DNA of 64,000 bases from IMGVR_UViG_3300044632_001003:124001-188000; one strand, 5' to 3'. Positions 1 through 64,000 are shown, numbered from the stretch's first letter. The notes: a model not told the origin generated them from the sequence alone. Made by a program: numbers and translations.

Positions 1-546
1 AGTACAATCAGAAGCAGACCAAGATTCTTCTTCAGAATAGACTTGCTCAATACATCCACTAATCAACTCAAAAGTATCATCAACCGTTACATCAGTAATA
101 TTAAAGTTGTTTTTAATAAACTGACTCAATGAAGGATATCTCATCCTCATTGTTAGATTATCATCTAACTTAATATCTCTGGTATGATTTGGATTGGTTT
201 GAACTTGGATTTCGTCCAAGTTAATTGACACTGGAACTTGAGTAACTTCATCATCAGGGCAGGTGATTAGAACATCTACTGTCTCACCTACTGACTTTCC
301 TCTGATGTTAAGGAACAGATACTCAATATCAAAAGTAGCCAGGTCTTCTACTTTTACACCTTTTGTCAAAATGCAATTTGAGATAACTGTTTTAATTGCA
401 TTTGTGATTTGCTTATCATCTTGACTTTCCATTGCGATGATAAGAATTTTTTCTTCTTTAACAAGAAATGGTCTATATTTAATTGTTTTTTTAGAAGATG
501 GTAATGTCAACTCATAAGTCGGAGTTGCAATTGTTGGTAAAGGCAT
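1..546 (-). CDS. gp26: Baseplate hub subunit (T4 gp26-like), truncated by the window edge
   Basis: Hand translation from ATG at 546: MPLPTIATPTYELTLPSSKKTIKYRPFLVKEEKILIIAME...FDIEYLFLNIRGKSVGE, open to position 1; TAAATA late promoter upstream. Confidence 0.8.
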   Translation of the reverse strand, partial: MPLPTIATPTYELTLPSSKKTIKYRPFLVKEEKILIIAMESQDDKQITNAIKTVISNCILTKGVKVEDLATFDIEYLFLNIRGKSVGETVDVLITCPDDEVTQVPVSINLDEIQVQTNPNHTRDIKLDDNLTMRMRYPSLSQFIKNNFNITDVTVDDTFELISGCIEQVYSEEESWSASDCT

Positions 547-575
547 AATAACCTATAATATTGTCAGTAATTTAT

Positions 576-1445
576 TTATGAACCAAATCCTGGTGGATAT
601 TGTCCAATTTCTCCAGCAACAAAGTCAGGTTTTTGATTCCAATCAATACTACTCCCAGTAGTTGCCGCACCCTCTCCTCCATAAATTGGATAAGATTGTG
701 ATAATCTAATAGCGTTCGCTTCATCCGCACTCAGTGGTGCGACTTTACCAGATGCATACAGTAAAGATGATTCTCCAGTTTTATTATTATCAACTCCTCT
801 TTTTTGGTCAATGGCAGAAATTGGCCCACAAACATAGCGAGTGAATTCAAAAGTTGCAGATGCAGTCAAAGTTCTAGAGCTATCATATGAAACATTAATA
901 TTACCAACATTAGAGGGGAACATTCCAAAAAATGTGTATTCAATATTTTTACGATAGTCTCTATCAAACTTAACGATTTTTGTCGATTCCATCTTATAGT
1001 ATTCGGGGTATTGCATTCTGATAAAATAATTCTTTCTTCCTTGACTGACAGCATCAGCATTTGTTCCAACTGGATTATGAGATCCGCTTGCAATAAATTC
1101 TGCCCAGTGCTCTAGAAATTTCAATACTTTATAATCACTATCAATATAGAACCCTAAATTAACTTGCCCATAAATTCTACTATGGGCAATCTTTTCTTGA
1201 ATGCCCATGTAGTTTCCTGCAATATTTGCAGTTGCCAAACTTCCATATGGAAGTTCTGCAGAGTAACATAACAATCCAACATCACCGCTTATAAATCTAG
1301 AATCAACACCTCTGTTAGCCAAATAAGATGATAACGCACCATCTTTTGGTGGTGCTCCAAACTTGACTTCATAATGTGAGGTTTGAGCTAGATTTGTTAA
1401 TACTCTTTTAAATTCTGATATTTTTCTTGGTCTAGGTGCTGGCAC
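576..1445 (-). CDS. Baseplate tail-tube initiator / tail-tube-fold protein (gp54-like)
   Basis: 289 aa; position between gp4 and gp26 as in cyanomyoviruses; LLCYSAELP...FYID motifs of the tube-fold family. Confidence 0.6.
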   Translation of the reverse strand: MPAPRPRKISEFKRVLTNLAQTSHYEVKFGAPPKDGALSSYLANRGVDSRFISGDVGLLCYSAELPYGSLATANIAGNYMGIQEKIAHSRIYGQVNLGFYIDSDYKVLKFLEHWAEFIASGSHNPVGTNADAVSQGRKNYFIRMQYPEYYKMESTKIVKFDRDYRKNIEYTFFGMFPSNVGNINVSYDSSRTLTASATFEFTRYVCGPISAIDQKRGVDNNKTGESSLLYASGKVAPLSADEANAIRLSQSYPIYGGEGAATTGSSIDWNQKPDFVAGEIGQYPPGFGS

Positions 1446-1446
1446 T

Positions 1447-1482
1447 CTAAATACCTATATTATGAGTCTTTTAGTTATTTAG
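1447..1482. promoter_or_regulatory. Two oppositely oriented T4-type late promoters
   Basis: CTAAATA on + at 1447-1453 and on - at 1476-1482, between divergent structural genes. Confidence 0.7.
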
Positions 1483-1920
1483 ATGTCTTATAAGGGAAAA
1501 TATCAACCATCTTATCCTGAAAAATACAAAGGAGATCCAACAAATATCATTTATCGTTCCCTCTGGGAAAGAAAATTTATGAAATACTGCGATCTCAATG
1601 AAAATATTTTAGAGTGGGGAAGTGAAGAAATTGCCCTTCCATATCGTTCCCCAATTGACCGCCGCATTCATAGATATTTTCCAGATTTTTATATTAAAGT
1701 AAAAGAATCAAATAATGTTATTAAAAAATATTTGATTGAAATAAAACCCAAAAGACAGACTATTCCCCCACAAAATCCAGGCAGACAAACTAAAACATAC
1801 ATCCGTGAAGCATATGAGTATGCAAAAAATCAATCAAAGTGGGCTGCTGCAAAAGAATTCTGTGCTGACCGTGGGTGGAGTTTTAAAATTATAACAGAAG
1901 ATGAGTTAGGTATTAAATAA
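1483..1920 (+). CDS. gp4: Head completion protein gp4 (TnsA-like nuclease fold)
   Basis: YRSLWERKFMKYCD...WGSEE...YFPDF...IEIKP. Confidence 0.9.
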   Translation: MSYKGKYQPSYPEKYKGDPTNIIYRSLWERKFMKYCDLNENILEWGSEEIALPYRSPIDRRIHRYFPDFYIKVKESNNVIKKYLIEIKPKRQTIPPQNPGRQTKTYIREAYEYAKNQSKWAAAKEFCADRGWSFKIITEDELGIK

Positions 1921-2330
1921 TGCCGAGAAAAACTCTTAAAGACAAACAAGAGAAGCAACAAAAACTTCAACAAAATAAAGCAGTCAAAAATAGGGTTTTG
2001 CCACTTGTAGAAAGTATTAATGGCACTGAAGACCCTGATGATTTGATGCAGGAACTCATGGGACTTTTATCTGAGTCAAGCACTGCACCACAAGTAGGTA
2101 AATACTATACTTTTGTTTATTCGCCAAAAACATCTGGAATTACTTATGATGAATATCCTTTGGTTGCAGTAACTGAAGTTTTAAAATGGGGATTCAAAGG
2201 ATTTAATTTTCACTGGAATGATGGAAGGCAATATACCTGGAAAGAAATCATTGGTGGTGTGTATAATATTCTAGATGAAGAAATAACTGATGTACGAAAG
2301 ATACCTTTTGGAAAAATACGATCTAAATAG
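1920..2330 (+). CDS. gp2: DNA end protector protein gp2-like
   Basis: YTFVYSPKT...YDEYPLV...GFKGFNFHW; follows gp4. Confidence 0.7.
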   Translation: MPRKTLKDKQEKQQKLQQNKAVKNRVLPLVESINGTEDPDDLMQELMGLLSESSTAPQVGKYYTFVYSPKTSGITYDEYPLVAVTEVLKWGFKGFNFHWNDGRQYTWKEIIGGVYNILDEEITDVRKIPFGKIRSK

Positions 2331-2344
2331 TTAGAAAAAGATAA

Positions 2345-3367
2345 ATGGTAGTTAAGCCCTGGGAAGTCCAACGAAGCTCAACAACAAGTAACCCACCATC
2401 TTCTTCTGCTGGGTCATCTGCCCCAGCTAAGCCAGATAAACAGCAAGCTCAAAAATCCAATAAGAAGACAGCATATAGATATCCATTTGATAGAATTGAT
2501 GATGGTGATGACTACTTATTAATAGAAGTTATTGATTTTGTTCCTGGTGGATTACAAAGACAAGGTGCCGAGTCTTTAGCATTAGTTACAACAGATCAAA
2601 CTCTAGCAAAAAACAAGCAAAAAGTACTTAGTCGAATTATTTTACCTATTCCAGAAGGTGTTGGAGATACCAATAATGCAGACTGGTCAAATAGTAACGT
2701 AAATCCATTTGATGCTACTTTGATTGGAGCATTCAATCAATTTTTGGGACAATCTGCTGGGGGAAATCTTCCAGGTGCTTTTGGTGACATGGCTAAAAAT
2801 CTTGCTGGTTCTGGATCTGCTTTAGCACTATCTGCAGAAGGAGGAAAGGCATTTATGGCATCAATGTCTGCTAAAGCAGCCGCAGCGATAACAGGAAATG
2901 CTAACGCCCAGGGACTAATTAATAGAGCACTTGGTGCAACATTAAACCCAAATAGCCAACTCTTATTTAACAGTGTGGCTCAAAGATCTTTTGGATTTAG
3001 TTGGGACTTAGTTCCAAGGTCTAAAAAGGAATCGGATGAAGTAAAAAATATAATAAGAATATTTAAATCCTACATGTCTGCAAGAAAAGGTGCTCAGGCT
3101 CAACCAGGTGGTGGATTCTTTATTGGGTCTCCAAGTGTATTCCAATTAACTTACATGACAGGTCAAAAACCACATGCATTTTTGAACCAGTTCAAACCAA
3201 TGGCATTAACTGGGATGTCAGTTAATTATACAGGATCTGGAACTTATGCAACATATGGTGATTCAACACCAGTTCATATGCAATTAACACTTAATATGAG
3301 CGAACTTACACCAATTTATGCTGAAGATTATGATACAAAAGAAGGAAAAGATGGAGTAGGATACTAA
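2345..3367 (+). CDS. gp48: Baseplate tail tube cap gp48
   Basis: NPNSQLLF..V..RSFGFSWDLVPRSKKES...P.VFQLTY; synteny. Confidence 0.85.
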   Translation: MVVKPWEVQRSSTTSNPPSSSAGSSAPAKPDKQQAQKSNKKTAYRYPFDRIDDGDDYLLIEVIDFVPGGLQRQGAESLALVTTDQTLAKNKQKVLSRIILPIPEGVGDTNNADWSNSNVNPFDATLIGAFNQFLGQSAGGNLPGAFGDMAKNLAGSGSALALSAEGGKAFMASMSAKAAAAITGNANAQGLINRALGATLNPNSQLLFNSVAQRSFGFSWDLVPRSKKESDEVKNIIRIFKSYMSARKGAQAQPGGGFFIGSPSVFQLTYMTGQKPHAFLNQFKPMALTGMSVNYTGSGTYATYGDSTPVHMQLTLNMSELTPIYAEDYDTKEGKDGVGY

Positions 3368-3368
3368 G

Positions 3369-4025
3369 ATGGCATACTTTAGAGAACTACCAGATTTAGA
3401 ATATCAATCACCATTCTCGGATAGAAACTCTTCATTAGATTATGTAAGGGCAAAAAATATCTTTAGAAGAGTAAAAATCAGAGACGACTTACAGAAAGTT
3501 TTTACAATATTCAACAAATATACCATTTCTGATGGTGCAAGACCTGATACAGTTGCAGAGGCACTATATGGAAAGTCAGAATTTGACTGGGTTGTACTCA
3601 TCAGTGCTGGGATAGTTAATGTAAGAGATGAGTGGCCACTCTCAAACTATGATTTGTACAATTACAGTTATGAAAAATATGGAGATAATCTCAATGACAC
3701 TAAATTTTATGAAACAATAGAAGTCAGAGATCCTAATGGAAGATTAATTCTCCCTGCTGGAAAAGTTGTTGATGCTAACTTTACAATTCCAGACCCAGCG
3801 AATAAAGTTCAAAATTTACAACAATCTAAAGTTGTTGTAGCAATTAATAATTATGAATATGAAGTTCGTAAGAATGAGGCAAAAAGAAACATTTATGTAT
3901 TAAAATCAGAATACTTACCAAGTTTCTTAACTGATATTAGAAAGATTATGACATATACAGAATCATCTCAATTTATTGATTCTAAGTTAATTAAGGCATC
4001 TAATACTAGAATCAAGTCACCATAA
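3369..4025 (+). CDS. gp53: Baseplate wedge subunit gp53
   Basis: MAYFRELPDLEY...RPDTVAEALYGKSEFDWVVL. Confidence 0.9.
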   Translation: MAYFRELPDLEYQSPFSDRNSSLDYVRAKNIFRRVKIRDDLQKVFTIFNKYTISDGARPDTVAEALYGKSEFDWVVLISAGIVNVRDEWPLSNYDLYNYSYEKYGDNLNDTKFYETIEVRDPNGRLILPAGKVVDANFTIPDPANKVQNLQQSKVVVAINNYEYEVRKNEAKRNIYVLKSEYLPSFLTDIRKIMTYTESSQFIDSKLIKASNTRIKSP

Positions 4026-4045
4026 AAAAGGGGGCATATGCCCCC
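4024..4045. terminator. Intrinsic terminator between convergent gp53 and gp32
   Basis: GGGGG-CATATG-CCCCC palindrome with T6 run on the - strand. Confidence 0.85.
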
Positions 4046-4051
4046 AGTGTA

Positions 4052-4975
4052 TCAGTCTTCGGCAAGACGGGCGAAGTAGGACAGAGCATCATCATCCTCA
4101 TCTTCTTCAACCGCAGCAGCACGACGGGTGGGTTGAAGATTGTTGAGTTCAGTACGAAGATCCTCAGTTAGTTCGCGGGTCGAACCACGGGTGTTGTCCT
4201 CATCAAGATCTTCGGGGTCCTGATAACGAGGAGTACCTTTGGAACCAAGCACATAGTCAAGACGCTTCTTCAGTTCATCATAGGTCTTGAATTGGTCGGC
4301 AGCAACGAGTTCGGCAAGCGAATACTGCTTCTTCCACACTGCTTCCATTGCATCATCATCGTCCAGCAGAGGAGCAGCAGCAGCAAACTCACTAGAATCA
4401 TAGTTACGATAACCAGCAACGTTCTTCGCCTTCAGTTTGAAGTTGGCACCTTGCCAGAAGTCAAACGGATCGATTGCTTCCTCATCTTCAAACTCGGGTT
4501 GCATCGCAGCAGTCAGTTTGTCGAAGATCTTTTTACCGAACTTGAACAGGAAGACCTTACCTTCGTTCGCAGGGTTGGCAGGATCTTTCACAACGTAAAT
4601 GTTGCTCACATAAGTCAGTTTGCGCTTCTGCTTACGTGCCAGTTCCTTACCAGCATCAGTACCATTGTTCCACAGTTCAGAGTTGTACTCAGACACTGGA
4701 TCCTTCTGACCCAGAGTAGTCAGAGAGTTCTCAATATACCAACCACCAGGACCTTGGAATGCGTGACTGTAGAGTTTCACGAACGGAAGGTCCTCACCGT
4801 TCGGAGCAGGGAGGAAACGGATTACGGCATAACCATTGCCGCTCTTATCTACATCCAGTTTCCAGATGCGGTCATCACTAGAACCGCTACCAGTATTCAT
4901 TTTTTCAACTTCTTTGACCAGTTTAGCGGTCAGAGAGCCCAATTTAGATTGCTTCTTAAGGTCAGCAAAAGACAT
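4052..4975 (-). CDS. gp32: Single-stranded DNA-binding protein gp32
   Basis: GNGYAVIRFLPAP...YSHAFQGPGGWYIENSLTTLG; acidic tail. Confidence 0.97.
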   Translation of the reverse strand: MSFADLKKQSKLGSLTAKLVKEVEKMNTGSGSSDDRIWKLDVDKSGNGYAVIRFLPAPNGEDLPFVKLYSHAFQGPGGWYIENSLTTLGQKDPVSEYNSELWNNGTDAGKELARKQKRKLTYVSNIYVVKDPANPANEGKVFLFKFGKKIFDKLTAAMQPEFEDEEAIDPFDFWQGANFKLKAKNVAGYRNYDSSEFAAAAPLLDDDDAMEAVWKKQYSLAELVAADQFKTYDELKKRLDYVLGSKGTPRYQDPEDLDEDNTRGSTRELTEDLRTELNNLQPTRRAAAVEEDEDDDALSYFARLAED

Positions 4976-5037
4976 TTGGATTACCTCGGATAGTTTGGAT
5001 TCGGGGGATTTACTTGGATATTATAGCGAAGATTGAA

Positions 5038-5370
5038 TCACCTGTCAATGAATTGTTTGAGGGATTCAATGGTCTTATTCATACTACTGAACAGTACTTG
5101 CATATCAGTCTCTGGTGGAAAACCCATCAATGCGACTGATTTGCGTAGGTTCTCTTTCATCTCAACCGCTTGTGGATCATCTGAAAGAGACAGTCTAGTA
5201 TACATCACTCTCTGCTTTTCTAGCAAGAGTTCTAACTTTTCAATGTGTTCCAGTTTGGTCTCACGGGGCATCATACCAAAAGTGAGAATACTTCCGTATA
5301 TCTCCTCTTGTAACTTATTGATTTCTTTCAGTTCATCTTGAATAATATCGGAGTCAAAAAAGTTACTCAT
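5038..5370 (-). CDS. Conserved cyanophage protein (DUF1825-like)
   Basis: FFDSDIIQDEL...LLEKQRVMYTRLSLSDDP; usual position between gp59 and gp32. Confidence 0.75.
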   Translation of the reverse strand: MSNFFDSDIIQDELKEINKLQEEIYGSILTFGMMPRETKLEHIEKLELLLEKQRVMYTRLSLSDDPQAVEMKENLRKSVALMGFPPETDMQVLFSSMNKTIESLKQFIDR

Positions 5371-5422
5371 CTATGATTTCCCTTAAAATCTTCTTGTACT
5401 GGAATACGTCAATATTTATGAA
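5363..5422 (-). pseudogene. Stranded original 3' end of gp59
   Basis: Translates FINIDVFQYKKILREIIDE*, versus FLQIDIFNYKKILREIIS* at the end of the current gp59 ORF; overlaps the ATG of the next gene. Confidence 0.85.
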
Positions 5423-5721
5423 TTATTCTTTAATGCTCTTTTTCTTTCTCTTGCCCGTTCCTTACGGTTTTCCCTATCTTTTTGATTTTCCCAATATCTC
5501 TTTTTCTCCCTAGCTCGTCTAGCTAAAACTTGCTCCTCAGTCAAACCTTTTGCCCATCTCTTCTTTTCATAATCTGGATTTTTATCTCTCCACTTTTTTC
5601 TAGATTGTTCTTTTTGAACCTCTCTAGATGGAAAATTTTCCCAATTTTCGTCCTTTATATCTTCTATAAAATCAGGACCATCAATATTAAGAGCAAGATT
5701 AATACTCGATACATTTAACAT
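5416..5721 (-). CDS. Small protein with a highly basic helical C-terminus, possibly a degenerate homing-element protein
   Basis: 101 aa, K/R/E-rich second half; CTAAATA late promoter at 5744-5750. Confidence 0.65.
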   Translation of the reverse strand: MLNVSSINLALNIDGPDFIEDIKDENWENFPSREVQKEQSRKKWRDKNPDYEKKRWAKGLTEEQVLARRAREKKRYWENQKDRENRKERARERKRALKNNS

Positions 5722-5730
5722 ATTCTTTTA

Positions 5731-5797
5731 GTAGGGGTAATATTATTTAGGCGGGACTTACGCAAGTCAAATACCCCTACCCGACTTTGCTGCCCGC
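5731..5797 (-). other. GC-rich structured leader
   Basis: GTAGGGGTA/TACCCCTAC (5731-39/5772-80), GACTT/AAGTC hairpin (5755-68), GCGGG/CCCGC (5751-55/5793-97). Confidence 0.6.
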
Positions 5798-5800
5798 ACT

Positions 5801-6394
5801 CTATGAAATTATTTCTCTAAGAATTTTTTTATAGTTAAAAATATCTATTTGAAGAAATGGTGAATATTTTTTAATTTTAAGAGAAACACACTCCCACACT
5901 GGGTCCAAAAGTTTTTCATCAAACGTCTTCCCGAACAGGAATATTTTATCATATATGACCAGTGTTTCAAGGCTAATCTTCCCGCTCAGGAATTTTTTTA
6001 GAACGGGTGGATGTCCTTTGGAACAATTCAACGCATCCTCTAATTTTGTTTCCGAGAACAATTCGTTGCTTTGCTCTTTGAACAAGTAAGTCAAACTCTG
6101 CTGTCGTCTCATCCATTCTTGATATGTTCTTTCTCCTTCGTTTATTAAAGAACCAATCCATAAATTACTCGGGTTGTCTGCTTCTACAAAGTTTGATACT
6201 AAGAAATCTACGACTTCTTTATCAGAATATTTGCGACTTGTCTTCTCGAACCAGTATTTGTCCTTGCGTTTGTTGAAGGATGTCATACTGGCACGGGTCT
6301 TCGCACCATATTTAAAGAAATCGTATTTTGGGTTTGTGAAATGATTTTTAAGTGACAAATAATGTTGATAAGTTTCAAAGGGTGTCACGATCAT
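5801..6394 (-). CDS. gp59: Helicase loader gp59
   Basis: PFETYQHYLSLKNHF...YDFFKYG...FNKRKDKYWFEK. Confidence 0.9.
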   Translation of the reverse strand: MIVTPFETYQHYLSLKNHFTNPKYDFFKYGAKTRASMTSFNKRKDKYWFEKTSRKYSDKEVVDFLVSNFVEADNPSNLWIGSLINEGERTYQEWMRRQQSLTYLFKEQSNELFSETKLEDALNCSKGHPPVLKKFLSGKISLETLVIYDKIFLFGKTFDEKLLDPVWECVSLKIKKYSPFLQIDIFNYKKILREIIS

Positions 6395-6651
6395 AAAGGC
6401 AATCTTGCTCTTGATGTTTTCTTCATAAAGTTAAGACGAGTGGCATCCCACTTGAGTCTTTCTTTTAAAGGTTTTGAAATGAGTTTCGTAACTGATTCTA
6501 CCTCAAGACTATTGACTTCGCAATAGTGACAAATAGCATCAATATAATTCAGATTTTCTTCAGCAACAATTTTCTCAATCTCAAGAGCAAACTTGGAAGG
6601 GGTTAAAAATTTACTTTCTATTGCCTGTTCTAATTCTTTATTTGGTTCCAT
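6391..6651 (-). CDS. gp33: Late transcription coactivator gp33
   Basis: KFALEIEKIV...NYIDAICHYCE...KPLKERL; likely start MEPNKE at 6651 (ORF track extends to 6756). Confidence 0.9.
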   Translation of the reverse strand: MEPNKELEQAIESKFLTPSKFALEIEKIVAEENLNYIDAICHYCEVNSLEVESVTKLISKPLKERLKWDATRLNFMKKTSRARLPL

Positions 6652-7318
6652 AGAGTTCCAGTTTATCTCTAACAAACTTTCTAATGTATTCTGTGAGAAG
6701 TTTGATGTATTTTGATTTGTCTCGTTCTTCATAGACGACGCATTCTCCATTTTCACAAGCCATAATGATTACAAGTTTTTTGACTGAAATACCAGTCAGT
6801 TCGTAGAGCATACAACCATATGCCATACACTGAACAAAATAATGTTCAATCCACTCGCGTGGTTTTGGTTTTTTAGAAGTCTTAAAGTCGATTATCGCTA
6901 ACTCGCCGTCATATTCGGCAATACAATCAACTGTCCCAGCAATGCCTAGTTGCTTACTATATAGGGACCCTTCAAGGGCGTAAATATTATTTATACGATT
7001 TAAATCAGTTTTTGCAATCTTAAAAAGAAAATCAGAGATTGGTTGAACTTCTGGTAGTTCTTCATTTTTGAGATGATGTTCCACAAGAAGGTGCATATCA
7101 GTTCCACGACTTGTTGCCGCTTTTGTGACACGCTCTGCTTCTTCTTCACCAACTTTTTTACGCCACTTAATAAAGATTTCTTTATTAAAATGACTGGTCA
7201 CCGAAGTGATGGAGACCAGTCGTACAAGTTCTTCTTCGTCAGGAACTTTATAATAACGAACACCATCTATAGTCTCCCTTTCAAGTTCAGGGAGCGTCAC
7301 ATCAACATGTTTGAACAT
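6638..7318 (-). CDS. Cas4-like PD-(D/E)XK exonuclease
   Basis: SITSVTS...RGTDMH...AGTVDCIAEYDGELAIIDFKTS...QCMAY. Confidence 0.9.
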   Translation of the reverse strand: MFKHVDVTLPELERETIDGVRYYKVPDEEELVRLVSITSVTSHFNKEIFIKWRKKVGEEEAERVTKAATSRGTDMHLLVEHHLKNEELPEVQPISDFLFKIAKTDLNRINNIYALEGSLYSKQLGIAGTVDCIAEYDGELAIIDFKTSKKPKPREWIEHYFVQCMAYGCMLYELTGISVKKLVIIMACENGECVVYEERDKSKYIKLLTEYIRKFVRDKLELYGTK

Positions 7319-8076
7319 TACATACCTGCTTCCATTTTTGCGATGATGTATTCTTTAACAAGTCCAGAACGAACAATATCTTCTACACCAAATTCAATTA
7401 TATCAAAAGAAGGCATTTTACGCAAGATGTTCATAAAATCTACAATACCATTACGTTCATTTGTTTTTTGCAAGTCTGATTGAGTAGCATCACCACAGAA
7501 ACAAATTTTGGTATTTTCACCCACACGAGTAATAATAGAATCGAGTTCGTGGAAGTTTAGATTTTGGAATTCATCAACAATGACGATAGCATTATCAAGA
7601 GTTGTTCCACGGAGGAATGAAGTGCTCCAGAACTTAATAGTTTCTTGTGACTTCAAATTGCCATAGAGCATTTCAAAGTCAGCATCAGAAGGCATCTGGA
7701 ACATATACTTCACCATATTCTTATAAGGAATCTGGTAAATGTCTGCTTTATCTTCATGAGATCCAGGAAGGAATCCAATCTCACGAGTTGCTACAAGAGA
7801 ACGAACGATATAAACTTTTTCATAAGGGGTTCTTTCATCAAGAACATCCATTAAAGCATTATAAAGAGTAATAAAAGTTTTACCAGTTCCAGCACATCCA
7901 TAAGCAACTAAATGCTTTTCATCTTGATAGGAATCAAAAAACTTTTTCTGATTATCTGTAATTGGTTCAATATCGACCAAGTAATCAGAACTTAGAGGCT
8001 TTCTCCTCTTCATTTGCTTTGCAGTCAAACCAACACCAATAGGTTGGATGTCATTGCCTCTTTTTCTTCTTGCCAT
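7318..8076 (-). CDS. phoH: PhoH family ATPase
   Basis: GCAGTGKT, IGFLPG, FLRGTT, IVDEFQN, GDATQSDL. Confidence 0.95.
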   Translation of the reverse strand: MARRKRGNDIQPIGVGLTAKQMKRRKPLSSDYLVDIEPITDNQKKFFDSYQDEKHLVAYGCAGTGKTFITLYNALMDVLDERTPYEKVYIVRSLVATREIGFLPGSHEDKADIYQIPYKNMVKYMFQMPSDADFEMLYGNLKSQETIKFWSTSFLRGTTLDNAIVIVDEFQNLNFHELDSIITRVGENTKICFCGDATQSDLQKTNERNGIVDFMNILRKMPSFDIIEFGVEDIVRSGLVKEYIIAKMEAGM

Positions 8077-8324
8077 TAGAGTTTCTTTACAGTAGAACCA
8101 GGAGCTTTTGCTGCTTTTGCAAGCACATCATTCCATCCAGGATTGCGATTGATAAGTTTGTCCCTCCACTCACCAACTTCTCCAGCGCCAGGACAAGTTG
8201 ATGGGTCAGACCAATCTCTGTCCCAATCTGGATTATCTTTTTTCCACTGGTCCCAGGCGTGGATACTCATTTCCACTTCTTTCTGTTCGCCAGTGGTTTT
8301 GTTAATAACAGGATAAGTCGCCAT
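8076..8324 (-). CDS. Conserved cyanophage hypothetical protein
   Basis: MATYPVINKTTGEQKEV...WNDVLAKAAKAPGS, typical gene upstream of phoH. Confidence 0.8.
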   Translation of the reverse strand: MATYPVINKTTGEQKEVEMSIHAWDQWKKDNPDWDRDWSDPSTCPGAGEVGEWRDKLINRNPGWNDVLAKAAKAPGSTVKKL

Positions 8325-8364
8325 AAAGTTACGAAATCAAGATAATTTATTTAGAATGAAAGTT

Positions 8365-8739
8365 TTACTCTTCTACTGTTTCCACATCAACAACTTCTTG
8401 AGATTCCCAAGGTAAAGTATCATACTTTTCGGTTGTTGATGCTGATTTTTGAGCATCAATTATAGAAGATAATCTGAATTGCTTATTCGCAATCTCTTCT
8501 TCCCCAATTAAAGTCTCAACCCAAGAAATAATTTGTTCCTCAGTTAAATCAGAATACTCAGTAAAATCATCTTCAGCAGCTGAAGGCAATTCTAGAGTAC
8601 CTCTTTCATCAGCAGTAAAAGTAGTTTCATTCACTTTTTCTGTAGCAGTGTAAATCCATTCTACAGAACTAACTGCACCAGATAATCCTGCAGTATTATA
8701 ATTCAATGCATGAATTTTCCAAGAATATTTGACAGACAT
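8365..8739 (-). CDS. Acidic hypothetical protein resembling tail-fibre-associated proteins
   Basis: YSWKI...VEW.YTA...FTEYSDLTEEQIISWV...LPW; own TAAATA promoter. Confidence 0.6.
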   Translation of the reverse strand: MSVKYSWKIHALNYNTAGLSGAVSSVEWIYTATEKVNETTFTADERGTLELPSAAEDDFTEYSDLTEEQIISWVETLIGEEEIANKQFRLSSIIDAQKSASTTEKYDTLPWESQEVVDVETVEE

Positions 8740-8761
8740 CTTTGAACATTTAAGAGTAAAA

Positions 8762-9400
8762 TTATTTATTCCACTCTAACGCTTCTGAGACTGATGGAAA
8801 TTGTTCGGTAAATATTTTCTTACACTCAAGAGCAATATCCATGTGTTCTTTCTGAGTTCCATTTGCAGAACGAAGATTGATATAATGAATCCATGACCTG
8901 CATGATCCCGACATATAAATGCGTGTAGGCGTCGCTAAGGGCAGTACAAACCTTGCACACTCCTTTGCTACTCCATGAGCAAGAAGTTCCTTATAGAGTT
9001 GCATAGAGTGTGCAAAATGGTCTTGAATCTTACTCTGTAGAGTCAGTTTCTCATACTCAGAAATGTCGTCAATAGAGTTCTGACGATTCTTGGTATCTTG
9101 ACGACGAAGTTCAGGTACAGGAATATAATCGCTCAACAAAGAAGAATCTGCATAACGCTGCGAAAATTCTTGATATGTGAAAGAACGGTGCCTCAAAATT
9201 TGAGCTGCGATACCACGATTTGTTTCGATCTCAAGAGTCATAAAAGACTGCTCAAAAACAGACCAATGATTATGCTTAATGCAATAAGCAAGCAACTTGG
9301 CATAGTTTTCGTTGTCTTGATTCGCAGGGTTGCTAACTCTAGCAACATATGCCATTGTTTTTTCTGCATCTGGGGTCACGCTAATGAGTTTTACTGTCAT
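8762..9400 (-). CDS. thyX: Flavin-dependent thymidylate synthase
   Basis: HWSVFE, QILRHRSFTYQEFSQRYA, ARFVLP. Confidence 0.97.
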   Translation of the reverse strand: MTVKLISVTPDAEKTMAYVARVSNPANQDNENYAKLLAYCIKHNHWSVFEQSFMTLEIETNRGIAAQILRHRSFTYQEFSQRYADSSLLSDYIPVPELRRQDTKNRQNSIDDISEYEKLTLQSKIQDHFAHSMQLYKELLAHGVAKECARFVLPLATPTRIYMSGSCRSWIHYINLRSANGTQKEHMDIALECKKIFTEQFPSVSEALEWNK

Positions 9401-9564
9401 TTCTTTCCAAATCCTTTTGATGTTTTTGCTTCGAGTTCTGAAAGTTCTTCTTCCAGAATCCTTAATTGTGATTTCATTTCAATCAATTGCTCAGCAGAAT
9501 ATAAATGCTCTTGTTTAATCAATCTACGGAGCAATTTCATCATTTTTCTTGCCCTATTAGTCAT
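9397..9564 (-). CDS. Small conserved cyanophage protein (55 aa)
   Basis: Hand translation MTNRARKMMKLLRRLIKQEHLYS...SKGFGKK*; ATGA overlap with thyX. Confidence 0.75.
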   Translation of the reverse strand: MTNRARKMMKLLRRLIKQEHLYSAEQLIEMKSQLRILEEELSELEAKTSKGFGKK

Positions 9565-9730
9565 CTAAATCAGAATCCTCAAAAATTTCGTCGTAATCTA
9601 ACATTGGTCTTTTTCTGACTTCTGGATTTGTATAAGAATATGCAGATACATCAGAATAAACTTCTGCTTTCAGAGAATCAACCAAGAGTTCTAGATTACG
9701 GACAATAAGTTTTAGTTTGTCTTTATCCAT
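9557..9730 (-). CDS. Small conserved cyanophage protein (57 aa)
   Basis: Hand translation MDKDKLKLIVRNLELLVDSLKAEVYSD...DYDEIFEDSDLDD*. Confidence 0.8.
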   Translation of the reverse strand: MDKDKLKLIVRNLELLVDSLKAEVYSDVSAYSYTNPEVRKRPMLDYDEIFEDSDLDD

Positions 9731-9751
9731 AAGATACTATTCTCTTTCAAT

Positions 9752-9790
9752 ATTTTAACATAAAAAAAGGAGGGAATCAACCCTCCTTTA
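9752..9790 (-). terminator. Intrinsic terminator overlapping a sigma70-type promoter
   Basis: GGAGGG-TTGATT-CCCTCC-T7; TTGATT-17 nt-TAAAAT. Confidence 0.8.
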
Positions 9791-9792
9791 CT

Positions 9793-9894
9793 TCAAGCAA
9801 CTTGTGGTTGCTTCGCCATATTCAGTTGTGCGTTATGAAGGAGTTTTTCCTTTTTTGCTTTGAGTTTGAGATAGCGAACGAAGTAAGTGTTCAT
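9793..9894 (-). CDS. 33-aa basic peptide
   Basis: MNTYFVRYLKLKAKKEKLLHNAQLNMAKQPQVA*; GGAGG RBS; ATGA coupling to the DUF4278 gene. Confidence 0.7.
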   Translation of the reverse strand: MNTYFVRYLKLKAKKEKLLHNAQLNMAKQPQVA

Positions 9895-10055
9895 TTTGCA
9901 CCTCCCTTAGTTTTAGACATAGAGAGTTTGTTTCCATTTTCATCAACGTAAAACATAGTACCACGATAAATTTCTACGTGGGGTTCAATTTTAAACGTTT
10001 GATTTGGACGTTCTGCGGTATCATATTCGACACCACGATATACGACTTTAGACAT
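9891..10055 (-). CDS. DUF4278 family protein (54 aa)
   Basis: MSKVVYRGVEYDT...EIYRGTMF: two YRG motifs; AAGGAG RBS; directly downstream of glutamine riboswitch-like RNA. Confidence 0.8.
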   Translation of the reverse strand: MSKVVYRGVEYDTAERPNQTFKIEPHVEIYRGTMFYVDENGNKLSMSKTKGGAK

Positions 10056-10087
10056 TAGGTTTTCTCCTTAATTTTGAGGCTAAAGAG

Positions 10088-10256
10088 CGTTCCTTCAGTC
10101 GGCTTTTGCGTCTATGAATTTACAAGTTCTTGGAGATCCTTCTTTAAAGATCTGAATAAGTTCAGATCTTGCAGGCTCATCCATTTTTAGTTTTACATTA
10201 CTAATAAGTCTTTGAGCCTCAATGCAAGTCCAGAGAATTGTTTCCATAGATGAACG
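10088..10256 (-). ncRNA. Glutamine riboswitch-like aptamer 2 (Downstream-peptide/glnA family) with an ORF in its P2 loop
   Basis: CGTTCA-TCTATG...CATAGA-CGCAAAAGCCGACTGAAGGAACG; P1 CGTTC/GAACG, P2 TCTATG/CATAGA. Confidence 0.8.
10095..10247 (-). CDS. 50-aa two-cysteine protein nested in aptamer 2
   Basis: METILWTCIEAQRLISNVKLKMDEPARSELIQIFKEGSPRTCKFIDAKAD*. Confidence 0.7.
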   Translation of the reverse strand: METILWTCIEAQRLISNVKLKMDEPARSELIQIFKEGSPRTCKFIDAKAD

Positions 10257-10259
10257 ATC

Positions 10260-10510
10260 CGTTCCGAGTCGGCTTACTTCCGTCCTATTCAGTTTAGCAC
10301 TTAAGTCTTATAACGTCCTTTCGGAGTTCTGATAGCAATCGGTCTTCTTTTCTTTGGTCTACTACATCGTCGTTTTTAACGATGTCCATTAGTTCCCACG
10401 CTGCGTCGCAACTTATAGTCACTTGATTAGATTTGGCAAGTTGAGGCGTAGAAATAGAAAGAAGTGGAACCCATGCTAAAAGCAAAAGTGCTTTAGTCAT
10501 AGGATGAACG
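10260..10510 (-). ncRNA. Glutamine riboswitch-like aptamer 1 with an ORF in its P2 loop
   Basis: CGTTCA-TCCTAT...ATAGGA-CGGAAGTAAGCCGACTCGGAACG; P1 CGTTC/GAACG, P2 TCCTAT/ATAGGA. Confidence 0.72.
10294..10500 (-). CDS. 68-aa two-cysteine protein with a signal-peptide-like N-terminus, nested in aptamer 1
   Basis: MTKALLLLAWVPLLSISTP...SCDAAWEL...LKC*. Confidence 0.7.
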   Translation of the reverse strand: MTKALLLLAWVPLLSISTPQLAKSNQVTISCDAAWELMDIVKNDDVVDQRKEDRLLSELRKDVIRLKC

Positions 10511-10520
10511 TTAGGGGATT

Positions 10521-10550
10521 ATTATACCCCTATTCACACTATATAGTCAA
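10521..10550 (-). promoter_or_regulatory. sigma70-type promoter for the riboswitch unit
   Basis: TTGACT-18 nt-TATAAT; predicted start ~10514, just before aptamer 1. Confidence 0.75.
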
Positions 10551-10566
10551 GTTTTATTTTGAAATA

Positions 10567-10580
10567 GTAACAATAGATAC
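10567..10580. promoter_or_regulatory. NtcA-like binding site
   Basis: GTA-ACAATAGA-TAC (GTA-N8-TAC) followed by A. Confidence 0.6.
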
Positions 10581-10676
10581 AAAAATGTATCTCTATTATA
10601 CTAAAAGGCGTGAAGATTTATGAAAACCTTCGCGCAAGAAAAATTTTGGCGGAAATTTTTTACCCCAAAAAGAAAA

Positions 10677-11030
10677 TCACTTTCGCTTTTTGGTTTTGGG
10701 TGCTTGATAACCCCATAACTTTGGATTGATTCTTCCATACCCAAAGTCAATACTCTTTAGATTTTCACGAAACTTGTCCCAGTACATATCAAACAAACGA
10801 ATTCGTGATCCTCTAGTTAAATCAAAACAAATTTCCTCATCAACAATATACTTTACGATGTAAGCATCATTCGGTGCTTCTTTAGTACAGACATCAGCAT
10901 ATGAACCATTTTCAATTAAAATATCACAACCATAGCGTGACTTACAGGTTTCTTTTTCTGCTGGTGTCCAATAGTCCATATGCTTTTCCGTATTGTGGGT
11001 TTCTTCAACTACATCACGAACCTGACTCAC
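10677..11030 (-). CDS. Conserved cyanophage hypothetical protein
   Basis: APNDAYIVKY...FDMYWDKF...GYGRINPKLWG; probable GTG start coupled to the upstream stop. Confidence 0.75.
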   Translation of the reverse strand: MSQVRDVVEETHNTEKHMDYWTPAEKETCKSRYGCDILIENGSYADVCTKEAPNDAYIVKYIVDEEICFDLTRGSRIRLFDMYWDKFRENLKSIDFGYGRINPKLWGYQAPKTKKRK

Positions 11031-11650
11031 GAACGACCTCCCCACTTAATATCAGGATAAGCTTGTGAAACTACTTCCCTGGTGAGTTTGTATTTGTCTG
11101 TCAGTTTTTTATCCTTAGTAAGAATAACAATTTCTGCTTCAAGAGGATGAAGACCTTGAAGAATGTTAATAAACATTGTTTCTCTACGAAGAGAACTCAA
11201 TCCATCGTTACCACCCTTTACAAAATTATAAAACTTATTATATTCCTTACGAATTGATGAGCGTCCCTGGTCCTGAGAACCTAAAGAACTACTTCCCAAC
11301 TCACCCATCTTAGAAACAGCATCTGTAATCTTTCCAGACAGAGTTCCGCTGAATGAAGTTTGTTCATCAGTACCTGCATAAGGTACATCTCCTGGGGGAA
11401 GAATAGAAACAACCGTCTCATCAAAGTTCCAAATAAAAAGAGTCTTCAGAGCAGGATGAGAATACTTTTGAAGTACTTCTACCTTTTTTGCTGTACTTTT
11501 TTGCTTACATGCAAGACTTAAAATCTCAAAAATAAATGGATTTGAAGGAAGATCGGGAATAGGAGATTCCTTCTTAACCGTAAATTTTGATTCAGTCTTC
11601 TTCGTCGCCGTTGTCTTCGTAGTCATGATAGTTCTCAAAGTTAAATGCAA
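11027..11650 (-). CDS. Conserved T4-like cyanophage protein (DUF6433-like)
   Basis: LFIWNFDETVVSILPPGDVPY...RRETMFINILQGLHPLEAE. Confidence 0.75.
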   Translation of the reverse strand: MHLTLRTIMTTKTTATKKTESKFTVKKESPIPDLPSNPFIFEILSLACKQKSTAKKVEVLQKYSHPALKTLFIWNFDETVVSILPPGDVPYAGTDEQTSFSGTLSGKITDAVSKMGELGSSSLGSQDQGRSSIRKEYNKFYNFVKGGNDGLSSLRRETMFINILQGLHPLEAEIVILTKDKKLTDKYKLTREVVSQAYPDIKWGGRS

Positions 11651-11819
11651 TCACCTCATCTGGAATTAGATTTCCTTGTCCATCAAACATTTCGGGGTGA
11701 GGTCGTGGAATTTCCCGATAGTTCATCATATATTCTCTTGCAACCCATCCTCCCATTATTCCAACTATAAAAAATAATACGGTTAAAAAAGAACCGAAAA
11801 CTAAACTAGTTGCTAACAT
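11592..11819 (-). CDS. Small membrane protein, conserved in cyanophages
   Basis: N-terminal TM helix then HPEMFDGQGNLIPDEVIAFNFEN. Confidence 0.75.
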   Translation of the reverse strand: MLATSLVFGSFLTVLFFIVGIMGGWVAREYMMNYREIPRPHPEMFDGQGNLIPDEVIAFNFENYHDYEDNGDEED

Positions 11820-11841
11820 AGTTTTTCTCCCTCGGGAACTA

Positions 11842-12015
11842 CTACTTTTTCCTTACTTTAATGGAAAACTCAAAGTAGATGGTTACTTCCCGTCTCAGAA
11901 AGCAAACCAACTTCTCGAATATAATATGAAAATCTTTGGGTTGCTTTCTTTTTCCTCCATTAAGAATAAATTCAACTCCACGATTAATGTGGATGTCTTT
12001 ATTTATGTCCGCCAT
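11842..12015 (-). CDS. Small hypothetical protein (57 aa)
   Basis: Hand translation MADINKDIHINRGVEFILNGGKRK...FEFSIKVRKK*; coupled to the glutaredoxin stop. Confidence 0.65.
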   Translation of the reverse strand: MADINKDIHINRGVEFILNGGKRKQPKDFHIIFEKLVCFLRREVTIYFEFSIKVRKK

Positions 12016-12251
12016 CAAACAATTTTTTGCTCTTGTAAAAACTTAACTGTATCAGTACATCCTCCTAATTTTTTATCATCAACAACAATTTGGGGAAATG
12101 TACTCCCCTCACCAAACTCGGAGTAAAATTCCTCTGCGGTAAAGTCCTTGTCAAGAGTATACACCACATGTGTCATCTTTGTCAACTTCATTACGCTTTT
12201 AATTTTGTCACAATATGGACAACCTGGTTTTGAATAGATTGTAAAGTTCAT
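12015..12251 (-). CDS. Glutaredoxin
   Basis: CPYC active site, TFPQI, GGCTD. Confidence 0.93.
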   Translation of the reverse strand: MNFTIYSKPGCPYCDKIKSVMKLTKMTHVVYTLDKDFTAEEFYSEFGEGSTFPQIVVDDKKLGGCTDTVKFLQEQKIV

Positions 12252-12278
12252 ATTTCTTTATAATTTTTGTATAAGTAT

Positions 12279-12878
12279 TTAATCAAAAAAGAACATGTGC
12301 CACAAGCGGCAGTTTTGAAGGCAGTCTCCAAAATATTCAGATGCTGAGTGAATATTTCCACCACTAAAAAGAACTAATCTGTTATAGACATTTCCTGCAA
12401 CATCTACTGGTTCATATGGAGTTCTATCAAGAAATGTTCTTTGATTAAAGACTTTAAGACCTTGACCTGCTGCCCAATCAATTTGAGAATTATGGTGAAT
12501 CTTAGTTTCTTTATGCCTCCACATGGTAGTTCCACATTGTGGTGGAGCATCGGGTGTTAGATAAACCATACCAGCCCAAGTCTGGTCATCGCAGTGATAA
12601 ACAAGTTTTTCCCCAGACCAATTATGCTGAAAGCGACCATTCATTCCATGGTCTTCCCACTTGATAATTGGTTGTCCAAGAAGATCTTCAAATGCTTCTT
12701 TTGTTCCAGGAATGAAAAATTGCTTACGAGTTCTCCTGCCAATGTATCCAGCATCATCAAAGAAATCTTGCTCTAGAGCAAATTTTCTTACAGCATCTGG
12801 ATCTCTATAGAAATTATCAACAATGATTACTCTCTGAGATTTTCTATATTCAGGATTAACACTTAATAGTTGATTCAT
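12279..12878 (-). CDS. DUF6445-like putative 2OG-Fe(II) oxygenase
   Basis: IIVDNFYRDPD..R, HCD, YNRLVLF, H...YFG, R...FF. Confidence 0.7.
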   Translation of the reverse strand: MNQLLSVNPEYRKSQRVIIVDNFYRDPDAVRKFALEQDFFDDAGYIGRRTRKQFFIPGTKEAFEDLLGQPIIKWEDHGMNGRFQHNWSGEKLVYHCDDQTWAGMVYLTPDAPPQCGTTMWRHKETKIHHNSQIDWAAGQGLKVFNQRTFLDRTPYEPVDVAGNVYNRLVLFSGGNIHSASEYFGDCLQNCRLWHMFFFD

Positions 12879-12879
12879 A

Positions 12880-13662
12880 TTAGAATCCTAGGTGCTTACT
12901 ACGAACAAAATCCAAATCAAATGTTGTTGCAGAAATAAATTGTTCTTTACCCTCAAATGGCAATTCAGTTGGACCACAAATCCTCCAATCTTTACCCCAC
13001 TTTTCAGTAAGGTAATCAATATTCATTGCATTAGATGCTTCAAGTTTTTCTTTCAGAGATGGATCATTCTTTTTAGTTTGACTTCCATGGGTGTAATACT
13101 CTTGCTTCTCACCAAACCCATGATAGTACATACTATTCAATTCCATAACTTTACGAATTGGTCGATGCATGAAACGCATAATCATATCAGCATCTTCACA
13201 ATAGGCAGGATATAGATTTTCATCAAAAAGACCAAATGCCCTAATGATATTTTCTCTAATCAGGAATAAATCCCAACTACCAACACCATAGTCACCTTTG
13301 TTACCATGAACCATTCCGATCATTTCATCAGAATTGACAGTATTCACCATCTCTTCTAAGAATCCTGGACCAAAGGATACGTCATCATTGCAGATAATCC
13401 AGTAGGGGGACATCAGATAACACTTGATAATCAAGTTCCAAGATCCAGCAACTCCAAGATTGCCAGGAAGGTGGGCAACCTTAACTTTTTTCACATACTT
13501 ATGCTTGATACTTGCCAGTTTATCCAAGTCTTCATCAAGTTCTCCTCGACCATTATTATTAACAATGAATACTTCATCGACAGGATAGTCGATGCTCATG
13601 AGTAAACGACTAACCCAGAATGTACTATTAACAACAGGTACTCCAATTACAGGTATAGACAT
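12880..13662 (-). CDS. Glycosyltransferase, GT-A fold (GT2-like)
   Basis: VFIVNN, NLGVAGSWN, ICNDDV, FDENLYPAYCEDAD. Confidence 0.75.
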   Translation of the reverse strand: MSIPVIGVPVVNSTFWVSRLLMSIDYPVDEVFIVNNNGRGELDEDLDKLASIKHKYVKKVKVAHLPGNLGVAGSWNLIIKCYLMSPYWIICNDDVSFGPGFLEEMVNTVNSDEMIGMVHGNKGDYGVGSWDLFLIRENIIRAFGLFDENLYPAYCEDADMIMRFMHRPIRKVMELNSMYYHGFGEKQEYYTHGSQTKKNDPSLKEKLEASNAMNIDYLTEKWGKDWRICGPTELPFEGKEQFISATTFDLDFVRSKHLGF

Positions 13663-13666
13663 AAGA

Positions 13667-15559
13667 TTACAGAGAATTTAACATGTACTTTTCAGCTTTT
13701 TTAGTTTCACCATCAACGCAAATCATTTTCTGAATGATTTTTTCATCAACCAATTCTGGATGCACCCACCAGTCTTCATAAGGTCTATTATCATCGGGTG
13801 AAATATTATCTACAACTAATTTATAACCAAAAGACTCAAGGTACTTTCGAGACTTATCTCTGAAAGATTTTGTCTCATCACAATAGTAGTCATGCTCATA
13901 AGTAATGACAGCAAAGCGATGAGTCTCAAAAGGCATCGTCAGGAGTATCTTGTAGGTGACCTCAGGAGGGTCGCAATCAAGTTGTAGGTAGTCGATATCG
14001 GTTGGCATGTCTAACCCATTCAGGAACCGCTCGTAATTGACTTTGAGGGCATCTTTGAGTAAGCATGTATGCTTTCTCTCCTGATTATGGGCATTAACAA
14101 AGTTTTCATCAATATCAAGGGCAACACCGTTCCATCCATATTTTGTTTCTAATAATGCAGTATTGTTTCCATAGAAAGCATTGCCTGCTCCAATTTCAAG
14201 GTATGTTCCATTCTTCTTACCATTGAGCATGGAAAGAACAAACATATCCTGATAAGATTCTGCATAGTTCTTTTCAACCTCTTTAGAACCTTTAAACTTA
14301 AATCTTAATTTACCATGATTCTTTTTAGAATACCAATTCAACTTTGGTAATCCAGATGATTTATCACCAGTGAGTTTTTCAAGATTAGAAATAACTGCTT
14401 GGCGATGCACTTCATCAAGTTCATAGTTGTCAAGCAAGTCCTGCAACATATCACGAGACTCATCACATAGACCACACCACCAAGATGATATGGCTTTCTC
14501 AAATAGAATTCCATAAAATCCTGGATAATCTACCTTAGTGCGTAGTGGTGGTGGATTCCTATCACAAAACTCTTCAGCAACACAAGCAGTTAGATAACAA
14601 TCTTTCCAACTTCCATCCTGATCAGAGCGTTCATAGTATCTCGCAAGAAGAAAATGACCTTCAGGGCGAGATGGGATAACTGTGATTGCATTCTGAATCA
14701 AACCCTTAACAGTAAATTTACGAGTTCCTTGTTTGTCATAACACATCGAAGCACGAATAAGGCACTCATACTGAAGTAGTTTATCATCAGACCTTTCAGT
14801 AGTTCTCAGATAATATGACATTGCAGCAGCAGTCTGCCCAATTTCATCATAGAAAATAGCCAACTCATAGTTAATCTCAGGATCATCTGGATTTTGAATA
14901 TAAGTTTCCAGAAGATTGATTAGATATGACTCATCAACAATATCGTTTTCTGTGTTTTTCATTAATACTTTCGATGCAAACTGGTCAGGAGTAATTAAAT
15001 TCAACCACTTCTTTCTATTTCTAGAAAAATTAGCAAAGTCTAATTTCTGAAATGCATTATCAAAAACTAACTTTTCTTGTTTGCCAACTTGAATGACTCC
15101 ACATCCATAATCAGCATCCACAACGCACATAGAAAGATCATCTCTTTCTTGTCTCAGAGTTACAAATGCTTTCCAACAATCTCCGTTCCAAATCCCACCA
15201 CGGAAGGGAATAACCTGATGCTCTTCCAGTTCTGGGTTCATATCGTGGCAGACAATGTATCCACCAGGATTCAAAATCTTTAGTGAATTTATTATGTCAC
15301 GATATACTTGGTCAGCATGATGCAATCCATCGATAAAAATTACATCAAAGTTCTCAGTATTTTTTTCAAAGAAATCATCTGAAGTTGCAAAAATTGTAGC
15401 TGGAGAAGTCAGTTCAGGATCGACACCAACCTTATAATCGCATTTGATTTCCCTGAAATTCTCTCCTGCAGAGACACCAATCTCAAGATACTTTTTTGCT
15501 TTAACTTTATCAATTAGGGATTGAATAATATCAGTTCTCTTCATCGTACTTTCCAGCAA
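13667..15559 (-). CDS. Methyltransferase - TPR-like - FkbM-like methyltransferase fusion
   Basis: N: YLEIGV, FDVIFIDGLH, GGYIVCHD; middle: helical repeats (YELAIFY, LLARYYE); C: YLEIGAG, IDYLQLDCD. Confidence 0.75.
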   Translation of the reverse strand: MLESTMKRTDIIQSLIDKVKAKKYLEIGVSAGENFREIKCDYKVGVDPELTSPATIFATSDDFFEKNTENFDVIFIDGLHHADQVYRDIINSLKILNPGGYIVCHDMNPELEEHQVIPFRGGIWNGDCWKAFVTLRQERDDLSMCVVDADYGCGVIQVGKQEKLVFDNAFQKLDFANFSRNRKKWLNLITPDQFASKVLMKNTENDIVDESYLINLLETYIQNPDDPEINYELAIFYDEIGQTAAAMSYYLRTTERSDDKLLQYECLIRASMCYDKQGTRKFTVKGLIQNAITVIPSRPEGHFLLARYYERSDQDGSWKDCYLTACVAEEFCDRNPPPLRTKVDYPGFYGILFEKAISSWWCGLCDESRDMLQDLLDNYELDEVHRQAVISNLEKLTGDKSSGLPKLNWYSKKNHGKLRFKFKGSKEVEKNYAESYQDMFVLSMLNGKKNGTYLEIGAGNAFYGNNTALLETKYGWNGVALDIDENFVNAHNQERKHTCLLKDALKVNYERFLNGLDMPTDIDYLQLDCDPPEVTYKILLTMPFETHRFAVITYEHDYYCDETKSFRDKSRKYLESFGYKLVVDNISPDDNRPYEDWWVHPELVDEKIIQKMICVDGETKKAEKYMLNSL

Positions 15560-16532
15560 TAAAATCTTCTACAACCTGAGGAGAAACTCTCAGCACATAA
15601 GCGGCATTATCTTGGAATCCAAAAGTCATTAGTAAGTCACCTTTATAGTAGCACATGCCCGTACAAAATTCAACATGGGCATCCATGAAAGAAAAGTCTT
15701 TAGAGAATCCTTGTATCTGCCAATTTTTATCCCATACAAGAAATCTGTGACGATACAATCCATCCTTTCTACCAACTTCACTCTTAAACAAATCAACTTC
15801 GTGTGTAAGAGCGAAGTAATAATTGTCTCCAAGGGGAAGCACATGAGAACCACCACGTACATCTCTGGGGATATCCACCATTTGAGTGAGAGCAATAGTC
15901 TCAGAAGTCCCTGCAGTAGGATTAACCTTGACAACTTCGGTAGGATTTGACCACTTTACATAGTGCCAATCCATATCGGGAATGGGCATCCAATTCTTTT
16001 CACAATAAGAATTAGGATCTTTGGGTGGTTCAATACGAACTCTTGAAACCTCTTTGACATAATCTTCTCCAACAACAATCTTGGACAGTTCCATTCTTCC
16101 CTGACCATTTGTTGTTGTATCCCTTCTTACACCAGAAATATACAAGTCTCCTCCCCAACGGAAAAGTCTAGCATCTTCTAGACCAACAAAATCCCAAAGA
16201 GGTTCTTTATCTAACTCAGAAGTATCAATCTTATTGACTCTCGTTATTTTTAAACTATCATCCAACTCCAAATAATAATTCGTAGTCCTTAGGTGCATAT
16301 CATTTTCAGGATGCACATAAGTCAAAGGACCCCACTGATGCTGAAAAGTTTTCTTTTCAGAGTGGTAGAATGTATAGTTCACATGGCGAAGATTTACCAT
16401 TAACTTACCATTATCATTGTAAATGGAAGGATTCATTAATCCCGTGCCATTTGTAAGATAAGAAGGAATGATTAAAGGATGAATACTACCACCATTATCT
16501 AAAGCAATTTTTGCAAAATGCATACACTTCAA
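15531..16532 (-). CDS. Five-bladed beta-propeller glycoside hydrolase/phosphorylase-like protein (GH130/GH43-like)
   Basis: NPSI, GLEDARLF, EKNWMP, RGGS, EFCTG, FGFQD motifs. Confidence 0.7.
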   Translation of the reverse strand: MKCMHFAKIALDNGGSIHPLIIPSYLTNGTGLMNPSIYNDNGKLMVNLRHVNYTFYHSEKKTFQHQWGPLTYVHPENDMHLRTTNYYLELDDSLKITRVNKIDTSELDKEPLWDFVGLEDARLFRWGGDLYISGVRRDTTTNGQGRMELSKIVVGEDYVKEVSRVRIEPPKDPNSYCEKNWMPIPDMDWHYVKWSNPTEVVKVNPTAGTSETIALTQMVDIPRDVRGGSHVLPLGDNYYFALTHEVDLFKSEVGRKDGLYRHRFLVWDKNWQIQGFSKDFSFMDAHVEFCTGMCYYKGDLLMTFGFQDNAAYVLRVSPQVVEDFIAGKYDEEN

Positions 16533-16579
16533 CTAAGGTTATTATCAATTATACCAAATATATATGGGTTTTACAAGTA

Positions 16580-18754
16580 TCAGGTTGCAACCCTGGATAA
16601 GTTATAAGAATGTACGGACGATTGAGTGGAGTATCTTCCAGGATCGAATGAAGCAGGCCAAGTTTGGTTACCAACATAAAATAGTCTATCATCCTGACAA
16701 ATTGCCCACCATCCATCACCCTGAGATCCTTGTATTGATGCAATGGCTGAGAACCAGTTTGCTTGCAAGTTGCCTGCGGACTGAGTAGCATCAAATTCCC
16801 ATGGAAGTTTGTTTCGGTTATCCATTGTTTGACGGCCACTTCTAAAACTGACACCCTTTGCTCTACCTGGATCTGTTGTGGTATTACCACCGATAGTAAG
16901 ACATCTTTGGTTAGAAGTTAGGAATAATCCAAGTCTCCATTCATCATTTCCAGTACCAACTCTACTAATATCAATAACATCATTAGAACCACTATAAACT
17001 GGAACTGGGTATTGAAGATTTGTGTTTGACCATGGAAAATCACCAGTATTTTGGTTTTCTGCCAGGAGTTGATCAAGTGAAGTAAATCTATGGTAAGATT
17101 GCACACCAACACCATAAATCATTCCCGTACTTCTCTGTTTAATAAACAATCTTGGATTATTCTGGTCATTACTTAGCCAAAAATCTTCAACATCATTGTA
17201 TAAGTCTGTAATATTCCATAAGCTCCTAAGACCAGATCCTGACACCTCAAGAGATCTAGCTCTATCCCACCAAACTTTTTGCATTGGAGAAAATCCTGTT
17301 CCACCATTTGGCTCATCCCCATCGTATGAACCAGAACTATAAAGGTTGGAACCAATCCAATTAAGAAGTCCAGCCATGTGCAAAACACCATCATTTGTAA
17401 GGACAACTGTAGTATAGTAAGTATTATATCCAGCAGTTGCTATTTTTTTAATTCCGCCATGCTTTTCCCAATTATATAAAACTTTTCTTGGAGCACCAGT
17501 GTATTGGTCATTACCAACACCAAGTTGGTCATTACCATTCCATCCCCAACCCCATAGATTGCCATCTTCATCTTGAGCAAACCCATACTGATAGTTACCA
17601 CCAGCTAACCAAAAATCTAAAAGTTTTCGGTTATCAAAATATTGCTGAGGAATTCTAGCTGGAACATAGCTATTAAACCAGTTATTATTATACCTAAAGT
17701 TTCTACCTAGTCCAGAGTATCCGTTATATCCCCAAGTCCATAGCCGACCATCAATATCCAGAGCACCATTAACACTACTTGAGTTGTTAGCATTAGACGA
17801 AGAACTTGTTCCAATCTTAATTGCCTGAATATCCCTTAAAAATCCCTGACCTCTACTCCCTTGAGAAGCCTGATACTGTTGAATTTGTTGGTTATAATCG
17901 AAACCACCACCAGTATTGTTTGTTCGACCAACTCTTCTCGAATAATATCTGTTAGTTGTTCCACCATCACCATGCTCCCCTGAACCCATCCAACCAGCCC
18001 AGAAAACTTCTCCATTATCAAATAAGAATCCATACATGTGTTGGTCATCACCAACGATTTGAATACATCTTGGTCTTGACCAAGTTGTACCCTGAGTTAC
18101 ACTAGAGTTTCTATAATTATCATAGTGGTCCCACCACTGGAATGTTGATTCAGCTGGATTATGTTGAGACGCACCAACTCCATATTCAGACCCACCATAT
18201 CCATAGCTACTATGGCGACCTATATGAACTGCTTCAAACTCACCATTAATAAACGAATATCCCTGGTTAGATAAAGCACCATTATCTATTCTTCCAGGAA
18301 TATGCCCCATATTTCTATCATTCCAACCCATAGGGTTGCGATTATTAAATTGTAGGATTCTATTTTCTTTATTCTGATTTGAACTAGCACTAATTCTTTG
18401 CCAATATGTTGTTGCTGATGTTCTTTCGTAGATAGGATGAATCATCCTACCATGCTTCATACAAACATAACGATCGCCATTATAATTTACTACATCTCCT
18501 GGATAGTAAGTTCCATTCTCCATCCACTGACCAGTCCACATATAACCAGAGGAATATCTATCCCATCCCTGCGTATCATTTTCTGGTTTATATTTTTCAC
18601 CATATAAATTATTTTCAGCATACTTATCGGTTTTACAAATATAAGCGGCACCATTAACTCTTATAACATCATTTTTAGTATAAGAAACTCCTTCTCTCCA
18701 CTCTCCACGGTAATTTAGAGTTAAATTATTAGCAAGACTAGTTAGCTTTTCCAT
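16580..18754 (-). CDS. RCC1-like repeat protein with N-terminal CBM-like modules (probable fibre tip/adhesin)
   Basis: W..G..Y..GDVV.Y.G..Y.C modules; LWTWGYNGYSGLG, LWGWGWNGNDQLG. Confidence 0.75.
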   Translation of the reverse strand: MEKLTSLANNLTLNYRGEWREGVSYTKNDVIRVNGAAYICKTDKYAENNLYGEKYKPENDTQGWDRYSSGYMWTGQWMENGTYYPGDVVNYNGDRYVCMKHGRMIHPIYERTSATTYWQRISASSNQNKENRILQFNNRNPMGWNDRNMGHIPGRIDNGALSNQGYSFINGEFEAVHIGRHSSYGYGGSEYGVGASQHNPAESTFQWWDHYDNYRNSSVTQGTTWSRPRCIQIVGDDQHMYGFLFDNGEVFWAGWMGSGEHGDGGTTNRYYSRRVGRTNNTGGGFDYNQQIQQYQASQGSRGQGFLRDIQAIKIGTSSSSNANNSSSVNGALDIDGRLWTWGYNGYSGLGRNFRYNNNWFNSYVPARIPQQYFDNRKLLDFWLAGGNYQYGFAQDEDGNLWGWGWNGNDQLGVGNDQYTGAPRKVLYNWEKHGGIKKIATAGYNTYYTTVVLTNDGVLHMAGLLNWIGSNLYSSGSYDGDEPNGGTGFSPMQKVWWDRARSLEVSGSGLRSLWNITDLYNDVEDFWLSNDQNNPRLFIKQRSTGMIYGVGVQSYHRFTSLDQLLAENQNTGDFPWSNTNLQYPVPVYSGSNDVIDISRVGTGNDEWRLGLFLTSNQRCLTIGGNTTTDPGRAKGVSFRSGRQTMDNRNKLPWEFDATQSAGNLQANWFSAIASIQGSQGDGWWAICQDDRLFYVGNQTWPASFDPGRYSTQSSVHSYNLSRVAT

Positions 18755-18763
18755 AGATTATTG

Positions 18764-19492
18764 TTATTCTGGAGATGAAGTTGGAGACCATCTAGTAAAG
18801 TTAATCATATCATTAGGATCAGATGGTGGTGGTATATCTTCTACTTTTGTTATTTGTAAAATAGTTTGCTCTTCACTGGAAGGAGTTGTTGATATACCCA
18901 AGTAGTTTAGATATTCTGGGTCTTCAAAGTATTTATCCCTAATATTAGGATTACGCTGTAGTATTCTACGACAATAATCATCACCTAAAGATTCAGATAG
19001 TGACTCTGAAGTTTCAAATCTTATATCAAATAATTCTTCTTCAGTTGTATTAGAAAGTATTTCCAAATCACCACTATATCTTTCTTGTTCTGGATTATCT
19101 GGATCCATAATCGCATCCACATCTGGAATATAAAATGCGGTTTTCAAAATATCCATTGTATAGTTTGGATGAATCGAATAATAACTCCTTTGTTCTGTAT
19201 TTGGAGATGTTTGTGCAACGATTGTTGTATTAGCAACTCCAATCATGTTGCCAGATCTAAGTAATAAAATAACCTCAGGCTCAATCTGAAAATCTGGGTC
19301 TCTGACTTCAATTTCAGTTTTTTGCATTTCTTCTCCAATCTTTTCACCACCCTCATCAAAAATATAACAACATACATAATCGGTTCTGATACCAATAATA
19401 GGAGGTTCCTTTGGAAGACCAATATCGGGCCAGTTCATTGCATCATATGCTGAATTAATGGATATAATTTTTCTTTCAGTATTGATAGCCAT
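18764..19492 (-). CDS. Acidic hypothetical protein
   Basis: 242-aa ORF in the late cluster; no recognisable motif. Confidence 0.6.
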   Translation of the reverse strand: MAINTERKIISINSAYDAMNWPDIGLPKEPPIIGIRTDYVCCYIFDEGGEKIGEEMQKTEIEVRDPDFQIEPEVILLLRSGNMIGVANTTIVAQTSPNTEQRSYYSIHPNYTMDILKTAFYIPDVDAIMDPDNPEQERYSGDLEILSNTTEEELFDIRFETSESLSESLGDDYCRRILQRNPNIRDKYFEDPEYLNYLGISTTPSSEEQTILQITKVEDIPPPSDPNDMINFTRWSPTSSPE

Positions 19493-19504
19493 TTTGTTTC
19501 CTCC

Positions 19505-22009
19505 TTAACCTGCCCAATTCAATGATGGAACTGTCCCATAAACGGTTCCACGATAAGAAGCGAATCCCCAGTCATAGTTACGTCCTGTTTGCATTACTTC
19601 TCCATTATCAAATAAGGTTTGACTTCTAACATTATGATTCACTCCAAGAGTTCCCTCATAATCTCCTGTGCTACTTATATCTATACAAGCGGACCCACCC
19701 CAAGGATGAGAATCATATGCTGTCATTGGATTTGCCATATAATATGGAGCATGGATTTTTCTTGCAACAGCGTATTGTGATTGTCCATTTTGTTGGTGCC
19801 TTGCATTATTGTTTGCGATTGTAGAATCTCTACCAATTCCACCAACACCATATCCATTCCAACCTGTTGCATAGACATAACCCTTTTGATCAAGGAAGTG
19901 TTGTGTCGTGCCACCCGATCTACCAGCAGAAGACATACAAACAATATTTGTAAGTGCTTGTGTTGAAGTATTTCCTGGACCAAGAATAATGTTTGGAGAT
20001 GTTCTAGAAGATGGTGCAGAACCTGTAGTTAAATTGTAATGACCATCATAACCAACACCATAAGTATTTCCATTCTGAGTTCTATACCAAATATGCCCAT
20101 ATCCACCATCATCAATATCTACCCATACATTTACAATTTGTGCAGCACCAGTCCATGATGTTCTTCTTGTAATTGTTGAAGAGTTACTGTTATTCGTTGT
20201 AGTGCCATCACCCAATTGACCATATCCATTGTATCCACATGTCCAAACGTATCCTTGACCATCAAGAAGTGCGATGGTATAAAGATTTTCTGAAGAAGCA
20301 ACAACAAGTTTTTGAATACCACCATAAGTGTTCCAATTGACGGGAACTTTGAGAGGAGTATATGAGCGGTCAGAATCCCTGAATCCACTGTTTGTTGGAT
20401 ACATCAATTGACCTTGATGATTGTATCCCCAAGACCAAAGGTTTCCTGCTTCATCAAGTGCGTATGAAGTTCTATGTCCAGCCCAAATATCTACGATTCT
20501 ATTTCCACCGAAGAAGAAATCTTTATTCATTGTATGAATCAACCAGGCACGGTTGTTCACACCCATACCATTATCTTCAAAATAATAAATGTCTGGAGAA
20601 TTACCACTACCAGAAGTGGTTCCAGAGTCAGAAGAAATACCACACTGACCTGTATCGTTTCTACCCCAGCAGTGAATCTCACCATATTCATCAAGAGCAA
20701 TACAATGGGCATCACCGTCTCTAGATTGATGTCCACCAGTTACAAGTTTTACGATTGAACGATTCTTGAATGCTTTTCTAGGAATTGTAAATGCAGCTTG
20801 AGTTGCCTGACCATCATCGTTGGAGTAACCGTCACGACCATGGTTTGACTGACCTGAAACATGAACTCCGCCATCAGAAGTTAGGTGCCACCTATTATCA
20901 TTCCAAGCTTGCATAGATTGGATAATTCTAGGTGTTCTTCTCGTCATATGGAATGGGTTATTTCCAAAGTTTGCCCATTCACCACTGTTAAAATCAATGT
21001 GATATGGTACATCATTTTCTTGAGCCTCGATGTGAGCACCACCATCACTATGCATATAAGCATTACTAGTTCCACTCTCAGCCATAATGACGCCCTCGCC
21101 ATTAATAAACTGCTCAGAGTTTCTATATGACATATGACCTTTATTCCATCCTGGATTCCATCTCCAGGCATGGACTGAAGTTGATCCGATTCCTAAAGAT
21201 GTATTCCAAGGAATATTTCCATTCCATCTATTAACCGTTCCCCATTGTGGTCCAAGAATATATGGATGACCTTTCCATCCAAAAGGTTGGTTATTGACAA
21301 ATCCAAGGCAACGGTCTGATGGCATTAAGTCATCACCTCTTGAAAATACTTCCCATGCGCCAAGATGATCAAATAAGGGATCAACGTTTGAATGTCCTAC
21401 ACCACAAATGTAAGATGAATTCCTTCTCTTAACAATATCTCCAGGATAATATGTGGTTCTTTGTGACCATGTTCCAACATGAGCTGTTCCATCAGAATAT
21501 AAGTCCCAATCAACTTCATTGGTTGCAATCTCATATTGACCCATCATTCTTCTTGGTCCAAGAACAATTGGGTCATTAGTTACAACTGCAGTATTGAGCC
21601 CAACACTCGTTAGATATAGGACAGCAGTTGTTGAGGTAACTGTACCAATTGAGGTAATCCCAGCATAAGTATCAAAGTGTTTTGAGTAAAGTCTTAAACC
21701 TGTTCTAGGAGACTGATTCCATGGACCTTTTGGTGCCTCGGGATAATATGATGTTACAATTCCTGCTGTTTGAGTTTGAGGATTAAATCCTGTAAAAGTA
21801 ACAGTAACAATGCTTGTTTGAATCCCCAAACTAGCAATTGATCCATTTAAAGTTGGAAGTACAATTGGAGCATGTGCTTTGGGGACATCATTTTTGTAGA
21901 TATAAAGTCTATCTTCAAAGGTTACAATGTCACCTTTGCTATAAGTTGTAGCAGGAACGTATGCTCCTCTATGAACAAATTTAACTTTTCCTAGTGTTAC
22001 GACGGCCAT
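19505..22009 (-). CDS. RCC1-like repeat protein (probable fibre tip/adhesin)
   Basis: HCWGRNDTGQCG, WSWGYNHQGQL, WTCGYNGYGQLGDG. Confidence 0.78.
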   Translation of the reverse strand: MAVVTLGKVKFVHRGAYVPATTYSKGDIVTFEDRLYIYKNDVPKAHAPIVLPTLNGSIASLGIQTSIVTVTFTGFNPQTQTAGIVTSYYPEAPKGPWNQSPRTGLRLYSKHFDTYAGITSIGTVTSTTAVLYLTSVGLNTAVVTNDPIVLGPRRMMGQYEIATNEVDWDLYSDGTAHVGTWSQRTTYYPGDIVKRRNSSYICGVGHSNVDPLFDHLGAWEVFSRGDDLMPSDRCLGFVNNQPFGWKGHPYILGPQWGTVNRWNGNIPWNTSLGIGSTSVHAWRWNPGWNKGHMSYRNSEQFINGEGVIMAESGTSNAYMHSDGGAHIEAQENDVPYHIDFNSGEWANFGNNPFHMTRRTPRIIQSMQAWNDNRWHLTSDGGVHVSGQSNHGRDGYSNDDGQATQAAFTIPRKAFKNRSIVKLVTGGHQSRDGDAHCIALDEYGEIHCWGRNDTGQCGISSDSGTTSGSGNSPDIYYFEDNGMGVNNRAWLIHTMNKDFFFGGNRIVDIWAGHRTSYALDEAGNLWSWGYNHQGQLMYPTNSGFRDSDRSYTPLKVPVNWNTYGGIQKLVVASSENLYTIALLDGQGYVWTCGYNGYGQLGDGTTTNNSNSSTITRRTSWTGAAQIVNVWVDIDDGGYGHIWYRTQNGNTYGVGYDGHYNLTTGSAPSSRTSPNIILGPGNTSTQALTNIVCMSSAGRSGGTTQHFLDQKGYVYATGWNGYGVGGIGRDSTIANNNARHQQNGQSQYAVARKIHAPYYMANPMTAYDSHPWGGSACIDISSTGDYEGTLGVNHNVRSQTLFDNGEVMQTGRNYDWGFASYRGTVYGTVPSLNWAG

Positions 22010-22022
22010 GATTTATACCTCC

Positions 22023-24521
22023 TTACATGTGTGTATATCTAATGTGATTTATATTGCCTCTACCACCTTGTGATACAAGTCCTCCACAATATCCATTATT
22101 ACCTGTATTACCATTTTGTGTCCCAAATACTTGACCAGTTCTAAGGTCTGCATAGAATCCATTCTTTGAAGCAGATGTTCCAGATACATCATAGAACCAG
22201 TTGCCCCATGCAGCATAAGGCTCATACATATTATTTTTTAGTCGAAAGTTGGCATCAATTCTGTTTGGATCTTGGTCACCTCTTGCATTATAAGAATCAT
22301 TTTGACAGTTGCCAGATACACCATTATCAAATCCACCATGGAACCATTGACCAAGATTGTTCTTGGCTCTAGCAGCAAATGTTGAGTCATAACGATAAAT
22401 TGCAACTTGAATGTGTGAACTGCTATGACCTTGATTAGAAGTCACAGACATTACATTTGTTGCGTTACTTCCATTATTAATTTGAACGTTTTGAAGTGTT
22501 GATTGATTGGTTGTACTGTTTTGAGAAATACTTAAATTATAATATCCATTATAACCACAAGAGTATAAAGTATTGTTGATAATCGAACTTCCCCTTGTGA
22601 GGTACATGAACATGTGACTGTTTCCACCTAGTTGCCAAACATCAATACAGTCAGTAAATGCAGTTCCTTGTCCTGTACCTTTGTTTCCTGATGTGCTAAC
22701 AGGGTTTGATGCACCAGAGTACCCACTTGTTCTTACCTGAACAGGAACATATGTATTGAAGGTATGGTTGTGCCCTAGACCCCCATAACCATTATATCCC
22801 CAAGTAAAGACTGTGCCATTACCTTTGAGTAGAGCACAAGTTCCATGAGAACCACCACCGTTTATACTGAACTTTCTAACCCTACCGTTGGTTCCAGTTA
22901 ATGTTCCAATATCATTGGCATCAACACGAACGAGAACTGATTGGTTTGTTGTGTTTCCATTTCCAATTTGTCCATATCCATTGTATCCACATGCATACAA
23001 GTGGCCCAGATCAGTTAGAACATACAGTTGTCCATAGTTTCCACCAGTTGCCCAGATTGAAACAACTCTACCATAAACACCAGCACTAAAAGTAATCTGA
23101 GTTGGAACCTGTCTGTTAGTGGTATCATTAAGACCTAATTGACCATAACCATTGTATCCCCATGACCAGATTTCTCTACTTCCGTCAGTGGGATTTTCAA
23201 TCAGTGCATACATTGCATGGGATTCGTTGTTATCTCCACCAGATGCAGCAGCAATACGAATTGCTCTCTTACCCCTCAAAGCAGTGGTTCCAGAAATATT
23301 AATATTGAAATATCCACATCTTACTGGTTGTTGCGTGAAATTATTAGTATAGTTACCTCCACTATTTCCATTACCATTATATCCCATATAATGAACTTCG
23401 CCATTATTAAAAAGAACTAATGTATTATATCCACCACTTTCAACTTGAATAACTTTTGGATATTCACCATCTGGAGTTGGTAAGACACCATCAAGATAAT
23501 CAAGATTCACAAACTGAGCCATTGCCAACATATTATCGGTTGGACTCTGACCATCTGTGGAAGTGCCTCCAGATGTATAAACACTTTCTCCAATATTTAC
23601 GAATTGATGTCTGCGATTTACATATCGCATATTGTATCTACACTGGTGCGTTCCATACGCCTTAGCAGGTCCAATACTATCACCCATTCCAACTAAAACT
23701 GTTCTTCCTGTTGCACCATCAGTTGAGTTAGTCGTGACGTTACAACCAAATGTTGGTAATGCACCACCACCATAAACACCAGTGTATCCTGTAACAGTTG
23801 TATCTACACTGATGGTTGGAGTTGAAGTATAACCACTTCCAGGATCAATAATATCACATTGAAAAACAGCTAGAGTTGCAGCATTAACATGGGCAACACC
23901 AACAAACCCACTTCCACCACCACCAGAAGCAGTCAATCTTAACATAGCAGTGCTTGGACTTCCTGTTCTACCATTAACAGTATTTGTTTCTCTAATTAAA
24001 GACCCTGCAGTGTTGTAGAAAACGGTATTGATTGTTCCAATAACTGACTGACTTCTTGCATTCCACAGTGGCTTGTAGGGTGGAGTATATCCCTCATTCA
24101 TCCCCGCGAGGAATGCATTCTTTCGATACATTCCACCTTCAGATAATAATGCCCATTGAGTACCATCGTTTGTCAGTGGGTTATAGTTTGTATTTGCTTG
24201 CTTACAAATATAAGTATAGGTATCATAGTATTTCCATATAGAGTTGTATGCATATTCTGGATATACAGTTACAATATCATTTAATTGATATGCCGTTCCA
24301 GAATTCCATTCGCCCCTTTCTCTTGTCAAACCAGAAAGTTTTTCCCAAATTGCTGAAGAAGCAACTCCTGGAACTTGAGAACCACTAGAGTTTGCTGTCT
24401 TACAAAGATATTGGGAACCAACATAAGTTACGATATCATCTACGGTATATGATGATGAGGTATTATATTCACCTCTAACATTATACCTAACTTTTCCAAT
24501 AATACTTGTTGTAATTGCCAT
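22023..24521 (-). CDS. RCC1-like repeat protein (probable fibre tip/adhesin)
   Basis: WSWGYNGYGQLG, YACGYNGYGQIG, FTWGYNGYGGLG; CBM-like N-terminal modules. Confidence 0.78.
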   Translation of the reverse strand: MAITTSIIGKVRYNVRGEYNTSSSYTVDDIVTYVGSQYLCKTANSSGSQVPGVASSAIWEKLSGLTRERGEWNSGTAYQLNDIVTVYPEYAYNSIWKYYDTYTYICKQANTNYNPLTNDGTQWALLSEGGMYRKNAFLAGMNEGYTPPYKPLWNARSQSVIGTINTVFYNTAGSLIRETNTVNGRTGSPSTAMLRLTASGGGGSGFVGVAHVNAATLAVFQCDIIDPGSGYTSTPTISVDTTVTGYTGVYGGGALPTFGCNVTTNSTDGATGRTVLVGMGDSIGPAKAYGTHQCRYNMRYVNRRHQFVNIGESVYTSGGTSTDGQSPTDNMLAMAQFVNLDYLDGVLPTPDGEYPKVIQVESGGYNTLVLFNNGEVHYMGYNGNGNSGGNYTNNFTQQPVRCGYFNINISGTTALRGKRAIRIAAASGGDNNESHAMYALIENPTDGSREIWSWGYNGYGQLGLNDTTNRQVPTQITFSAGVYGRVVSIWATGGNYGQLYVLTDLGHLYACGYNGYGQIGNGNTTNQSVLVRVDANDIGTLTGTNGRVRKFSINGGGSHGTCALLKGNGTVFTWGYNGYGGLGHNHTFNTYVPVQVRTSGYSGASNPVSTSGNKGTGQGTAFTDCIDVWQLGGNSHMFMYLTRGSSIINNTLYSCGYNGYYNLSISQNSTTNQSTLQNVQINNGSNATNVMSVTSNQGHSSSHIQVAIYRYDSTFAARAKNNLGQWFHGGFDNGVSGNCQNDSYNARGDQDPNRIDANFRLKNNMYEPYAAWGNWFYDVSGTSASKNGFYADLRTGQVFGTQNGNTGNNGYCGGLVSQGGRGNINHIRYTHM

Positions 24522-24525
24522 ATTA

Positions 24526-27500
24526 TTATACCGCTGTCGTTACTTGTAAGTATCCAGTCGAACTGATGGACATTGATATGGATGCTGTAAGAGCAAAGAA
24601 ATCGGCAAGGATTGGTGCTCTTGTATCACGAACAAGTGGGTTAGTGTCATTTGCTTCATAAGTATCAGAACCTGTAATTGCAGTCAATCTGAGGTTTCCA
24701 TAATCAGAAACATCATTCTTATCAGTATTTATAGCCAAATAATGATAGGCGTTTGTGCCCGTATTATTTACCCAAACGGTTCCCGTTCCCGTTGAGGATA
24801 GAAGTTGTCCTGAAGTTCCTGCACTGTTTGTTCCATCACGAAGTCTATTCTTGAGTTGGATATTTTGTTCAATAATAGTATCACCAGCATTATCCATGGT
24901 AACTGCAAGAGTTCCCCCTGGAGTTGTATTGCTTGTAATATCACTTGTGTTGTTTGTATAGAATCTAAATCTACCTCCAACTGCTGTTCTACCAGCAACA
25001 AGGTAGTTGTCACCATTATTTCCAAAAGCAATACCATTCCACCAGAAGGTTCCAGAGTAACTATTATCCGCTGAAGTATATGCGACTCTATGGAAAGATC
25101 CACCTACAGGTTGCCCAAAATTACCAGAAGAAGTTAATAAACCAAGTGTTGTGTAAGAAAGTGATCTACCAGCAGATCCTGCAGCAGCATTATAGAATGT
25201 AAATCCTTGGTTGAATAGTAAATATGAGGAGGTATCGGTTCCTGGAGCAATATAAGATCCACTAGTTGTAGTATGCCTTACGTTATAACCAATACCACCA
25301 TAAGAACCACCAGAATAACCAGCGACAAGACCACGACCTTCAGTGCCACCAGAACCTAAGTTAATATTGTAAGTTCCAGTGAAGTCATAGTGGTTTGATG
25401 CAGCAATGTTAGCAACACTCAAAACATTAGTGCTTGCATTAAACGCAAATGCAGTCGCAGTTGATCTACTCTTAGGTGTTGCATTAGACCCAAGAGTTGA
25501 GACCATGACAGGATATAGAGTCGTGGTCGAAGTATCATCTATCGATAGAATTGCATTCGAAGGTCCAATTAGACCTTGAGTGCCCTGAGTTCCTTGAGTT
25601 CCATTATTACCTTGAATACCCTGAGGTCCTGTGGTCCCCTGAAAACCTTGAATTCCCTGCCGACCCTGAATACCTTGAGTCCCTTGAGGACCTGTAATTC
25701 CTTGGATACCTTGAGCACCAGTAATACCCTGAGTACCCTGAACACCTTGAATACCTTGCGAACCCATAGGTCCAAAGGCAAGATTATTGAATGCAAGGTT
25801 TGAAGTATAAATTGAGCTATCAAGGAATAAAGCACTTCCTGGAGAGCGATTAACTTGTCTCAGTAGAGTTCCATTCAGATAATAGCGAACGGTTGTTCCA
25901 TCATAAAGAACGTATGCAGTATCCGTAGCAGTGTATGTTCCTGACGAATAAACAGAAGTTCCACCCTCATAAATTGAGACTGTTCCATTATCAAAGTAGA
26001 AAGCATAATCAATCGATGAGAAACTAGTATCAGTTGTTGGGTCTGAGTTAAGACCAAACATTGCAAAACCAGTTGTTGAAGATATTCTTGCGGTTGCATA
26101 GACACCAAGAACATATCCCTGAACAGAATAGACTGAGGAATCCCAAGAAGCGTTTGTGCCACCAGTCTTTGTGAATGTTGAAGAGTCTGTAGTAGATTGA
26201 GTTACATTAACAAGAACAGGAGTCCAATCGGAACCACCACGAGTTCCAGTAATACCTTGTACTCCTTGAGAACCAGTGGTTCCTTGCGTTCCTTGAGAAC
26301 CAGTGGTTCCTTGTGTTCCAGTTGTGCCTTGAATACCTTGCCTACCCTGAATACCTTGAGCACCCTGAGTTCCCAAAGTTCCAGAAATACCCTGAATACC
26401 CTGAGTACCTTGAGTTCCAGTCTGTCCCTGAATACCCTGAGTACCTTGAGTTCCAGTCTGTCCCTGAATACCCTGAGTTCCTTGAACTCCCTGGATTCCT
26501 TGACGACCTTGAACACCCTGAGCACCAGTTGCACCATCAATACCCTGTCTGCCTTGTAATCCTTGAGAACCTTGGGTGCCATTTGCACCAGCAGTTCCTT
26601 GAGCACCTAAGACGCCTTGAATACCCTGAACACCTTGATTTCCAAGTGTTCCCTGAACACCTTGAACACCCTGCTCACCAGTAGTTCCTTGTGTGCCTTG
26701 ACGACCTTGAACACCTTGGAATCCTTGAGAACCATCAGTTCCCTGAGTACCTTGGCGACCTTGAACACCCTGAGCTCCAGTATCTCCAGTGATACCCTGA
26801 AGACCCTGGCGACCCTGAATACCTTGATCACCTTGAACACCTTGAACACCTTGAGTTCCTTGAATACCCTGACCACCAACTGTACCCTGAGTTCCAACTG
26901 TTCCTTGAGAACCTGTTACACCTTGGAATCCTTGAATACCTTGAGCTCCTGTGGTTCCTTGGGCACCTGTAATTCCCTGAACACCTTGCTCACCTTTAAT
27001 ACCTTGAGCACCCTGCTGACCAGTCGTTCCTTGGATGCCCTGAATACCCTGACCACCAGTGGTTCCTTGTGTTCCCTGCTGACCTACTGTACCTTGAGTA
27101 CCTAATAGACCCTGAACACCTTGAACACCTTGAATACCTTGACGACCTTGAGTGCCTTGCTCACCTTGGATTCCTTGAGCCCCCTGTCTTCCTTGAACAC
27201 CCTGGATACCTTGCTCACCTTGTGTCCCCTGAGTTCCCTGAACACCTTGTTCTCCAAAATTACCTTGAATACCCTGAATACCTTGACGACCTTGTGTGCC
27301 TTGGACACCTTGAATTCCTTGCTGACCAAGATCACCTGTTCTACTAAATTCTACAGAAAGTAGTTCATTGTTAGAAGGTAAAGTTCCAGAAATAAAGGTA
27401 ACACCAATAGTATAGTAACCAGTACTATTAGTTACTGAATCAATTTGCCATACATTAACTATTGTTCCAGTTGGAGAAGCTGATGTAATTACTAAGTATC

Positions 27501-30500
27501 CCTTGACAGTACTTGTTGAATCATCCCAGATTCCATACCAACCAGTTTGTAAGTTTGAATAATAATCTTGGTTATCAATATAAATTGCATTTACTGATCC
27601 AATTGTTCCGCTGTTATACCTGATGAATCCAGTGCCTGGGTCAGAATTTGTTGTAGTTGTACTAAATTGATAATTAACACCACCCTTGTTTCCAGAAATA
27701 CCTTGGATACCTTGATATCCTTGAATACCTTGTGTCCCCTGTACTCCCTGCTCACCCTGAATGCCTTGAGTTCCTTGGTCTCCTACTGTTCCTTGAGTAC
27801 CTTGGCGACCTTGAACACCCTGAACACCTTGACGACCCTGAACACCTTGAGCACCATCAGTTCCTTGAGTACCTACATCACCCTGAATACCTTGGCGACC
27901 CTGAATACCTTGGCGACCCTGAAGACCTTGAGTTCCTTGTTCGCCTTGAAGACCCTGCTCACCTTGAGTTCCTTGAACACCCTGGATTCCCTGACGACCC
28001 TGAGTTCCTTGAATACCTTGAGTACCCTGAATACCCTGAGTACCTTGCTCACCCTGAACGCCTTGGATGCCTTGAGTACCTTGAGTACCTTGAGTACCTT
28101 GAACACCTTGGATACCTTGACGACCTTGAGTGCCTTGAACGCCCTGAACACCTTGAGCGCCAGTAATACCCTGAGTTCCTTGCTCACCCTGAATACCTTG
28201 AACACCTTGAGTACCTTGCTCACCCTGAATACCTTGAACACCCTGAGTACCTTGGGTTCCTTGAGTGCCTTGGACACCCTGACGACCTTGAAGACCCTGC
28301 TGACCTTGAACGCCTTGAACACCCTGAACACCTTGAGTGCCTTGGACACCTTGAACACCCTGGCGACCTTGGAGAGCAACTTCTTCAATCAGCGACCAGG
28401 TTACTCCAACTCCTGTAGAGGTAAGAACTGAAGTCGTTGTTCCAACTTGATTAACAGTATCATAAAGTGGTCCCTTAAATGCAACTCCACTAAAGGCAGT
28501 AATTAATCCAGCAGAACTAAACTGTGAAGCATGTAATACTGTAGTTGTTGTAATTCCAAGAGTGCTGATTCCACTGACATTTACTCCAGTGAGTTTTGGA
28601 GTTTGAGCAACAGATACAATTCCCGAAGAAACCGTTAAATTAGTTGCATCAAATGCAGCAATACCTTTTGTAGTATCAGTTGCAAATGTATGAGTATTGC
28701 TTGTAATAACGCCAGTTACTCTTCCATAAGAATCAACATTAATTTGAGTAACAAAAGAAGTATCACCGCTTGTTAGTGAAGACTTAGAAGTTGCAACAGT
28801 TGCTAAATCAATATCGTCAGCATTAACAACAATTCTTGATGTACTTGCTGTACCGACAGCCAGTTCAGTGACAAGACTATTATAAAGACCAGCACCAGCA
28901 AGAGTTTGAGTTGGAGCTGTGAATTGTGTCCATTCTAATGCCGATGTACCAACACCGACATTACCCCTTGTGATATGAACCCAACCAGTGCCGCCATTAA
29001 TTACACCATCACCAATGAATGTAAAGTCACCAGGAGCAATTTCAGCATCTTCATCATAATTTGCATCTCTGACTAATTCCCAAGAAGTAGATCCACTACC
29101 AGCTCTTGTGATGTTGTAAATACCATTTTCAAATAAATTCGTTTGATCTTTAACAAGAATTCTTTCATCAAATATAGATGTAACACCATCAACTATAAGT
29201 GTTCCAATCCCAACACCCCACAGCTTTGCTCCAACTCCAGCAAAACCATTATCATAATATGAAGAAAGATTTGAAGTCGTTGCAACAGACACAGACTTCT
29301 GAATTGTAATCGCAGACTGGAAGTTGTCCAGATAGTTCTTCGTTACAAGTTCATTGGTTGCACTTGGAATGGTCTCAGTTGCAAAGAAACGATAACCATA
29401 AACATTACTTGAAATTCCAGCCTCACCATTTACGGTGAGGGTTCTGTTCATCACATTGGTTCCAACACCAACACGATTTGCTGCAGAATCATAAACAAGA
29501 GTTGCAGCACCAGCAAAAATTCCGTTATCATTATATTGGACTTGCTGGTTACTACCTGCAGCAGTGGTTGCCTGAACAGTGATTGTTGAAATATTTCCAG
29601 AAGAGCTGGCAGTAATTCCACTACCAACGAAATTGACAATCGTTACAGCTCCAAGAGTTCCTACCTGAACACCTTCATCTTGAATTGTAATACCTGTGAT
29701 TGCATTTGCAGGAGCACCATCTACCCAATCAATGCCATCTGCAGTTGAGATAAGAACCTGACCACTTGTTCCAGCTTGATTATTCTTATCGTAAAGTGCT
29801 CCCTGAAGTCTGATTGCACCAGCAACATCTAAATGTCTAGATGGTAATGTTGTATTAATACCAACATAACCAGTCAAACCTTCAACGAATACATCATCAT
29901 TTAAGTTGATATCAACATCAGATCCATCTCCAAGTTTTACATAATCTTGTGCTCCTTCAAAAATATCAACTAATTGAACTCCACCAGCATTGATTCTGAT
30001 TCTATCTTCCGTTAATCTAATAAAAGTATCATCAGAAATATCTTGATAGCGATAAATGTATTGACCGACATAGATGTCTGTTCCGAATGTGGCAATACCA
30101 GTTACATTAAGAGATCCTCCAAGGGCATCAGAAATACTTACTCCAGCAAAAGTTGCATTAGAAAGAACAGTAAGATCTTGAGTTCTTACTTCTCCATAAA
30201 CATCAAGTTCTGTAGTTGCAAGGCTTGTGCCAATACCAACTTTTCCATCCTGAAGAATTGAAATTGCTTCTACTTGAGCCCCAGTTTGGTTATCAGATAA
30301 AATTGAAAGTGACTTATTGTTACCACTTCTTGTTCCAAAATACTTAATATTAAATCCATAGTCTGCACTATTTCCACTTATACCATTAGCAAGACCATTG
30401 ACTCTGAAAATATCAACATCCTTTGATACTACAGAAGTTCTAATGATTGACCCAGTAGGAGTTGCTACCCCATAGTCAAATCTTAGTTCGTTATCACCAA

Positions 30501-31647
30501 TATCAAGATTATCAGCAAATGTTGAAACACCAGTAATTGAAAGTTGATTGGCAAACTGAGTTCCATAAACAGTCGAACCAGTTGCAACAGTTTCTAACTT
30601 TTTGGAATTATCGTAATAGAGTTCTACTGATCCATTCCTTATGAATGAACCCATAGTTTCACCCTCAGTGGTTGCAATAACAACTGCAGCACCATTAGTT
30701 TCCAATCTTAAATTACCAGCACCAATATCCCTAATGTAGGATTGACCAGATGAATGATAAATATCCAAAGATGGAGTGTTTCCAAAATACAATCTATCAT
30801 TATCACCAAAGTATGCAGAGGCACCAAATGATACGTTGCCAGAGAATGTGCTTAGACCAGATACAAAAATATTCTGTGCATCTAGTGCCTTACTTACAGT
30901 AAGACCACCACCTAGAGTGGATACTCCACTTACTGACAGTCTTGTCAGATCTGCAATTCCACCAATAACAGAAGTTGAAATTCCAGATAGGGGAGCATAA
31001 GTTGCAATACCAGCAACCTCAGCGTATGTTGCAATGCCAGCAACTTCAGAATACGTTGAGAATCCTGCTTGGCCCGAATATGTAGATACACCAGCTACAA
31101 AAGCATAGGTTGCCACACCTGCATTTGTGGCATAACCAGAAAACGTAGAGATTCCAGAAATTTGTGCGTAGGTTGAAAACCCAGCTTGACCAGAATATGT
31201 AGAGAATCCAGCCTTTGGTGCATAAGTTGCTACGCCAGCAGAAGCGGCATAAGTTGCTACACCAGCAGAAGTCGCATAATCAGAAAATGTAGCGATTCCA
31301 GAAACTTCAGAATAAGTGGAGAAACCTGCTTGACCAGAATACGTTGAGAATCCTGCGGTAGGAGTATAAGTTGCAATTCCAGCAGAAGAAGCATATGTAG
31401 AGACACCTGCTGTCTTTGCATATCCAGCAGTTGTTGCTTCACCCTCAAAAGATCCAACAAAAGAACTAGCGGTAACAATACCAGTGATTTCTGCACCACC
31501 TTTAACATACAAGTCACTAGTTGCATTGGTTGTGCCAATACCGACTCTACCAGTTATTTGTAATACTGATCTACTTTCGGTATAATCAGGAATACCAATG
31601 CGTACAAGTTCGTTTCTACCGCTGAGATATCTTATTGGACCTGCCAT
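24526..31647 (-). CDS. Giant collagen-like tail fibre (Gly-X-Gln repeats)
   Basis: 2373 aa; VGIGT fibre motifs; three long (GXQ)n runs separated by globular spacers. Confidence 0.8.
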   Translation of the reverse strand: MAGPIRYLSGRNELVRIGIPDYTESRSVLQITGRVGIGTTNATSDLYVKGGAEITGIVTASSFVGSFEGEATTAGYAKTAGVSTYASSAGIATYTPTAGFSTYSGQAGFSTYSEVSGIATFSDYATSAGVATYAASAGVATYAPKAGFSTYSGQAGFSTYAQISGISTFSGYATNAGVATYAFVAGVSTYSGQAGFSTYSEVAGIATYAEVAGIATYAPLSGISTSVIGGIADLTRLSVSGVSTLGGGLTVSKALDAQNIFVSGLSTFSGNVSFGASAYFGDNDRLYFGNTPSLDIYHSSGQSYIRDIGAGNLRLETNGAAVVIATTEGETMGSFIRNGSVELYYDNSKKLETVATGSTVYGTQFANQLSITGVSTFADNLDIGDNELRFDYGVATPTGSIIRTSVVSKDVDIFRVNGLANGISGNSADYGFNIKYFGTRSGNNKSLSILSDNQTGAQVEAISILQDGKVGIGTSLATTELDVYGEVRTQDLTVLSNATFAGVSISDALGGSLNVTGIATFGTDIYVGQYIYRYQDISDDTFIRLTEDRIRINAGGVQLVDIFEGAQDYVKLGDGSDVDINLNDDVFVEGLTGYVGINTTLPSRHLDVAGAIRLQGALYDKNNQAGTSGQVLISTADGIDWVDGAPANAITGITIQDEGVQVGTLGAVTIVNFVGSGITASSSGNISTITVQATTAAGSNQQVQYNDNGIFAGAATLVYDSAANRVGVGTNVMNRTLTVNGEAGISSNVYGYRFFATETIPSATNELVTKNYLDNFQSAITIQKSVSVATTSNLSSYYDNGFAGVGAKLWGVGIGTLIVDGVTSIFDERILVKDQTNLFENGIYNITRAGSGSTSWELVRDANYDEDAEIAPGDFTFIGDGVINGGTGWVHITRGNVGVGTSALEWTQFTAPTQTLAGAGLYNSLVTELAVGTASTSRIVVNADDIDLATVATSKSSLTSGDTSFVTQINVDSYGRVTGVITSNTHTFATDTTKGIAAFDATNLTVSSGIVSVAQTPKLTGVNVSGISTLGITTTTVLHASQFSSAGLITAFSGVAFKGPLYDTVNQVGTTTSVLTSTGVGVTWSLIEEVALQGRQGVQGVQGTQGVQGVQGVQGQQGLQGRQGVQGTQGTQGTQGVQGIQGEQGTQGVQGIQGEQGTQGITGAQGVQGVQGTQGRQGIQGVQGTQGTQGTQGIQGVQGEQGTQGIQGTQGIQGTQGRQGIQGVQGTQGEQGLQGEQGTQGLQGRQGIQGRQGIQGDVGTQGTDGAQGVQGRQGVQGVQGRQGTQGTVGDQGTQGIQGEQGVQGTQGIQGYQGIQGISGNKGGVNYQFSTTTTNSDPGTGFIRYNSGTIGSVNAIYIDNQDYYSNLQTGWYGIWDDSTSTVKGYLVITSASPTGTIVNVWQIDSVTNSTGYYTIGVTFISGTLPSNNELLSVEFSRTGDLGQQGIQGVQGTQGRQGIQGIQGNFGEQGVQGTQGTQGEQGIQGVQGRQGAQGIQGEQGTQGRQGIQGVQGVQGLLGTQGTVGQQGTQGTTGGQGIQGIQGTTGQQGAQGIKGEQGVQGITGAQGTTGAQGIQGFQGVTGSQGTVGTQGTVGGQGIQGTQGVQGVQGDQGIQGRQGLQGITGDTGAQGVQGRQGTQGTDGSQGFQGVQGRQGTQGTTGEQGVQGVQGTLGNQGVQGIQGVLGAQGTAGANGTQGSQGLQGRQGIDGATGAQGVQGRQGIQGVQGTQGIQGQTGTQGTQGIQGQTGTQGTQGIQGISGTLGTQGAQGIQGRQGIQGTTGTQGTTGSQGTQGTTGSQGVQGITGTRGGSDWTPVLVNVTQSTTDSSTFTKTGGTNASWDSSVYSVQGYVLGVYATARISSTTGFAMFGLNSDPTTDTSFSSIDYAFYFDNGTVSIYEGGTSVYSSGTYTATDTAYVLYDGTTVRYYLNGTLLRQVNRSPGSALFLDSSIYTSNLAFNNLAFGPMGSQGIQGVQGTQGITGAQGIQGITGPQGTQGIQGRQGIQGFQGTTGPQGIQGNNGTQGTQGTQGLIGPSNAILSIDDTSTTTLYPVMVSTLGSNATPKSRSTATAFAFNASTNVLSVANIAASNHYDFTGTYNINLGSGGTEGRGLVAGYSGGSYGGIGYNVRHTTTSGSYIAPGTDTSSYLLFNQGFTFYNAAAGSAGRSLSYTTLGLLTSSGNFGQPVGGSFHRVAYTSADNSYSGTFWWNGIAFGNNGDNYLVAGRTAVGGRFRFYTNNTSDITSNTTPGGTLAVTMDNAGDTIIEQNIQLKNRLRDGTNSAGTSGQLLSSTGTGTVWVNNTGTNAYHYLAINTDKNDVSDYGNLRLTAITGSDTYEANDTNPLVRDTRAPILADFFALTASISMSISSTGYLQVTTAV
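25570..28375 (-). repeat. Three collagen-like (Gly-X-Gln)n tracts (~25570-25765, ~26230-27330, ~27690-28375)
   Basis: Degenerate 9-nt units such as CAAGGTATT/CAGGGTACT; boundaries approximate. Confidence 0.95.
30960..31440 (-). repeat. 9-residue AG(V/I/F)(S/A)TYxxx tandem repeat
   Basis: 13 nonamers plus two 12-residue SGI(A/S)TFSxYATx units. Confidence 0.9.
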
Positions 31648-31660
31648 TTTATTCTACGAA

Positions 31661-32002
31661 TTAGAGGTTAGAAGTTTCTAGAATACTAGTTAAAAATTTC
31701 AAATTCGTTGCATTACTACCAGAGGTAACCAGAGAGTCTCCAGTTTCTAATACTAATTTTCCTGCAAGTAGATTAACAGTGTCATTAGGTGCAATAGGAA
31801 TATCCTTAATTAAAGGAGTGTCAGATCCATCTCTGCGGAAATTTAATGTCATTGTATAAGTCGTAGCTCCCATATTTGTGCATTGAGCCAAAAGAACTAC
31901 TCCTGTGTATCCAACAGGAGCAGTATAAACTACTGCGTTTGAAGTTCCTACGGTTTGTGTTACCGTCTGAAAAGTATTTACTGCTGCCGATGCTGCTGCC
32001 AT
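31661..32002 (-). CDS. Small virion-associated protein
   Basis: VYTAPVGYTGVVLLAQ...GKLVLETGD; late cluster. Confidence 0.7.
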   Translation of the reverse strand: MAAASAAVNTFQTVTQTVGTSNAVVYTAPVGYTGVVLLAQCTNMGATTYTMTLNFRRDGSDTPLIKDIPIAPNDTVNLLAGKLVLETGDSLVTSGSNATNLKFLTSILETSNL

Positions 32003-32006
32003 TTAA

Positions 32007-34538
32007 TTAATCTCCTCCTAGAGCTAGAATGAATGGGGTAACCTGACTGAACAAACTCTTAACATAAATTGCTCCAGAAATTGTTCCTGTAGTTTGGTCG
32101 ATTATAACACCATCACCAATTCTGAAGTTACCATCTTGGTCAGTGCTCGTATAAATGACCTCACCACCATCAATCTTTACAACTTCATTTTCTTGAACTG
32201 TCACTCCACCCTTAGAAGGTCTTGCAGTTTCAATTGCATTTCCAGCACCAATATACTCAAAAGAATGTGAAGAAGCGATTTGCAAACTTTGTCTAGCAAA
32301 ATATGCAGTTAATCCTGCTCCAACATCATTATTTAGATTCTGTACCAGAGAGACTGTTGTGATTCCAGATGATGGAAGAGTTGCAGAATCAATCAAATAA
32401 TAAATTGGAGATAGCACTGGTTCTGCAGTTGCTGTTACTCCACCACCAACAGGGGCAGCAATTGTAATTACTGGAGGACTATCTAACTCATACTGGAATC
32501 CAGTTGTAAGTATGTTAATACTATCAACTCCACCAAGAGAATTAAGATTTGCAGTAAGCTGAGCAGGAATTGCGTTACCAGGACCAGTTGGTGCAGTAAC
32601 AGTAACCAAAGGTGGTGTTGAATATCCTGCTCCAGGATTTGTAACTGTTGCGGACTGAACTGAGTAATACTTCTTATCAAAATAAACTGATTGTCCAGAA
32701 TAAGGTCTGAATGTACCAACCCCAGAGAGAACGACAACATTATCACCCCTTGTTGTCAGGGTTGTAAGTCCTGCGGTATATCTATCAGTTGATTTTGTAG
32801 TTTCATCACCCACACCTTCAGATACAAGACCTTCTCTACCAAATGAAGAGTTAGAGTTTGTAAGGTCTAACTGTCCGCCTTGTCCAGTATAAATTGCACG
32901 GTCAGTACAAATAGTAAAGATAGAAACCAACTGAGCATAAGCACCGTTTGTGATGGAAACACCAATTCCACCTTGATTATATTGTGTATAGGAATCAACG
33001 TGGAATGCACCCTGAATACCAATGTCTCCTTGGTCTCCTACTTCAGAGTTGAATCCATCAATTTTAGCTCCAATACTATTAGGAATAAAGTTGGTGCAGT
33101 TTCTAACATAAGGTCCTTTTGTAACTGGACCAGTTCCTTGCAGAGGACTTAATGAAGATGTTAGAATTCCTGAGTTAATTGCACCATTATTACCAGGATA
33201 GTTTGTATTGATTCCACTTGCAGAAAGTCCGACATCAATAATAGTAGTAACAATCCCAACGCAAGAATAAATTGCAGATACAACGTTAGCACAACTATTC
33301 ACACTATTATTAAATCCAGTTAGAGGATCAGCTTGCATTGATAGATCCTTTACCTGAGTAAATTCATTCTGATAATTTGTATATTTCTCAACTGTTCCAC
33401 CAGACGTATAGAAGTGGTCCAATGTGGATACACCAACCACAACTTCAAACGTATTAACTCCAACAACACTCTTGACTGGGAAAATATATCCGAAAGAACC
33501 ATCTGGATAAATGACTGTTCCAGGTCCAGAATTACAAGTAAATCCTAGACCGATAATTTTTACAGGATCATCCTTTAAAAGTCCGTGATTTGCTACGGTA
33601 ATTGTTGTAACACCAGTTGTTCTATCATAAGTTGCATTAGTAACTGATAGACTTCCAATACCAGCAGACTTACTACCCCAAGTAGCGTTATTGATAATCG
33701 ATCTAACAATGCCTGCAGAGTATTGAATTGCATCAATCGTTTCTGTCTTTACACCAACAATATGTTGAATTGCACCACCATTGTAATATGACTTACCTGC
33801 ACCTACACACTTGGAGTTGCCACCTCTGGTAATGTCGTGGCAAACACAATTCCAAATTGAACGAATATCTTCGATACAATTATTGACTGTTCCAATTCCG
33901 ATATTGAATGCAGGATTTCTATAATCTGTGCTTGTAATATACCCTACTGTTTCTCTAGCAATAAATTCAATATTATTACGAATCATTCGAGCAGCATCAA
34001 AATATCTGTCTGCTGCAGTTCCTAATAGTGGTCTTAGTGAAACAACCGCCGCACCATTTGTCGATGGTTGCCCCATAAAACTGATGTTTGTTATATGGCA
34101 ACCATTGCCCATATAAAACAAATCTTTTGATGGGTCAGATGGAGTAACTATACAGTTTCTAAGTTCTGCACCTTCGATTCCAAGGTTATCACACATGTTG
34201 ATAGGATTACTCTCAACATATGTTCCAGGGAAAATCCTTATCGTATCATATGGACCAGAAGCAGAAACTGCGGCACCAATTGTCCTTTTTGAATCAATTT
34301 GGTTCAGACCAGTATTATCATCCGAACCATTCATTGTAACGAATAGTGTCTTACCAGCGGTTGTTGCTGCACCAGCTTCTACAATTCTGGTGCCAATCCC
34401 AACCCCGTTTCTATCCTGCTTTAAAAGAATTCTACCGTCATATGTGTTAATGGCTAGCTCACCTAGAGGAAGTTGCTCTAAAGTTGGCTTCTTACCAGGG
34501 ACTGCTGATCTTTTAAACCTAATAATTGGATCGGCCAT
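32007..34538 (-). CDS. Virion structural / tail-fibre protein
   Basis: IRFKRSAVPGKKP...LGELAINTYDG; KGPYVRNCTNF...SYTQYNQGGIG beta-helix-like segment. Confidence 0.75.
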   Translation of the reverse strand: MADPIIRFKRSAVPGKKPTLEQLPLGELAINTYDGRILLKQDRNGVGIGTRIVEAGAATTAGKTLFVTMNGSDDNTGLNQIDSKRTIGAAVSASGPYDTIRIFPGTYVESNPINMCDNLGIEGAELRNCIVTPSDPSKDLFYMGNGCHITNISFMGQPSTNGAAVVSLRPLLGTAADRYFDAARMIRNNIEFIARETVGYITSTDYRNPAFNIGIGTVNNCIEDIRSIWNCVCHDITRGGNSKCVGAGKSYYNGGAIQHIVGVKTETIDAIQYSAGIVRSIINNATWGSKSAGIGSLSVTNATYDRTTGVTTITVANHGLLKDDPVKIIGLGFTCNSGPGTVIYPDGSFGYIFPVKSVVGVNTFEVVVGVSTLDHFYTSGGTVEKYTNYQNEFTQVKDLSMQADPLTGFNNSVNSCANVVSAIYSCVGIVTTIIDVGLSASGINTNYPGNNGAINSGILTSSLSPLQGTGPVTKGPYVRNCTNFIPNSIGAKIDGFNSEVGDQGDIGIQGAFHVDSYTQYNQGGIGVSITNGAYAQLVSIFTICTDRAIYTGQGGQLDLTNSNSSFGREGLVSEGVGDETTKSTDRYTAGLTTLTTRGDNVVVLSGVGTFRPYSGQSVYFDKKYYSVQSATVTNPGAGYSTPPLVTVTAPTGPGNAIPAQLTANLNSLGGVDSINILTTGFQYELDSPPVITIAAPVGGGVTATAEPVLSPIYYLIDSATLPSSGITTVSLVQNLNNDVGAGLTAYFARQSLQIASSHSFEYIGAGNAIETARPSKGGVTVQENEVVKIDGGEVIYTSTDQDGNFRIGDGVIIDQTTGTISGAIYVKSLFSQVTPFILALGGD

Positions 34539-34600
34539 TTAACACATTCGGTATCTACCAGAAGGAACAGTATTTACTATTCTGGTTTATTTATAAAAAT

Positions 34601-34972
34601 CTACGAAGCATTATTTCTTCTTGGTCTGTATTTAAACAGATTAAGAGGAGGGTCTGGTTTCATCCATTCTTCTATTTTATTAAATCTTTCTTCACTATAA
34701 AAGTCTTGCTGAACAAACCATAATTTCCAGTGCTCATGTCCCTTCGACTGGTTACAATCATGACAGCAACAGACTACGTTTTTTGTAAAGTCTGCTCCAC
34801 CTTTTGATTGAGGGATAATGTGATCAATTGTGAGTCTCTCCTCCGACCCACAATAAGCACATTGATGATTCCACTGTTCTTTTATATGTTGCCTCCACAT
34901 TCGTTTCGCCTCCCCAGAACTTGTTGCGTGTAACTGAAACAAGTATTCTTTTGGAGAGTGTAGAGGTCCCAT
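34601..34972 (-). CDS. HNH endonuclease
   Basis: CAYCG...TIDHIIPQSKGG...NVVCCCHDCNQSKG. Confidence 0.92.
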   Translation of the reverse strand: MGPLHSPKEYLFQLHATSSGEAKRMWRQHIKEQWNHQCAYCGSEERLTIDHIIPQSKGGADFTKNVVCCCHDCNQSKGHEHWKLWFVQQDFYSEERFNKIEEWMKPDPPLNLFKYRPRRNNAS

Positions 34973-34994
34973 AAGCGATTGCGATTTGAATTAT

Positions 34995-35582
34995 TTATCC
35001 AACATACTCAATAATGTAAAGACCCCTTAGAGATTCGATTACGTGGGTCTTCTTAATAATGTGGCGGTTATCATAAACAAATCTTTGGGCAGCATCTCTA
35101 CCACTCCTTTCACTAAAGAAGTCACTAACCAATACAACTCTTGCCTTACCTTTAGTTAATTCAAGGTCATGATATCTTCCTTCAAAAGTTGTATCGCCAT
35201 CAATATGAATCAGATAATAACTATCGTCTAAAGATTCTAGTTCTTGACTATTAATTGTTTCGACTCTTATATCAATATTTTCTGCAAGAGATTCTGTCAA
35301 ATTCTCTTCAGTCCGAGTAGCAGATTCACTATCCAGTTCATATCCAACAATTTTATTTAAAGTGGTCGAACCCAAAGATAAAGAATAAAGACTGTATCCA
35401 TTTCTTGTTCCGATTTCTAAAATACTATCTGGGTCATAATATTTTGAAATAGCATAGAAGAGTTCATAATGACTCCCAGAATTGATATAATCACTATGAC
35501 CTTCTTCTTCTCTTTCAAAGAAGAATTCCTCATCACCAACTTCAAATATTGATGCTGGTTTTAAACTATAAATCTCTTCCAT
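34995..35582 (-). CDS. Class I SAM-dependent methyltransferase
   Basis: ILEIGTRNGYS, LIHIDGD. Confidence 0.75.
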   Translation of the reverse strand: MEEIYSLKPASIFEVGDEEFFFEREEEGHSDYINSGSHYELFYAISKYYDPDSILEIGTRNGYSLYSLSLGSTTLNKIVGYELDSESATRTEENLTESLAENIDIRVETINSQELESLDDSYYLIHIDGDTTFEGRYHDLELTKGKARVVLVSDFFSERSGRDAAQRFVYDNRHIIKKTHVIESLRGLYIIEYVG

Positions 35583-35603
35583 CTGAATACAGACTCTTTA
35601 AAA

Positions 35604-35726
35604 TTATTTATTCTTTGATCCAATAACAAAAACAAGTTCCTTCAGTGTTATAAAAATATAATGGATCTCATCGTAATAAGTAATGTCTTGATCTCTTTCA
35701 AGAAAGTGTTGTATCTTTTTTAGCAT
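35604..35726 (-). CDS. Small hypothetical protein (40 aa)
   Basis: Hand translation MLKKIQHFLERDQDITYYDEIHYIFITLKELVFVIGSKNK*. Confidence 0.55.
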   Translation of the reverse strand: MLKKIQHFLERDQDITYYDEIHYIFITLKELVFVIGSKNK

Positions 35727-35727
35727 T

Positions 35728-36024
35728 TTACACAACCACTGGTTCTGCTTGACTTTCTGGAAGTTTGATTTGTGGCAGTTCTTTCACTTCCCAAGAACCG
35801 CCAACTCCACCATCCATATTCACAACAATCTCATTAGTTGGTAATGCCTTTGGAATCTCAACATCCACAACAGGTCCCATCAGAAACTTATTACGAGTAT
35901 AAGTTCTGTTATGTGGATCAAAGGAAACCATTTCAAGAGCATCAGACTCTTCGCCACAGTCCAGAATCTTTCTTCCAGTTCTTTTATCAATCACTGAAAA
36001 ATACTCATCACGATACTTGTTCAT
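35728..36024 (-). CDS. Conserved cyanophage hypothetical protein
   Basis: YFSVIDKRTGRKILDCGEESDAL.MV...NRTY. Confidence 0.75.
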   Translation of the reverse strand: MNKYRDEYFSVIDKRTGRKILDCGEESDALEMVSFDPHNRTYTRNKFLMGPVVDVEIPKALPTNEIVVNMDGGVGGSWEVKELPQIKLPESQAEPVVV

Positions 36025-36133
36025 CTTTTATTTCCTTTTCTTCATTATAAGATGGTTCTGGTTTTCTGTAAAGACCTGGCCAAGTATCACGAATAATCTC
36101 TGCGAGTTTATAGGGTGTTTCTGATGTTATCAT
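36008..36133 (-). CDS. Small conserved cyanophage protein (41 aa)
   Basis: MITSETPYKLAEIIRDTWPGLYRKP...; ATGA coupling. Confidence 0.65.
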   Translation of the reverse strand: MITSETPYKLAEIIRDTWPGLYRKPEPSYNEEKEIKDEQVS

Positions 36134-36795
36134 TCTTCAAAGTACATATTACGACGATAGTTTTCTCCAGGACAGTTTTCAATATGTTCAACTTCTTCTT
36201 GTGGTAAGAAATGAACACCACCAAGAAGTTTGGCACCAACAAAAATCTCAGCAGACTTCTCACACATCAAACTTGCAGATGCACAATCTTTCTGATAAGG
36301 AGATGCTGTAATGATGCCGTGATTTTTGAGAAGAATTAGTTTAGGAAAATATCCTTCCTCATTCACAAACTTGGTTACATATTCCTCAACCAATGCAAGA
36401 ATTCTTTCTCCAGGAGGAGCATAAGGAACTAAACAAGACTTAGGACCATTTCTTACAATTTGATCTGGAAACCAACGATGATTCGCAAAATCATCTGCTG
36501 CATCAGAACAAAGAATCTGTGTGGTATATGGTGGATGACTATGAGCGATATAGTTAATCTCTGGAAAAGTTTTCATAATCCAAGCGTGAAACAGTGTCTC
36601 AATACTTGGTTTCTTATGACTTAATTCTATCTGTGCTCCATTTGTATTACATAAGGTCAAATCTTCTTCGGAGAGTGTATGAAGACTTGTACCACTTGCC
36701 TTAATTAAAAAAGTATCTTTATCAACTCTTTCAGATACATTACCTTCCCCACAAATCGTATAATCTGCAATCGTATGTGCCAGATCTAATATCAT
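36130..36795 (-). CDS. Class II aldolase/adducin family protein
   Basis: GEGNVS, IKASG, KPSIETLFH, HSHP, LKNHG. Confidence 0.9.
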   Translation of the reverse strand: MILDLAHTIADYTICGEGNVSERVDKDTFLIKASGTSLHTLSEEDLTLCNTNGAQIELSHKKPSIETLFHAWIMKTFPEINYIAHSHPPYTTQILCSDAADDFANHRWFPDQIVRNGPKSCLVPYAPPGERILALVEEYVTKFVNEEGYFPKLILLKNHGIITASPYQKDCASASLMCEKSAEIFVGAKLLGGVHFLPQEEVEHIENCPGENYRRNMYFEE

Positions 36796-36883
36796 AGTTT
36801 ATAGAACAAAACCTTGAAATTTTATTTATTAAAACATAACTTAATGGTTGTCTGGAAATCAATACAAAATACTTAAAAGGACA

Positions 36884-36912
36884 TAAAAAAGGAGGAGTCA
36901 AGCCCCTCCTTG
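36884..36912 (-). terminator. Intrinsic terminator after psbD
   Basis: AGGAGGGG-CTTGA-CTCCTCCT-T run. Confidence 0.8.
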
Positions 36913-37032
36913 TGAATATGCAGGTTGCAGGATTCCTCCATCTTGGTCATCATCGTCATCGTGGTCTTCAGTAAAAATAACGATAAGTGCGAATGCGAAG
37001 ATGACCAAGTATAGAAGATACTGTGCGGTCAC
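36898..37032 (-). CDS. Small membrane protein (44 aa)
   Basis: GTG start overlapping the psbD stop; TM helix then [16 protein letters not shown]. Confidence 0.65.
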
Positions 37033-38090
37033 AGTGCGTTGCCTCTTGGTAGAACTTCCTCTGGGAACACAAAGTTCTCATGAGGTTGATCTACTGGTGC
37101 CATCCACGCTCTAAGTCCCTCATTAAGGAGGATATTCTTCGTATAGAACGTCTCAAACTCTGGATCCTCTGCCGCTCTAATCTCCTGAGATACAAAGTCG
37201 TAAGCACGGAGGTTAAGAGCAAGACCGATGATGCCGATAGAAGAAGTCCAGAGACCCATAACTGGAACGAAAAGCATAAAGAAGTGCAACCAACGCTTAT
37301 TACTAAAAGCAATACCGAAGATCTGAGACCAGAATCGGTTCGCAGTAACCATAGAATACGTCTCTTCCTCTTGAGTTGGTTCAAATGCTTTGAAAGTGTT
37401 TGCTTGATCACTATCTTCAAATAACGTGTTTTCTACTGTTGCTCCATGAATCGCACAGAGTAGTGCTCCACCCAGAATACCAGCAACTCCCATCATATGG
37501 AAGGGGTTGAGAGTCCAGTTGTGGAAACCCTGAAGAAACAGAAGGAACCTGAAGATAGCAGCAACTCCAAAAGAAGGTGCGAAGAACCAACTGGATTGAC
37601 CAAGAGGATACATCAAGAATACAGAAACGAATACTGCGATGGGACCAGAGAATGCGATTGCGTTATAAGGACGGATACCTACAAGACGGGCAATCTCAAA
37701 CTGACGAAGCATAAACCCTATAAGAGCGAAGGCTCCGTGGAGTGCCACAAAAGGCCAGAGTCCCCCAAGTTGGCACCACCTGACGAAATCCCCTTGAGCC
37801 TCAGGACCCCAGAGCAGAAGAAGAGAATGACCCATAGCGTCTGCTGGAGTACTAACTGCCGCAGTAAGAAAGTTTGCACCCTCAAGATAGGAACTTGCCA
37901 ACCCGTGAGTATACCAACTCGTAACGAAAGTTGTCCCAGTAAGCCAACCACCAAGAGCAAGGTAAGCAGTGGGAAAAAGAAGAAGTCCAGACCAGCCAAC
38001 AAAAACGAAACGGTCTCTCTTAAGCCAGTCGTCGAGTACATCGAACCATCCCCTTTGTTGAATTGGTTTTGAAAGTGTAGAAGAAGTCAT
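37029..38090 (-). CDS. psbD: Photosystem II D2 protein
   Basis: [17 protein letters not shown]...[10 protein letters not shown]; uninterrupted. Confidence 0.99.
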
Positions 38091-38152
38091 AGCCTCCTTT
38101 TGTTATTTCTCATATTTATCTTAACATTTTTTAACAAAGAGGTCAATGAGTA

Positions 38153-38590
38153 TTAGTGCTCATCCCTATGCCGTTTAACATACTCAATCATATTTCTAAT
38201 TAATTCAACATCTTCATTTACATAACCAATAGTTCTGTTGCAGACATTGCAGAGAAGTCCACGAACCTCACCAGTTTTATGATTGTGGTCAACATAAAAA
38301 ACATCTACTCCACCACCTCTACCAGATTTTCTACCTTTCGGGTCAGTGGAATTGCAAATAGCACACTTATGCCCTTGCTTTTCTAACAGAGTATTATATT
38401 CCTCAATACCAATACCATAAACTCTTTTCAAATTTTCATCCCTCTTTTTTACTGGGTCATAATTTTCTTGTTGCTTTTTTACATAACATTTTTTACATTT
38501 TCCGTGATGCCCATATGGACTACCATTTCTTACAGTTTGATAAAAGTCTGTAAGTGGTTTTAACTGATTGCAGATTTTACAAGTTTTCAT
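38153..38590 (-). CDS. Free-standing Endonuclease VII-type homing endonuclease (F-CphI-like)
   Basis: CKIC...CKKC zinc motif; CAIC...DHNHKTGEVRGLLCNVCNRTIG; between psbA and psbD. Confidence 0.88.
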   Translation of the reverse strand: MKTCKICNQLKPLTDFYQTVRNGSPYGHHGKCKKCYVKKQQENYDPVKKRDENLKRVYGIGIEEYNTLLEKQGHKCAICNSTDPKGRKSGRGGGVDVFYVDHNHKTGEVRGLLCNVCNRTIGYVNEDVELIRNMIEYVKRHRDEH

Positions 38591-38640
38591 AGTCGGTTTA
38601 TTTGTTAAAGTTATTATACCATAACTTTAAGTATTTAGCA

Positions 38641-38666
38641 ATAAAAAAGACCCCTTTCGGGGTCTC
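38641..38666 (-). terminator. psbA terminator
   Basis: AGACCCC-GAAA-GGGGTCT-T6. Confidence 0.9.
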
Positions 38667-38686
38667 CGTTAGAAAATTCTAACTTA

Positions 38687-39769
38687 TCAACCAATCGCAG
38701 GAGCAGTCAAGGCAACAGGAGTTGCTTCGGCAGCAGCGAGGTCCAGAGGAAAGTTATGGGCGTTTCTCTCATGCATCACTTCCATTCCGAGTCCAGCACG
38801 GTTCAGGACATCTGCCCAAGTGTTGAGCACACGACCCTGACTATCCAGGATACTCTGATTGAAATTCAGTCCGTTGAGATTAAAAGCCATCGTGGAAACA
38901 CCAAGAGCGGTGAACCAGATGCCTACAACAGGCCAGGCAGCAAGGAAGAAGTGCAGCGAACGTGAGTTATTGAACGAAGCATATTGGAAAATAAGGCGTC
39001 CAAAGTAACCGTGAGCAGCAACGATGTTATAGGTCTCTTCTTCTTGACCAAACTTGTAACCATAGTTCTGGGACTCGTTCTCAGTGGTTTCACGAACCAG
39101 CGAGGAAGTAACCAGAGAACCGTGCATTGCACTGAACAGAGAACCACCGAAGACACCAGCAACTCCAAGCATATGGAAGGGGTGCATCAGGATGTTGTGC
39201 TCTGCCTGGAACACAAGCATGTAGTTGAAAGTACCAGAGATACCCAGAGGCATCGCATCAGAGAACGAACCTTGACCGAAAGGATAGACCAGGAACACTG
39301 CACTCGCAGCAGCAACAGGTGCGCTATAAGCAACACAGATCCATGGACGCATACCAAGACGGTAGGAAAGTTCCCACTCACGACCCATATAAGCATAGAT
39401 ACCGATCAGGAAGTGGAACACAACCAGTTGGAAAGGACCACCGTTGTAAAGCCACTCATCTAGGGAAGCAGCTTCCCAGATGGGGTAAAAGTGCAGTCCA
39501 ATAGCATTGGACGAAGGAATCACAGCACCAGAGATGATGTTGTTTCCGTACATGAGTGAACCAGCAACGGGTTCACGGATACCATCGATATCCACAGGGG
39601 GAGCACCGATGAATGCGATGATGAAGCAAGTCGTAGCAGCAAGCAGACAGGGAATCATCAGAACGCCAAACCAACCCACATAGAGGCGGTTATCGGTTGA
39701 AGTAACCCAGTTGCAGAACTGTTCCCAAATATTCGATTGTGATTTTTGACGTGAAAGAGTAGCAGTCAT
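38687..39769 (-). CDS. psbA: Photosystem II D1 protein (E130, intronless)
   Basis: [13 protein letters not shown]...GREWELSY...[13 protein letters not shown]. Confidence 0.99.
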
Positions 39770-39789
39770 TTGTAATAAACAGGTAGTAA

Positions 39790-39890
39790 GACCATCAGGG
39801 AAATGGTGGAGATACTATGCTCCCCGCACCCTTAGCGGGGATATGAGAGACGTAATTTATACACCCATAGGTCTCGGTTAGCGGGTGTTG
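39790..39890 (-). ncRNA. PhotoRC-II-like structured psbA leader RNA
   Basis: GAGAC/GTCTC stem crossing TATGGG/CTCATA stem; CCCCGC/GCGGGG hairpin; 5' of phage psbA. Confidence 0.65.
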
Positions 39891-39930
39891 CAAACATTAA
39901 GGATTTGTTACATTCTTTAACGTGTTGATG

Positions 39931-39973
39931 TATTTATATTAACACAAAAAAACACCCCCGTCAAGGGGGTGTG
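39931..39973 (-). promoter_or_regulatory. Terminator + sigma70 promoter + late promoter upstream of psbA
   Basis: CACCCCC-TTGAC-GGGGGTG-T run; TTGACG-17-TAATAT; overlapping TATAAATA. Confidence 0.8.
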
Positions 39974-39990
39974 CCAGTTTTGGAATTGTC

Positions 39991-40203
39991 CTACTTGCTA
40001 TAGACTCCTCTTGGGAACACTTGTCCTGTTTGAGGTCTTCTTCCTGTTAAGAATCCAGGTCTTGTTTCATTAAAACTAATATCTCTATTTTCCTGAACTG
40101 GAATACTATTATTTACGGTAAAAGTTGTCTGAACTCCAACTGGAGAAGTTGAAGCAAATCCAACAACAGCAGTTCCTAGATTAGGAATTGAAAAATCTGC
40201 CAT
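39991..40203 (-). CDS. Small conserved cyanophage virion-cluster protein
   Basis: RPGFLTGRRPQTGQVFPRGVYSK. Confidence 0.7.
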   Translation of the reverse strand: MADFSIPNLGTAVVGFASTSPVGVQTTFTVNNSIPVQENRDISFNETRPGFLTGRRPQTGQVFPRGVYSK

Positions 40204-41750
40204 CAGACCTTCCTCGCACAGAAGAGAATTCCAGCGGTCTCATTGGACTTGTTATAAGAACCAGTAATCACAGTATAAACTTCAGAACCACTGATTGTGA
40301 TTGTATCTCCCTGTTTGATATCTTGTCCCGATGCAGTTAGTTTGAAATCAATCAATACAAAATCATCAGGCATATAATAAGGACAAGGAATTAGATTTCC
40401 ATTAATAGGAATACCTTTAATTACAGATGCATATGTTGTAATTGGATATCTATTTCCATAAGTTCTTGTGGAACTCTCAATGGTTAAAGTTCCTGTATTT
40501 TTAAAACTACTATTCCTTGAAAAGATTGTTGCTTCATTAGAACTAGGATCTTCATAGTCATTACCAGCAGTTCCACCTCCAGTCGAATTTGTATATGACG
40601 TTTGAGATGATGCTATTGAATAATTTTGAGCAGCCAGTCCATAGCGACTATTTTCACTATAAATCTGAGACCATCCTGCTTCTGCTGATCTTAAGCTTAT
40701 ATTCTGTTCAGTAAGATACTTCATTCCAGTTAGATAAGTTCTAAATCCAAGATGAGCAGAATCTCCACCATTTGTATTAATAGAAGGTCTAGGCATAACA
40801 ACAGTAAGTCCAGCAGAAAATACTTCATCAAAATTATATAAACTTGAAGTGAAATTATGGACAATAAATGTTGAAAACGTACTATCGTTCAGTGTTCCAG
40901 AGACTGTTGGTTGTGAATAGGAAAGAACGGCAAAATTAGGATCAATACCAGAACGATAAATGTTTAGATTAAGGTCATGAGTTGTTGGTGAGTTTAATGT
41001 TGCAAATCTAAAAACATCTTCATATTGTGCAGAAATTTGTGCATAAGCATCATTGGATCGATCCAATGATGTCTGAGTACCTAGCGATTCTCTAGAGATA
41101 TCTAAAAATTCTGTTCCCCTAAAAGAATCTCTATAGTATCCACCTCTATTGTTAACGTTATCTACATTGTATGGGAAAAATGATGATCCAGCAACTAATG
41201 TCATTTGATAGTTACTATAAACCTTAAATCCCCTATAGGTTACTCCAAATCTTTTGTTTGTATCAAAGTCCTGTTTTAATACTCCCCAAGGACGAGTGCT
41301 ATCATTAGAAGGTGTGAAGTTTTTATCAAAAAATTGATTGGTTGATCCATATCCAACTGGAGATGCACCACCATCAACATTTACAGTAATTCCTATCGCA
41401 ACCGCAGATCCGCCACCAATATCAGCAGCAGATAGAGTTACATATTCTCCTTGAACATAATTTTCTCCTGGACGATTGACATAAACAGCAGATATTGAAC
41501 CACTAGTTCTACTAATATCAAATGTTGCTCCTGTCCCAATACCAGTTGTAGTTGCGACAGGAACATCATAATAATATGTACCAGAAGATCCAACCGTTCC
41601 ACCACCACTATAAGAACTAATACTGGTCACAAGTCCTGATATCTGAGTTCCGTGCAATTCTAACCAAGTGAATGCTTGCTCCAACTGATCAATCACATCA
41701 GTTCTTGCCCATCCTACTGATTTTGTAAATGTTGTAGTCGTAATAGCCAT
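40203..41750 (-). CDS. Virion structural protein
   Basis: GWARTDVIDQL...KGIPINGNLIPCPYYMPDDFVLI...GDTITISGSEVYTVI. Confidence 0.7.
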   Translation of the reverse strand: MAITTTTFTKSVGWARTDVIDQLEQAFTWLELHGTQISGLVTSISSYSGGGTVGSSGTYYYDVPVATTTGIGTGATFDISRTSGSISAVYVNRPGENYVQGEYVTLSAADIGGGSAVAIGITVNVDGGASPVGYGSTNQFFDKNFTPSNDSTRPWGVLKQDFDTNKRFGVTYRGFKVYSNYQMTLVAGSSFFPYNVDNVNNRGGYYRDSFRGTEFLDISRESLGTQTSLDRSNDAYAQISAQYEDVFRFATLNSPTTHDLNLNIYRSGIDPNFAVLSYSQPTVSGTLNDSTFSTFIVHNFTSSLYNFDEVFSAGLTVVMPRPSINTNGGDSAHLGFRTYLTGMKYLTEQNISLRSAEAGWSQIYSENSRYGLAAQNYSIASSQTSYTNSTGGGTAGNDYEDPSSNEATIFSRNSSFKNTGTLTIESSTRTYGNRYPITTYASVIKGIPINGNLIPCPYYMPDDFVLIDFKLTASGQDIKQGDTITISGSEVYTVITGSYNKSNETAGILFCARKV

Positions 41751-41757
41751 TTGTTAC

Positions 41758-42915
41758 TTATGCCTCCAGTTGAAGAAGTGTTAGATTTACAGAAATACTT
41801 GAAGTGACTCCAGAAAGATTCGTGATTGCTGCATAAACTGTAGTATCAGCAGGGTTATTCAAATTACCACCCATTACAAAAGGAGATATGATTTGCGTTG
41901 TTGAAATGCCTGTGGTGATAACCTCAGCAATCACTCCACTTCCAGGTGATGGATCAATACCAATCGAACGAGAGGCATCAGCAGAGCGAGATGCACTATC
42001 AGTATATAGTCTCAACCAACCTGCAGTAGAAAGACCAACCTTCATTAATGAGTAAGACTTAAATCCAGTAATATTAGTATTGCCAATTCCATTATTTGGA
42101 ATTGATGTTGTAACTCCAGATACTATTGTCCTTGATTTAAGAGTATTAGATCCAGAGAATGATGTTGCTGTGACTACACCAGTAAAGGATGCTTGAGTTC
42201 CAAATAAAGACGCAGAATGAGTGGCAATTCCAACAAATGTAGAAACACCAGAAACACTTAATTGGTTGGTAAAGGTAGTTCCATTGATTGTTACACCAGC
42301 ACCGAGAGTTTCAAACTTTTTAACATCATCATAATAAAGTTCGTTGGCACCATTCGCAACAAATCTTGCAATACCACCACCAGTTGAAGCATTACTAATA
42401 TAAAATTCTGCATTATCAAGTAATTGATATATAACTCGACTTCCTCCAGTTCCACCAGTCTGTTGAAAATTGAAAGTTACATCATCATTAGCAGCACTAT
42501 ATGAGAGTGAAAAAACATTTTCATCAGTAGGTGTTTTTAATGATAAAATTCCATTGTAAATATCGACATTAGTTCTAAATGTAGAAACACCAACAACATC
42601 CAGTTGCTTAGAAAATAAAGTAGATCCAGTAACTGTAGTGATTCCAGCAAATGTAGAAACACCAGAAACATTTAGATTACTTAAATTTGTCTGTCCTCTA
42701 ACATCCAAGTCCCCTGTTGGAACTGTCGTGCCTATACCAATTGATTTTCCAGTTCCAACAATAATATTGGAGGTTACCTGACCACCAATGGTTACATCTG
42801 TGCTGATTGCGACAGTGACAGCATTAAGATTTAAATTATTAGGACTAGTTAAGTTTGGAGTGCCAGAAGCACCAATCAGATCTATCTGTTTTACTCCAAA
42901 TTTCTTATCTGCCAT
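41758..42915 (-). CDS. Tail-fibre-like structural protein
   Basis: IGIGTT, repeated VSGVSTF, GFKSYSLMKV...AGWLRLYTD...SGVIAEVIT. Confidence 0.7.
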   Translation of the reverse strand: MADKKFGVKQIDLIGASGTPNLTSPNNLNLNAVTVAISTDVTIGGQVTSNIIVGTGKSIGIGTTVPTGDLDVRGQTNLSNLNVSGVSTFAGITTVTGSTLFSKQLDVVGVSTFRTNVDIYNGILSLKTPTDENVFSLSYSAANDDVTFNFQQTGGTGGSRVIYQLLDNAEFYISNASTGGGIARFVANGANELYYDDVKKFETLGAGVTINGTTFTNQLSVSGVSTFVGIATHSASLFGTQASFTGVVTATSFSGSNTLKSRTIVSGVTTSIPNNGIGNTNITGFKSYSLMKVGLSTAGWLRLYTDSASRSADASRSIGIDPSPGSGVIAEVITTGISTTQIISPFVMGGNLNNPADTTVYAAITNLSGVTSSISVNLTLLQLEA

Positions 42916-42932
42916 TTCTCTTTTTTAAGTAT

Positions 42933-44990
42933 TTAGGATTGGGTGAATAAAATGCCAGACATCTGGACACCAGAAATTGAACTCTGCTGATTAGTTGCAA
43001 AAGGGTTTCGAAGGACTTTCTTAGGAGCACCTCTCAAACTACCATTACCACGAACATTATAAGAATCATTAGTACTAGATGCAGAATCAAAAGTAGCATT
43101 ATAAGTCTGTGACCAATATCCCGTAGAATTTGGGTCTGGATATGGATCTGACAAATTGATTTCTACACTTCCATGTCTATCTAACCACTCATGTACATCT
43201 GCTTGCGTTGCTTTTCGATTTGATTCAAGATACAAAGCAATTGCTGAACAAGTATTTGGTCCTGCAGAGCTGGTGCCATTAAACCAAGTATCATAAAAAG
43301 TTATATTATCCTGTCTCGCAAAATCTTCATATGTGGATGTATATCCTGCAGCCATGGTCATTTCTGCAGGTGCCCAAACATTAATCATTGGACCAGAGTT
43401 AGAATAACAAACTCTCCTGATTGCATATGGAGTAGATCCTTGCTTTGAATCTGCTGGCTCTACAGAACAATCTAAAGCACCCACTCGTATAGTTCCTTTT
43501 TTCCTCTCATGAATGCCAGTGAATCCTCTACTAACCCCCCCACAACGATTAACATAATTCGTTGTGGAACTATACCAATTATTAAAATCTACATCAGTTT
43601 CATCAGAAAACTTTTGATTTTGATTTCCTGCAGATGTTACAACGATACATCCAGCAGCAATGGCATTTTCTGCTGAAGCACTTGTTGTTGCAGAATGTGG
43701 AGTATATTCACCGCTGCCAGAATAAGCAGATAAAGCGGTTCCCCCACCAGTATTATAAGTAAAAGATTTTGTATTTCTGCAAGCACCAGCATTTGCCTGA
43801 ACAGTGAAACTACTTCCATTGCCAGTATAACTTAATGTTGCACCTCGATATCCATGACTATATGGAGTACCATTTGTATTACCAGTTGTTGAAGTCTGAC
43901 CCCAACTATTATTAATAATCGTAGGATCTGGATTTCCATTCTGAGCAATTCTTTTTGCCTGGTGCCAAATAGTACAAATATCCAGTGCTGATGACCCAGC
44001 AATATATCCACCTACTCCACTAAGAGAAATTCTAATATTCCATAAGTTGCACTCAAATGCTAATCCAAAAGATTTACCACCGATTTGAGAAGCACAAGCA
44101 GTCCCATGACCATCAACCAATTGATTACTACTCGCATTAGAAGTTTTAGTTGCTACATGAGGAACAGTATATAAAGCAGTTACCGAAACTGTTCCTAAAC
44201 TTTGAAACGCAGCAGAGCGACTAGCTGCAGTGCTCCACCATGCAGCAGCTGCAGTTGTCACAATACCAACTCCAAGATTCACGCCATCCACAATCTTAGT
44301 ATAAGTTAAACCCCTACTTGTAAAGTAATCAGGATCAACTTTATATGGACCATCAAGAATTACATCTTTAACTCTATAAGTTCCATCTGGACTTTGAAAT
44401 TCTGGATGCAAATGAGCAACTCCAGAATCAATAATGACTGCATCAACTCCTCTACCCGTCAAAGAATATTCAACATCACTCTCAGCATACGTTGTGCTAG
44501 TAACACCAACTCCTTTAAATGGCAAACTCGTGGGATTAGTAACAAATAAGTGAGACCAATTAGAACGAGTCTCATTTAGAAAATAAGTTGTCTCAGTATC
44601 AAAAGCAGCGACTAATTCAGGTTTATTAAATGCAATTGGTTTTTTATATCTTAGAGTATCGGTCGATTGTGGTTGCGGATACTTTTCTGGATTCAATTCC
44701 ACACTTTCAATTTTAGGATGAGACTTGAGAACTTCTGCCTCTTCCTGACTCATCAAATAAATCGAAGTTCTAAGAGAATGTTCTTGAGTGTTTATGCAGG
44801 GTATTGCCCTATTTGGAATTCCATCAATCTCATTTTCATTGATGATGTAACCATGAATCTCTTCCCAATCTCCAGCATCCTCAACAACAACAATATATTC
44901 ATCAATAGGGTCTGGAGAATACTCTATGACAGGAGTTTCTGGAGATAGAACAATCTCAACATCTTCTGATATGGGAAGTAATCGTGTCAT
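42933..44990 (-). CDS. Subtilisin-like S8 serine peptidase
   Basis: Triad IDSG, HGTACAS, GTSSAGP; SAGN oxyanion motif. Confidence 0.88.
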   Translation of the reverse strand: MTRLLPISEDVEIVLSPETPVIEYSPDPIDEYIVVVEDAGDWEEIHGYIINENEIDGIPNRAIPCINTQEHSLRTSIYLMSQEEAEVLKSHPKIESVELNPEKYPQPQSTDTLRYKKPIAFNKPELVAAFDTETTYFLNETRSNWSHLFVTNPTSLPFKGVGVTSTTYAESDVEYSLTGRGVDAVIIDSGVAHLHPEFQSPDGTYRVKDVILDGPYKVDPDYFTSRGLTYTKIVDGVNLGVGIVTTAAAAWWSTAASRSAAFQSLGTVSVTALYTVPHVATKTSNASSNQLVDGHGTACASQIGGKSFGLAFECNLWNIRISLSGVGGYIAGSSALDICTIWHQAKRIAQNGNPDPTIINNSWGQTSTTGNTNGTPYSHGYRGATLSYTGNGSSFTVQANAGACRNTKSFTYNTGGGTALSAYSGSGEYTPHSATTSASAENAIAAGCIVVTSAGNQNQKFSDETDVDFNNWYSSTTNYVNRCGGVSRGFTGIHERKKGTIRVGALDCSVEPADSKQGSTPYAIRRVCYSNSGPMINVWAPAEMTMAAGYTSTYEDFARQDNITFYDTWFNGTSSAGPNTCSAIALYLESNRKATQADVHEWLDRHGSVEINLSDPYPDPNSTGYWSQTYNATFDSASSTNDSYNVRGNGSLRGAPKKVLRNPFATNQQSSISGVQMSGILFTQS

Positions 44991-44991
44991 A

Positions 44992-47829
44992 TTAGAGTAG
45001 TGTAGTTCTTACAAATCTATAGGTTGTTAATCCTGTAACACCTGCCTCTGGAGTTGCTTGTAATTTACACACTCCAGCAGAGACTGTAGCTCCAACAGAA
45101 ACAACAATCGATGGGTCATACATGATTGCATATTCTTGTGAATATGCGGTGGTTCCGTTTTGCATGACAAGAACTTTCTGAGATTGAATATAAGTTCCAT
45201 ATCCAACATGGAGTGTATATTCTGCTGTCTTAAAGTCAGTTGTTGCGATTGTAAAGCTATCAATATCAGTTGCAACTCCAACAGTAGAATTGAAGGTTCC
45301 AAATCCTGTTGATACTCCGTATCTCTCAACTTGTAGTTTTGATACTGGATTTGTTGTAGCAATGCCAACATTGGAAAGTGTATGAATGCCAACGCCAGTT
45401 GCTACCCAGTAAGATTCTCCACCCCCACCACCAGCTCCTGCAGGTCCTTGAACACCCTGAATTCCTTGGGCGGCGGCAGAACCTGCTATACCCTGTGTTC
45501 CCTGGGATCCAGTAATACCTTGAATTCCTTGTGTTGCTGTTCCAGTAGTTCCCTGAACACCTTGAGTTCCTTGAGTTCCTGCTCCAGTAATACCTTGGAT
45601 ACCTTGAGTTCCCTGAGTTCCTTGAATACCTTGAATACCTTGAATACCTTGAGAACCTTGTGTCCCTGCACCAGCGATGCCCTGAATACCCTGAGTTCCT
45701 TGAGTTCCTGTTCCAGAAATACCCTGGATTCCCTGAGTTCCTTGAACACCCTGAATACCTTGAGTTCCTGCTCCAGTAATACCTTGGATTCCTTGAATAC
45801 CTTGGATACCTTGAGTTCCCTGTGAAGCTTGTGTTCCTTGGACACCCTGAACACCTTGGGTTCCCTGAATACCTTGAGAAGCAAAGGCACCATCATTTCC
45901 CTGAATACCCTGAGCACCAGGTCCTCCAGTTGCCCCACCAGTTCCCTGAGAACCTTGAATCCCTTGACTTCCAGTTCCAGTTGTACCCTGAGTTCCATTA
46001 GAACCCTGAGTACCTTGAATACCTTGAACCGTCGCATCAGAACCCTGAACACCTTGAGTCCCTTGAACACCTTGCCCACCAACAACACCTTGAATACCTT
46101 GATATCCTTGGGCAGCTGCTTCACCTGATATTCCCTGATTTCCCTGAGTTCCATTAGACCCAGCGACACCTTGAATACCTTGATATCCCTGGAAAGTTGC
46201 AGATCCATCATTTCCCTGGACACCTTGACCACCTTGAAGACCCTGGTTACCCTGAACACCTTGAGAACCAGTTGCACCATTGGCACCTTGGATTCCCCCA
46301 GAACCTTGAGTTCCACCCTCACCCTGAACACCCTGAGTTCCTTGAGTTCCTGCCCCTATAGTGCCCTGAATACCCTGAACACCTTGACGACCTTGTGTTC
46401 CTTGAGTTCCACCGTATCCCTGAACACCCTGAATACCCTGGCGTCCTTGTGACCCCTGAGTACCTTGAGTTCCTCCAGAACCTTGAGTTCCTGCTGTACC
46501 TTGAGCTCCAGACCCAGTAACACCTTGAATACCTTGAGTTCCTTGAGTACCGCTATCCCCCTTATCACCAGTTCTAGCAAAAGTAATAATTACATCTTCA
46601 TCGTTAGAAAATGAAGAAGCACTTGCGGTGCTTATACCACAAGGAATTTTAAAATATCCTGTTCCTTCTACACTTGACCCAGTAATAACAAATAAAGCAA
46701 AATCAGAAGCGTTTGATTTATTTGTTATTCTAAAATGACCCTTTATTGATGAAGTAGAATCATCAATCGTTCTTAGATAATCCTGAATATCAGTAGCATT
46801 ATCATCCTGGTCATCAATATAAAGTTCGGTTGCTATACCGACAGAAGCATTGTTTAACTTTAATCTACCAGATCCAGGGTCTGTATCTGAAGTATTAGAG
46901 TCAAAAGTAAAGTCAAATGTTACGCCACCAAAATTACCAGTAGTTCCCTGAATACCCTGAACACCTTGAGTTCCTTGAATTCCTTGAACTGTTGATGCAC
47001 TACCTTGGATACCCTGAACACCTTGAGATCCATTTGTTCCACCTACACCTTGGATACCCTGAACACCTTGAGTTCCATTTGTTCCATTTGCGCCATCTAC
47101 ACCTTGGATACCTTGAATACCTTGAGTCCCTGGACCACCGCCACCTACTACTGTCTCAAATACAAATTTTCCTAAAGTATGATCATACTTTAAATACTTA
47201 CCATCATAAGCAGAAGCATTTGTTGCAATACCAACAACGTCATCAAGATACTTTAGTTTAGTTTCACCACCGCCACCAACTGTAGCAATTTGCTCCTGAA
47301 TACGATTGATGAATAAATTATAGTGCTTATTCAGGTCTTCAATCGTTACAAAATTTTGATCTAATGGTGTCAGTGGATCTGTAGTAACTGTTTCTGGTGG
47401 TTGATTTAACAAACCCTCTTGAAGGTCATTATAAATTCTTAAGACCTTATCTACTTTCTTTTCAATACTTGGAATATTAAAAAGAAAATTTTCAGATATC
47501 TCATCAAAAATTTGCTTTCTCAATAAAGAAAGTTCTTCTTCTACAGAATTAATATGCCCCTTTACCTTCTTAATTGAATTATTATTTACCTTTGATTCTC
47601 TTACAACAGAAATTTCTTCCGTTAGAATATCATTTTTTGCAGGAACAGCATCCTCTCTCCAACTATATTTTACAACTTCATTCTCCTTATTTTTTTGCTC
47701 ATACAAAAAATTCTTGTCACTGTCATTAACGGCAACATCGGTCTTTTTTAATTCAGATTCCAACATCTTAAGTTTTTCATCCAAGTTGGAACCCTTGGAA
47801 TGTCTTATACTCTTCTTAAAAATACCCAT
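44992..47829 (-). CDS. Second collagen-like (Gly-X-Gln) fibre protein
   Basis: 945 aa; coiled-coil N-terminus; GXQ tracts ~46930-47135 and ~45435-46550. Confidence 0.78.
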   Translation of the reverse strand: MGIFKKSIRHSKGSNLDEKLKMLESELKKTDVAVNDSDKNFLYEQKNKENEVVKYSWREDAVPAKNDILTEEISVVRESKVNNNSIKKVKGHINSVEEELSLLRKQIFDEISENFLFNIPSIEKKVDKVLRIYNDLQEGLLNQPPETVTTDPLTPLDQNFVTIEDLNKHYNLFINRIQEQIATVGGGGETKLKYLDDVVGIATNASAYDGKYLKYDHTLGKFVFETVVGGGGPGTQGIQGIQGVDGANGTNGTQGVQGIQGVGGTNGSQGVQGIQGSASTVQGIQGTQGVQGIQGTTGNFGGVTFDFTFDSNTSDTDPGSGRLKLNNASVGIATELYIDDQDDNATDIQDYLRTIDDSTSSIKGHFRITNKSNASDFALFVITGSSVEGTGYFKIPCGISTASASSFSNDEDVIITFARTGDKGDSGTQGTQGIQGVTGSGAQGTAGTQGSGGTQGTQGSQGRQGIQGVQGYGGTQGTQGRQGVQGIQGTIGAGTQGTQGVQGEGGTQGSGGIQGANGATGSQGVQGNQGLQGGQGVQGNDGSATFQGYQGIQGVAGSNGTQGNQGISGEAAAQGYQGIQGVVGGQGVQGTQGVQGSDATVQGIQGTQGSNGTQGTTGTGSQGIQGSQGTGGATGGPGAQGIQGNDGAFASQGIQGTQGVQGVQGTQASQGTQGIQGIQGIQGITGAGTQGIQGVQGTQGIQGISGTGTQGTQGIQGIAGAGTQGSQGIQGIQGIQGTQGTQGIQGITGAGTQGTQGVQGTTGTATQGIQGITGSQGTQGIAGSAAAQGIQGVQGPAGAGGGGGESYWVATGVGIHTLSNVGIATTNPVSKLQVERYGVSTGFGTFNSTVGVATDIDSFTIATTDFKTAEYTLHVGYGTYIQSQKVLVMQNGTTAYSQEYAIMYDPSIVVSVGATVSAGVCKLQATPEAGVTGLTTYRFVRTTLL

Positions 47830-47864
47830 TAATATAAAGGTTTTCTTTTTAATAATAGTATTTA

Positions 47865-48029
47865 TTATACCCTGTATTCCTCTATTTTATCAAGAACTTT
47901 GTTGAGATAATGATGGGCTAACCACTTAGGATCATATCCAGACTTATTCATCCACTCTTTATCCAAGTCTGCCTTTAATTTAATAACCTCACACTTGATA
48001 ATATCTTTGGTCAGGTGTCCGCGTGGCAT
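47865..48029 (-). CDS. Small conserved cyanophage protein (54 aa)
   Basis: MPRGHLTKDIIKCEVIKLK...HHYLNKVLDKIEEYRV*. Confidence 0.7.
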   Translation of the reverse strand: MPRGHLTKDIIKCEVIKLKADLDKEWMNKSGYDPKWLAHHYLNKVLDKIEEYRV

Positions 48030-48035
48030 AATACT

Positions 48036-48067
48036 AAAAAACTCTGCTGCTTATTTAGCAACAGAGT
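48036..48067 (-). terminator. Terminator-like hairpin with a late promoter in its loop
   Basis: CTCTGTTGC-TAAATAA-GCAGCAGAG-T6. Confidence 0.6.
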
Positions 48068-48088
48068 TAAATATTATGAAGTCTTATA

Positions 48089-48616
48089 TCAAACAGTAGT
48101 GCCAACCTTCACATTTGCTGACACATACTCTAGAACATTTTCTGGAGTAGTCTGCTCATAAGGGTCGGTGTCGGCGTTGTCCCGTTGCCCCACTTCCACG
48201 AATAGTTTCTCGATGACTCCGTTATCCACGACCGCAGCATAACGCCAAGAGCGATCACCGAAACCAAGGTTAGACTTGCTGACAAGCATTCCCATAGAAC
48301 GTGTGAAGTAAGCATTGCCGTCTGGGATGAGTTTGACATTAGCAATATTCTGGTCCTTAGCCCAGGCATTCATTACAAACCCATCATTAACAGAGATGCA
48401 ATAAATGTCATCAATGCCAAGTCCAATAAAATCTTCGTACTTCTCTTCAAATCCAGGCAGCTGATAAGCAGAGCAAGTAGGAGTGAATGCACCAGGCAGA
48501 CTGAAAATAACCACACGCTTACCATCAAAAAGTTCCGAAGTTGTACGATTTACAAACTCACCAGACTCACGAAAGGTGAATTGAACTTGAGGAACTTGAT
48601 ATCCTTCGCTACGCAT
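48089..48616 (-). CDS. Peroxiredoxin (Prx5-like)
   Basis: FSLPGAFTPTCS, SVNDGFVM, RSWRYA; start MRSEGY after GGAGGT. Confidence 0.93.
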   Translation of the reverse strand: MRSEGYQVPQVQFTFRESGEFVNRTTSELFDGKRVVIFSLPGAFTPTCSAYQLPGFEEKYEDFIGLGIDDIYCISVNDGFVMNAWAKDQNIANVKLIPDGNAYFTRSMGMLVSKSNLGFGDRSWRYAAVVDNGVIEKLFVEVGQRDNADTDPYEQTTPENVLEYVSANVKVGTTV

Positions 48617-48627
48617 TTTAACCTCCA

Positions 48628-48747
48628 TCACCAAACACCAGGAATTACTTGACCAGTGAAAGCATAAGAGGCAACAGCTGCAACGAAACCAAGCATTGCC
48701 AGACGAGAATTGAGGATTTCTGCCTCAGGGGTAAAACCGAATTTCAT
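48628..48747 (-). CDS. hli: High-light-inducible protein (39 aa)
   Basis: [39 protein letters not shown] (ExxNxRLAM). Confidence 0.93.
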   Translation of the reverse strand: MKFGFTPEAEILNSRLAMLGFVAAVASYAFTGQVIPGVW

Positions 48748-49019
48748 TTTTTTTCTCCTTGATAGGGGTGTTGTTGTTTAAGTTCTGGATTGGGTTGGGA
48801 GAAGACCATAGGACTTCTGGTTTTATTCTTGATAACAATAAAAGCGTCGTTCTGATAGGTTACGGTTCCAAATGGCTTCGCCCACTTTGCATTTGCGTCT
48901 GGGTGAGTCGCAGTTCCAGTTACTGCTACTCCACCAATCTCAACAGAGAGTTCATCATTCATATCCCACCCAAGTTCTTGAAGGGCAAGTGCAAACTGCC
49001 CAAGCATTCCAGCGGTCAC
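48744..49019 (-). CDS. Conserved cyanophage hypothetical protein
   Basis: [13 protein letters not shown]...KW.KPFG...DAFIVIKNK. Confidence 0.7.
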
Positions 49020-49306
49020 AGGTTTTCCTCTTGCTCAGTGAGAATCACACAATCGCTAGTAGGATAGGCAACACATGTGAGTACCCAACCGTCAGCAATT
49101 TGGTCATCATCCAGGAAAGACTGTTCTTCATTATCGACGGTGCCACTAATCAGTTTTCCAGCACAGGCAGAGCAAGCACCTGCCTTACAGGAGGAAGGAA
49201 GATCGACACCTGCGTCTTCTGCTGCTTCAAGAATGTACTGATCACCTTCACACTGGATGGTGGTCTCAGTGCCATCGGGAGAGCGGAGAGTAACATTATA
49301 AGCCAT
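49016..49306 (-). CDS. petF: Plant-type [2Fe-2S] ferredoxin
   Basis: [13 protein letters not shown]...LTC. Confidence 0.96.
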
Positions 49307-49309
49307 AGT

Positions 49310-49396
49310 TTAATAAGTTTCTGATAGTTGATTTACGGAGTGTGCCAGTAATACGAGAAAGGCAACACTAGTAATTGTAAAGATAATTGAAGTCAT
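49310..49396 (-). CDS. 28-aa hydrophobic peptide
   Basis: MTSIIFTITSVAFLVLLAHSVNQLSETY* fills the hli-petF gap. Confidence 0.55.
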   Translation of the reverse strand: MTSIIFTITSVAFLVLLAHSVNQLSETY

Positions 49397-49409
49397 TGTC
49401 AATCAATTG

Positions 49410-49604
49410 TCAGAAGATTCCGAAGAAGAACTTGTCAGTGAGAGCATAAGAAATAAACCCAGCAATAATGCCGACCATTGCCCAACGCCCATTAGTTTTC
49501 TCCTTTACTTGATTGGGCGTATCCATCCCATAATTTTCATAGTACATTACGGGCTCTTTAGCAAACATATTTTGCTGCCCATACTCATTCGTTGTTACAG
49601 TCAT
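49410..49604 (-). CDS. hli: High-light-inducible protein
   Basis: NMFAKEP...EKTNGRWAMVG. Confidence 0.93.
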   Translation of the reverse strand: MTVTTNEYGQQNMFAKEPVMYYENYGMDTPNQVKEKTNGRWAMVGIIAGFISYALTDKFFFGIF

Positions 49605-49632
49605 CGTTACATTCGTTAAGAATTGTTACACA

Positions 49633-49670
49633 ATTATATAGCAAAAATAAAGGGGCGTCAAGCCCCCTTT
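49633..49670 (-). promoter_or_regulatory. Terminator + sigma70 promoter for hli
   Basis: AAAGGGGC-TTGAC-GCCCCTTT; TTGACG-17-TATAAT. Confidence 0.8.
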
Positions 49671-49706
49671 GTTACGGTTTCCCGATTTATTAAGTATAAA
49701 TGCTTA

Positions 49707-50498
49707 CTATTTGCCTTCCCAACCAGGTGGAAGAGTTCCATAGTAAGGATTCAATTCGAAAAATTGATTCCAATCATCAATCTTATTGGATTCGTTTTTC
49801 CAAAAATCCCACAGACCATCATAACTTGATTTATGAAATACATCTACATGTTCTGTATGGATTGTTGATCCAAGTTCAATCTTATAAAGAAATAAAGGGA
49901 TTGCATAAGTATTGCCAGAGTTATAAATCAAGTCATCTGCAACTGCCCTTGGCTTAACTCCATTATCCAGTTTATATTTGTCACCTCTAACATGCAGTTC
50001 AATTAACTTTTGTGCGTGACGACGAGTAATCAAATAACATGCCGTAGAAAAATCATTTACAAAACGACGATGAATTGGAATATTAATTTGTGCTGGATTA
50101 ATAATCGCAAGTTGAACCACATCATAAGCATACGGAATTTTGGAAAAGAAATCTTTCCAAGTAAATGGCCAATATGAAACTGTGGAAATATCACAATCAT
50201 CCTCCATGATTAAAGCACATGGAGCATCAGAGGTCTCAACAAAATGCTTAAGAACTTTCAGGTGAGAAGTTACACATCCAACCTCTCCCGAATTCATCAT
50301 GTCAGGATATCGACCTTTTAGAATTGAACCTAGATCATCTTCTCTACCATCATAAGCAGAGATTCTCTCAAAGTTTTCAATTTCCCAGTACTTAAACTGA
50401 CCTTCCATATATTGTGCCCTTTCTGGTTGCCCATCAAGATTGATATAATAGATGGGAGGAAGACCTTTAAGTTTATACGCTGCTTTATTCTTGTCCAT
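49707..50498 (-). CDS. Glycosyltransferase family 25-like
   Basis: YYINLD..PER, GEVGCVTSH, LIMEDD. Confidence 0.85.
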   Translation of the reverse strand: MDKNKAAYKLKGLPPIYYINLDGQPERAQYMEGQFKYWEIENFERISAYDGREDDLGSILKGRYPDMMNSGEVGCVTSHLKVLKHFVETSDAPCALIMEDDCDISTVSYWPFTWKDFFSKIPYAYDVVQLAIINPAQINIPIHRRFVNDFSTACYLITRRHAQKLIELHVRGDKYKLDNGVKPRAVADDLIYNSGNTYAIPLFLYKIELGSTIHTEHVDVFHKSSYDGLWDFWKNESNKIDDWNQFFELNPYYGTLPPGWEGK

Positions 50499-51204
50499 GG
50501 TTCAATATGTTGTTTAAAATTTCGACCTTTTGATTGAATACATTTACCTTACCATCCCATAAAGTTCCACCTCTAAAGTGAAGAAACTTCCCATTCATAA
50601 AAGTTTCCATATTAATAAGAGTTTGACCACGATAATCACCCTCAAATACACAGTCTATAGATTCTGGGGTAATATTATTTTCGTTTAAAAAGTTATAAGA
50701 TTCTCCACCAGTATCACACAGTTGCCCACCAAACGATCCTGGAAAAAATCTTGGTCTCCCAGACATCTCTTTTAATTTAGGCATATTTAAAAGAGTAAAT
50801 CCTGGCCAAAGATAATTAACATCTTCTCGACTTTGCATATATGAAGATATAACTTTATCTTCCATATAATTGACCATATCAAACTTTTCCATCAAAAAGC
50901 AATCACTATCCACAAGGAAAACAACATCATCCATACAAGACCTATAGATGATATTATCAAGTGCATATTGAATTGCATTTGCGTGAGATGCCGAAGGTCC
51001 AGCAACATCTGAATTCATATTCTTGATGTATGTTGCATCATACATCTCACAAATTCTCATGAACTCATTGCTAATATCTGGATCCTTTGAATCATCTATT
51101 GCAAAAAGACGATAATCACACGTCAGATTTTCTTGGAACTGAATGCATTGCAATTCCAAGAACTGAGGAAAATTAACAACTGGAGAAAAAATACTTAGTT
51201 TCAT
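50485..51204 (-). CDS. Putative GT-A glycosyltransferase
   Basis: HANAIQ, VFLVDSDCF, DTGG, FLHFRGG. Confidence 0.6.
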   Translation of the reverse strand: MKLSIFSPVVNFPQFLELQCIQFQENLTCDYRLFAIDDSKDPDISNEFMRICEMYDATYIKNMNSDVAGPSASHANAIQYALDNIIYRSCMDDVVFLVDSDCFLMEKFDMVNYMEDKVISSYMQSREDVNYLWPGFTLLNMPKLKEMSGRPRFFPGSFGGQLCDTGGESYNFLNENNITPESIDCVFEGDYRGQTLINMETFMNGKFLHFRGGTLWDGKVNVFNQKVEILNNILNHGQE

Positions 51205-51920
51205 TTCTTCTGGAGAACTACCTGATATTCGTCCATTACCAATTCAAATCCATTATCAATCAGATAAGGAATTGAATATTTTGCCTTACCATAATCAGAT
51301 TCATCTTCAGCAATAATCTTAGGAGTTGTATTCCTAACATCATCAATCAGAATAATTCCTTTGTCGCTGATTAAATCCCTTTCAACGATAATCTTAGATT
51401 CTCTCAAATGAAGTTCTGCAGTTGGTTCAATGGGAGTCATATCCCCAGTGTCCATGTACAGAAAATCAATCTTACCTTCACCGAGTTCTAGAAACTCCTC
51501 AGAGGACATAACAACATGCTCAATGTTATCAAGACCTTCAGTTACAACTTTACTTCTACGAATATGACGTGGTTCCAAATCAACAGTGATGAAATCAATA
51601 TCTGTTCCCTGAATTAATTCACCAACAACACGGGTGAAGCAACCCGCTGCCCAGTCCCACACATCAGGATTTTCTGGTTGCCAAAACTTAATATCATCAC
51701 TATTGCATCCAGGAAACTTACCATCAACAAAACTGCGAGTTGTTCCAAGTTCAACAATTGTAGTAAAACCATTCTCTACAACTTGGTCCCAGCAATACTT
51801 CATTGTATCGTAACGGAACTTAGGAACTCTTCCGTAATACTTTTTAAATTCTTCATCAGTAGTATATTTTGCGTGAGCATTATCCATATACTCTTTATAC
51901 TTTTCTAATGCATTAGACAT
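51201..51920 (-). CDS. Class I SAM-dependent methyltransferase-like protein
   Basis: IVELGTTR, IDFLYMDTGD, ILIDDV. Confidence 0.7.
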   Translation of the reverse strand: MSNALEKYKEYMDNAHAKYTTDEEFKKYYGRVPKFRYDTMKYCWDQVVENGFTTIVELGTTRSFVDGKFPGCNSDDIKFWQPENPDVWDWAAGCFTRVVGELIQGTDIDFITVDLEPRHIRRSKVVTEGLDNIEHVVMSSEEFLELGEGKIDFLYMDTGDMTPIEPTAELHLRESKIIVERDLISDKGIILIDDVRNTTPKIIAEDESDYGKAKYSIPYLIDNGFELVMDEYQVVLQKK

Positions 51921-52935
51921 TATAGATTTTCCTCCATTGTTGTAGGGTTTTTTCCTTATGGGTTTTACTGCATTCTAACATTATAGCACAAATCTCTTCT
52001 CTGTGTGAAACAACAGTTCGAAATGCTTCTGGTATTTCAGAGAAGTCATCAATATAAACTGCAAACTTATCAAAGTATTCATTATACCATTCACATGTCT
52101 GAACAGTATTCTGATAGAGACCGCTACCAAACCAATAATTTGGTTGTCTCGAAAGTTTAAATATCAAATCCTCAGATGGAAGAATGACAGGCAATCCAAT
52201 GCCCATCATTTCAAATGCTGCAAGTTTAGAATACTGCTCTGGTAAAATAAAATATGCTTGATATTTCTTTGCAAGTTCAACAAGTCCAGAGTACCCCCTG
52301 TACTTACAAACATCTGCAACTAAATTATAGGAATCAAATAATTTTATACTATCTTGAAAAATTGTGTCATTATGATAGCGAGATATAAGCACATCTCCAC
52401 CTTTCAATTCATCTCCGTAATCCCCACCAAATCCGATTAATTTCAAATCATCTTCATCAGAAAGCGAAGTATCAATTGAATAACCAATAGGTCTCACAAC
52501 TTCTTCAGTGATATTCACTCCAAAGTGCTTTGCCCACACTCTTTCAAATTCAGTATATGGAATCACTTTTACATTATCCATTGTTGTTGCTTGAGCGAAC
52601 AAGGTATGATAATCACTATCACCTTGCATATCATAATTAAATCGATTACAGACCCAGATAATCAATTGGCCAGTAAATTCTTGAATATTCTCAAGAAAAA
52701 TTCGTGAAAGTGGAGCAGTGTCTGAGGTAATTACAAAATCAAAAGAATTAAAGTATTCTTTGTTCTTTTGCCAAACAGAGTTTGCATAATCTTTACTAAT
52801 CACATAATGATCTCTCTCAAGGATTTGGTTCCAAATTGAAAGTTTATTGGTTAAATCCAAACCCAATTCATTACAAACATATTGATGGTCCTTCAGGCAA
52901 CCATAATGGTGTGATAGATGTAGAACTTTTTTCAT
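51913..52935 (-). CDS. Putative glycosyltransferase
   Basis: VLHLSHHYGC, ITSDTAPLSRIF, AFEMMGIGLPV; island context. Confidence 0.55.
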   Translation of the reverse strand: MKKVLHLSHHYGCLKDHQYVCNELGLDLTNKLSIWNQILERDHYVISKDYANSVWQKNKEYFNSFDFVITSDTAPLSRIFLENIQEFTGQLIIWVCNRFNYDMQGDSDYHTLFAQATTMDNVKVIPYTEFERVWAKHFGVNITEEVVRPIGYSIDTSLSDEDDLKLIGFGGDYGDELKGGDVLISRYHNDTIFQDSIKLFDSYNLVADVCKYRGYSGLVELAKKYQAYFILPEQYSKLAAFEMMGIGLPVILPSEDLIFKLSRQPNYWFGSGLYQNTVQTCEWYNEYFDKFAVYIDDFSEIPEAFRTVVSHREEICAIMLECSKTHKEKTLQQWRKIYNV

Positions 52936-53831
52936 TGCTCAGAAATCCAATCCTCAAGTTTTATACTCGATTGCCACCCATAAACTCTCTTTATCTTAGA
53001 TACATTTGCCAAACTCTGCCTTGCTTCCGCAGGTCTTGGTGGAATGTGTGTAATATCACTGGAAATCATCTCAGCAATTTTTTTAATCGTTGTAGCCTTA
53101 CCAGTTCCAACATTATAGACTTGTCCATAAGTCTCAACATCCTTTTCAGCAACAGTAAGGTTTGCTGAGGCAATATCAGATACATGAATAAAGTCTCTAG
53201 TTTGTCTGCCATCACCAACAACAGTCAAGGTTTTTCCATCCTTTCTCTGATCTAGAAAAATTCCCATCACAGGAGCGTATTGACCCGTCTTTGGTTGGCG
53301 TGGTCCATAGACATTAAAGTATCTAAGAGTTACTGTCTTCACATTATATAAGTCAGCATACATCTTCATCAAATATTCACCAGACAACTTAGAAACTGAA
53401 TAAGGATTCAAAGGGTCTGGGGTATCAGTCTCTAAGCAAATTTTATCAGTCAGACCGTAGATTGCTGCTGTAGATGAAAATACAACTTTATCAACCTTAG
53501 CAACTCTTGCTGCTTCCAAAACGTGACAAAGACTTGATACATTATTGAGATATGCTTTGTCTGGATTCTCAATACAATAAGGAATGGAAACATCAGATGC
53601 TAGATGAAAAATGTAATCACATCCCCTACACATTTCTGTTAGAGTTCCAAGATTATCAGGAGAACTTAAATCAAACTGATAGTTTCTAGCACCAGGATTC
53701 CAATAATACTCATCATGACTATTGGCAGATTCATTGTCTATGACCATTACGTCGTAGTCATTTGCCAATAGTAAATCTACCAGATTAGATCCAATAAATC
53801 CTGCACCACCTGTAACTAATGCTTTTTTCAT
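52932..53831 (-). CDS. NAD-dependent epimerase/dehydratase (WcaG-like)
   Basis: TGGAGFIGS, YSVSK, RYFNVYGP, RDFIHV. Confidence 0.93.
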   Translation of the reverse strand: MKKALVTGGAGFIGSNLVDLLLANDYDVMVIDNESANSHDEYYWNPGARNYQFDLSSPDNLGTLTEMCRGCDYIFHLASDVSIPYCIENPDKAYLNNVSSLCHVLEAARVAKVDKVVFSSTAAIYGLTDKICLETDTPDPLNPYSVSKLSGEYLMKMYADLYNVKTVTLRYFNVYGPRQPKTGQYAPVMGIFLDQRKDGKTLTVVGDGRQTRDFIHVSDIASANLTVAEKDVETYGQVYNVGTGKATTIKKIAEMISSDITHIPPRPAEARQSLANVSKIKRVYGWQSSIKLEDWISEQ

Positions 53832-54764
53832 AAGATTGCAAACATGTCCTTTAATCTACTTACATAGGTATGCCCATCTCTAATGAAGGACATCGCACTT
53901 CTCATTTTCTCTTCAGTGCAGTTTCTAGAATCTTCAACCAGTTTCTGATATAGATTTTCTAGATTGGAATCGGTTAAAGTGTTCTCCAAAAACATCGGCA
54001 ATTTCTGGATGATTTGAACCCGTCCATCTACCATAACTAATGTTCTTAAATAATCTACAAGGATAATATCTACCCTGCACCAAATGGGGAGCATCTCGTA
54101 TATCAACTGAAATATAAGAGTCTCTTACCATCTGAATGTTTTGATTGATGTCTGGAGCACTGTTAGAGTAAATACCAGACCATCCACCAGGATTCCTAAA
54201 ATACTTTCCGTGCCTTTCACAGATATTTTTAAACTCTAGGATATTCTGCCCGTTTGGAGTTCCGATAAAATAAATGCTATCTCTCGACTCATCAAACAAT
54301 TCAGGTTCAACTTGATCGATTTCATCGGGCAGTAAATCAGTTGCCCACATCGTTGTAATTGTCTTCGTCTTTGGATGAAAATAATGGTGCAAACTTATCT
54401 TCTGCAACTCATCATCACTTGACCAAGTAATATTATCTGCAGGATTCCAACGATCTGCAAAATAAACAAAGTTAAAATACCTTGGATGCGTTAAGCGATA
54501 TGGAGTATCTCTATCAGAAAGCCCAAAAGGCAAATCTGCATTGTGATTAAAATACACACAGTCATCTAAAACTGGCATATTCTTACAAACATTATGCTCA
54601 GTAATAAAAATAGATTCAGAAAAATCTACATTACTCACATCGTCATCATCATCAAACCATTCAACTTCATATCCAAGATAATCTGCTGCCCGCCAATATC
54701 CGAAATGTACATAAGAGTGAGTATGAGTTCCAATCTTATGTCCCCATATTACTACCTTTTTCAT
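53828..54764 (-). pseudogene. Glycosyltransferase-like gene split by a frameshift near 53975
   Basis: N-terminal ORF 53934-54764 (..CRLFKNISYG..) continues in the +1 frame as TDSNLENLYQKL...HTYVSRL (53828-54106). Confidence 0.7.
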
Positions 54765-55405
54765 TCTTTAACCCTCAATGGTAACCAAAAACGTTGGTCG
54801 GGAGACATAAACTCTACTGAAGGATAATCTGTCAATTTACCATCCGTTCCGTTAGAACTGGTTTGATAGAACATAGGTTCATCAAAAGCATATACATCAT
54901 AATACTTTTGAACATCAGCAAATCCAATATCATGATGATCGGAAATCAAATACCCATGATAGGCAATTCGCTTGCACAAATCAACGTAGTCAGGATTGAT
55001 ATAGAGAATTGCATGGGCACTAACCATATTATAAATGCGAACTAAATCATCATACCCCTCTACTTTGTCCCACTGAACACAAGGTCCAGAGTGAGAGTTC
55101 ATTCTTCCCCATGAAGAAATTCCTAGATAAACAGCATCTGCCTCATCAGGAATCTCAATCTCATCTACAAAGTTAAGAGGAATGCAATCATCCTCTAAAA
55201 CAATAAAGGGAGAATCTACTTCCTCCAATGCCAAAGCATGGGAATAAGCACATCCCCTTTTACCTATTGGGTCTTTGAATGCAGAAACCCTAATAACATT
55301 TTTGAATCCTAGTTTTTCTAGATTCTCTTCCATCAACTCCCGCCTACGGGATTGTTCATCTAAGTTAATATAAACAACTGGTAGTTCTGTCAGTTTTAAC
55401 TTCAT
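54761..55405 (-). CDS. Glycosyltransferase family 25-like
   Basis: VYINLD..RR, GCAYSH, VLEDD. Confidence 0.8.
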   Translation of the reverse strand: MKLKLTELPVVYINLDEQSRRRELMEENLEKLGFKNVIRVSAFKDPIGKRGCAYSHALALEEVDSPFIVLEDDCIPLNFVDEIEIPDEADAVYLGISSWGRMNSHSGPCVQWDKVEGYDDLVRIYNMVSAHAILYINPDYVDLCKRIAYHGYLISDHHDIGFADVQKYYDVYAFDEPMFYQTSSNGTDGKLTDYPSVEFMSPDQRFWLPLRVKE

Positions 55406-56262
55406 ACTTCACCTCTAAGGGCTCTCAATATACCTTCTTCTAAAGAAATTTTAGGAGTGTAAAAACTTAGCATTTTTGATGGATCACAAACCCGATATTG
55501 AACTCCAACAGGAGCAGTTGGAATATGATTCGGAGTTGGACTATATCCTTTCAATGAAGTGACTAAAGAAAACAGTTCATTGAAAGAAGTAGCAATGCCC
55601 CAACCAAGATTTACAGGACCTTGAATATCCTCTTTGATTGCAGTATCTACTGCTTCAATTATATCATGCATATGAATAAAATCCCTAACCTGATTTCCAT
55701 CTCCCCATATATCAAATGGGTCTGCAAGATTTCTAGCTCTATTAATATAAGATGGGAAAGGATAATCTAAATCTTGGTCGGTTCCATATCCACTAAAAGG
55801 TCTAAAGACATTAATCTTTATACCTTCTGCTTCTAAAAACTGCATCAAAAATTCACCCGTCAATTTAGACCAACCATAAGTCATATCAGGGTTATTGATA
55901 TCTGATAAATCAATATCAGTTTCCTTTAATTGATACTTCTGTGTCTGCAGTTTGGTTGGATAGGCAGCAGAAGATGAAAAGTAAATAATGCGTGTTGGTT
56001 TAGTTCGAAGTGCCCACTGACACATTTCGGAATCAATAGAAAGGTCAGTTGCTACTGATAAAGGATTATGTTCGATTGTCTGACGACCACCAACGATTGC
56101 TGCTAGATGGACTACTAAATCAAACTTATCCTCTGAAGTCTTGAAGTAATCTCTACAATCATTGCCATCTTTAATATCGATACCAACAATATCATGATCA
56201 ACATACTTCCTCATGAAGTATTTTCCGACAAATCCTTTATGTCCTGTGATTAATATTTTCAT
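55402..56262 (-). CDS. NAD-dependent epimerase/dehydratase
   Basis: TGHKGFVG, YGWSK, RPFSGYG, RDFIH. Confidence 0.9.
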   Translation of the reverse strand: MKILITGHKGFVGKYFMRKYVDHDIVGIDIKDGNDCRDYFKTSEDKFDLVVHLAAIVGGRQTIEHNPLSVATDLSIDSEMCQWALRTKPTRIIYFSSSAAYPTKLQTQKYQLKETDIDLSDINNPDMTYGWSKLTGEFLMQFLEAEGIKINVFRPFSGYGTDQDLDYPFPSYINRARNLADPFDIWGDGNQVRDFIHMHDIIEAVDTAIKEDIQGPVNLGWGIATSFNELFSLVTSLKGYSPTPNHIPTAPVGVQYRVCDPSKMLSFYTPKISLEEGILRALRGEV

Positions 56263-56954
56263 GCTCTGAGTTCAGAATGATTTTTCTTTAGGGCAATAAT
56301 TTTAGGAGCAAAGGGATAATCTGGATTTCCCATTTGTTCTTCGGCAAAACAATACGAAGGTGTCAGACTCAAAGTGGGTGGATTATCAATCAGGTAACGA
56401 TTCATCTGTGACTCATCATGCCACAAAGCAATCACACCATTCTCAAGGTCTTTAGTCACACGGTCTGCAAGAACCTCTGCCATCTCAAGAAATCTTTTAG
56501 TAGATCCACCATTGAATCCACCAGCGTAATAGTCCTCTCCTTCCTCACCCACAGGGACGTATGCCAGCGACTGTGGGTTTCTATCGTAAGACCTCTGCTC
56601 CTTAGGATAGAAGGACTGGTAGGGGTGCTGAGTGGCAACCAGGTCGCTTAGAACCTCATCACCAACCTTATCTACCAGACCCATATCCACATCAAAGTAG
56701 AAGCAATAATCAAACTGAGAGATAAACTCTTTTTCTTTTACAAAGTAGTTGTATCTCTTCAGAGTTGGCATTGGCCAAGGTTCGTGGTCAATCTGACAAA
56801 CTCGCACATTGTCAGATGCTTCAACTTCATGGTCTGTGAAAAGCAAACACTCAATCTCATGTCCATTGAGAAAGTTCTCTTCAATATTATCAAGAAGTCT
56901 TTCAACGAACTGAATATACTTGTTTGTTGCAATGGTCAGGATACAGATTTTCAT
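56259..56954 (-). CDS. Glycosyltransferase family 6 (ABO-type alpha-1,3-Gal/GalNAc transferase-like)
   Basis: IATNKY, FDVDM, QHP, YYAGGFNGG, WHDESQMN. Confidence 0.9.
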   Translation of the reverse strand: MKICILTIATNKYIQFVERLLDNIEENFLNGHEIECLLFTDHEVEASDNVRVCQIDHEPWPMPTLKRYNYFVKEKEFISQFDYCFYFDVDMGLVDKVGDEVLSDLVATQHPYQSFYPKEQRSYDRNPQSLAYVPVGEEGEDYYAGGFNGGSTKRFLEMAEVLADRVTKDLENGVIALWHDESQMNRYLIDNPPTLSLTPSYCFAEEQMGNPDYPFAPKIIALKKNHSELRA

Positions 56955-56955
56955 C

Positions 56956-57684
56956 TTACACCTCAATATAATTTACATTATCAAAAACAAAAAATCCCTT
57001 GTCTTTATGTTCTTGAACGGTTCCATGTAAAAAGCAATTGAGATTTACTTCGGAACCATACTTATATTTAATCGCTGCTGCCATGGAGTTTCCTCCAGAG
57101 TAGAGACAGAAATAATCCTTTGCACTATGAATGATATCAGCATACTGGAAAATACTCTCAATCTCAAGAGGATTATTTTCAAATTCAAATCCACCTGAAA
57201 GTGAAAGTGAATTTACATTTTTAAAAGTTACCAATAATGCATCATCAGGAATAGAAGATTCTACCAATGAAAATAATTTATCAGCATCATAAAATTCACC
57301 GACATCATTCTTCAATAAAGTATGTGCAGACAAATCAACAATCGTCTTATCTCTATATTCCTCTAAAAGATTTGGTTGATAATAGATTTCAGGATATCTA
57401 CCGTCACCTGCAAATCCATGCCGAATTTCTGCAGCAGAAACAATGTTGTCTGTTGTTCCATTTTTAAGATCGGGAGCACATGAACCAATGTTTGCATGAT
57501 TGGTTGCAACACCTTTTACATAAGGATTGTCTCTCCAACAAAATTCATAAATCTCAGGGTTTCTATATGTATTGTCAGCACTGATATAAAAATTATATCC
57601 CTTTTCTGCATACAATTTAGGTAGGGTAGTGAATTGAAGATTGTCACCTAATCCACCCCAAGGTTGTCCAAAAAATACGTTCAT
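56956..57684 (-). CDS. Putative glycosyltransferase
   Basis: GGLGDNLQFTTLP N-terminal motif; NPY; YSG. Confidence 0.55.
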   Translation of the reverse strand: MNVFFGQPWGGLGDNLQFTTLPKLYAEKGYNFYISADNTYRNPEIYEFCWRDNPYVKGVATNHANIGSCAPDLKNGTTDNIVSAAEIRHGFAGDGRYPEIYYQPNLLEEYRDKTIVDLSAHTLLKNDVGEFYDADKLFSLVESSIPDDALLVTFKNVNSLSLSGGFEFENNPLEIESIFQYADIIHSAKDYFCLYSGGNSMAAAIKYKYGSEVNLNCFLHGTVQEHKDKGFFVFDNVNYIEV

Positions 57685-58373
57685 TTTCCTTTATTTACAA
57701 AGATAAAATCTGTTCCGAAATGAACTCCAGTATTTCCATAAGCCCTATAGAAATTGTGAGTTTTCAAAAAATTATTTACATCATCAAAAAGACACTGCCC
57801 ATCATACATTGGATTAATCTCCAACTCTGTATGAATCACCTGAACAGTTGAAAGAAGTTTTTCGCCCATTGATTCTAATGCAATTAACTCAGCACCCTGA
57901 AGGTCCATCCACATCAAATCAATATTCTCAATTCCATTTTCTTCACAAAAAGAATCTAGTCTCACACAATCAACTTCCAATTCTTTTTGGACGTATTTTT
58001 CAATATGGTCATATGTGCCATTTGCTTTATAAAGACTAGATGCACCTCTATTTCCATCAAACCAAGGAGTAACAGTTTTCTCAGGGTCAATAGGATAAAA
58101 AGTGCATATTCCATTGTAACTATTCACAGCTTTATTAATGACTGTAATGTTATCAATGTCTTTGGTATTCTCTAAACAAACTTGATAAGAATCTGGGTTT
58201 GCTTCAAATGCAAATATCCTTGCATTCTTATATCGTTTGGAGAATTCAATAGACTCCAAACAATGCAAAGAACCAACATCAAAAATTACAGAAACCTCAT
58301 TTGGATCTCTGAATTTTTGGTTGGCAAAAGTATAAAATGTATCTAAAGATGAGACTTGGTACTGGGTTGTCAT
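57681..58373 (-). CDS. FkbM family methyltransferase
   Basis: IFDVGS, FAFEAN, RLDSF, IDLMWMDLQGAE. Confidence 0.9.
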   Translation of the reverse strand: MTTQYQVSSLDTFYTFANQKFRDPNEVSVIFDVGSLHCLESIEFSKRYKNARIFAFEANPDSYQVCLENTKDIDNITVINKAVNSYNGICTFYPIDPEKTVTPWFDGNRGASSLYKANGTYDHIEKYVQKELEVDCVRLDSFCEENGIENIDLMWMDLQGAELIALESMGEKLLSTVQVIHTELEINPMYDGQCLFDDVNNFLKTHNFYRAYGNTGVHFGTDFIFVNKGK

Positions 58374-58699
58374 TTAAAAAAGTCTTTGTCCGAAATTGCT
58401 TTATCATCAATATAATAATCACCGAAGGGTTTCCCTAACATAAGATTAGTAAATTTACAACCCCAGGAAACTAACTGATCATATGTTTCATTATAACATG
58501 CATCATATGCTATTCTAACAGAGTTTTTACCTCTGCCCATACCTCTTGCAGTGAAGTATATAATAGTATGCCCATCATCATACAATGAATTAACTTTAGC
58601 AATCCTATCATAGAAAGGTTCTGCTAAAGAATAATCACCATATGTTTGAGTGCATATGGTGTTATCAATATCTACAATATATGTTTTCAGTTCAGCCAT
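58370..58699 (-). CDS. HAD-family capsule-biosynthesis phosphatase
   Basis: DIDNTI, FTARG, KP.GDYYIDDK. Confidence 0.85.
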   Translation of the reverse strand: MAELKTYIVDIDNTICTQTYGDYSLAEPFYDRIAKVNSLYDDGHTIIYFTARGMGRGKNSVRIAYDACYNETYDQLVSWGCKFTNLMLGKPFGDYYIDDKAISDKDFFK

Positions 58700-59358
58700 G
58701 CAGAGAAGTCCTTATCAAAGCGTTCGATTGCTTCAGTGCTCTTAGGATGCTCAACCATCTCAAGAATAACGGGAAGACCAGTCGTTACGATATCGGCACC
58801 TTCTTTCCAAGCATCAGAAACATCAGTTTGAGTACGGATACTGCCAGCGATAATCTCACAATCTAGGGCGTTCTCATAAATGTAATTCTTGGTTCGGTCA
58901 AGAACCTTTGCAACATCTCCACCATGCTGCTTCAGGCGGCAGTAAAAGAGAGAAACGTAATGAGCACCAGCAGAAGCACACAGTTGCAGTTGCTGCTCAC
59001 TGTAGCAAGCAGTGGCATTGATTTGCACACCTGCCTTGGAAACAGTTTTGATTGCACGAAGACCATCAAATCCAACTGGAATTTTCACATGAAACTTATT
59101 GCAAAGAGGATAAAACCTTTCATACATTTCACTTGCTTGACGAACCATGCCCTCATAATCTAGGGCAAACACTTCAGCACTCAGAGAAAGATCTTCACTA
59201 CCACAATACTCAGCAAGTTTTTGAATTAGTGCATCAAAACTTCCCTTTGGTTCTTTAGCAATAATGGAAGGGTTGGTTGTTACACCTTGAATGGCACCCA
59301 TTTCATTTGCTTTAATAATTTCATCAAGATTAGCTGTATCAGCAAAAAGATAGTTCAT
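58687..59358 (-). CDS. talC: Transaldolase (TalC/Fsa family)
   Basis: DTAN, GVTTNPS, SAEV, VKIP, YVSLF, AGSIR. Confidence 0.88.
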   Translation of the reverse strand: MNYLFADTANLDEIIKANEMGAIQGVTTNPSIIAKEPKGSFDALIQKLAEYCGSEDLSLSAEVFALDYEGMVRQASEMYERFYPLCNKFHVKIPVGFDGLRAIKTVSKAGVQINATACYSEQQLQLCASAGAHYVSLFYCRLKQHGGDVAKVLDRTKNYIYENALDCEIIAGSIRTQTDVSDAWKEGADIVTTGLPVILEMVEHPKSTEAIERFDKDFSAWLN

Positions 59359-59780
59359 TCGTCCTCTTTAAATACGTAGGTTTTTCCATCTTCAACGATG
59401 TTTGAATCTTCATCATCGTCTTTATTTGACCATTCTACCACAATAGTATCCTCCAATGCAATACGCATATGCATCAAACCAGGAGGAATATGAAATACAT
59501 CTCCTGCTTCTAAAATGATAGATTTATTTTTGGCACGACCAATTCTCATACCAACTTTAAGTTTTCCAGATTGAATATAATAATATTCATCTTTAGTGAC
59601 GTGATACTCCATACTACTTTGAGTACCCGCTTTCATAAAGACTTCTTTTAAGGTAAAGTCATCAGTAGCAAATACGGTAGTGATGTATCCCCAATACTTC
59701 TCTCTTTTTTCTTCACACTTAAGTACAAGAGGAAGTTCTTGCCTCCCGTAACTATTGTCCGTAGTATTTGTTGATTCCAT
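59355..59780 (-). CDS. Cupin (mannose-6-phosphate isomerase type 2-like)
   Basis: KYWG, SMEYH..KDEYY, HIPPGLMHMR. Confidence 0.8.
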   Translation of the reverse strand: MESTNTTDNSYGRQELPLVLKCEEKREKYWGYITTVFATDDFTLKEVFMKAGTQSSMEYHVTKDEYYYIQSGKLKVGMRIGRAKNKSIILEAGDVFHIPPGLMHMRIALEDTIVVEWSNKDDDEDSNIVEDGKTYVFKEDE

Positions 59781-60444
59781 TCTTTCGTTCAAAATGTTTT
59801 TTATACAAGTCTCTACTCAATCTACATGGTTGAATATGTGGATTGATTGAGGTGGTGTAGTAAGCCATTTCAGCAATTTCCTCTAACACTATAGCACATT
59901 CTAGTGTTCTTTTAGATGAATCTGAGAATACCATAACACCATGCCCAGGCAAAAGGATGGCAGGTATGTTAAGTGGATTTATTTTCTTAGATTGATAAAA
60001 ATCAACTACGCACTGTCCCAGATTCTTTTCATATTCATCAAGTTCAAACTTTTCTAGTTGTCTAGCAACTGGAATATCAGATAGAAAGTAATCGGCGTGA
60101 GTTGTCCCTAAAATAGGAATTGGTTTAAGTGCCTGTGCCCATGAAGTTGCAAACTTTGAATGACTATGAATAACTGATTTAATCTCTGGAAATGCCTTAT
60201 AAATTTCCAAATGAATTGCTGTATCGACAGAGGGTTTCATACCAGAAATTAATTTTCCAGTATAAAGTTCGACAATACAAAGTTGGCTAAACGTAAGTTT
60301 ATCAAACTCAATCCCAGAAGGTTTAATAACAATATGCTTACCATCTTCAGTAAGCACACTGGCATTTCCCCAAGTTAGTTTGACTAAACTGTTTTCCTTT
60401 AAACTTTTGTTCAGAGATAAACAATCTTCAATTGCCTTATTCAT
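59752..60444 (-). CDS. araD: L-ribulose-5-phosphate 4-epimerase-like class II aldolase
   Basis: TWGNAS, IKPSG, KPSVDTAIH, HSHS, GTTHADYF, HG. Confidence 0.88.
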   Translation of the reverse strand: MNKAIEDCLSLNKSLKENSLVKLTWGNASVLTEDGKHIVIKPSGIEFDKLTFSQLCIVELYTGKLISGMKPSVDTAIHLEIYKAFPEIKSVIHSHSKFATSWAQALKPIPILGTTHADYFLSDIPVARQLEKFELDEYEKNLGQCVVDFYQSKKINPLNIPAILLPGHGVMVFSDSSKRTLECAIVLEEIAEMAYYTTSINPHIQPCRLSRDLYKKHFERKNGINKYYGQ

Positions 60445-61213
60445 GTAATGGTTTAGATACAAATTCAGCGGCGACTTGGTTAGCAAAAACTGGGTCACCA
60501 GTTGCTAGAAGAGCTGCATAAAAACAATCTCCTGCACCAATAGTATTTACCACATTTTCCACAGGCGTTGCTGGATAATTAACACCGTTCATCATGCAAC
60601 CATCTGCACCTTTTGTTACACAGATATTTGTTACCCGATCTACGTGTTTTGCTTCCTCTTGATTACAGACTAAGTAATCAACCGCCCAATACCTATCATA
60701 GTTTGATGTCTTACTCGATACCTGAGAAGAGGCATATGTAATTTTTCCAGAATCAGTTGCATGTTTGATGAATGATTCTGTAATAAATCCACAACGGTAA
60801 TCAGCAAAAGCAATGATATCAAACTCATCAATATCAAAATTTTCTAAGAACGATTTTGAAAACTCATTATTGACATCATTAACTTGTAGATGATTGTATC
60901 GACTATCTCCATGATTAACCCAGTATCTTGTTTTAGTATTATTACGACCCTGGAAAAAACTTTTTACTGGGAGATCATAATGCAACTCAAAAGTATCACA
61001 GTCTTTATCAGACATTGATGTTGCAAATGTTACGTCTCTACCAAATCCACGAAGAAACTTGGCAACATTAGCAGCGCCACCAAAATCATAACTGTGCTCT
61101 TCAATTACCGTTTTGATTGTTGGAGACTCTAGTGATAGTCCGATTGCCCTAAGTTCTAGAGTTTCATCAATGATGGTATCACCAACAATTAGATACTTTA
61201 AATTTTCTCGCAT
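60437..61213 (-). CDS. PfkB-family sugar kinase (HldE kinase-like)
   Basis: VGDTIID, GGAANVA, VTKGADG, IGAGD. Confidence 0.85.
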   Translation of the reverse strand: MRENLKYLIVGDTIIDETLELRAIGLSLESPTIKTVIEEHSYDFGGAANVAKFLRGFGRDVTFATSMSDKDCDTFELHYDLPVKSFFQGRNNTKTRYWVNHGDSRYNHLQVNDVNNEFSKSFLENFDIDEFDIIAFADYRCGFITESFIKHATDSGKITYASSQVSSKTSNYDRYWAVDYLVCNQEEAKHVDRVTNICVTKGADGCMMNGVNYPATPVENVVNTIGAGDCFYAALLATGDPVFANQVAAEFVSKPLHE

Positions 61214-62058
61214 GTTTCAAGTTCTCTAATTTTTTGCATGGTATTGGTTGTGGAATAGTCTCCAACCAAAGGATAAACTTTAACTTGTATAGACTCTGGA
61301 ATACAGTCTCTGCTTCTTACTTCATCAGCAGTCCATTCAGAACCCTTAACAATTACATCTGGAGAGAGTGTTTGATAGAATTCTTGAAGTTCTTCAGTTG
61401 AATCAAAAATGATGACTTCATCAACATAACGATTTGTCTCAAGAACCCTTCTACGATCTTCTTCATTATTAACAGGTCGATTGTCACCTTTGAGTTGTTT
61501 TACTCTGCGGTCAGAATCAATAGCAACAATCAGTTTTGTTCCCTGCAATCTAGCAAACTTCAAAAGTTCAATATGGCCCTTATGAAGGATATCAAAAACT
61601 CCATTTGTTAAAACAATGCCAGTATGTGAATCAATCTTTTCAACACGCTTGACATGACGACCTTCTCCCCATGCTTCATCTAACCACATTTTGCTCATCT
61701 CTCTCATTTCAATCTGAGAAGACAACCACGTACCCAAACAAAGAACATTGGAATCATTATGCTCTCTAGACTTAACCGCAGTGAGTTCATTATGAGCTAG
61801 AACAGCACGGACACCAGCAAAACGATTTGCAACGATACTCATACCAACACCAGTTCCACAGATAAGGATACCTCGGTCCGCCTCACGATTACTCACAATT
61901 GTAGATAACTGAGCTGCATAATCAACATAATCGACACTCACATCAGAAGTATAAGGTCCAATATCAATAACCCGATATCCTTCTCCCTTAAGATACATCT
62001 TTAGTTGTTCTTTGTTCTCGACCCCATTATGGTCAGAAGAAATAATGATCGTTTTCAT
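61198..62058 (-). CDS. RpiB/LacAB isomerase fused to a HldE-type nucleotidyltransferase
   Basis: SDH.G, DYVDYA, CGTGVGM, HNDSNVL; then GVFDILHKGH, KGSEW. Confidence 0.88.
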   Translation of the reverse strand: MKTIIISSDHNGVENKEQLKMYLKGEGYRVIDIGPYTSDVSVDYVDYAAQLSTIVSNREADRGILICGTGVGMSIVANRFAGVRAVLAHNELTAVKSREHNDSNVLCLGTWLSSQIEMREMSKMWLDEAWGEGRHVKRVEKIDSHTGIVLTNGVFDILHKGHIELLKFARLQGTKLIVAIDSDRRVKQLKGDNRPVNNEEDRRRVLETNRYVDEVIIFDSTEELQEFYQTLSPDVIVKGSEWTADEVRSRDCIPESIQVKVYPLVGDYSTTNTMQKIRELETCEKI

Positions 62059-62855
62059 AGAAATTCAAAGTTACCAAATGGATAATCAACTGTTGATTTA
62101 TTATAGCATTCTCCACCAAACCAATTTTTGGGGGCAATTACTTTTTTACTTTTTGCTAACCATGCACCCCACCAAGAGAATGATGAATTTGCAATGATGT
62201 GATAATCGCATAATGACATTAAGCAAAGATCAGCATCGGTTGTGTTTTCTTCTGATATCAAAAACCTATCATCTTTAAATAAATCCTGCTCTTTACACCA
62301 AGATTCATCATCAGAAAAAACAATAACAGGAAGTTCTGGTAGTTTAGAAAGTGCTTCCTGATAATAACTAATTGGTTGCACAGGATGATTTGGATTAGAG
62401 GTATAATCTCCTCTACGAATATGTAAAGAGATTACTTCACTATCAAAATTTTCTTTAAGAAATTCTTTACAATTAGAATACAACTCTTCATTAAATCTAA
62501 AGTCTTCTCGTATCTCATCTTCAATATGCTTGAAGTATTTTTCGGTTTGAAAGTATCCCATTAAATCTACATTATCTGGGCAATTGATGAATAATTCCTC
62601 ATCAAATTCATGCTTTCTTTCCCAAAAAGTATTGGCATCCTGTAGAGCACAATCATTATTTTTTTCTATATTTTCAAAAACATCGTATAAAATAACATCA
62701 GAATTTTTGACATTATCATCATGCTGCCCAAAAACATATCTAGGTGGAATGATAAATCCATATCCCCTATTTCTAGCAATTCCTTTTAAAGAAGCATATT
62801 GAAACATTTGATTGGCAAGTCTTCCAAGATTGCCAATATGATTGAGTGATATCAT
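62055..62855 (-). CDS. Alpha-1,2-fucosyltransferase (GT11)
   Basis: GRLANQMFQYA, GYFQ, HIRRGDY, VFSDD, NSSFSWWGA. Confidence 0.93.
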   Translation of the reverse strand: MISLNHIGNLGRLANQMFQYASLKGIARNRGYGFIIPPRYVFGQHDDNVKNSDVILYDVFENIEKNNDCALQDANTFWERKHEFDEELFINCPDNVDLMGYFQTEKYFKHIEDEIREDFRFNEELYSNCKEFLKENFDSEVISLHIRRGDYTSNPNHPVQPISYYQEALSKLPELPVIVFSDDESWCKEQDLFKDDRFLISEENTTDADLCLMSLCDYHIIANSSFSWWGAWLAKSKKVIAPKNWFGGECYNKSTVDYPFGNFEFL

Positions 62856-63439
62856 ACTTTATAATTAAATGAAATAGTAACTCTTGGATCAGTATTAAGA
62901 CCAGGAGGAACCATATGAACAGTGGATGATTGAAAAATTAACAAAGAACGTTCAACTGGTTCTATAGAATATGAATCTGAATTATACTCATTTCTGATAG
63001 AATGTGGGGTACAGTAATAAAAATTAGGATGGTGAAATACTATAGGTGCAGATCCCTCTGGTCTTTTACAGAAATATACTCCACTAATAGAAGATGGTAA
63101 ATGATGATGAAACTCTTGACTGTTTTTATTAGTATAAACATTCCACCACCACTCACTTAAAAAGAATTTATGATGGTCACAATTTAAAAATTTTGCGTAT
63201 TCATTAACTTTAGTATTGATTCTTTCAAATAGTAAGTCAAAAATTTTATTCTCATACCCAATATTAAATGAATTTTGTGGGCTATTTGCTCCCGAATACC
63301 AGGAGTCTATCCCTCTACCTTTAACAACATCCTTTTCTTTTAGAATGTGTTGATATATTCTCATATTTTCTTCTTCAGAAATGAGATCGTATGACCGATA
63401 AACTGAAGTTGGAAACAATAAATGAATATTATCCTGCAC
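62852..63439 (-). CDS. 2OG-Fe(II) oxygenase (TIGR02466-like)
   Basis: LFPT, WWN, HHH..S.ISGVYF, H.V, RVTISFN; probable GTG start. Confidence 0.8.
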   Translation of the reverse strand: MQDNIHLLFPTSVYRSYDLISEEENMRIYQHILKEKDVVKGRGIDSWYSGANSPQNSFNIGYENKIFDLLFERINTKVNEYAKFLNCDHHKFFLSEWWWNVYTNKNSQEFHHHLPSSISGVYFCKRPEGSAPIVFHHPNFYYCTPHSIRNEYNSDSYSIEPVERSLLIFQSSTVHMVPPGLNTDPRVTISFNYKV

Positions 63440-63463
63440 AAATATATCACAATATATCAAATT

Positions 63464-63498
63464 ATTATAATAAAAAAGGGAGTTGTTGTCAACTCCCT
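63464..63498 (-). promoter_or_regulatory. Terminator + consensus sigma70 promoter for the sugar island
   Basis: GGGAGTTG-ACAA-CAACTCCC-T6; TTGACA-17-TATAAT. Confidence 0.85.
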
Positions 63499-63508
63499 TG
63501 ATTCTTTT

Positions 63509-63893
63509 CAGGCTCGCCACCAATTCTTTGACTGGAAATTGGAAACCAGGCGGGAGAGAGTCCCATCCGCACCACTTGCTTTTTTATGGGAAAGCAAGAA
63601 ACCAGAAGGGGTCAAATTTGACTCCACCACTTGGTTTTAAGAAACCAAGAAAAGTTGGGTTAACTTTGATATTTCGGTGATACCAAAGAATGCTATCAGA
63701 AATAGCACATCCCAGAGTTTGAGTTTGATAGCAAAAGGAATACCGAGTAGTCCCCCAATAAACTTTATTATCAAACCATTTTTGAAATCTCCCCACAACA
63801 TGATTTGATAACCAAGTAGGAGAAGAAAGTTCCCGATATACCTCAGGATACTTGTTTTAGACATAAGGGGTTTGCTCCCGACCAGTGCTGTTA
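63509..63893 (-). ncRNA. manA/wcaG-like cyanophage structured RNA
   Basis: Three TTTC-hairpin-GTGGYG units; 5' CACTGGTCGGGAGCAAACCCC; ACTGG complementary to loop CCAGT. Exact Rfam family uncertain. Confidence 0.6.
63637..63864 (-). CDS. 75-aa membrane protein inside the structured RNA
   Basis: Hydrophobic segments throughout; stop lies in the TTGGTTT/AACCAA hairpin loop. Confidence 0.65.
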   Translation of the reverse strand: MSKTSILRYIGNFLLLLGYQIMLWGDFKNGLIIKFIGGLLGIPFAIKLKLWDVLFLIAFFGITEISKLTQLFLVS

Positions 63894-64000
63894 TAGACCA
63901 TCCGTGTCTTCTTCATCGTCTCTTACATAACAAGGAACTCTATCTGGATCTAACCATTTCGCATACTCAATATCCTCCATTGCAGTAGAACATTGTAGAA
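63891..64000 (-). CDS. 3' end of a hypothetical protein (truncated by the window edge)
   Basis: LQCSTAMEDIEYAKWLDPDRVPCYVRDDEEDTDGL*. Confidence 0.65.
   Translation of the reverse strand, partial: LQCSTAMEDIEYAKWLDPDRVPCYVRDDEEDTDGL

What the first reader, a model, noticed from the sequence alone, without database searches (positions are those of the whole stretch)
63509..63893. manA/wcaG-like RNA with three repeated units and a membrane-protein gene inside it
Seen on -: CAGCACTGGTCGGGAGCAAACCCCTT, then immediately the ATG of a 75-aa hydrophobic ORF whose stop lies in the loop of the first of three TTTC-hairpin-GTGGYG units. The last loop has CCAGT (63531-35), complementary to the 5' ACTGG (63882-86), a possible pseudoknot spanning ~350 nt including the ORF. 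A terminator-promoter hybrid follows, then the manA/wcaG-type sugar genes. Established: manA and wcaG motifs are cyanophage RNAs of unknown function found upstream of such genes. Inference: a third case in this window of a small gene housed in a variable loop of a conserved RNA, suggesting a general cyanophage strategy.
Basis: partly seen in the sequence, partly recalled or inferred. Interest (0 to 1): 0.7.

Follow-up and report, generated by a model that had tools for sequence, protein, structure and literature searches.

The report
Split wcaG RNA array hosting a gene
A known cyanophage RNA (wcaG) turns out here to be the last part of a longer chain of four small RNA modules that a real 75-residue membrane-protein gene has split in two, but the long-range knot proposed to close the RNA around that gene is not supported.

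Summary
The sequence features are real. Rfam places a full-length wcaG RNA (RF01761, 100.7 bits) at 63506-63606 (-). There is no manA match. The 75-aa ORF (63637-63864) is a conserved phage gene under purifying selection. A terminator with an embedded sigma-70 promoter follows, which is a PeSL-type element. New here: wcaG is the 3' half of a four-module array. Each module is a small hairpin or pseudoknot, then an invariant (C/G)UGGYSG, then a G-rich hairpin. Both are tightly linked to wcaG in 112 loci. Twenty distinct relatives carry U0-U1-wcaG contiguously, so the ORF sits in a 210-nt block inserted between modules. Other relatives hold different small genes at these junctions. In some the array is an ORF-less RNA between a tRNA and the terminator. 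The proposed ACTGG/CCAGT pseudoknot fails: the loop pairs with the CUGG next to it. That local pairing is kept in all 15 variant sequences; the long-range one in 6. The array looks like the 3' part of an early operon rather than a leader for the sugar genes. Function is unknown. A multi-site protein-binding RNA is my best guess.

The parts
63891..64000 (-). 3' part of gene B (84 aa in full, phrog_481, unknown function). Its last codons and its stop codon are encoded by the U0 hairpin.
   Evidence: The C-terminal tail varies among homologues and has low pLDDT.
63867..63909 (-). Module U0: hairpin AGAC-ACGGAUG-GUCU (63895-63909), linker AUAACAGCA holding gene B's stop, CUGGUCG (63879-63885), then the small G-rich hairpin GGGAGCAAACCCC.
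   Evidence: Sequence. Identical U0 sits directly in front of U1 in L094, L170 and L158. CTGGTCGG lies within -400..+250 of the wcaG core in 90 of its 100 sense-strand occurrences. The hairpin stem covaries.
63637..63864 (-). ORF75: a 75-aa hydrophobic protein with three hydrophobic segments (phrog_2318, DUF6552-like). A real gene.
   Evidence: phrog_2318 at E 5.6e-21. 574 synonymous versus 108 non-synonymous codon changes. Atlas feature score 0.92 to DUF6552 clusters.
63653..63862 (-). The ~210-nt block that is present here and absent from relatives with a contiguous array. It holds ORF75 codons 1-70; the last codons and the stop are supplied by module U1.
   Evidence: BLAST of L136, L147, L094 and L170 against the window's own genome. 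Positions of CTGGTCG at about -305 versus about -95.
63608..63652 (-). Module U1: UUUC, a 7-bp hairpin (loop CUUA containing the ORF75 stop), GUGGUGG, then the hairpin GGAGUCAAAUUUGACCCC.
   Evidence: Weak second wcaG match of 24.6 bits. [CG]TGGTGGAGTC lies near wcaG in 89 of 92 occurrences.
63506..63606 (-). wcaG RNA (RF01761), full length. It comprises module U2 (P1 unit 63570-63601, GUGGUGCGG, P2 hairpin about 63550-63569) and module U3 (P3 unit 63515-63545, GUGGCG, AGCCUG tail).
   Evidence: 100.7 bits against a gathering score of 42, model positions 1-98. P1, P2 and P3 are recovered with compensatory changes.
63532..63549 (-). Local H-type pseudoknot: CUGG (63546-63549) pairs with CCAG (63532-63535) in the P3 loop.
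   Evidence: Eight flank/loop pair combinations are seen. Pairing is kept in all 15 variant-loop sequences. It is annotated as SS_cons_1 in the published alignment.
63464..63497 (-). Intrinsic terminator (GGGAGUUG-ACAA-CAACUCCC plus U6, 63472-63497) overlapped by a sigma-70 promoter (TTGACA 63487-63492, 17-nt spacer, TATAAT 63464-63469). This is a PeSL-type composite element.
   Evidence: Sequence. A terminator follows in 72 of 92 loci and a promoter overlaps it in at least 44. PeSL definition from PMC4122927.
62852..63439 (-). First downstream gene, a 2OG-Fe(II) oxygenase (GTG start), followed by sugar-metabolism genes.
   Evidence: PF13759 at E 3.7e-14 and phrog_81.

Best explanation
Shown: on the minus strand, window 63464-63909 holds a modular structured RNA array specific to cyanomyoviruses. 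Rfam's wcaG motif is only its 3' half. There are four modules: U0, U1, U2 (wcaG P1+P2) and U3 (wcaG P3, pseudoknot and tail). Each module has a small 5' hairpin or H-type pseudoknot, then an invariant (C/G)UGGYSG, then a G-rich hairpin. The array ends in an intrinsic terminator that carries a sigma-70 promoter (a PeSL). In this phage a 210-nt block encoding a real 75-aa membrane protein lies between U0 and U1. The stop codons of gene B and of ORF75 are supplied by the modules themselves. Modules fold locally, and the gene is not enclosed by a long-range helix. Consistent with the data: a perfect-consensus promoter lies about 0.9 kb upstream. Promoter, gene A, gene B, U0, ORF75, U1, wcaG and terminator would then form one transcript, which puts the array at the 3' end of an operon rather than in a 5' leader for the sugar genes. 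Inferred: the array works as an RNA in its own right. It most likely presents repeated UGGYG sites to a still unknown RNA-binding protein, as a sponge or scaffold, and may also stabilise the transcript. The small ORFs are passengers placed at module junctions by the cassette shuffling typical of T4-like hyperplastic regions.
For: wcaG match. Module linkage: CTGGTCGG lies near wcaG in 90 of 100 occurrences and [CG]TGGTGGAGTC in 89 of 92, across 915 kb from 112 loci. Twenty distinct contiguous arrays and a clean indel. Different small genes at the junctions. Module order swapped or the array extended in other loci. ORF-less arrays between a tRNA and the terminator. Local pairings covary. RNA contigs from four lake or aquatic metatranscriptomes cover only the promoter-to-terminator stretch, at word depths from a few tens (X3, X6) to hundreds or thousands (X1, X4), against about 0 on both flanks. 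They bridge gene B-U0-ORF75 and ORF75-U1-wcaG. Native aptamer/terminator duplexes are no better than permuted ones, at -8.37 versus -8.52 +/- 0.13 kcal/mol, and the spacer varies mostly from 4 to 20 nt. In 20 of 92 loci my simple scan found no terminator; tRNA genes or further modules follow instead. The published note on two UGGYG motifs suggests a dimeric protein site. wcaG was found in none of 121 host-family genomes.
Against: No binding protein has been identified. CsrA is absent from the phage and from 201 genomes of the host order. The model of the syntenic gene B has no recognisable nucleic-acid-binding fold; the best Z is 4.8. The RNA depth comes from assembled contigs pooled over related phages, so the sharp edges could partly reflect where relatives stop being similar rather than where transcripts end. 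In some relatives RNA contigs continue past wcaG into other sequence. Depth over wcaG is not higher than over the ORFs, so there is no sign of a separately accumulating small RNA. The frequent sugar-gene neighbourhood noted by Weinberg et al. is left unexplained, except as synteny.
Confidence: 0.5

Rival explanations
1. One reading: one large RNA of about 350 nt, closed by a pseudoknot between ACUGG (63882-63886) and the P3 loop CCAGU (63531-63535), with the gene housed in a variable loop.
For: The two 5-mers are complementary in this window. U0 does co-occur with wcaG in relatives.
Against: The P3 loop pairs with the CUGG immediately 5' of UUUC. That pairing is kept in all 15 variant-loop sequences through compensatory changes. 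The U0 pairing survives in only 6 of 15, never by Watson-Crick pairs alone, and the fifth pair forms in 43 of 82 sequences. The published alignment already annotates the local pseudoknot. No covarying pair between segments appears in the top 40 of the mutual-information scan. Module order can be swapped.
Confidence: 0.04
2. The published hypothesis: wcaG, possibly as tandem small aptamers, is a riboswitch. It senses a metabolite and controls termination at the following terminator, and so read-through into the exopolysaccharide or sugar genes.
For: Weinberg et al. 2010 rated it a probable riboswitch. Each module is a compact pseudoknot with invariant single-stranded bases, similar in size to small aptamers. 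An intrinsic terminator follows in 72 of 92 loci. Terminated transcripts with silent downstream genes would fit an OFF state.
Against: The downstream genes have their own consensus promoter inside the terminator. There is no co-adapted alternative pairing between aptamer and terminator, and the spacer varies mostly from 4 to 20 nt. In 20 of 92 loci no terminator was detected, and tRNA genes or more modules follow. Module number and order vary, and translated ORFs sit between modules. Here the 'leader' would be a three-gene operon.
Confidence: 0.2
3. The modules act only in cis, as RNA punctuation or stability elements. They would be structured barriers or processing sites at cistron and tRNA boundaries that protect the early transcript from exonucleases or direct its cleavage, with no trans-acting role.
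For: Modules sit exactly at gene ends, with stop codons inside them, and directly after tRNA 3' ends. The transcript carrying them is abundant. The array ends in a terminator hairpin.
Against: Simple stabilisers rarely need invariant single-stranded motifs such as UGGYSG, UUUC and AAAG together with covarying pseudoknots. There is one array per genome, not one per operon. No read-end pile-ups were reported, although the data are contigs.
Confidence: 0.2
4. The conserved modules matter mainly at the DNA level, as short homology blocks like PeSLs that mediate recombinational shuffling of small gene cassettes. The RNA structures would be incidental.
For: Different small ORFs occupy the junctions, and module order varies. 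PeSLs are proposed to act this way in T4-like phages.
Against: Stems and pseudoknots are kept by compensatory and G-U changes, which selects for RNA pairing. The arrays are conserved where no ORF is present.
Confidence: 0.06

Closest known systems
wcaG RNA motif (Rfam RF01761; Weinberg et al. 2010, PMC2864571)
   Same: 63506-63606 is a full-length, high-scoring member with P1, P2, P3, the local pseudoknot and two UGGYG motifs. It lies in a T4-like cyanophage with sugar genes downstream.
   Different: The conserved element extends about 100 nt further 5' by two more UGGYSG modules, which this gene has split apart. Here it lies at the 3' end of an upstream operon, in front of a terminator and promoter, and not in a plain 5' UTR.
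PeSL composite terminator/promoter elements of T4-like phages (Arbiol et al. 2010, PMC2839356; Comeau et al. 2014, PMC4122927)
   Same: A stem-loop terminator is fused to a sigma-70-type early promoter in a variable region. Small ORFs of unknown function that differ between relatives flank it.
   Different: PeSLs were described in enterobacterial and Vibrio T4-like phages. In this case the -35 box sits in the terminator loop, and the element is consistently coupled to a structured RNA array.
Multi-site protein-sequestering RNAs (CsrB/RsmZ type), as a functional analogy only
   Same: Tandem structured modules present a short invariant motif, and their number and order vary. The U0 hairpin loop ACGGAUG resembles the A(N)GGA loop sites, which I am recalling from memory.
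   Different: No CsrA was found in the phage or in 201 genomes of the host order. The invariant motif is UGGYSG next to pseudoknots, not GGA loops alone. There is no binding evidence.
manA RNA motif (RF01745)
   Same: It is also a cyanophage RNA, it contains a GUGGUG element, and in S-CREM1 it lies in the same tRNA region as wcaG.
   Different: It is a different 192-nt fold, and nothing in this window matches it even at E<=10.
Stable small RNAs of the T4 tRNA gene cluster (species 1 and 2), from my own knowledge and not tested
   Same: In relatives the array is an ORF-less RNA gene placed directly after or between tRNA genes in a T4-like phage.
   Different: Sequence or structural similarity was not examined. 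In this window the nearest tRNA gene is about 1.2 kb upstream.

Membership tests
wcaG RNA (RF01761) | Covariance-model score above the gathering threshold over the whole model | tested here: met
   100.7 bits against 42, model positions 1-98 of 98, E 3.9e-18.
wcaG RNA (RF01761) | Three hairpins P1, P2 and P3 kept by compensatory changes | tested here: met
   RNAalifold recovers all three on 19 relatives, with both-sides changes in 7 pairs. P3 pairs top the mutual-information list.
wcaG RNA (RF01761) | Pseudoknot between the bases 5' of P3 and the P3 loop (SS_cons_1 of the published alignment) | tested here: met
   CUGG 63546-63549 pairs with CCAG 63532-63535. Eight flank/loop combinations are seen among relatives.
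wcaG RNA (RF01761) | Two conserved UGGYG motifs | tested here: met
   GUGGUGCGG and GUGGCG are invariant. Two further copies lie upstream.
wcaG RNA (RF01761) | Position in the 5' UTR of the downstream (exopolysaccharide or high-light) gene, which is the basis of the 'cis-regulatory' label | tested here: not met
   An intrinsic terminator and a separate consensus promoter lie between it and the next gene. RNA contigs cover the upstream operon plus wcaG but not the downstream genes. This bears on the functional label, not on membership by sequence and structure.
manA RNA (RF01745) | Covariance-model match | tested here: not met
   No match at E<=10 in 63300-64000. The model does detect manA in S-CREM1 at 96.6 bits.
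Riboswitch | Expression platform whose structure competes with the aptamer | tested here: inconclusive
   Native aptamer/terminator duplex energies are no better than permuted ones, and the spacer varies mostly from 4 to 20 nt. This is indirect evidence only.
Riboswitch | Specific binding of a small ligand | not testable with these tools
   Needs in-line probing or ITC.
PeSL (composite terminator/promoter of T4-like phages) | Stem-loop terminator fused to a sigma-70-type early promoter | tested here: met
   63464-63497. The same layout follows wcaG in at least 44 of 92 loci. Definition.
PeSL (composite terminator/promoter of T4-like phages) | Association with insertion, deletion or replacement of small ORFs between close relatives | tested here: met
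   ORF75 is present or absent, and other ORFs occupy the junctions.
CsrB/RsmZ-type protein sponge | Cognate CsrA/RsmA protein in host or phage | tested here: not met
   PF02599 was not found in the phage or in 201 genomes of the host order. The controls rang in 3 of 14 genomes.

The most novel reading that the evidence does not exclude
wcaG is not a cis-acting leader. It is the core of a longer, modular, phage-made non-coding RNA of 4-6 pseudoknot-UGGYG modules. The RNA is produced early, either as a stand-alone product flanked by a tRNA and a terminator or with small genes nested between its modules. It would bind and redirect a host or phage RNA-binding protein during infection, and the nested genes would exploit the expression and stability of their RNA host.
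Probability: 0.3. Interest if true: 0.7.

Novelty: new variant of a known kind. Interest (0 to 1): 0.5.

Why it matters
wcaG has been an orphan 'riboswitch candidate' since 2010, and genome papers annotate it as a cis-regulator of exopolysaccharide genes. These results change what should be tested. The unit to test is about twice as long as the Rfam model. It tolerates whole genes between its modules. It often stands alone next to tRNA genes. In this phage it ends an abundant upstream transcript instead of leading the sugar genes. That shifts the search from a metabolite ligand towards a protein partner or an RNA-stability role. It also identifies two cultured phages, S-SRM01 and S-CREM1, with filled and empty versions for direct experiments. 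Finally, it adds a case of protein-coding ends (gene B tail, ORF75 tail, both stop codons) being dictated by RNA structure.

Tried and rejected
1. manA membership: no match even at E<=10.
2. Long-range ACUGG/CCAGU pseudoknot: rejected by comparison. No inter-segment covariation appeared in the top 40 pairs of the mutual-information scan. RNAalifold proposed a 3-bp contact between GUC of CUGGUCG and GGC of GUGGCG, but all six columns are invariant or nearly so, so it carries no support.
3. A P1 pseudoknot analogous to the P3 one: flank and loop triplets look matched (GAG/CUC, AGG/CCU, UGG/CCA). My 4-mer test was not better than shuffled flanks, with 31 observed against a mean of 26 and a maximum of 37. 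Left open.
4. Co-adapted antiterminator pairing: none detected.
5. CsrA as the partner, prompted by the ACGGAUG loop: CsrA was not found in the phage or in 201 host-order genomes.
6. Gene B as a nucleic-acid-binding protein: the AlphaFold model is good (pLDDT 83), but Foldseek found nothing at E<0.2 and VIA-align's best Z was 4.8. The faint PUR/PC4/integrase-arm rows are not significant.
7. Atlas searches for gene A and gene B returned only viral hypothetical clusters.
8. Other copies of the modules in this genome: the extra CTGGTCG and TGGTGGAGTC hits lie in coding sequence and lack the module context.
9. Literature: no functional study of wcaG since 2010 turned up.
10. I did not run the count of structure pairs or build a covariance model of the extended array, because that needs long typed structure strings. 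The pair counts were done in Python instead.

Full report
**Observation.** I read the minus strand of window 62800-64000. The segment CAGCACTGGTCGGGAGCAAACCCCTT lies at 63890-63865. The ATG of a 75-aa ORF follows directly (63864-63637). Three TTTC-hairpin-GTGGYG units lie at 63625-63652, 63570-63601 and 63515-63545. They are the only clustered instances of that pattern with a stem of 4 bp or more in the 205-kb genome. Twenty shuffled genomes gave 0.15 hits per genome. The ORF's TAA (63639-63637) sits at the loop edge of the first unit. A hairpin followed by six T's (63472-63497) carries TTGACA in its loop region, then a 17-nt spacer, then TATAAT (63464-63469).

**Which known RNA it is.** Rfam at gathering thresholds gives one full-length wcaG match (RF01761) at 63506-63606, with 100.7 bits against a threshold of 42. 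A permissive scan of 63300-64000 (E<=10) adds only a weak partial wcaG match over the first unit (24.6 bits) and no manA match. The manA model does work: it finds manA in phage S-CREM1 at 96.6 bits. That RNA is a different 192-nt fold which merely contains a GUGGUG loop.

The published description (Weinberg et al. 2010, PMC2864571) calls wcaG a probable cis-regulatory RNA and riboswitch candidate of marine metagenomes and T4-like cyanophages. It notes two UGGYG motifs as a possible dimeric-protein site. Its alignment annotates a covarying pseudoknot between the bases just 5' of P3 and the P3 loop. I found no later functional work.

**The ORF is a gene.**
- It matches phrog_2318 end to end at E 5.6e-21.
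- Over 37 distinct relatives, differences fall 163, 19 and 558 on codon positions 1, 2 and 3. Codon changes are 574 synonymous against 108 non-synonymous.
- It has no Pfam hit. By language-model features it resembles DUF6552 clusters of viral small membrane proteins, with a score of 0.92.

**Genome context.**
- The window is G000:C1:124001-188000 of a 205-kb cyanomyovirus with a single wcaG.
- The window also holds PhotoRC-II and psbA. The psbA is closest to freshwater Cyanobium and Synechococcus, at 93-94% identity.
- Upstream on the same strand lie a consensus promoter (TTGACA, 17 nt, TATAAT), gene A (71 aa, phrog_552) and gene B (84 aa, phrog_481).
- Downstream lie a 2OG-Fe(II) oxygenase, a GT11 glycosyltransferase, an RpiB-cytidylyltransferase fusion, a PfkB kinase and a class II aldolase.

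**The array is longer than wcaG.** I fetched 80 loci through ORF75 and 120 loci through the wcaG core 16-mer, independently of the ORF. Two further modules recur upstream of wcaG.
- U0 is a short hairpin, an A-rich linker, CUGGUCG and a small G-rich hairpin.
- U1 is either a UUUC hairpin or a second hairpin of the U0 kind, then (C/G)UGGUGG and the hairpin GGAGUCA...UGACCC.
- In 915 kb from 112 distinct wcaG loci, CTGGTCGG occurs 100 times on the sense strand, 90 of them within -400..+250 of the wcaG core. [CG]TGGTGGAGTC occurs 92 times, 89 of them there. The antisense strand has 5 and 0.
- In this genome both motifs occur with module context only here.

Its hairpin AGAC-ACGGAUG-GUCU encodes the last residues of gene B. 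The linker supplies gene B's stop codon.

**Empty and filled sites.**
- Of 92 distinct loci found through the wcaG core, 39 have an ORF75 homologue. In those, CTGGTCG sits at -303 to -317 from the core.
- In at least 15 ORF-less loci it sits at -91 to -103, directly in front of U1.
- Twenty distinct contiguous U0-U1-wcaG arrays are listed. L094, L170 and L158 share this window's U0 sequence exactly.
- BLAST of such relatives against this genome shows homology up to the ORF75 ATG that resumes at the U1 UUUC. This defines a block of about 210 nt (63653-63862) that is present here and absent there. The last five codons and the stop of ORF75 are read from U1.
- Other relatives carry other small genes at the junctions. 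A coiled-coil protein (phrog_35121) or an unassigned 70-aa protein lies between U1 and wcaG. A DUF2061-like membrane protein lies between U0 and wcaG. Sometimes ORF75 and a second ORF are both present.
- Module order can be swapped, and extra modules can follow P3.
- In several loci U0 begins right after a tRNA gene. There the roughly 240 nt to the terminator hold no conserved ORF, so the array is a stand-alone RNA gene.
- The cultured phages S-SRM01 (filled site) and S-CREM1 (empty site, swapped order, tRNAs around) show the same design.

**The proposed long-range pseudoknot.**
- Across relatives, the four bases 5' of the P3 UUUC and the first four loop bases change together. The combinations seen are CUGG/CCAG, CUAG/CUAG, CCUG/CAGG, CAGG/CCUG, UCUG/CAGG, CGAG/CUCG, UCAG/CUGG and CCAG/CUGG.
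- Of 82 distinct sequences carrying U0, 15 have a variant loop. The local pairing is kept in all 15: 13 in the automatic alignment, and the other two once the register is set as.
- The U0 pairing is kept in 6 of 15, never by Watson-Crick pairs alone. The fifth A-U pair forms in only 43 of 82.
- U0 was located by its CTGG, so a covarying U0 would have been missed. Even so, U0 is found unchanged in most variant-loop sequences, which is what breaks the pairing.
- An alignment-wide mutual-information scan puts only local pairs at the top (P3, the U0 hairpin stem, the switch between hairpin types). No Watson-Crick pair between segments appears there.
- The modules therefore fold locally, and the gene lies between modules rather than in a closed loop.

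**What follows the array.**
- An intrinsic terminator follows in 72 of 92 loci, with an overlapping -35/-10 pair in at least 44. This matches the composite terminator/promoter elements (PeSLs) of T4-like phages, which are linked to shuffling of small ORFs in hyperplastic regions (PMC2839356, PMC4122927).
- Native wcaG/terminator combinations pair no better than permuted ones (-8.37 against -8.52 +/- 0.13 kcal/mol). The spacer varies mostly from 4 to 20 nt. There is thus no sign of a riboswitch expression platform.
- In the 20 loci where my scan found no terminator, tRNA genes or further modules follow.

**RNA evidence.**
- I laid contigs of four lake or aquatic metatranscriptome runs on L202, where window coordinate = L202 coordinate + 62005.
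- Summed word depth is about 0 on L202 1-1456 (downstream genes) and above 2496 (upstream oxygenase).
- Between 1457 and about 2392 it reaches hundreds to thousands in runs X1 and X4. In X3 and X6 it reaches a few tens, and X3 is at 0 above about 2185. That stretch is exactly the promoter-to-terminator unit.
- Contigs bridge gene B-U0-ORF75 and ORF75-U1-wcaG.
- The silent flanks argue against DNA carry-over.
- Caveats: these are assembled contigs pooled over related phages, so the edges may partly mark where relatives diverge. Some relatives' RNA contigs run past wcaG into other sequence. Contigs have no strand.

**Search for a partner.**
- The U0 loop ACGGAUG recalls CsrA/RsmA sites, from my memory. 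CsrA was not found in the phage or in 201 genomes of the host order.
- wcaG was not found in 121 host-family genomes.
- Gene A and gene B precede the array in 69 and 68 of 92 loci.
- Gene B folds confidently into four strands and two helices (pLDDT 83), with a disordered tail that is the part encoded by U0. It has no significant structural match.

**Conclusion.** The wcaG identification, the ORF and the terminator-promoter element stand. The 5' segment does belong to the RNA element. The gene interrupts a modular array rather than filling a loop, and the long-range knot is not supported. The position of the array speaks against a simple leader for the sugar genes: it lies at the 3' end of an early-type operon, or free beside tRNA genes. 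Its repeated invariant motif and its variable module number point the same way. These features fit a protein-binding or stabilising RNA, but that role is inferred and not shown.

Noticed in passing
L001 (Synechococcus phage S-SRM01, MW015081.1) 3135-3362 and 3377-3583: The ORF75 homologue is not annotated in the GenBank record. The annotated hypothetical CDS QPX48260.1 (locus 3377-3583) lies over the wcaG RNA (3387-3484, 101.2 bits) and its terminator, so it is probably spurious.
   Followed up: partly
L203 (S-CREM1, OP535465.1) 1416-1630: The manA RNA lies flush between tRNA-Leu (ends 1414) and tRNA-Asn (starts 1630). tRNA processing would release it as a free RNA, which sits oddly with its 'cis-regulatory' label. 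An abiF RNA lies between the next two tRNAs.
   Followed up: no
window 63891-63915; homologues listed: Gene B's conserved core ends at ...WLDPDRVPCY(V/I)(K/R)D. The C-terminal tails differ (DEEDTDGL, DEDMESL, SVSSQN and others) and follow the sequence of the U0 hairpin. The tail has pLDDT of about 50. RNA structure appears to dictate the protein's end and its stop codon.
   Followed up: partly
L032, L037, L049 (downstream of ORF75): In these loci P1 of wcaG is replaced by a longer-loop hairpin. Its loop is complementary to the linker just 5' of UGGUG, with matching changes (GUCGG/CCGAC, GUUGG/CCAAC, GUCGU/ACGAC). This is a second kind of module pseudoknot.
   Followed up: no
window 39807-39900 (-) and 38687-39769 (-): A PhotoRC-II RNA (RF01717, 79.5 bits) lies directly upstream of a 360-aa psbA. 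The closest cellular relatives of that psbA are freshwater Cyanobium and Synechococcus (93-94%), which suggests a freshwater picocyanobacterial host.
   Followed up: partly
window 59752-62855 (-): The downstream operon encodes a GT11 glycosyltransferase, an RpiB/LacAB isomerase fused to a cytidylyltransferase-like domain, a PfkB kinase and a class II aldolase. This is an unusual sugar-activation set for a phage.
   Followed up: no
window 63464-63492 and L202 ~2376-2393 (genome ~188,381-188,398): Both promoters are perfect TTGACA-17-TATAAT consensus. Yet RNA contig depth differs by more than 100-fold between the transcript of the upstream one and the genes behind the downstream one. The cause could be infection timing, mRNA stability, or divergence among the relatives pooled in the data.
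   Followed up: no
L202 1500 (window ~63505), runs X3 and X6: RNA contigs from relatives match only the wcaG core and continue 133-192 nt downstream into unrelated sequence without a terminator. In some phages wcaG is therefore co-transcribed with what follows.
   Followed up: no
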